A stretch of DNA of 24,007 nt from Clostridia bacterium (GTDB lineage Bacteria > Bacillota > Clostridia > Christensenellales > Aristaeellaceae): assembly GCA_045532135.1 (NCBI GenBank), contig JAZSFI010000078.1, forward strand, positions 1 through 24,007, given 5' to 3'. Positions 1 through 24,007 of this stretch are shown here, one piece after another (position 1 is the stretch's first letter; each line of letters begins with the position of its first letter). The notes under the pieces are model-generated. The model worked only from the letters and a program-made list of their open reading frames with translations. It was not told the DNA's origin and made no database searches. A program made the translations under genes and the position numbers.

Positions 1-558
1 GCAAGGAAGAAACGCCCTTGAGTTGATTCGTCCAACCTCAATAATTTCAAGCACAAACACCGCCGCCGTTACAGGCGTTCCGAAAAGGGCAGAAAACAGC
101 GCCGCCATACCGCACAATTCGAAAATGCGTCTGGAATCGGATTTCGGATGCGTAAGATCGCCAACCCATGCGCCGATGGATCCGCCAAGCTGCAAGGCCG
201 CGCCTTCCCTGCCCGCAGAGCCGCCCAAAAGATGTGTAAGGGTCGTTGAAACAAAGATTGCCGGCGCCATCAAAAACGGCACATGCCCCTGCGTGCGCAC
301 GGTTTTAATGATCTCATCTGTTCCGATGGACAAAGGAAGCTTCATCAATCTGTACATAAGCGCAATGATCAGACCGCCCGCCGGCAGAAGCCAGATCAAA
401 AAATCGTGATGCGTTCTTATATGCGTAGCCTTTTCAATACAGATGGCGAATAACGCGCCGACTACGCCCAGAAGCGCGCCGATCAGAATGCCCGTAAGCA
501 TCCACCGAAAAAACGCCCACAGATAAAGGAAAGAAGAATGAATCTGCCTTTTAATCAC
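1..558 (-). CDS. ClC-family (EriC/SycA-like) chloride/fluoride channel or antiporter, N-terminal part (truncated by window edge)
   Basis: Not in the ORF track as a full ORF; manual translation from GTG at 558 (RBS-like AAGAAGGG upstream) is open to base 1: VIKRQIHSSF...LLPAGGLII...GTDEII...HLLGGSAGREGAALQLGGSIG...CGMAALFSALFGTPVTAAVFVLE. GSAGREG and FGTP are ClC signatures. Confidence 0.9.
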   Translation of the reverse strand, partial: MIKRQIHSSFLYLWAFFRWMLTGILIGALLGVVGALFAICIEKATHIRTHHDFLIWLLPAGGLIIALMYRLMKLPLSIGTDEIIKTVRTQGHVPFLMAPAIFVSTTLTHLLGGSAGREGAALQLGGSIGAWVGDLTHPKSDSRRIFELCGMAALFSALFGTPVTAAVFVLEIIEVGRINSRAFLPC

Positions 559-749
559 ATGTAACCCTTCTTTATATTGATTCGATAAAGGAAACGGATG
601 CAACCGAGCCGCATTCGCCTGCGTTTTTGATTCCCAACTGAGAAATGCTTTCTTCTGCTCATTCGAATTTCGAACAGGACATTTCTGAATGATTTATCCA
701 AAACACGCCTTCATATGCGTAACTCCGCATAAACCCAACTCACCGCGCT

Positions 750-778
750 ATTATACCACCCGATCTGTTAAGCATCAA
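750..778 (-). promoter_or_regulatory. Sigma-A-type promoter for the ClC gene
   Basis: Minus strand TTGATG-N17-TATAAT with extended -10 (TGG-TATAAT); implies a ~185-nt 5' leader. Confidence 0.75.
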
Positions 779-805
779 GCGCAATTCGGTTTCATACTTG
801 GGTAC

Positions 806-845
806 AAAAAAATAAGCCGCTGCGGATTTTTGCTAATGCAGCGGC
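806..845 (-). terminator. Rho-independent terminator of the DUF697-like gene
   Basis: 8-bp stem GCCGCTGC/GCAGCGGC (816-823/838-845) followed on the minus strand by TTATTTTTTT, ~35 nt after the stop at 879. Confidence 0.75.
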
Positions 846-878
846 GTAAAAATCAGATTCATATTCGCTTTGGCTCAA

Positions 879-1358
879 TCAATAATTCATATACAGCGCC
901 ACGATATCCTTGACGCTTAAAAAGCCCATAACGGTACTTCCGAACATATACTTGATGGAGTCCGACAGCGTGTCAAAGTTTACGCTGCCGCCTTTGAAGA
1001 TTCGCGTAAGGGTGATGGCAAAACGGTAGGTAAAAATGATATTCTGTAATGAAGAAAGCCCCATGGCCGCAATCGTGCCCGCGCCGGGGATCAAATGGAA
1101 CAGTCTCGTTGCCGTTTTGCAGCCGAGATAGTATCCGCCCATTCCGAGAAGCGCCGTGGAACAGATCTTTTTTGCCGCTTCCCTGTCCATTTCAACTCCA
1201 TAGTGCTTTGCATACTTTACAAGCAGAAAACCCCACCAGCCGGCAATGGACGCAACGTCCGCAGTCGTTGAAAATGCGCCGATCGTTCCCAGTAAACCCG
1301 TCTGCACGATTGCCAGTTTTACGCTGCCTCTGAGCGTCTCAGGAATTTCCATTGCCAT
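879..1358 (-). CDS. DUF697-like small membrane protein (stand-alone)
   Basis: 159 aa, RBS GAGGATGAGAGT-ATG; pattern ADVASIAGWWGFLLVKYAKHYGVEMDREAAKK...LIPGAGTIAAMGLSS...TYRFA resembles DUF697/YcjF-type helices. Confidence 0.6.
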   Translation of the reverse strand: MAMEIPETLRGSVKLAIVQTGLLGTIGAFSTTADVASIAGWWGFLLVKYAKHYGVEMDREAAKKICSTALLGMGGYYLGCKTATRLFHLIPGAGTIAAMGLSSLQNIIFTYRFAITLTRIFKGGSVNFDTLSDSIKYMFGSTVMGFLSVKDIVALYMNY

Positions 1359-1427
1359 ACTCTCATCCTCTTTTCCGTATTGATTGAACGTTCGCTGAAA
1401 ACCGCTTGTCTTTGCTTCATTGGCTTA

Positions 1428-1436
1428 ATGATACCA
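1428..1436 (-). promoter_or_regulatory. Possible extended -10 promoter for the DUF697-like gene
   Basis: Minus strand TGG-TATCAT ~70 nt upstream of the ATG; no convincing -35. Confidence 0.35.
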
Positions 1437-1511
1437 CACCCGTTTTCGTTTCTTTTTTTCTGTTTCCGGACATGTTTTCGCCGCCTGTTTCAATTCAGAT
1501 TTCTCCAAGTC

Positions 1512-1540
1512 TTGATACGTTAAAGCAAACATGCTATAAT
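1512..1540 (+). promoter_or_regulatory. Sigma-A-type promoter for the GNAT-EamA-AT3-hydrolase operon
   Basis: TTGATA-N17-TATAAT with extended -10 TGC, immediately before RBS AAGGAAG. Confidence 0.8.
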
Positions 1541-1562
1541 CTTTTAAAAGGAAGTGATTTTT

Positions 1563-1994
1563 TTGATCGTTACATATTCCGAAGAACGGATTCAAAAATA
1601 TGAATACATTGAATTTTTAAAGCGCACGGATCTTGGAAGCCAGTATCCCAAGGAGCGGTTTGATGAGAGAATCGACCGTCTTTTGAAAAATGCACCCGTC
1701 AGCCTTACCGCAAGAGACGAAAACCAGCGTCTGATCGGTGCAATACTTGGAATCACGGATTTTGCCTACTGGCTTTTTATCACCGACCTCGGCGTAGACC
1801 GTTCCTATGTTCACAAGGGCATCGGAAAAACGCTCATGCAAAAGGCGCTGGATCTTGCCGGCGGAGCGAACGACATCATTATGTACACCTGCGCAAATGA
1901 AAACGCCGTAGGCTTTTATGAAAAGTTCGGCATGCAGAAAGCGGAGGATATAATGGTTTTCAGCCGCGTTGAATGGACGCCGTTTACCGTATAG
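1563..1994 (+). CDS. GNAT-family N-acetyltransferase
   Basis: Acetyl-CoA motif A LGVDRSYVHKGIGKTLM and NENAVGFYEKFGM; probable TTG start at 1563 (RBS AAGGAAG), alternative GTG at 1554. Confidence 0.9.
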   Translation: MIVTYSEERIQKYEYIEFLKRTDLGSQYPKERFDERIDRLLKNAPVSLTARDENQRLIGAILGITDFAYWLFITDLGVDRSYVHKGIGKTLMQKALDLAGGANDIIMYTCANENAVGFYEKFGMQKAEDIMVFSRVEWTPFTV

Positions 1995-2015
1995 ATAATG
2001 AGAGGTATACATCAG

Positions 2016-2882
2016 GTGAAGAAAAACGAAATCATGCTCTCACTTTCCATGGCGATTTTCGGAACGATCTCGCTGTTTGTCAAATCCATTCCGCTCTCTT
2101 CGGGAGAAATCGCATTGTTCCGCGCGCTGCTTGCGCTTGTTTTGATCGGCGGCTATCTGATCGCATCCAAAAAGCCGTTCATGCTTCGCGAAATCAAAAA
2201 GGCGCTGCCGGTTCTGTTTCTTTCCGGCGCAGCAATGGGCGTTAACTGGATCCTTCTTTTTGAGGCATACGATTACACAAGCGTCTCCATCGCGACTTTA
2301 AGCTATTATTTCGCGCCGGTCATTGTCACATTGGCCTGTCCCATATTGTTTAAAGAAAAGCTCACCAAAAAGCAGCTCCTGTGCTTTCTGATGTCCACGC
2401 TGGGGCTTATTCTGATTATCGGCGTATCCGGCTTCGGCGAAGGCAAAAGCGACATAAAGGGAATTTTACTGGGGCTTGGCGCAGCGTTTTTCTACGCAAC
2501 CGTAATCCTGCTCAATAAGTTCACCAAAGGCGTTTCGGGCATTCACAGAACGTTTATACAGTTTTCATCCGCAGCGCTCGTTATTCTCCCTTACGTGCTT
2601 TTCACAAGCGGAATCAATGTTTTCACTTTAAACGCAACGGGCGGTTTATCGCTTCTTGTGGTGGGACTTGTTCATACCGGGATCGCTTACATTATGTATT
2701 TTTCTTCGCTGAAAGAGCTTTCCGGACAAAATGCCGCAGTATTAAGCTATATCGATCCTTTGATTTCCGTCGTCGTTTCGGTCTTGATATTAAAAGAAGC
2801 CATCACGCCCTTTCAGATTGCAGGCGGCGTGCTGATTCTGGTATTCACCTTATTAAATGAGCTTTCGCTCTCAAAGCGATAA
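2016..2882 (+). CDS. EamA/DMT-family transporter
   Basis: ~10 hydrophobic helices in two repeats; SIATLSYYFAPVIV and AAVLSYIDPLISV motifs; probable GTG start after GAGAGGT (ORF track starts 1998). Confidence 0.9.
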   Translation: MKKNEIMLSLSMAIFGTISLFVKSIPLSSGEIALFRALLALVLIGGYLIASKKPFMLREIKKALPVLFLSGAAMGVNWILLFEAYDYTSVSIATLSYYFAPVIVTLACPILFKEKLTKKQLLCFLMSTLGLILIIGVSGFGEGKSDIKGILLGLGAAFFYATVILLNKFTKGVSGIHRTFIQFSSAALVILPYVLFTSGINVFTLNATGGLSLLVVGLVHTGIAYIMYFSSLKELSGQNAAVLSYIDPLISVVVSVLILKEAITPFQIAGGVLILVFTLLNELSLSKR

Positions 2883-2921
2883 CAATGAAAATCACTTGCA
2901 TTAACGTCATTCGGAGGAATT

Positions 2922-3956
2922 ATGGAAAAACGCATGCCGTGGGCGGACGCGCTTAGGGGCGCTCTTATCCTGATGATCGTGTACGGCCATACCGCCTCAA
3001 ACGGCGATTGGCTCAAGCACTATGTGTATTCGTTCCATGTCGCCGCGTTTTTCTTTTTGTCGGGTTTTTTGTTTTCGAAGGGAAAAAGCGGCTTTAAAGC
3101 GTTTATCAAAAAGAAATTTTTCGCTCTCATGATCCCTTACTATATTTTTTCCATAATCAGTATCGTGATTTTCAGTCTTTTAGGCTCGTTTGCATCGGAT
3201 CAGCTGGACGTAACGATCAAGCACAGCGAGGTATATAAAAACGTACTGGGCATGCTGTACGCAAGCGCGGTGGAAGGCTACATGAAGTGGAATCTGCCGC
3301 TCTGGTTTCTGCCGTGCATGTTTGTAACCCAGCTGATGGCCTATCCCATTTCGGATTTCGTAAAAAAATATATTCGAAAAAAACGCATCTTTGCGCCGCT
3401 TCTCATCCTCTTGTCTTTCGTTCTTCCCTTCCTTGACTATTTCGTTTTCCGCATCCGCGCGCTGCCCTTCCATCTGGAATCGGCCGTGTTTCTGATGCCG
3501 TTTTTCTTACTTGGTCTGTGTCTTCGCCAAATCGATTTGCATCCGCGCCCGGACACAATGAAAAAATGGGCTTTGTGCATTTTCCTCCTGTTGTCCGGCG
3601 CTGTGAGCGCATGTTTTTTGAACTCCCGCGTCAATTACTTTCTTTCGTCCTACGGAAAAATCCCCGTTTTCTATCTGTCGGCGATTTTGTCAGTTTTGGG
3701 CATATATATGCTGTTTCAGCGTATATCCAATCCATTGTTATGCCTTGTCGGTCAAAACACGCTGCCCATCTTGCTTATGCATAAATTTCCCGTCGTGTTT
3801 TTCCAGATTGCGCTTTCGCCTCTTTTTAAAAGAAGCGGACCGATCCATATGCTTTCAGCCGTTCTGATTGCATGTATCAGTGTTTTTCTTTGTCTCGTTG
3901 CATCAAAGATTCTCGAAAAATACGCCCCTTTTATGATCGGAAAACAAAACGCATAA
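2922..3956 (+). CDS. Acyltransferase family 3 (AT3) membrane O-acyltransferase, no SGNH domain
   Basis: WADALRGALILMIVYGH, FHVAAFFFLSGFLF and LWFLPCMF are AT3 motifs; RBS GGAGG. Confidence 0.9.
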   Translation: MEKRMPWADALRGALILMIVYGHTASNGDWLKHYVYSFHVAAFFFLSGFLFSKGKSGFKAFIKKKFFALMIPYYIFSIISIVIFSLLGSFASDQLDVTIKHSEVYKNVLGMLYASAVEGYMKWNLPLWFLPCMFVTQLMAYPISDFVKKYIRKKRIFAPLLILLSFVLPFLDYFVFRIRALPFHLESAVFLMPFFLLGLCLRQIDLHPRPDTMKKWALCIFLLLSGAVSACFLNSRVNYFLSSYGKIPVFYLSAILSVLGIYMLFQRISNPLLCLVGQNTLPILLMHKFPVVFFQIALSPLFKRSGPIHMLSAVLIACISVFLCLVASKILEKYAPFMIGKQNA

Positions 3957-3976
3957 TGTTTGTCAGGAGGATGTTT

Positions 3977-4750
3977 ATGGAAAACAAGGTTGTATTGGTG
4001 CTTGTGGACGGTATGCGCCCCGATGGTGTTTTTAAGTGCGGTCACCCTTATGCAAAAACGCTCAAGACGCTTTCTTCCTGGTCGATGAACGCCAAAACAG
4101 TCATGCCTTCGGTGACGCTTCCCTGTCACATGTCGCTTTTTCACTCCGTGAATCCCGACCGCCACGGCGTGACCACCAACACCTATGTCCCGCAGGTTCG
4201 CCCGATTGAAGGCCTTTTTGACCGTCTGGACAGATTTGAAAAAAAGTGCGCGTTCTTTAACACCTGGGAAGAATTGCGCGATCTTTCAAGACCGGATCAT
4301 CTTCACACATATCTTTGCATCAATCAGCATAAGCAGGAGGATACCGACACCAAAATTGCTTTAGCCGCGATCGACTATATTAAAATGGAAAACCCTGATT
4401 TCACGTTTATATATCTCGGCGAAACAGACGAAGTCGGCGGGCACTCGGTCGGCTGGATGAGCGAAGCCTATCTCTCTTGCGTAAACAAAGCTTTTGCCTG
4501 CATTCAGAAAATCCATGAAAGCCTTCCTGACAACTATACGCTTATTGTCACAGCCGACCACGGCGGCCACGACAGAAGCCACGGAACCGATATGCCGGAG
4601 GACATGACCATTCCGGTCATGCTTTCTGGCGCATGTTTTGAAAAAGACAAGGAGCTTCAAAATGTGTCCATCAAGGACATCGCGCCCACAATCGCAAAGC
4701 TTTTAAACGTCTCCCCTGCAAAGGAATGGGAAGGCGCGCCTCTTTTCTGA
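3977..4750 (+). CDS. Alkaline-phosphatase-superfamily hydrolase (type I phosphodiesterase/nucleotide pyrophosphatase-like), probably cytoplasmic
   Basis: DGMRPD, PSVTLPCH (Thr nucleophile position), DEVGGH, TADHGGH metal-binding motifs; RBS AGGAGG 6 nt before ATG 3977; no signal peptide apparent. Confidence 0.88.
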   Translation: MENKVVLVLVDGMRPDGVFKCGHPYAKTLKTLSSWSMNAKTVMPSVTLPCHMSLFHSVNPDRHGVTTNTYVPQVRPIEGLFDRLDRFEKKCAFFNTWEELRDLSRPDHLHTYLCINQHKQEDTDTKIALAAIDYIKMENPDFTFIYLGETDEVGGHSVGWMSEAYLSCVNKAFACIQKIHESLPDNYTLIVTADHGGHDRSHGTDMPEDMTIPVMLSGACFEKDKELQNVSIKDIAPTIAKLLNVSPAKEWEGAPLF

Positions 4751-4772
4751 TACGACTCATTCACACCATGAT

Positions 4773-4797
4773 AACGCCCCTCGAAGGGCGTTTTTTT
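4773..4797 (+). terminator. Rho-independent terminator
   Basis: Stem AACGCCC/GGGCGTT with 6-nt loop followed by T-run, 22 nt after the stop. Confidence 0.8.
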
Positions 4798-4966
4798 CAT
4801 GTTCCCGGCTTATTTCCGACCGATTCAGTCAGAATTGTAAAGAAATTTCTCTACATATTAATATCTTGTTTTTGGGGCAGGAATCATTCGCGAATGCGTC
4901 GAATTGGAACAATGCTTACATTTTGCAGCCGAGTGCATTTGCGCCATCGGAGAAAGGAGCTTCGCA

Positions 4967-6487
4967 TTGTCCCACCGCCAAAATTTCTACGAAAAATTCA
5001 GAGAAGCCGCCATGTCGGTCATACCGATCGTGGTTATCGTGCTTGCCCTGTCGCTCACGGTTGTTCCGATATCGCCTGATCTGCTCCTGTCGTTCCTTTT
5101 AGGCGCGGTGCTGCTCACCATCGGCATGGGACTGTTCACCGTCGGAAGCGAAGTTTCCATGACGCAGATCGGTACGCAGATCGGCTCTCACCTGACGAAA
5201 ACCAAGAATCTCAGGCTCATCTTAATCGTGAGCCTTCTTTTGGGTATCGCAATCACCGTTGCAGAACCCGATCTTCAGGTGCTTGCCGCCAACGTTCCCA
5301 ACATCAATACGCTCGTTCTGATTATCACCGTAGCCATCGGCGTCGGCCTTTTTCTGATGGTGAGCATGCTGCGTATTTTATTCAAAATCCCCTTGCGCTG
5401 GCTCCTTATGGCGATGTACGTCGTTGTATTTATTCTGGCTTTTTTTACCGATCCCAATTATCTTTCCGTTGCCTTTGACTCCGGCGGCGTAACCACAGGT
5501 CCCATGACCGTCCCCTTCATTCTCGCGCTGGGTGTCGGCGTTGCCACCATCCGAAGCGACGAAAACGCGCAGATGGACTCTTTCGGTCTTGTTGCACTGT
5601 GCTCCATCGGTCCGATTCTGGCGGTACTCATTTTGAGCTTTATCTATAAAGACGCTCCCGATGCAGCGAGTGCTTCCGTCATTCACGTGCACGAAACCAC
5701 TGTCGGGCTCGGAAAGCATTATCTAACCTCGCTGCCTACCTATATTGGCGAGGTTGTGATGGCGCTTCTTCCGATCGTAGTATTTTTCCTGATTTTCCAT
5801 TTCGTGTCTTTAAAGCTTCGAAAAGTTCCGTTTATGCGCATTGTTCTGGGTCTTATTGTAACGTGCGCAGGTCTGGTTCTTTTCCTTCTGGCAGTAAACG
5901 TCGGATTCTCATCATTGGGGCATGTGCTTGGTGAAAAGCTTGCAGAACCCCATCTTAGATTCCTTCTGATCCCGATTTCGATGATTATGGGCTGGTTTAT
6001 CATCAATGCCGAACCTGCTGTCGCTGTTTTGAACAAGCAGGTGGAAGAACTGAGCGCAGGCGCAATTTCCGGCAAAGCAATGAATTATTCCCTCGCAATC
6101 GCCATTGCCATCGCAAACGGCCTTGCAATGCTTCGCGTAATCACGGGCATATCGATTCTCTGGATTATCGTTCCCGGTTACGCCATCGCGCTGATTCTTG
6201 CTTTCTTCGTGCCTCAGACCTTTACGGCCATCGCGTTCGACTCCGGCGGCGTTGCTTCCGGACCTCTGACCGCTACCTTCATGCTTCCCTTCGCTATGGG
6301 CGCCTCTGCCACTATCGGCGGTAACGTTATGACGGATGCATTCGGTCTTGTAGCGCTGGTAGCCATGATGCCGCTTTTATCCGTTCAGCTTATGGGACTT
6401 ATCTACGTTATTAAGACGCGTAAAGCGCAGCATACCATCGAAATCCCGTTCGCCGAAGACGAAATCATCGAGCTTTGGGAGGTGTAG
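4967..6487 (+). CDS. DUF1538-family membrane protein with two internal repeats
   Basis: Very hydrophobic 506 aa; repeated motifs AEPDLQVLA/AEPAVAVLN, AFDSGGVTTGPMT/AFDSGGVASGPLT, FGLVALCSIGP/FGLVALVAMMP; probable TTG start after RBS AGAAAGGAG (ORF track starts 4904). Confidence 0.85.
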   Translation: MSHRQNFYEKFREAAMSVIPIVVIVLALSLTVVPISPDLLLSFLLGAVLLTIGMGLFTVGSEVSMTQIGTQIGSHLTKTKNLRLILIVSLLLGIAITVAEPDLQVLAANVPNINTLVLIITVAIGVGLFLMVSMLRILFKIPLRWLLMAMYVVVFILAFFTDPNYLSVAFDSGGVTTGPMTVPFILALGVGVATIRSDENAQMDSFGLVALCSIGPILAVLILSFIYKDAPDAASASVIHVHETTVGLGKHYLTSLPTYIGEVVMALLPIVVFFLIFHFVSLKLRKVPFMRIVLGLIVTCAGLVLFLLAVNVGFSSLGHVLGEKLAEPHLRFLLIPISMIMGWFIINAEPAVAVLNKQVEELSAGAISGKAMNYSLAIAIAIANGLAMLRVITGISILWIIVPGYAIALILAFFVPQTFTAIAFDSGGVASGPLTATFMLPFAMGASATIGGNVMTDAFGLVALVAMMPLLSVQLMGLIYVIKTRKAQHTIEIPFAEDEIIELWEV

Positions 6488-6488
6488 T

Positions 6489-7169
6489 ATGGAACTCAAT
6501 CTTGTCATTGCCATCGTTGACCGCGATAAGCGCGAGATGCTTGAAAAAATATCTGAGAGCATTAATGTCCCCCTCTCCCTGATCAGCTTGGGGCGCGGCA
6601 CCGCAACGGATGAGCATCTGTCTTTGTACGGCCTGGCTGCAACAGAAAAGGCTGTGTTATACGCCGTAGCCAACCAGGAAAAAACCGCGCGCCTCATGCG
6701 TGCATCCAAAATCCGCCTGTTTGTTGACATCCCGGGCAACGGCATCATGTTGTCCATTCCGATTAAAAGCGTAGGAGGAGGCCGCACCATGGCATATCTT
6801 ACCGAAAACTGCACGTCCGGAGGCGAAACACCCAAAATGACTTTTGAACACGAACTGATTTACGTCATCTTAAACGAAGGCCATTCCGATATGGTCATGA
6901 ATGCGGCAAGAAGCGCAGGCGCAACCGGCGGCACCGTTATGACCGCCAAGGGAACCGGCGTTAAACAGGGCGAAAAATTCATGGGGATCACCTTGGCAAG
7001 CGAGCGCGACGTCGTTTTAATCGTTGCCAAAAGCGACGTCAAATCCCAGATTATGAAGGCCATCATCGAAAAATGCGGCATCGGAACGCCCGCCGGCGCT
7101 GTCTGCTTCTCCCTGCCTGTTTCCGAAATACAGGGCCTGCATTCCAAAAATGAGGATGCGGAAATTTAA
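6489..7169 (+). CDS. Tandem two-domain P-II (GlnB-like) superfamily protein
   Basis: Two ~100-aa repeats: LVIAIVD...LGRGTA...EKAVLYAV...PGNGIMLSIPI and LIYVILN...AAGATGGTVMTAKGTG...ERDVVLIV...PAGAVCFSLPV; starts 1 nt after the DUF1538 stop with RBS GGAGG. Confidence 0.85.
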   Translation: MELNLVIAIVDRDKREMLEKISESINVPLSLISLGRGTATDEHLSLYGLAATEKAVLYAVANQEKTARLMRASKIRLFVDIPGNGIMLSIPIKSVGGGRTMAYLTENCTSGGETPKMTFEHELIYVILNEGHSDMVMNAARSAGATGGTVMTAKGTGVKQGEKFMGITLASERDVVLIVAKSDVKSQIMKAIIEKCGIGTPAGAVCFSLPVSEIQGLHSKNEDAEI

Positions 7170-7195
7170 GCAAACGGCAAAATGTACTTTTGATG

Positions 7196-7235
7196 AAAAA
7201 TGCAGCTGCAGGCAAAATCTGCAGCTGCATTTTTT
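7196..7235. terminator. Bidirectional rho-independent terminator between convergent P-II-like gene and spoIIP
   Basis: 16-bp perfect inverted repeat AAAAATGCAGCTGCAG / CTGCAGCTGCATTTTT, 7-nt loop, A/T runs on both sides. Confidence 0.85.
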
Positions 7236-8097
7236 ATGTTTCAGTCAGCACACTTTCAAGCGCATCGGCAAGATACGGCATTGCGTCTATTGCCTGGTCA
7301 ATGCTATTTTGGTTGTGACCGACTTCAATCAGCAATGATTTTTCCGACAGATGCTGGTTGTATCTTCCGTCTTTCACCATGACGGGTCTGCACAGCCCCG
7401 GAACCGATTCGTTGATTTCCCCGGTCAGAAGCGTTGCAAGAGCGTAGTTTTCAGTATAATGCATTTCATCATCAAAGCCCTTACCGTTTCCGACCAAACA
7501 CATAAGCCGCGCAAAATCGCCCGCCTCCGTTTTCAGGCTGAACGGATTTCCGCTTGAATCCTTGTAATATGCATCCCTGTGAAGATCGATAAAAACATCA
7601 ATTTCTCCAATGTATTTTTCCATCGTCTGAAGCGATCTCGTATATGCCGTTGAAAGATCCGATAGCTCATGATCGGTTGTATCGTGAATAACGGTAAACC
7701 CACGTTCCGTCAGAAGACGCGCAAGCTCTTCGCCAACTCTGACAATATTGTACTTGTTGTTTTTCGTGCGCCATGCCGAGGTTTCAATATACTCGTCCTC
7801 CGCTTTTTTCTCATATGCTTCGTGCGTATGCGTATGGTAAATTAGAATTTTCAGGTCTTTTTTCTCTTTTCCGACAATTTCCACCTTTACTTTTTCGGCT
7901 TCAACCGGCGCAAAAATGGCGGAAGCGGAGACGTTTACTGCCTCCGCTTCCCATACCGTTTCACGTATTTTATTTTCTTTTGTTGTATTCCTCTCGTCTT
8001 TAAATCCGAATGCGACGATCAGAAGTACCGTGATCAGAACCACAGCTGCAACGCCCATAAGCAAATGCGATGCGCGAACCACATGAATGCGAACCAT
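7234..8097 (-). CDS. spoIIP: Stage II sporulation protein P (peptidoglycan amidase/endopeptidase)
   Basis: N-terminal TM anchor; ILIYHTHTHEAY, NIVRVGEEL, AYTRSL, IDLHRDA, GRYNQHL, LLIEVG motifs. Confidence 0.92.
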   Translation of the reverse strand: MVRIHVVRASHLLMGVAAVVLITVLLIVAFGFKDERNTTKENKIRETVWEAEAVNVSASAIFAPVEAEKVKVEIVGKEKKDLKILIYHTHTHEAYEKKAEDEYIETSAWRTKNNKYNIVRVGEELARLLTERGFTVIHDTTDHELSDLSTAYTRSLQTMEKYIGEIDVFIDLHRDAYYKDSSGNPFSLKTEAGDFARLMCLVGNGKGFDDEMHYTENYALATLLTGEINESVPGLCRPVMVKDGRYNQHLSEKSLLIEVGHNQNSIDQAIDAMPYLADALESVLTET

Positions 8098-8128
8098 CTA
8101 TCCACATCCCTTCGGAATCATTCTCTTC

Positions 8129-8157
8129 ATTTTATTCCGAAAAAGACGCATCTATGC
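8129..8157 (-). promoter_or_regulatory. Putative sigma-E (mother-cell) promoter for spoIIP
   Basis: Minus strand GCATAGA-N14-AATAAAAT, resembling the B. subtilis sigma-E consensus (T/G)(C/A)ATA..-N14-CATAcanT. Confidence 0.55.
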
Positions 8158-8160
8158 TTT

Positions 8161-9861
8161 TTACTCGAACCGTTTCTTTTTAAGCGCGTTTGCAGCGTCC
8201 AGCATGTTTTTTGCGTGCGTTCTGCCGCTCTCGCCTTCGTCCGCACCGCCGACCATGCGCGCGATTTCGTCGATTCTGCCTTCCTCTGAAAGCTTTCGAA
8301 CCGTTGAACCCGTATGCTCGCCTTCAACCGTCTTTTCAACCAGATACTGAAAATCGGAAAGCGCCGCGATCTGCGCAAGGTGTGTTACGCAAATCACCTG
8401 CCGCTTTTTCCCAAGCATGCACATTTTTTCGCCTACCGTCTGCGCCATGCGGCCTGAAATACCGGTGTCGATTTCATCGAAGATCATTGTATCCACGCCT
8501 TCGGTTTCGGCGGTAATCGCCTTGAGCGCAAGCATGATGCGTGAGATTTCACCGCCCGATGCAATCGCTGCAAGCGGACGCAAAGGTTCGCCGGGATTGG
8601 GCGAAATCATAAATTCCATCGCGTCCTGACCGTTGGCAGAAGGCTTTTCGAGCAATTCAAATTTCGCCTCAAAACGCGTTCTGCCCATTCCAAGGTCTTT
8701 AAGCTGCTCGATGACCGCGTTTTCCAGCTTCATCGCCTTGTCCTTTCGAACGGCGGAAAGCGCCTCCGCGGCCGATTTGAGCGCTTTTTTCTGCGTTTTC
8801 AGCGCTTCCTCCAGCTCCTGGCGGATATCGGAAGAAGCATTCAGCTTTTTGAGCTCTTCCCCTGCTTTTTTCCCGAATTCAATGACGTCCTTGAGCTCAG
8901 GACCGTACTTTCTTTTAAGCCTTTGGATCAGATCCAGTCTGTCCGCCACTTTTTCGGCCTCAGAGGGGTCAAATTCCATTTCTTCGGACGCATCCTGAAG
9001 TTCATACCCGATATCCGAAACGGCATAATAGGCCTCTTCAATGCGCGAATGGAGGGTCTTGTATTTTTCATCGATATCGGAAATGGCGCTCATTGCATCC
9101 ATCGCGCGCTTTAAAGACTCCTGTGCGCTTATGCTTTTTCCGCCGATGTATACGCGCTCATACGCCGTTCTCAGATGACCAGACAGCTTTTCTGCATTTT
9201 CATAGATGCGGTTTTTGGAAAGAAGCGTCTCCTCCTCATCCGCTTTCAGTTTTGCCCCTAAAATCTCCTTATGCTGGAACGTGAGATTGTCGATTTTTCT
9301 TTCACGTTCAGCCTCGTCCATGTTCAGGCGGTTGAGCTCCCGATGGGTTTTTATGTACGCTTCATACGCATCCTTCACTTTTTCCTTATAGGAAGAAAGC
9401 ATCTCGCCCGCATAAACATCCAAAAACGACAGGTGCTTTTCGCTGTCCATCAGCTGTTGATGTTCATGCTGTCCGTGAATGTCCACAAGCATGGATGTAA
9501 AAAGCCTGACGTTTGAAAGCGTCAGCATGGCGCCGTTGACGCGGCACACATTTTTACCGCTTCTGGATATCTCGCGCGACACTTCGGCAAGGCCGTCCTC
9601 AACATCTATGCCGAGCGAATCCAGATACTTTTCAGCATCAGGATTGTTCGAAATATCAAAAAGTGCGCGGACGCACGCTTTTTCTTCGCCCGTTCTGATC
9701 AGATCGCGGTCGGCTCTTCCGCCCAAGGCGAGATTCACGCAATCCACGACAATGGATTTACCCGCGCCGGTTTCGCCGGTAAGCACATTAAGCCCCCGGC
9801 CGAACTCGATCCGGAGGCGTTCAATGAGGGCGATATTCTGAATATTCAACTCTAACAGCAT
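8161..9861 (-). CDS. recN: DNA repair protein RecN
   Basis: LNVLTGETGAGKSI Walker A, DIHGQHEHQ, ASGGEISRIMLALK signature, IFDEIDTGISG, VICVTHLAQIAA. Confidence 0.98.
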   Translation of the reverse strand: MLLELNIQNIALIERLRIEFGRGLNVLTGETGAGKSIVVDCVNLALGGRADRDLIRTGEEKACVRALFDISNNPDAEKYLDSLGIDVEDGLAEVSREISRSGKNVCRVNGAMLTLSNVRLFTSMLVDIHGQHEHQQLMDSEKHLSFLDVYAGEMLSSYKEKVKDAYEAYIKTHRELNRLNMDEAERERKIDNLTFQHKEILGAKLKADEEETLLSKNRIYENAEKLSGHLRTAYERVYIGGKSISAQESLKRAMDAMSAISDIDEKYKTLHSRIEEAYYAVSDIGYELQDASEEMEFDPSEAEKVADRLDLIQRLKRKYGPELKDVIEFGKKAGEELKKLNASSDIRQELEEALKTQKKALKSAAEALSAVRKDKAMKLENAVIEQLKDLGMGRTRFEAKFELLEKPSANGQDAMEFMISPNPGEPLRPLAAIASGGEISRIMLALKAITAETEGVDTMIFDEIDTGISGRMAQTVGEKMCMLGKKRQVICVTHLAQIAALSDFQYLVEKTVEGEHTGSTVRKLSEEGRIDEIARMVGGADEGESGRTHAKNMLDAANALKKKRFE

Positions 9862-9888
9862 GTTTCTACCGCTCTTTTATGGTAATTT

Positions 9889-10347
9889 TCAGATTCTGTT
9901 TCCGATCAGCTCGCGGAATCGCGCAATAACCTCGTCCACATCCTCAATATTTTTGATGATAACCAGAATCGTGTTGTCTCCCGCAATGGTTCCGATGATT
10001 TCCGGCCATTTCAGCCCGTCGATCGCCTCGGCGGCAGACGGCGCAGAGGCAGAAAGCGTCTTTAAAACAATCAGATTGCCCGCGCCGGCAATGGACATGA
10101 CGGATTCGGAGAAAATGCGGATAAAGCGGTCGTTGATGCCCTTCTCCGCTCGCTCCGCCGTGGCATAGCGATAGCCGCCGTTGTCCGAAAGCACTTTAAG
10201 AAGCCTTAACTCCTTAATGTCTCTGGACACCGTCGCCTGCGTAACGTTCACGCCGTGCTGTCTGAGTTCCTCCGCCAACTCTTCCTGCGTTTCGATGTTC
10301 TTGGATTCTATGATTTCAAGGATCATGGCGTGTCTCATCGTTTTCAT
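9889..10347 (-). CDS. argR: Arginine repressor
   Basis: IETQEEL...VTQATVSRDIKEL winged helix; C-terminal GTIAGDNTILVI; RBS AGGAGG. Confidence 0.97.
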   Translation of the reverse strand: MKTMRHAMILEIIESKNIETQEELAEELRQHGVNVTQATVSRDIKELRLLKVLSDNGGYRYATAERAEKGINDRFIRIFSESVMSIAGAGNLIVLKTLSASAPSAAEAIDGLKWPEIIGTIAGDNTILVIIKNIEDVDEVIARFRELIGNRI

Positions 10348-10431
10348 CGGGGTACGCCTCCTGTTATTTCTATATTCAACGTATATCAGCCAAGAAAACC
10401 TTGGCTAAAACCGACCAAAGCCTCTTTTTAT

Positions 10432-10461
10432 ATTGTATATCAAATATGCTCCATAAAACAA
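10432..10461 (-). promoter_or_regulatory. Possible sigma-A promoter for argR-recN
   Basis: Minus strand TTGTTT-N18-TACAAT in the AT-rich tlyA-argR gap; spacing suboptimal. Confidence 0.35.
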
Positions 10462-10473
10462 CATTTTAAGCGA

Positions 10474-11280
10474 TTATTTAATAAATTTGTTATAAGCTTG
10501 GTCAATCACGTCATTAATCGTAGCATCTTCGAAAGATTGCGCGGGCGCATCGGTGTTTCTCAGAAGCAGAAGGAATTCGATATTCCCTTCAGGCCCGCGA
10601 ATCGGCGAAAAATCAAGCCCTTCAATTGTCCAGCCTTTTTCCTCAACGAAATCCGTAATCATCCTGATGACGCTTTCGTGAACCTCGCGCCGTCTGACAA
10701 CGCCTTTTTCGCCCACGTCTTCCTTTGCCGCTTCAAACTGCGGCTTAATGAGCGCTACAAACTGTGCGTTTTTTTCAAGCACCGAAAAAATCGACGGAAG
10801 CACCGCCTTTAAGGAGATAAACGACACGTCCGTTGCACCGAATTCGATGGGAGAAGGAAACATTTTCTTTTCAAGAAACCGCGCGTTCGTTCTTTCCATG
10901 CAGGTGACGCGCGCATCGCTTCTGAGCTTATAGTCCAGAAGATTATATCCCACGTCGATCGAAAACACATGATGCGCGCCTTCCCTTAGCATTACATCGG
11001 TAAAACCGCCCGTGGAAGCGCCGACGTCCATGCATGTTTTTCCTTTCAGGTCCAGCCTAAACGCCTCGACCGCGCGCTTGAGCTTCTTTGCGCCGCGGCT
11101 GACATATGCATCCGTTTCGCCTTTGATCGACAAAACCGCATCTTTTTTCACAGGATCGGAGGCTTTCATGATTTTGTTTGTGCCGTTGAGCACGCGCCCT
11201 TCCATAATCAGCGCGCGCGCAAGCTCAATTGTGTCCGCAAGCCCCGTTTTCACCATTTGTTCATCTGCGCGTATGGGCAC
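10474..11280 (-). CDS. tlyA: TlyA-family rRNA 2'-O-methyltransferase (S4 + FtsJ-like domains)
   Basis: YVSRGAKKL, DVGASTGGFTD, DVSFISL, ALIKPQFEA, SPIRGPEGNIEFL; GTG start overlaps the dxs stop. Confidence 0.96.
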   Translation of the reverse strand: MPIRADEQMVKTGLADTIELARALIMEGRVLNGTNKIMKASDPVKKDAVLSIKGETDAYVSRGAKKLKRAVEAFRLDLKGKTCMDVGASTGGFTDVMLREGAHHVFSIDVGYNLLDYKLRSDARVTCMERTNARFLEKKMFPSPIEFGATDVSFISLKAVLPSIFSVLEKNAQFVALIKPQFEAAKEDVGEKGVVRRREVHESVIRMITDFVEEKGWTIEGLDFSPIRGPEGNIEFLLLLRNTDAPAQSFEDATINDVIDQAYNKFIK

Positions 11281-13136
11281 TACTCCATCTCCCTCCCAAG
11301 CGCCTTGAGAGCGCGCATTTTTACGCTCTCTGCGTCCATGTGGTTGTCCTTGGTTTGCTCTGAAACCGAAGCGTGCGCAATAAACGCATCCGGCGCGCCG
11401 ATCAGCTCAATTTTTCCCGAAAAGCCGCGCAATAAAAGCTTTCGCATGATTTCTTCGCCCATTCCGCCTTCGACGACGCCGTCTTCAACAACAATCACCG
11501 GCACGCCGGCAGCAGAAATATCATCCAGCATTTTTTCATCCATGGGCTTTATAAACCTTGCATTTACGACAGAAGCTGCAATTTCTCTTTCCGAAAGCAT
11601 TTTTTTCGCTTCAAGCGCAATTTCGACCATTCGCCCGGAAGCAATCAGCGTGACATCGCTGCCTTCGGAAATCTTTTCCCATTCACCGATTTCAAACGTT
11701 TTTTTATTTTCGCAAGTCAAAAGCGATTTGGGATACCGGATCGCCATCGGACGATTAACCAAAGCGCTTAATTCGATCATGCGCGTAAGTTCCTGCGTAT
11801 CAGCGGGGGAGGCGACAATGAGGTTCGGTATCGAACGCAAATAGGCGATATCATAGATTCCCTGATGCGTTTCGCCGTCTGCGCCGTTCAGCCCTGCGCG
11901 GTCAATCAAGAACGTCACCGGCGCATTATTCAAACAAACGTCCATCATCACCTGATCATACGCCCTTTGAAGGAATGTCGAGTACAGCGCAACATACGGC
12001 TTCATGCCGCCAAGGGCAAGCCCGGCTGCCATCGTAACTGCATGTTCTTCGGCGATTCCCACATCGAAGGTTCTTTCGGGATAGACTTTTTCAAATTTAT
12101 ACAAACCCGTACCCGAAAGCATCGCCGCAGATACAGCTGCAATGCGCGTATCATCCCCGGCCATATCTATGAGCTTTTCGGCTGCAATCGCGCCCGCGCT
12201 CTTTCCTGCCGCTTTTTTGGCTTCACCTGATTTTGTATCAAACGGCTGAACGCCGTGATAATGCTCCGGTTCATCCTCGGCAAGGGCGTATCCTCTGCCC
12301 TTTCGCGTAACAACATGAATCAGCACCGGCTCGTCGTACATCTTGGCGCGTTCAAATACCTTTTGCATCTCTTCGATATCATGGCCGTCAACCGGTCCAA
12401 GATACTCTATGCCCAGCGCGTCAAAGAACAGATCGTTGATCAAAATCGATTTGACGACATCCCTGACTTTGGACAGTATCCGTATAACCGGCCGGCCCAT
12501 TTTCGGTATTTTTTCAAGTACGCAGCGAATGTTCTGCTTTAAATGGCGATAAGCATTGCTCTGGCGCATATTGGTCAGATGCCGGGACATCGCGCCGACG
12601 TTTGATGAAATGCTCATGGCATTGTCGTTAAGGACGATAATCATGGGCGTTTTCGTGTGTCCCGCATCGTTCAGCGCCTCATAGCACATGCCGCCCGTGA
12701 GCGCGCCGTCTCCAAGCACGCACACAATGTGATTCTCTTCATTCTTCAGCTTCTTCGCGCGCGCCATTCCCAGCGCGAGCGAAATCGAATCGGATGCATG
12801 ACCTGCGCAGTTTGCATCATATTCGCTTTCTTCGATTCTGGTAAAACCGCTCAAACCGCCTTTTTTGCGGATGGTGTTCATCTGATCAAAGCGACCCGTC
12901 AGCATTTTATGCGCATAGGCCTGATGCCCCACGTCAAAGATGATCTTGTCCTTAGGCACATCAAAAACGCTGTGAAGCGCGATGGTCGTTTCAACAAAAC
13001 CGAGATTTGACGCAAGATGTCCGCCGGTCTCGGAGACAATGTCCAAAAGCGCTTTGCGGATTTCCTCCGAAAGCGCATATTTTTCTTTCATTGTCAGACG
13101 TTTTACATCCGCCGGGGACTTGATCTTTTCAAGCAT
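11280..13136 (-). CDS. dxs: 1-deoxy-D-xylulose-5-phosphate synthase
   Basis: GGHLASNLG, FDVGHQAYAHK, TPP motif GDGALTGGMCYEALND, DVGIAEEHAV, DRAGLNGADGETHQG. Confidence 0.98.
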   Translation of the reverse strand: MLEKIKSPADVKRLTMKEKYALSEEIRKALLDIVSETGGHLASNLGFVETTIALHSVFDVPKDKIIFDVGHQAYAHKMLTGRFDQMNTIRKKGGLSGFTRIEESEYDANCAGHASDSISLALGMARAKKLKNEENHIVCVLGDGALTGGMCYEALNDAGHTKTPMIIVLNDNAMSISSNVGAMSRHLTNMRQSNAYRHLKQNIRCVLEKIPKMGRPVIRILSKVRDVVKSILINDLFFDALGIEYLGPVDGHDIEEMQKVFERAKMYDEPVLIHVVTRKGRGYALAEDEPEHYHGVQPFDTKSGEAKKAAGKSAGAIAAEKLIDMAGDDTRIAAVSAAMLSGTGLYKFEKVYPERTFDVGIAEEHAVTMAAGLALGGMKPYVALYSTFLQRAYDQVMMDVCLNNAPVTFLIDRAGLNGADGETHQGIYDIAYLRSIPNLIVASPADTQELTRMIELSALVNRPMAIRYPKSLLTCENKKTFEIGEWEKISEGSDVTLIASGRMVEIALEAKKMLSEREIAASVVNARFIKPMDEKMLDDISAAGVPVIVVEDGVVEGGMGEEIMRKLLLRGFSGKIELIGAPDAFIAHASVSEQTKDNHMDAESVKMRALKALGREME

Positions 13137-13154
13137 GTTTTAACGTATCTCCAA

Positions 13155-14060
13155 TCAGTGATCTCTGTGCGCAACGGTTTCAGCCAGCTTTCTGAAGAAA
13201 TCCGCTTCATCGCCAAATACGTCAAGCGCACGGACGGCATCGCCTAAAAGCGTCTCCACGCGCGCCTTCGCGCCCTCAAGCGTAAGCATACTGACAGCAG
13301 TCAGCTTGCCGTCGCGCGCATCCTTTCCAACCGAATGACCGAAAAGGGCGGGATCGGCGATGATGTCAAGCACATCGTCCGAAGCCTGAAACAAAAGCCC
13401 AAATGCGCGCGCATATTCCGTAACCGCTTTAAGCGCCCGTTCCTCTGCGCCCGCAAGCGCGGCGCCCGCGCGCATCGCGCCGACAAACATCGCCATGGTC
13501 TTGCCTTCGTGAATATATTTAAGCATCTCTTCCGTTCCGTCTTCTCTGCCTGCCTGATAAAGGTCGGCGCACTGACCCGCAATCATCCCCGTAACGCCTG
13601 CGCCGCGCGCAATTTCAGAAGCGGCGGTTACGCATTTTCCCATATTGTCCCTGGCGCTCAAAGCGTTTTTGAGCATGATTTCAAACGCCATATTCAAAAG
13701 GCCGTCGCCCGCCAAAATTGCCTGTCCCACGCCGAATACAACGTGGTTGGTGGGTCTGCCTCTTCGCATATCGTCATCGTCCATGCCCGGAAGATCGTCA
13801 TGAATCAAAGAATACGTGTGTATCATTTCAATTGCGCAGGCATAATCAAGCGCATCCGCAGCCTCTCCTCCGAGCATCTCGCACGTCGCCAAAAGCATCG
13901 CAGGGCGCAGTCTTTTTCCGCCCGCAAGAAGGCTGTAACGCATGCTTTCAGAAAGGAGGGACGGCATTTCGCCCGGCGCAAAGGTATTTTCAGGAAGCGC
14001 CGGGATGAGCTCGGAAAGTCTTTTTTCGGTGAATTCAGCGTATTGCCTGAGCGTCTTCAT
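13155..14060 (-). CDS. ispA: Farnesyl-diphosphate synthase / polyprenyl synthetase
   Basis: GGKRLRP, FARM SLIHDDLPGMDDDDMRRGRPTNH, SARM FQASDDVLD. Confidence 0.95.
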   Translation of the reverse strand: MKTLRQYAEFTEKRLSELIPALPENTFAPGEMPSLLSESMRYSLLAGGKRLRPAMLLATCEMLGGEAADALDYACAIEMIHTYSLIHDDLPGMDDDDMRRGRPTNHVVFGVGQAILAGDGLLNMAFEIMLKNALSARDNMGKCVTAASEIARGAGVTGMIAGQCADLYQAGREDGTEEMLKYIHEGKTMAMFVGAMRAGAALAGAEERALKAVTEYARAFGLLFQASDDVLDIIADPALFGHSVGKDARDGKLTAVSMLTLEGAKARVETLLGDAVRALDVFGDEADFFRKLAETVAHRDH

Positions 14061-14272
14061 TCGGAAATCTCCTCCGTAATATCCTTTTCGCCGTCTTTCA
14101 TGATTTGCATGATGCGCGCTTCGCCGTCATCCAGAAGCGCAGAAAGCTCTTTGTAAAGCGCTGAGGCCTCATGGTATGCCTTGAAGGAATCTTCAAGCGC
14201 CATGTCTCCTTTTTCAAGCTGGGAAACAAGCGCCTCCAATTTCTCCATGCCCTCTTCAAACGTATATTTCAT
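14057..14272 (-). CDS. xseB: Exodeoxyribonuclease VII small subunit
   Basis: TFEEGMEKLEALVSQLEKGDMALEDSFKAY; position between xseA and ispA. Confidence 0.95.
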   Translation of the reverse strand: MKYTFEEGMEKLEALVSQLEKGDMALEDSFKAYHEASALYKELSALLDDGEARIMQIMKDGEKDITEEISE

Positions 14273-14276
14273 ATTT

Positions 14277-15485
14277 TTACTCCTCGTCTTTCACGCGTTT
14301 TACATCCGCATAAACGCATGCATCCTGCATGCGGATCATGATTTCGTCTCCGTTTTGAAGCCCATCGGCGTTTTTCAGCAGCACATCATTTTTATAAACC
14401 ACCGAATACCCTCTTTTAAGCACGTTTTCCGGATTCACGGCATCCAGAACCGCCATAAGGTTTTTAAGCAAAGCGCGCTTTTTTTCGGTCAATGTCAAAA
14501 ATGCGCGATTCAGACGCTCTTTTTTATTTTCAAGCGTCTGCCGTTTTCCGTCAATCAGCATGCGCCCCGGCATCTCAAGATATGCGCTTTTCCCAAGCGC
14601 GGAAAGCCGCATTCGCTTTTTGGAAAGGTCGTTTCCTAGCGCGCCTTTCAAGCGGATGCCAAGCTGCAAAAGCGTCTTTTTCATTTCCGCCACATCCGCA
14701 ACCGCGATCTCCGCTGCATTGGACGGCGTTGCCGCGCGCGCATCGGCGACAAAATCCGAGATGGTAAAATCAATTTCGTGTCCAACGCAGGAAATCACCG
14801 GGATGCGCGAAGCGAAGACCGCGCGCGCCACAATTTCTTCGTTAAACGCCCACAGATCCTCCATCGAGCCGCCGCCGCGCCCGAGAAGAATCACTTCGCT
14901 TCTCCCGTCTTTGTTGAGAAGCGCAACCGCGCGCGCAATTTCCTCCGCCGCGCCCGCGCCCTGTACGGCGCAGGGAGCAATCAGGATTGAAACGGATGGA
15001 TCCCTCATTCTGGCTACGCGCACAATGTCCCGAAACGCCGCGCCCACAAGAGATGTAACCACACCGATGGTCTTGGGCATCACAGGCAGCGCTTTTTTAA
15101 CCGAAGGATCGAAGAGACCTTCGTCTGCAAGCTTCCGCTTGAGCTTTTCGAATTTCTCAAACAGATTGCCCGTTCCGTCCTTTTCCATGGTTTCCACATA
15201 CAACTGATATGTGCCGGAAACCGCATACAATCCGGCAGATGCGGTCACAACCACCTGATGTCCATCCTGCGGCTGAAAGGAAAGCGCCATTGCCTGCATG
15301 CGGAACATCGCGCATGAAACGCGTGCACTTTCATCCTTGAGCGTGAAATATAGGTGTCCGCTGACATGTCTTTTAAAGCCCGAAATCTCGCCCTTTACGC
15401 GAACCGAGCGCAGCATCGGATCGCCCGCAAGCTTCTTGCGGACGTATTCGTTGAGTTCTCCGACCGACAGCGTCCATTCAGGCAT
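14277..15485 (-). CDS. xseA: Exodeoxyribonuclease VII large subunit
   Basis: LSVGELN...VKGEISGF...SGHLYFTLKD OB-fold; GRGGGSMEDLWAFNEE, GHEIDFTISDFVAD, ATPSNAAE; probable start MPEW at 15485. Confidence 0.97.
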   Translation of the reverse strand: MPEWTLSVGELNEYVRKKLAGDPMLRSVRVKGEISGFKRHVSGHLYFTLKDESARVSCAMFRMQAMALSFQPQDGHQVVVTASAGLYAVSGTYQLYVETMEKDGTGNLFEKFEKLKRKLADEGLFDPSVKKALPVMPKTIGVVTSLVGAAFRDIVRVARMRDPSVSILIAPCAVQGAGAAEEIARAVALLNKDGRSEVILLGRGGGSMEDLWAFNEEIVARAVFASRIPVISCVGHEIDFTISDFVADARAATPSNAAEIAVADVAEMKKTLLQLGIRLKGALGNDLSKKRMRLSALGKSAYLEMPGRMLIDGKRQTLENKKERLNRAFLTLTEKKRALLKNLMAVLDAVNPENVLKRGYSVVYKNDVLLKNADGLQNGDEIMIRMQDACVYADVKRVKDEE

Positions 15486-16329
15486 TTTGCATCTCCGCAG
15501 CAATCATCGTGTTTTTCAAAAGAAACGCAATCGTCATAGGGCCCACGCCGCCGGGAACAGGCGTAATCGGACCGCAAACCTTGACCGCAGATTCAAAATC
15601 AACGTCGCCGACAATGCTTCCGTCGTCCATGCGGTTGATGCCAACGTCGATCACGCAGGCGCCGTCCTTGAGCATGTCTCCTGTAATCGCCCTGGGCCTT
15701 CCCATAGCGCTTACAACAATATCGGCGTTTTTCAAAATATCCTTTAAATCTCTGGTCTTCGAATGACAGATCGTGACCGTGCAGTTTTCCCTAAGCAGCA
15801 TCATCGCAATCGGCTTTCCGACAATATTGCTTCTTCCGATCACGACCGCATTTGCGCCGTTAAGCGTTACGCCCGCGCGCTTTAAAAGCTCAATGCAGCC
15901 TGCCGGCGTGCACGGTTCAAGCTTCGCACCCGCTCGCATAAGTTCTCCTGCGTTCATCGGGTGAAAGCCGTCCACATCTTTTTCGGGCGCAACGGCGCGA
16001 AGCACATTTTCTTCATTGATCCCCTTGGGAAGCGGAAGCTGCACAAGAATGCCGTTGATTTCAGGATCGTTATTGAGCGCACGGATTTCTCCGATCAGTT
16101 CATCTTCCGTTATGCTTTCGGGAAATCTTTTCGCCACGGAACGAATGCCGACCCAGCCGCACGCTTTTTCTTTGGACGCAACATATACTTTGCTTGCAGG
16201 ATTGTCGCCGGCCAAAATCACGCACAACGCAGGTGTTTTTCCGTATTTTTCCGTAAAAATCCTTACACGCGCTTTGACATCCGAACGAACGATCCTTGCA
16301 ATTTCCTTTCCGTCAATCAGCGTATGCAT
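15478..16329 (-). CDS. folD: Bifunctional methylenetetrahydrofolate dehydrogenase/cyclohydrolase
   Basis: IDGKEIA, YVASK, GILVQLPLP, KDVDGFHP, PCTPAG, GRSNIVGKP, TPVPGGVGPMT. Confidence 0.98.
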   Translation of the reverse strand: MHTLIDGKEIARIVRSDVKARVRIFTEKYGKTPALCVILAGDNPASKVYVASKEKACGWVGIRSVAKRFPESITEDELIGEIRALNNDPEINGILVQLPLPKGINEENVLRAVAPEKDVDGFHPMNAGELMRAGAKLEPCTPAGCIELLKRAGVTLNGANAVVIGRSNIVGKPIAMMLLRENCTVTICHSKTRDLKDILKNADIVVSAMGRPRAITGDMLKDGACVIDVGINRMDDGSIVGDVDFESAVKVCGPITPVPGGVGPMTIAFLLKNTMIAAEMQNA

Positions 16330-16345
16330 CCCGCAAAACCCTCCT

Positions 16346-17293
16346 TCATTTGTAGTTAAAAAGCATTTCTTCGCCGATCAAAGCAACGCCGCAGGCGTTG
16401 TCGCCGGACAATTCCGGCTTCGCCCAGCAAATCTTCTGCGTAACGCCCTTCTTTCGGCATCTCTCTTTTACAAGCTTTCTCAAAAGCCTGCTTGATGCAA
16501 CGCCGCCGGCGAGCAGCGCCTGTTTCGCGTTTGTCCTTTCAAACGCATCCGTCAAAAGCCATGTAATTGCGCGCGCCAAATAATTATAAACCTCCGCCGC
16601 AATATCTTCCTTTGACATATCGCCCGTTTCAATCATGCGCATGGCCTGCGCCTCCGCGCCGGAAAAAGAACAATGCCCGTTTTTATGCGAAAGCGGAAAC
16701 AGCGACTTTGCCTGTCCTCTGACCGCCAGTTCCTCCAGATGCGGTCCTGCCGGAAAAGTAAGCCCCAGTTTTACGCCCACCCGATCGACAAACTGACCCG
16801 CATGAAGATCGTCCGAGCCGCCGATCAATGAAATATTCCTTTTTTCATCCACGAACAGAGTTTCCGTTGTTCCGCCCGACAGGTGCATGGCGACAAACGT
16901 GCCTTCTTCGATTCCTGAATCCACCATTGCTGCGCGCACATGCCCTTTCTGGTGGCACGTTTCAAAAAACGGAACGCCCAGAATTTTTGCAACGCTCTTT
17001 CCAAGCGATACGCCCGCCAAAAACACAGGCATATAGCTCTCATCCACATCCCTCGGCCGGCTCGAAGCGCACACGGCTGCAATATCGGTTTTTCCGACTT
17101 CATTCATAAGTCCCTCGATCATTTGAGGGAGCGCATTCACATGCTGAAAAAGCCCTTCCGACTGTCTGAGCCCTCTTTCGCCTTCTTTTACATTCAGCAG
17201 CTTTCTCCAAGACGCAACGACACGCCCGTCACCCGCAAGGGCAACGGACGTGGTATAGCAGCTTGTATCAATTCCGAGAACGAGGCGTGTCAT
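16346..17293 (-). CDS. TsaD/Kae1-superfamily paralogue ('O-sialoglycoprotein endopeptidase'-like), not canonical TsaD
   Basis: LGIDTSCYTTS, HQKGH, HLSGGTTE, AGQFVDRVG, LLAGGVASS, SGDNACG; lacks the TsaD GPGL loop (has RPRDVDESYMPVF). Confidence 0.85.
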   Translation of the reverse strand: MTRLVLGIDTSCYTTSVALAGDGRVVASWRKLLNVKEGERGLRQSEGLFQHVNALPQMIEGLMNEVGKTDIAAVCASSRPRDVDESYMPVFLAGVSLGKSVAKILGVPFFETCHQKGHVRAAMVDSGIEEGTFVAMHLSGGTTETLFVDEKRNISLIGGSDDLHAGQFVDRVGVKLGLTFPAGPHLEELAVRGQAKSLFPLSHKNGHCSFSGAEAQAMRMIETGDMSKEDIAAEVYNYLARAITWLLTDAFERTNAKQALLAGGVASSRLLRKLVKERCRKKGVTQKICWAKPELSGDNACGVALIGEEMLFNYK

Positions 17294-17688
17294 GCTTCTT
17301 CGCCTCTCATGATGCTTCCGAGAATGCCGTTGATAAACGTTCCAGCTTTGTCGGTAGAATAGGTGTTTGCAAGTTCCACGGCTTCGCTGATGGCAACGCC
17401 CTTGGGAACGGAAGCGAACAGCATTTCATACACCGCCACGCGCAGAATGGAAAGATCCACGCGGGAAATACGCTCAAGCGTCCAGCCGATCGCATATTTT
17501 TCGATTTTGGCATCGATTTCCGCCTTGTTTTCCGTCACGCCGGATACAAGACTGTCTACATAATCGGCTTCACTTTCATCAGGCTTGATTTCAAGAAGCC
17601 CGAGACGCGTATCTTCGCCGCCGTCTCCGCCAAGCTCCCATTCATAAACCAGCTGCATCGCGCGTGCGCGCGCTACCGACCTTTTCAT
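17290..17688 (-). CDS. nusB: Transcription antitermination factor NusB
   Basis: RSVARARAMQLVYE, WTLERISRVDLSILR, VAISEAVELA, FINGILG. Confidence 0.97.
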   Translation of the reverse strand: MKRSVARARAMQLVYEWELGGDGGEDTRLGLLEIKPDESEADYVDSLVSGVTENKAEIDAKIEKYAIGWTLERISRVDLSILRVAVYEMLFASVPKGVAISEAVELANTYSTDKAGTFINGILGSIMRGEEA

Positions 17689-17720
17689 TTATCTGTACAT
17701 CCCCGTTTCCGTATGTTTAT

Positions 17721-18389
17721 TTATTCCTGTGTCTTATCGGCAACTTCTTCTGCTTCTTCCGCCGGCGCTTCTTCGGTGTTTTCTTCAATAACAATATTCT
17801 CCGCCGGCGCTTCTTCCTTCTGATCCGCCCAGGGCATCTTCATGCCTTCGGTGTTTTCGGGAACAACGATGCCGGAGATGATCACAGCCACGCGGCTTAA
17901 CTTGATTCCGTTAACAGCTTCAAGCTGCTCGCGGATGTTTGCCTGTATATCAGAAACCAAAGACGCAATATTGGCGTTCACGTGAACCGACATAGTGACC
18001 GTCACGTCAAGCGCTCCGTTTGCGTACTGCGTGGAAATGGTGCGTTCCTTCACACCTTCAGGATTTCCAACAATGGATTCAACATACTGATCCAGCGTCT
18101 CATGCCTGATCAGAACCACATCGTCCTTCGTTCCCTGCAAAGTCACCATGCGCGCTTTATAAATCTTTTCCTCGAAATTGGCAAGATAGAATGTATATGC
18201 GCACAGCCCTGCCAGCGCAAAAAGAACGATAATCAAAAGGAGCAAAAGTACAACAGACGCGGATGCAGCTTTGTCAAAAAGGCTGAATACGCGAACGCCG
18301 AAAGTTTCAAGAAGCGTTAAAAGAATGCCGACCATGCCCAGCGCAGACACGCTCATTACAGATATGCGTTTTAAGTGCTTCATATTCAT
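17721..18389 (-). CDS. amaP: Alkaline-shock response membrane anchor protein AmaP with acidic tail
   Basis: Two N-terminal TM helices, Asp23-like C-terminal domain (IQANIREQLEAVNGIKLSRVAVII), position between asp23 and nusB. Confidence 0.75.
   Translation of the reverse strand: MNMKHLKRISVMSVSALGMVGILLTLLETFGVRVFSLFDKAASASVVLLLLLIIVLFALAGLCAYTFYLANFEEKIYKARMVTLQGTKDDVVLIRHETLDQYVESIVGNPEGVKERTISTQYANGALDVTVTMSVHVNANIASLVSDIQANIREQLEAVNGIKLSRVAVIISGIVVPENTEGMKMPWADQKEEAPAENIVIEENTEEAPAEEAEEVADKTQE
17758..17816. repeat. 17-bp direct repeat inside amaP tail (encodes EEAPAE twice)
   Basis: TCCGCCGGCGCTTCTTC at 17758-17774 and 17800-17816. Confidence 0.8.
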
Positions 18390-18413
18390 ACGCTCTCCCT
18401 TCTTTCCTGCGTG

Positions 18414-19001
18414 TTATTGATCCTGATTCGTCTCTTCCGCCTTTTTGTTCTCCTCAATTTCATCCTCGACATCTTCAAGCTCGAGCACGAATTCATCGTC
18501 GTCTTTTTCTTCGGACTTCTTTTCCTCGGCCTGTTCAATGGCCTTGGATACCGGCGCCTGATTCTCAAGCAGCTTTCTCTGCGACATTTCAAGCTCGGCC
18601 ACCGCGCGGTTTTCTCTTTCAAAGCTTACGCCCTGGACATGAACGTCAACACTCTTTACGTTCATGCCGGTCATGGTCTCAATAGCCTTTTTGACATTCT
18701 CCTGAATGTCGCTTGCAACCTCGGGTACGGGGAAGCCGTATTCGACGATGATTGTAACATTGACGGTAACGTCGTTTCCAGCCACATCCACCTTGATGCC
18801 GCGTGTGAGGTTTTTTGAATTGCTCTGCGCTTTGCGCGCAAACATATCTACAAAGCTGCCGCTGCCGCCGACCGTATTGGCAACGCCCTCTACTTCCGTC
18901 ACAGCCAGTCCGGCAATGGTTGCCAAAACGTCGGATACGAAATAAACCGTGCCGTTGGAAGTTGCATCAAGCCTTACATCGGACATGTTGTTCTCAGCCA
19001 T
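18414..19001 (-). CDS. Asp23/Gls24-family envelope stress protein with long charged C-terminal extension
   Basis: DVLATIAGLAVTEVEGV, KGI-like RGIKV, IIVEYGFPVPEVASDIQENVKKAIETMTGMNVKSVDVHVQGV; RBS AAGGAGG before ATG 19001. Confidence 0.93.
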   Translation of the reverse strand: MAENNMSDVRLDATSNGTVYFVSDVLATIAGLAVTEVEGVANTVGGSGSFVDMFARKAQSNSKNLTRGIKVDVAGNDVTVNVTIIVEYGFPVPEVASDIQENVKKAIETMTGMNVKSVDVHVQGVSFERENRAVAELEMSQRKLLENQAPVSKAIEQAEEKKSEEKDDDEFVLELEDVEDEIEENKKAEETNQDQ

Positions 19002-19066
19002 AAGTGATCCTCCTTGAAAAAGCGGTAATCGCGTATGGGGTACAAACATCCCCCACTATATTACTG

Positions 19067-19095
19067 ATTATATCAGACTTTTATCCAAAACGCAA
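19067..19095 (-). promoter_or_regulatory. Sigma-A-type promoter for the asp23-amaP-nusB... operon
   Basis: Minus strand TTGCGT-N17-TATAAT with extended -10 TGA. Confidence 0.8.
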
Positions 19096-19126
19096 ACAGT
19101 TTATGCGTAAAATCCATAGTTCATTC

Positions 19127-19609
19127 CTAAACCCCGATAATTTTTACGTTTCCCGCGGTCTGTCCGGTCTGCCGAAGCACAAGATCCAGAATAAATGCGC
19201 ATTCGTTTTTATCGTTCGCCTTGTCCTTTAAAACAACATTGACGCTTGAAGAATGAACCGAAACCACCGCGTCCTCATGTCCGCGCATTTTTAAAATCCC
19301 CTCAATCGTCATTTCCGCTTCCATACGCTGCGCCATTTCATTCAGCATCCTCGCCGCCTCCATGCGCGTTTCCTCATTCACGCTTAAATCGTTCATAAGC
19401 GCAGTCAGCTGAACCGTCTCAAGCTCGCGAACGCGCGTGCGTTCCAGTCTGAATTCTTCAAACACGTCCGCCCCTGCGCTTGCAGGCACAACTTTTTCTT
19501 CAAACGCCGTCGGCGAAAAATTGGCCGCCCACGAAAAAAACATGGCGGATAAAACCACCGCTGCCGACAACGCAAGCCCGATACCTTCCGCGCACTTTTC
19601 CCACTTCAT
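19127..19609 (-). CDS. spoIIIAH: Stage III sporulation protein AH (short form)
   Basis: N-terminal TM, FEEFRLERTRVRE helix, EAEMTIEGILKMRGHEDAVV...VNVVL ring-building motif; last gene of spoIIIA order. Confidence 0.85.
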   Translation of the reverse strand: MKWEKCAEGIGLALSAAVVLSAMFFSWAANFSPTAFEEKVVPASAGADVFEEFRLERTRVRELETVQLTALMNDLSVNEETRMEAARMLNEMAQRMEAEMTIEGILKMRGHEDAVVSVHSSSVNVVLKDKANDKNECAFILDLVLRQTGQTAGNVKIIGV

Positions 19610-19962
19610 TTTCCTGTCTCCTCCATCGCCATCACATGAATCCGTTCATTGGAAATATTCAAAAGCGCCCGCGCCGCATCCTGAACGCGAAGCCTGACCG
19701 CAATATCCTTTGCGCCCTCGCACACAATCAAAACGCCCTTGATCTCCTCGTTCTCCTCATTGATCATCACATATGTTTCGCCCGCGCCCGTAACTTTCTC
19801 CATAACGCGTTCCATCCTGATCTCCATATCCGTCTTTACATTTCCCTCCTCCCGTCTTGTCCATACGAAAAGAAGGCATAAAAGCAAAACAGCGCCAATC
19901 AGCGCCCATCCGCCCGCCCCCGATTGAAGCCATCGATTTTCCTTTTTCCCAGCGCCTGCCAT
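19606..19962 (-). CDS. spoIIIAG: Stage III sporulation protein AG, miniature form
   Basis: TM helix then EIRMERVMEKVTGAGETYVMI and IKGVLIVCEGA...VQDAARALLNI...RIHV, the SpoIIIAG ring-building-motif halves; start 19962 (ATG) or 19974 (GTG). Confidence 0.85.
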   Translation of the reverse strand: MAGAGKKENRWLQSGAGGWALIGAVLLLCLLFVWTRREEGNVKTDMEIRMERVMEKVTGAGETYVMINEENEEIKGVLIVCEGAKDIAVRLRVQDAARALLNISNERIHVMAMEETGK

Positions 19963-19973
19963 TTCGCCACCCA

Positions 19974-20138
19974 CTATAAAAAATTCAAAAGTGCATCGCG
20001 GACAAATGCCGCGATCAGCTTAATGCCCATAAGCCCCAGAACCATCCTGACCCCGTCGCGCGCATTTCCTTCCGGCAAAATTGCATTCAAAACGCCGCCT
20101 ACAAGCATGAGACACAAAAACGCGCGCAACCAAATCAT
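19974..20138 (-). CDS. spoIIIAF: Stage III sporulation protein AF, N-terminal transmembrane part only (54 aa)
   Basis: MIWLRAFLCLMLVGGVLNAILPEGNARDGVRMVLGLMGIKLI resembles the SpoIIIAF N-terminus (..LLP.g....yvr.v.GL); sits exactly between spoIIIAE and spoIIIAG. Confidence 0.7.
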   Translation of the reverse strand: MIWLRAFLCLMLVGGVLNAILPEGNARDGVRMVLGLMGIKLIAAFVRDALLNFL

Positions 20139-20145
20139 TTCCTTT

Positions 20146-21240
20146 CTAAAAAAGCGCCCTTCTTCCGATTCCAACAGAAACGCCCACATACATAATCGCC
20201 ATACACAAAGAGGCCAAAATCAAGGAAAACAGAAGTGAAAAAATCCCCGAAAAACCGTCAATCAAGCTTGCCGTCTCCCGGTCCGAGGCGCACTCCATCA
20301 GCGCCGAAAGTATTTTAAGTCCCCACATCGCAAGAAATATATCCATCGCAGGAAACAAACACGCGCTTACAAGCGCAACCATTCCAGTTACGCCGGCTGC
20401 GCTTTTCACAAGCTGAGCGCTGCCCGTGATTGATTCCATCTTTCCGGCAATATCGCTTCCGACAATCGGAATCAAACTGTCGGCCGCAAACTTGAGTCCC
20501 TTCACAAGCGCGCCGTCATACGCACCCGCAATCGATCCGCCCGTTGACATGAAAAACAGAAATACGCCCATAACGGCGCCGATCAGCCATTTGAATAACG
20601 ACTTAACCGCATCCATCATCCTTCCGACAGGCATGTCGGAAACAGAAGATGCCAGATGCATTATGTATAAAGCCTCAACAATCCTGAGCGCTCCTTTTTG
20701 AAAATACGCCGAAAGCGAACCTGACACAAACGCGCCCAGCGGAGTAATAAAAGCAGACGTATGCGCATCCCCCGTAAAGGCAATCACCGACACAAGCATC
20801 GGAGTCAGCGTATCAACGAGCGACAGAATCCTTGAAATCGCCGTCTTTGCGGATGAAAAAAAGACGCGCACCTGAGAATGCATCGAAAGCGCGACAATCA
20901 AATGAATCGCCGTCACCGCGCCTTTTCCACTTCTTCCCTCCGGCAATAATCTTTTAAAAAACGCTGTCAGAAGCATGAAAAAAGCAGCCTTCGTCAAAAA
21001 CTTTGAAACTGCCTGCACACGCGAACGCGCCGCATCCGTCAGCGCATCCGTGATTTTTTCGGGCGAAAAGCTTATGTTCTGCGTTAGTATCGCAGAAAAC
21101 ATCTCTTTAAGCCCAACCGGGACGTCCGCATCCGTCAAAATCGCTTCCATTTCGGAAAAGCTTTCCGCTTGTCCCCCTTCCGCCTGCGCAGGCAAAAACA
21201 AAAAACACATGAAAACTGCGAAGAAAAATACTTTCCTCAT
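20146..21240 (-). CDS. spoIIIAE: Stage III sporulation protein AE
   Basis: Polytopic membrane protein; KFAADSLIPIVGSDIA...SAQLVKSAAGVTG motif; operon position. Confidence 0.9.
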   Translation of the reverse strand: MRKVFFFAVFMCFLFLPAQAEGGQAESFSEMEAILTDADVPVGLKEMFSAILTQNISFSPEKITDALTDAARSRVQAVSKFLTKAAFFMLLTAFFKRLLPEGRSGKGAVTAIHLIVALSMHSQVRVFFSSAKTAISRILSLVDTLTPMLVSVIAFTGDAHTSAFITPLGAFVSGSLSAYFQKGALRIVEALYIMHLASSVSDMPVGRMMDAVKSLFKWLIGAVMGVFLFFMSTGGSIAGAYDGALVKGLKFAADSLIPIVGSDIAGKMESITGSAQLVKSAAGVTGMVALVSACLFPAMDIFLAMWGLKILSALMECASDRETASLIDGFSGIFSLLFSLILASLCMAIMYVGVSVGIGRRALF

Positions 21241-21620
21241 GCGCCCAGCCTCATGATTTCATCAAGCACCTGCATAATCAAGGGCGCAGTCAACGCCATA
21301 AGCGTTAGCCTGACCGCAATATCCACCCGCTGCGCAAGTCCGCCTTCGCCCGCATCCTTGCAAAGCTGCGCACCGTATTCGCCCGCAATCGCAATACCGG
21401 ATGCTTTGACAATCAAAACGACGTCCTCATCTTTAACCTCCGCTAGCAAAAGCGCCTTTTTTACCGCATTCACAATTTCTCCAAGTTCGTTAATGGATAA
21501 AACGCACGCAAAAACGCCCGCCGCCAATGCGACGGTCAGCGCAATTTCAGGACGGGATGAGCGCAAAAACAAGCACAAAACCGCAACCGCCACGCACATG
21601 ACGGCAATTTTAATTGCCAT
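21237..21620 (-). CDS. spoIIIAD: Stage III sporulation protein AD
   Basis: RPEIALTVALAAG, KASGIAIAGEYGAQLCKDAGEGGLA motif. Confidence 0.93.
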   Translation of the reverse strand: MAIKIAVMCVAVAVLCLFLRSSRPEIALTVALAAGVFACVLSINELGEIVNAVKKALLLAEVKDEDVVLIVKASGIAIAGEYGAQLCKDAGEGGLAQRVDIAVRLTLMALTAPLIMQVLDEIMRLGA

Positions 21621-21626
21621 ATTGCC

Positions 21627-21824
21627 TCAGTAAAGCGAGAACATCTGCCGGACAGAAGAAAAAAAGTCCGACATCAGCCCGACCACATACATAACAACAA
21701 CAATCAGCCCCGCCAGCGTCGCAAGCGTTGCGATATCCTCGCGCCCGGCGTTTTTGAGAAGCTGATTGACAAGCGTTAACATAATTCCGAAAGCAGCAAT
21801 GCGAAACACGAGATCCACGTCCAT
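21627..21824 (-). CDS. spoIIIAC: Stage III sporulation protein AC
   Basis: MDVDLVFRIAAFGI...LKNAGREDIATLATLAGL; RBS AGGAGG. Confidence 0.95.
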   Translation of the reverse strand: MDVDLVFRIAAFGIMLTLVNQLLKNAGREDIATLATLAGLIVVVMYVVGLMSDFFSSVRQMFSLY

Positions 21825-21836
21825 TTTCCAATCCTC

Positions 21837-22325
21837 CTACACAAGGAAAATTACCGCGCAAAGCCCCGTCAGCGCGCCGAGCGCCGTATACAGTTTGATT
21901 TTTTCCTTTCCTTCTTTTCGCCTTTTTTCTTCAATGGCTTTAAGGTCATTGAGCGCGCGCTCGTATTCCTTTTCCTGCTCCATCCGTCCAAGGTTTTCAA
22001 GCGAAGCAAACAGCATTGAAACAAGTTCGTTTTCCTCTCCGAGCGCTTCTCCTGCGCCCCCGGCCTTTTGCCACGCGCCTTCAAGCGACATGTTTTTGTC
22101 CTCCTTCATGAGCCTCTGCATCTTTGAAAAAACCGCTTCCCCAAGATTCACAAGCGCCTCTGTGGCATTCATGCGCTTTTCAATCGTTCGATTCCTGAGC
22201 TTTTTTATGTCCTCCTGTAGACGCCTGAGCGTATCGGCAAGAAGGATATTTCGAAATGCCGCCGACCTTCCCGCATAGGCAAAAAGCGCAACTATAACCC
22301 CTCCGATGATGATTTCAAGCGCCAT
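21837..22325 (-). CDS. spoIIIAB: Stage III sporulation protein AB
   Basis: N- and C-terminal TM segments, LG...EQ motif (LGRMEQEK), KLYTALGALTG; operon position. Confidence 0.85.
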   Translation of the reverse strand: MALEIIIGGVIVALFAYAGRSAAFRNILLADTLRRLQEDIKKLRNRTIEKRMNATEALVNLGEAVFSKMQRLMKEDKNMSLEGAWQKAGGAGEALGEENELVSMLFASLENLGRMEQEKEYERALNDLKAIEEKRRKEGKEKIKLYTALGALTGLCAVIFLV

Positions 22326-23194
22326 TTTCCCTCCGAAAACACATAAATTCCTTTAATATTTCCGATTTGATCGCCAAGCACGCATGCATTTTTCAATATG
22401 CCGGACGTCATGATGCTTCCGATCATTTCTCTTTCAAGCGCATCCGTTACCGACGATGCATGCGCGCTTGCCAATATGCCTATGCCCATCCGCGCAGCCT
22501 CCGAAATCGCCCACGCATCCTCCCGTGAACCGATTTCATCAACAACAATCACATGAGGGGCCATGCTGCGCGCAAGCATTACAATCGCCCTTGCCTTCGC
22601 AATGCCCTCGCATACGTCCGTTCTGCTGCCCGCATCCAGCTGGCTTATCCCGTTTCTCATTGCGGCGATTTCGCCCCTTTCATCGACAACGGAAATTTCC
22701 TTTCCCGCATCCGAAAGAAAGCGGCAGGCGTCCCTGAGATACGTGGTTTTGCCCATGCCGGGTGGCGAAAGGAAAATGGTATTTACAGCGCAGCCATTTT
22801 TCAAAAGAAACGGGCGCAGACGCTCGATGCATCCCTTCGCTTCCCGCGCGATTCGAATCAGAAGGCTGGAAGGCGCAACCATGCGCGTTTTTTCATAATC
22901 CATTGAAAACCTTCCCGAAACGCCCACGCGCACGCCGTAGGGCAGCGAAAAATATCCCTGACCCAGCTCGTCCTCCCAAGCATAGATCGAATGATCCAGC
23001 ATGCGCGAAATAAGCGACAATATTTCGCTCGCCGCAACGGTTCCTCCGATTTCCGCTTCGCCGCCAATCCAGATCACTTTCGTTCTGCGCCCCGTCCGAA
23101 CGCGGATCTCGGTCGGCTTATGCAAAGAAAGCGCTTCCATCTCCTTTTGATTGCACCCGGGAAAATATCCGATAACCCTTTCAAATGCATCCAT
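22292..23194 (-). CDS. spoIIIAA: Stage III sporulation protein AA (secretion-type ATPase)
   Basis: EIRVRTG, GQGYFSLPYGVRVG, Walker A SPPGMGKTT-LRD, VDERGEIA, Walker B VIVVDEIG, ASAH; start 23194 (alternative 23203). Confidence 0.95.
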   Translation of the reverse strand: MDAFERVIGYFPGCNQKEMEALSLHKPTEIRVRTGRRTKVIWIGGEAEIGGTVAASEILSLISRMLDHSIYAWEDELGQGYFSLPYGVRVGVSGRFSMDYEKTRMVAPSSLLIRIAREAKGCIERLRPFLLKNGCAVNTIFLSPPGMGKTTYLRDACRFLSDAGKEISVVDERGEIAAMRNGISQLDAGSRTDVCEGIAKARAIVMLARSMAPHVIVVDEIGSREDAWAISEAARMGIGILASAHASSVTDALEREMIGSIMTSGILKNACVLGDQIGNIKGIYVFSEGKWRLKSSSEGL

Positions 23195-23210
23195 CTTTAT
23201 CATTTCCTAC

Positions 23211-23253
23211 GAAAAAACCGCTTTTACTGAATGATATGTTCAGTAAAAGCGGT
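23211..23253 (-). terminator. Rho-independent terminator after mutY-DUF402
   Basis: Perfect 15-bp stem ACCGCTTTTACTGAA/TTCAGTAAAAGCGGT (23217-23231/23239-23253), 7-nt loop, followed on the minus strand by a T-run. Confidence 0.8.
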
Positions 23254-23259
23254 GCATTC
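23231..23259 (-). promoter_or_regulatory. Putative sigma-E promoter of the spoIIIA operon, overlapping the terminator
   Basis: Minus strand GAATGCA-N14-CATATCAT; -10 matches CATAnnnT; spoIIIA is sigma-E-controlled in studied spore formers. Confidence 0.65.
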
Positions 23260-23276
23260 CCGACAGGTTTGATTTT

Positions 23277-23840
23277 TCAGATTTTTCCGTCTCTTTTAAG
23301 TTTATCCATAAGATCGCATCTGAGCTCTGAGCACATTTTCCGGATTCTCTCTTCCTTTCCGGAAATATCGTTTATCAGTTGTCTTTCACTTTCTACGGCA
23401 AGATCGTACATCTCTTTGGTTATATCGCCGGATTTGAGAAGCCTGATCAGTTCGTGTCTGTCAAGCTTCACCATCTCTCCGCCCGGACGCATCACGACGT
23501 CCAGAATCATGTCGTAAAACCATGCGCCGTCCGCGTCGTCCAGATGATTTTCATAAGTGATATCAAAATAATACTGAAAAAGCTCGCCCTTTTCATCAAA
23601 CATCACCGTTGCCCAGAAATGTTCGTTTTCCGGCGCAAGCTGAAGCCACGTATAGCCCCCGCCCGTAATCTGCAAACGTTTCCCGAACGATTTTACGAAA
23701 AACGGCTCGTCCACCCGTTTCATATACAAAAGCCCGACGCGAGCGCGTCCCCACGGAAGGAGCGCGATTTTGCTTGCGCTTACTTTCTCTTCTATGCCCC
23801 GCCATTCATCCCGAAGCATGGTCTTTTTCTTAAATATCAT
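23277..23840 (-). CDS. DUF402-family protein (Ntdp/FomD-like nucleotide phosphatase fold)
   Basis: FWATVMFDEKGELFQYYFDIT...FYDMILDVVMRPGGEMVKLDRHEL fits DUF402 YxxI...DLxLDv...lDxdEl; RBS GGAAGGA before ATG 23840. Confidence 0.8.
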   Translation of the reverse strand: MIFKKKTMLRDEWRGIEEKVSASKIALLPWGRARVGLLYMKRVDEPFFVKSFGKRLQITGGGYTWLQLAPENEHFWATVMFDEKGELFQYYFDITYENHLDDADGAWFYDMILDVVMRPGGEMVKLDRHELIRLLKSGDITKEMYDLAVESERQLINDISGKEERIRKMCSELRCDLMDKLKRDGKI

Positions 23841-24007
23841 CTGTTTTTCCTTCCAGATACCAGTCGCGAAACGCTTTAAGCGCCGTCGGCATGGCGAGAT
23901 CCGCAATTCCCTTCCGATCCTCAAACGCGCTTGCTCCGGGCGCGCGCACGCATTTGAACAGATAGCCCGTCATGTGCCATTCAAGATGGGTAAAAACGTG
24001 TTTTGCC
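23830..24007 (-). CDS. mutY: A/G-specific adenine glycosylase MutY, C-terminal end (truncated by window edge)
   Basis: Manual translation AKHVFTHLEWHMTGYLF...LAMPTALKAFRDWY...*; HxFTHxxW is typical of the MutY C-terminal NUDIX-like domain; only 58 aa visible. Confidence 0.75.
   Translation of the reverse strand, partial: AKHVFTHLEWHMTGYLFKCVRAPGASAFEDRKGIADLAMPTALKAFRDWYLEGKTDDI

Follow-up and report, generated by a model that had tools for sequence, protein, structure and literature searches.

Few signal transducers are as widespread as the proteins of the P-II family. To our knowledge, the complexes of P-II proteins with transporters that are understood structurally are AmtB–GlnK and SbtA–SbtB. 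In each of these the transporter is encoded with, and plugged by, its P-II-family protein. The operon described here is similar to both systems in that a transporter gene is followed, in a conserved arrangement, by the gene for a dedicated cytoplasmic partner of the P-II fold. The membrane family and fold of AmtB and SbtA are, however, unrelated to DUF1538, the family to which the membrane protein of the present operon belongs.

For the membrane half the closest described system is UmpAB from Halomonas (Vreelandella) zhaodongensis, a split DUF1538 pair that forms a heterodimer and for which Na+(Li+, K+)/H+ antiport has been measured (PMC5484666). The assignment comes from one study, in which E. 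coli KNabc was complemented heterologously and everted vesicles were assayed, and a P-II protein is neither included nor mentioned in that work (PMC5484666). UmpA and UmpB are each represented by an NCBIfam model (NF041627 and NF041628) and a Swiss-Prot entry (A0A1X9QDU4 and A0A1X9QDU5). An earlier note on the present DNA, made from the sequence alone, had stated that DUF1538 has no assigned function, which the published antiporter and these entries correct. The same note had named an existing functional characterization of this module as a finding that would speak against its reading; since the UmpAB antiporter has been published, such a characterization exists for the membrane half only.

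The locus lies in a 24,007-nucleotide stretch of DNA from a gut-type Clostridia bacterium (contig JAZSFI010000078.1), referred to as the window. It shares with UmpAB the Pfam family DUF1538, the predicted fold and the presence of two homologous seven-transmembrane (7-TM) units. UmpAB consists of two separate subunits, whereas gene 1 of the locus carries both units in one chain; in addition, a tandem P-II-like gene, for which there is no counterpart in the UmpAB paper, is translationally coupled to gene 1. On balance, we lean towards reading the operon as a secondary ion (cation/proton) transporter of the DUF1538/UmpAB family together with a dedicated cytoplasmic P-II-like regulator.

Layout of the two-gene operon

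The two genes form a self-contained operon (Table 1). Its upstream boundary is the terminator of the preceding gene, and the 20-bp hairpin that follows gene 2 is probably a bidirectional terminator common to the operon and to the convergent spoIIP gene. The earlier note had described a two-gene unit flanked by terminators, with the genes 1 nt apart, and this is the arrangement found. Gene 1 lies within an open reading frame (4904–6487, + strand) and starts with a TTG codon placed 7 nt 3′ of the Shine–Dalgarno sequence. The protein length from this start equals that of most close homologues; an alternative ATG start is present at 5012.

Table 1. Positions of the operon, its parts and its flanking features in the window.
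Feature	Positions	Strand	Description	Basis
Intrinsic terminator of preceding phosphodiesterase-like gene	4773–4799	+	Stem 4773–4792 and U-run, found by terminator scan; RNA fold −14.6 kcal/mol, z −4.7	
5′ intergenic leader	4800–4966	+	Contains Shine–Dalgarno AAAGGAG, 4953–4959	
Gene 1	4967–6487	+	Double-DUF1538 membrane protein, 506 aa, UmpAB family, 14 predicted TM helices	Pfam, NCBIfam partial matches, model, Lys+Arg bias
Repeat 1 (A-type, residues 1–240)	4967–5686	+	N-terminus predicted inside cell; invariant E100, D171; AEP 5261–5269, DSGGVTTGP 5477–5503	
Repeat 2 (B-type, residues 241–506)	5687–6484	+	Predicted orientation opposite to repeat 1, C-terminus inside cell; invariant E349, D425; AEP 6008–6016, DSGGVASGP 6239–6265	
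Coupling junction	6477–6491	+	GGGAGG 6477–6482 inside end of gene 1; TAG 6485–6487; 1 base; ATG 6489	
Gene 2	6489–7169	+	Tandem P-II-like protein, 226 aa	Pfam, internal repeat, model, Foldseek
Gene 2 N domain	6489–6824	+	Matches first P-II gene of split systems	phmmer
Gene 2 C domain	6825–7166	+	Matches second P-II gene of split systems	phmmer
20-bp hairpin	7193–7236		A-run 5′, U-run 3′; −29.6 kcal/mol, z −7.0	
spoIIP	7234–8097	−	Convergent to operon	SpoIIP Pfam match

A promoter scan of the + strand of the leader found no consensus sigma-70 promoter. An Rfam E-value search of the same region gave only sub-threshold matches, which lie over the terminator, and a riboswitch or other leader RNA was rejected here as nothing credible was returned. 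In RNA runs of four relatives, compared at 80% likeness, the matches were confined to short conserved stretches belonging to other organisms, which do not bear on co-transcription of the two genes.

The double-DUF1538 membrane protein

The gene 1 product contains two DUF1538 (PF07556) stretches in a Pfam scan (E 1.2e-136, 453 bits against a gathering score of 22.6), which score 240 and 226 bits in a genome-level DUF1538 search. Direct comparison of its halves gives 32% identity (E 3e-30), in agreement with the two homologous halves proposed by the earlier note. The AlphaFold2 model (pLDDT 88, pTM 0.87) contains broken helices, and the breaks coincide exactly with the AEP and DSGGV motifs, both of which that note had singled out as helix-breaking; the motifs lie where the note placed them. 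AEP and FDSGGVxTGP are found family-wide in DUF1538. The four carboxylates E100, D171, E349 and D425 are invariant in an alignment of 65 fused homologues and sit at, or just before, the predicted helix breaks.

The distribution of positive charge differs between the two repeats. In the 65 fused homologues Lys+Arg alternates along both halves, with the phase of one reversed relative to the other. Repeat 1 of the gene 1 protein has eight such residues in its N-terminus and loops L2-3, L4-5 and L6-7 versus one in the other four segments, and repeat 2 has three in the corresponding set versus eight in the other four. A/B pairs, of which 55 bacterial and archaeal examples were compared, show a similar separation: the A members have a charge bias of +5.8 ± 2.1 and the B members one of −6.1 ± 2.4, and the ranges do not overlap. 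In three small archaeal genomes DUF1538 is present as a lone gene whose bias is weaker (+1 to +4). Judged from the sequences, this opposite bias makes the pseudo-symmetry of the gene 1 protein antiparallel, an inverted repeat of 7+7 predicted TM helices. The pseudo-symmetric transporter envisaged by the earlier note is retained as a transporter-like membrane protein with two related halves, its arrangement being amended to an antiparallel one.

EmrE-type SMR pairs and Fluc/CrcB form a dual-topology evolutionary series of antiparallel paired small membrane proteins, which are also found fused. The DUF1538 proteins resemble them in having neighbouring homologous genes of opposite Lys+Arg bias and fused forms in which each repeat has an odd helix count. 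The DUF1538 units are much larger, however, with 7 TM each, and are related to neither group in sequence or fold.

Superposition by Foldseek onto Swiss-Prot models, with predictions on both sides of the comparison, identifies UmpA (TM by hit 0.80, 30% identity) and UmpB (0.76, 27%), each at probability 1.00, as the only reviewed proteins with the predicted fold of the gene 1 protein. Against the NCBIfam equivalogs the protein scores 164.5 bits for UmpA (cut-off 490) and 140.3 bits for UmpB (cut-off 500). As these scores are far below the cut-offs and identity is approximately 27–30%, function can be transferred from UmpAB at the family level only. A sequence profile search of the PDB returned no solved relatives, and Foldseek with the gene 1 model against solved structures gave a best E of 0.037 with a TM of 0.16. 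The wide search with VIA-align reached a best Z of 6.4, to generic helical bundles and under the stated noise level, and the AFDB cluster search returned DUF1538 members exclusively. On the basis of the model, the membrane fold of this protein has no counterpart among solved structures; this is the outcome of the structure prediction and fold comparison proposed in the earlier note.

The tandem P-II-like protein and its linkage to DUF1538

Pfam recognizes P-II (PF00543) in the C-terminal half of the gene 2 protein only (residues 123–216, 35.1 bits against a cut-off of 25). The two halves match each other as an internal repeat (E 4e-7), and the AlphaFold2 model (pLDDT 84) consists of two β-α-β-β-α-β (ferredoxin-like) domains; the N domain is recognized solely through this repeat and the model. 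Two P-II repeats, as read in the earlier note, are thus present. The best structural match by Foldseek is GlnK1 from M. jannaschii (2j9d; E 1e-5, probability 1.0).

When aligned with archaeal GlnK2 (7p4y), the C domain has a T-loop that is about six residues shorter, owing to a 2-residue gap and a 4-residue gap. The positions of R49 to T52 fall in the latter, and a full-length T-loop with the Tyr51/Ser49 modification region is absent. This shortening holds subfamily-wide. The effector-site mapping depends on this one pairwise alignment, in which Q39 is replaced by K, K58 by E, G87 by A, D88 by G, G89 by A, K90 by V, R101 by G and R103 by H, and the G24-x-x-G27-x-T29 and K34-G35-x-G37 motifs are kept. 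We take Q39, K58, G87-D88-G89-K90, R101 and R103 to be effector-site residues, with numbering and roles following the established P-II literature. The P-II part of the module therefore differs from GlnK and SbtB in being duplicated or tandem, in its short T-loop and in the replacement of Q39, K58, K90 and R101, and the trimer-to-trimer symmetry match is not evident in the DUF1538 module. With several canonical ATP-site residues missing from the C domain and the T-loop shortened, the ligand and the docking mode may differ from those of GlnK and SbtB, and the tandem, two-gene or fused P-II arrangements argue against a simple homotrimer.

The two families are linked almost without exception. One or more P-II genes lie directly downstream of DUF1538 in 30/30 Bacillota loci of the phylum sample, in 77 of the 80 closest genome loci (also Bacillota) and in 29/30 archaeal loci. 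Of the three exceptions among the 80, one is a contig that is truncated, another showed only a single P-II domain and the third has an additional DUF1538 match. The linkage is also present in alphaproteobacterial plasmids (Methylocystis and Chelativorans), in Natranaerobius, in a Bacillus and in an Archaeoglobaceae genome. No other conserved neighbour of the two genes was found among the 80 loci. This neighbourhood survey, which the earlier note had suggested, bears out its claim that the membrane protein has its own dedicated P-II-type partner.

Gene order is fixed as A-B-Pa-Pb, and both DUF1538 and P-II occur split and fused in every combination, including single chains of transporter plus P-II, which supports the earlier note's proposal that both proteins derive from ancestral gene pairs. 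Repeat B is covalently joined to P-II in five divergent clusters. A fused double DUF1538 with one or two P-II domains makes up 8 of the 150 best-scoring representative clusters (all two-domain proteins), and a 98-member ESM Atlas cluster of 712 aa contains both families. The covalent fusions, together with the fixed order and near-total linkage, argue for a stoichiometric transporter/P-II complex, and from the natural fusions we infer that the products of gene 1 and gene 2 may interact physically. That the P-II-like protein should instead be a membrane anchor or sensor input for other targets, or be merely co-expressed, would accord with the degenerate canonical effector-site residues of this clade; it is very improbable given that independent fusions have arisen repeatedly, some joining B to P-II and others uniting complete units, and given the fixed gene order and a linkage that is nearly complete in two domains of life.

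Loci range from one P-II gene, via two, to a tandem protein, a progression that may point to a P-II trimer reshaped to match the asymmetric A/B transporter. The specialized P-II subfamily is marked by the signature GRGTGIHE...EPEKE...KPGxGIxF...GIxHL. It is possible, although we propose this tentatively, that DUF1538 and its P-II partner(s) form a third, ancient class of P-II-gated transport complex, built from antiparallel 7-TM units with a fold that has no solved relative, in which this subfamily couples cation/proton or pH homeostasis to a nucleotide signal within the cell in many gut Clostridia as well as in alkaliphiles and archaea. The module would then add a new P-II partner family with a transporter fold of which no structure has been solved.

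The antiport function of DUF1538 was known from UmpAB (PMC5484666); for the pairing of DUF1538 with P-II in bacteria and archaea, a literature search for DUF1538 or UmpAB paired with P-II found no description. A Borrelia 'PII-like' paper was considered as a precedent and rejected, as it concerns the unrelated YitT/DUF2179 family. The linkage also gives a context to the sole DUF1538 function published so far, as the two membrane proteins were expressed there without the P-II partner that usually goes with them. Among abundant gut Clostridia the module is common, and its presence in Faecalibacterium prausnitzii ATCC 27768 means that a cultured organism is available for genetics. The natural single-chain transporter/P-II fusions, such as those of 709 and 720 aa, are ready-made constructs for structural work.

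Possible transport activity and signal

In the gene 1 protein, the two partners of an antiparallel A/B heterodimer would be carried on one chain. TM3 (AEP) and TM6 (FDSGGVxxGP) of each repeat are predicted to be broken helices bearing the four invariant carboxylates, and these may be where cations and protons bind. Exchange of a monovalent cation (Na+, Li+ or K+) for H+ would be the likeliest activity, with the substrate presumed from what was measured for UmpAB.

Carboxylate and backbone sites at broken helices are also a requirement of Na+-coupled symporters, and the module might instead be a Na+- or H+-coupled symporter, or a uniporter, whose solute is a metabolite or an anion (bicarbonate, for example, or an organic acid or nitrogen compound). 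The P-II-like protein would then report carbon, nitrogen or energy status, and the cation/H+ exchange of UmpAB would be a partial or side reaction. Every well-studied P-II–transporter pair known to us (AmtB–GlnK and SbtA–SbtB) handles a carbon or nitrogen nutrient, the carriers of the module are mostly gut anaerobes and not alkaliphiles, and the low scores against the UmpA and UmpB equivalogs are compatible with such a function. However, no conserved metabolic neighbour points to a solute, similarity in fold to SbtA or another solved transporter was not found, and the sole experimental datum for the DUF1538 family is cation/H+ antiport. A search of the 75%-complete genome also found no AmtB gene; gene 2 is the only P-II gene detected there, and a link to ammonium transport was rejected on these grounds. 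We consider a metabolite or anion transporter unlikely, and the DUF1538 family of P-II partners is probably tied to ion/pH homeostasis, not to nitrogen or carbon uptake.

For a cation/proton exchanger with its own regulator, the tandem P-II-like protein might dock on the cytoplasmic side of the membrane protein, close to the C-terminus of repeat 2, which is predicted to lie inside the cell, and would switch transport in response to a small-molecule signal (the direction of regulation being presumed). An adenine nucleotide, or a second messenger related to it, would be the most plausible signal, with binding of a non-canonical kind.

Cyclic di-AMP is one such messenger to be weighed, as P-II-like proteins that bind it exist (PMC4475381, PMC8654305). 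PstA/DarA resembles gene 2 in having a P-II-like fold in Firmicutes and in a possible c-di-AMP link, through a riboswitch in two relatives, but it is a stand-alone gene without transporter linkage. PF00543 was the one family that Pfam detected in gene 2 at E ≤ 0.01, so there is no match to the PstA/DarA-type receptor family. The two riboswitches, in genomes of different families (L007 and L032), lie directly upstream of a DUF1538-DUF1538-P-II-P-II operon and match Rfam at 84 and 75 bits (gathering score 38). They represent 2/70 operons of the phylum sample, and a covariance model built from three Rfam hits detected no further case, either in the window or among 78 close relatives; a general riboswitch link was rejected for these reasons.

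The operon might still encode a K+/osmolyte-homeostasis transporter of the c-di-AMP regulon, closed or opened as c-di-AMP rises by a P-II partner acting as receptor in the manner of PstA/DarA or SbtB. The two upstream riboswitches are consistent with this, K+ is also exchanged by UmpAB, and the source genome encodes a diadenylate cyclase. Against this stand the rarity of the riboswitch, the lack of a PstA/DarA-type Pfam match in gene 2 and the fact that a riboswitch represents transcriptional control, not ligand binding by a protein. This explanation is, in our view, somewhat less probable even than a metabolite or anion transporter.

Several hints at cation or pH physiology speak for the cation/proton reading. 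Named alkaliphiles and halophiles are among the sources of the homologues, DUF1538 is listed among pH-adaptation features (PMC13255231), an archaeal module is adjoined by a Kef-like Na_H_Exchanger gene with TrkA domains, and two operons carry the c-di-AMP riboswitch. The third Rfam match to this riboswitch (L010) was set aside as a link, since its position is 3′ of the module, at the head of an asparagine synthase gene. The DUF1538-A gene of that genome is interrupted by an IS21 element.

The two-gene operon

The operon consists of a membrane-protein gene (gene 1) and a P-II-like gene (gene 2). The earlier note placed the pair between two terminators, with the genes 1 nt apart; both terminators proved real, and the spacing is correct. 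Gene 1 most likely starts with the TTG at 4967, which comes 7 nt after AAAGGAG (4953-4959) and gives a product of 506 aa, the same length as most close homologues; an alternative start is the ATG at 5012. The one-base gap and a GGGAGG within the 3' end of gene 1 make translational coupling of the pair probable. The downstream hairpin probably terminates both the DUF1538/P-II operon and the convergent spoIIP. Sporulation genes are present in the source genome (75% complete, 601 contigs), which is most closely related to MAGs of Clostridia from gut and rumen.

Features of the window and riboswitches at homologous loci (L-numbers, other genomes)
Feature	Position	Strand	Remarks
Acyltransferase-3 ORF	2922-3956	+	85-nt overlap with following ORF as listed
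Phosphodiesterase/metalloenzyme-superfamily ORF	3872-4750	+	True start probably further downstream, near MFMENK
Upstream terminator	4773-4792		Stem, plus U-run; terminator scan; z -4.7
Gene 1 ORF	4904-6487	+	Open reading frame
Gene 2	6489-7169	+	Begins one base past gene 1 TAG; product 226 aa
Downstream terminator	7193-7236		20-bp hairpin, A-run one side, U-run other; -29.6 kcal/mol, z -7.0
c-di-AMP riboswitch RF00379	L007:221-352	+	84 bits; directly upstream of DUF1538-DUF1538-P-II-P-II operon
c-di-AMP riboswitch RF00379	L032:2952-3079	-	75 bits; directly upstream of DUF1538-DUF1538-P-II-P-II operon

Fold and topology of the membrane protein

The gene 1 product contains two DUF1538 stretches (Pfam, E 1.2e-136). 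Identity between its halves is 32% (E 3e-30), confirming that they are homologous. The motifs assigned to each half are correctly placed, with AEP at 5261 and 6008, DSGGVTTGP at 5477 and DSGGVASGP at 6239. An AlphaFold2 model built from an alignment of 65 fused homologues (A2; pLDDT 88.2, pTM 0.87) breaks helices at both AEP and both DSGG motifs, in agreement with their proposed helix-breaking role.

The view that DUF1538 is without assigned function does not hold, as cation/proton antiport by UmpAB of Halomonas zhaodongensis has been published (PMC5484666) and the family therefore has one characterised member. UmpA and UmpB are DUF1538 proteins of 7 predicted transmembrane segments each that pair as a heterodimer; both are needed to rescue E. 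coli KNabc, which lacks antiporters, and to produce Na+(Li+,K+)/H+ antiport in vesicles, an activity that depends on pH (PMC5484666). The gene 1 product gives partial matches to the NCBIfam UmpA (164 bits, cut-off 490) and UmpB (140 bits, cut-off 500) models. In Swiss-Prot only UmpA (TM by hit 0.80) and UmpB (0.76) share its fold, and matches in the AlphaFold DB fold clusters are DUF1538 proteins only. Searches of the PDB gave no match with Foldseek (top result E 0.037, TM 0.16), nothing with a sequence profile, and generic helical proteins with exhaustive VIA-align (top Z 6.4, under the tool's stated noise for helical models). These three tests weakly suggest a membrane fold without a solved representative.

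Lys and Arg residues were counted per loop, the loops being set by the model helices, in the 65 fused proteins, and alternate in opposite phase in the two halves.

Lys+Arg per loop in the fused proteins
	N-term	L1-2	L2-3	L3-4	L4-5	L5-6	L6-7	C-end
Half 1	2.9	0.1	3.2	0.3	1.0	0.4	1.9	0.5
Half 2	0.9	2.8	1.0	1.8	0.0	0.6	0.1	3.9

Among 55 A/B pairs (first and second DUF1538 unit, whether split or fused, of bacterial or archaeal origin) the first unit has a bias of +5.8 +/- 2.1 (minimum +2) and the second one of -6.1 +/- 2.4 (maximum -2). Under the positive-inside rule this places the units in opposite orientations. The gene 1 product is predicted to be a 7+7 inverted repeat with cytoplasmic N- and C-termini; the pseudo-symmetry of the two halves proposed earlier stands, with the correction from the Lys+Arg bias that it is antiparallel.

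Residues E100 and D171 of repeat 1 and E349 and D425 of repeat 2 are invariant in all 65 fused homologues, and the AEP and DSGG motifs are kept across 25 diverse single DUF1538 domains. Cation and proton sites of secondary transporters are typically carboxylates at broken transmembrane helices; by analogy, the invariant carboxylates at the broken helices are candidate cation/proton sites.

In three archaeal genomes of 0.7-1.1 Mb (L127, L128, L129) one P-II gene comes after a lone DUF1538 gene. The Lys+Arg bias of these single DUF1538 proteins is weak (+1 to +4), and they are candidates for a dual-topology homodimeric ancestor of the A/B pair.

Association of DUF1538 with P-II-like proteins

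Pfam matches P-II in the C-terminal half of the gene 2 product only (35 bits). The two halves match each other (E 4e-7) and the model (pLDDT 84) shows two domains of ferredoxin-like fold, in which the T-loop regions are of low confidence, bearing out the proposed pair of P-II repeats. Both domains are closest in structure to archaeal GlnK (2j9d, E 1e-5); the N domain corresponds to the first of the two P-II genes in split systems, the C domain to the second. The effector site, at which the roles of P-II residues are well established, was compared by HMMER alignment with GlnK2 of Methanothermococcus thermolithotrophicus. The C domain retains the G-x-x-G-x-T and K-G-x-G motifs, but differs at Q39->K, K58->E, G87->A, D88->G, G89->A, K90->V, R101->G and R103->H and lacks six T-loop residues, the Tyr51 region among them. 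Judged by sequence, the DUF1538-linked P-II proteins are a subfamily of their own (signature GRGTGIHE, EPEKE, KPGxGIxF, GIxHL) with a short T-loop throughout, of which the P-II of the window's clade is a derived version. No further P-II gene and no AmtB gene were found in the source genome as assembled (75% complete).

DUF1538 occurs in 108 of 301 genomes sampled from the window's phylum, with P-II gene(s) directly downstream in 30 of 30 loci among the matches listed. The fused transporter with tandem P-II is present at 77 of the 80 closest genome loci, including that of Faecalibacterium prausnitzii ATCC 27768 (L104); the other three show a truncated contig, one detected P-II domain only and an extra DUF1538 match. 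In an archaeal phylum DUF1538 scores above the Pfam cut-off in 32 of 251 genomes, and P-II, mostly a single gene, lies downstream in 29 of 30 loci among the matches listed; the sole exception (L147, G521:C1:1177386-1181015) has no detected P-II domain in the ~1.4 kb past the DUF1538 pair. DUF1538-DUF1538-P-II is also carried on alphaproteobacterial plasmids, and the same arrangement recurs in Natranaerobius thermophilus, in a Bacillus and in an Archaeoglobaceae genome. The linkage is almost total, and beyond P-II no neighbouring gene is conserved. Transporter and P-II can each be split or fused; every one of the four possible combinations is found, and the gene order is invariably A-B-Pa-Pb (Pa and Pb, first and second P-II gene); split and fused forms of each partner in relatives support their proposed origin from ancestral gene pairs.

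In the Archaeoglobaceae locus a 78-aa ORF without Pfam match (L123:2367-2603) separates DUF1538-B from the P-II gene. At L157 (G042:C1:603500-612500) an IS21-type element with IstA-like and IstB genes (160-2531 and 2579-3010) cuts the DUF1538-A gene, of which profile positions 78-211 alone remain.

Five divergent clusters have repeat B fused to the first P-II domain, and of the 150 representative clusters with the best scores, all of them two-domain proteins, 8 bear one or two P-II domains. One ESM Atlas cluster (98 members, 712 aa) contains both families, and the membrane and P-II models both align to it. The fusion point is the C-terminus of repeat B, predicted to be cytoplasmic, which is consistent with docking of P-II on the inner membrane face. 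Linkage and fusions together are strong comparative evidence for a predicted stoichiometric complex of transporter and P-II.

Some fused DUF1538 proteins have other C-terminal domains in place of P-II (P0511, 724 aa; P0366, P0367, P0376 and P0410, about 610 aa), one of them cytidylate-kinase-like/AAA. Several carry a ~120-aa extension that matches neither Pfam nor P-II and could be a regulatory module of another kind.

By sequence and gene context the module is predicted to belong with the P-II-regulated transporters. The first interpretation, in which a pseudo-symmetric transporter has a dedicated P-II-type sensor and each derives from a gene pair, is upheld in outline at the sequence level. 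A search by term finds P-II mentioned neither in the UmpAB paper (PMC5484666) nor in a cable-bacteria paper; among the other papers found by full-text search on DUF1538 and UmpAB, no title or abstract deals with the pairing, and wider searches on P-II-like proteins gave nothing relevant. Cation/proton antiport is already known for the membrane family; the partnership with P-II appears undescribed.

Possible links to cation and pH homeostasis

Split homologues are found in named alkaliphiles and halophiles, and DUF1538 is among the pH-adaptation gene features of a machine-learning study (PMC13255231). In the Archaeoglobaceae locus a Kef-like Na_H_Exchanger gene with TrkA_N and TrkA_C (L123:3143-5140) follows the module. 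The c-di-AMP riboswitches upstream of the operon, in 2 of 70 phylum-sample operons and in genomes of different families, are rare but recurrent; none was found at the window operon or in 78 close relatives. In some lineages this link hints at a role in monovalent-cation or osmotic homeostasis; it has no bearing on the window locus.

The c-di-GMP-I and FMN riboswitches near DUF1538 operons (L163:514-612 and L191:1300-1428, both +) were rejected as module elements, as they lie on the opposite strand and are part of divergent neighbouring genes. A further c-di-AMP riboswitch (L010:2913-3085) lies downstream of the IS21-disrupted module and is the leader of an asparagine synthase gene, which riboswitches of this class do not usually control.
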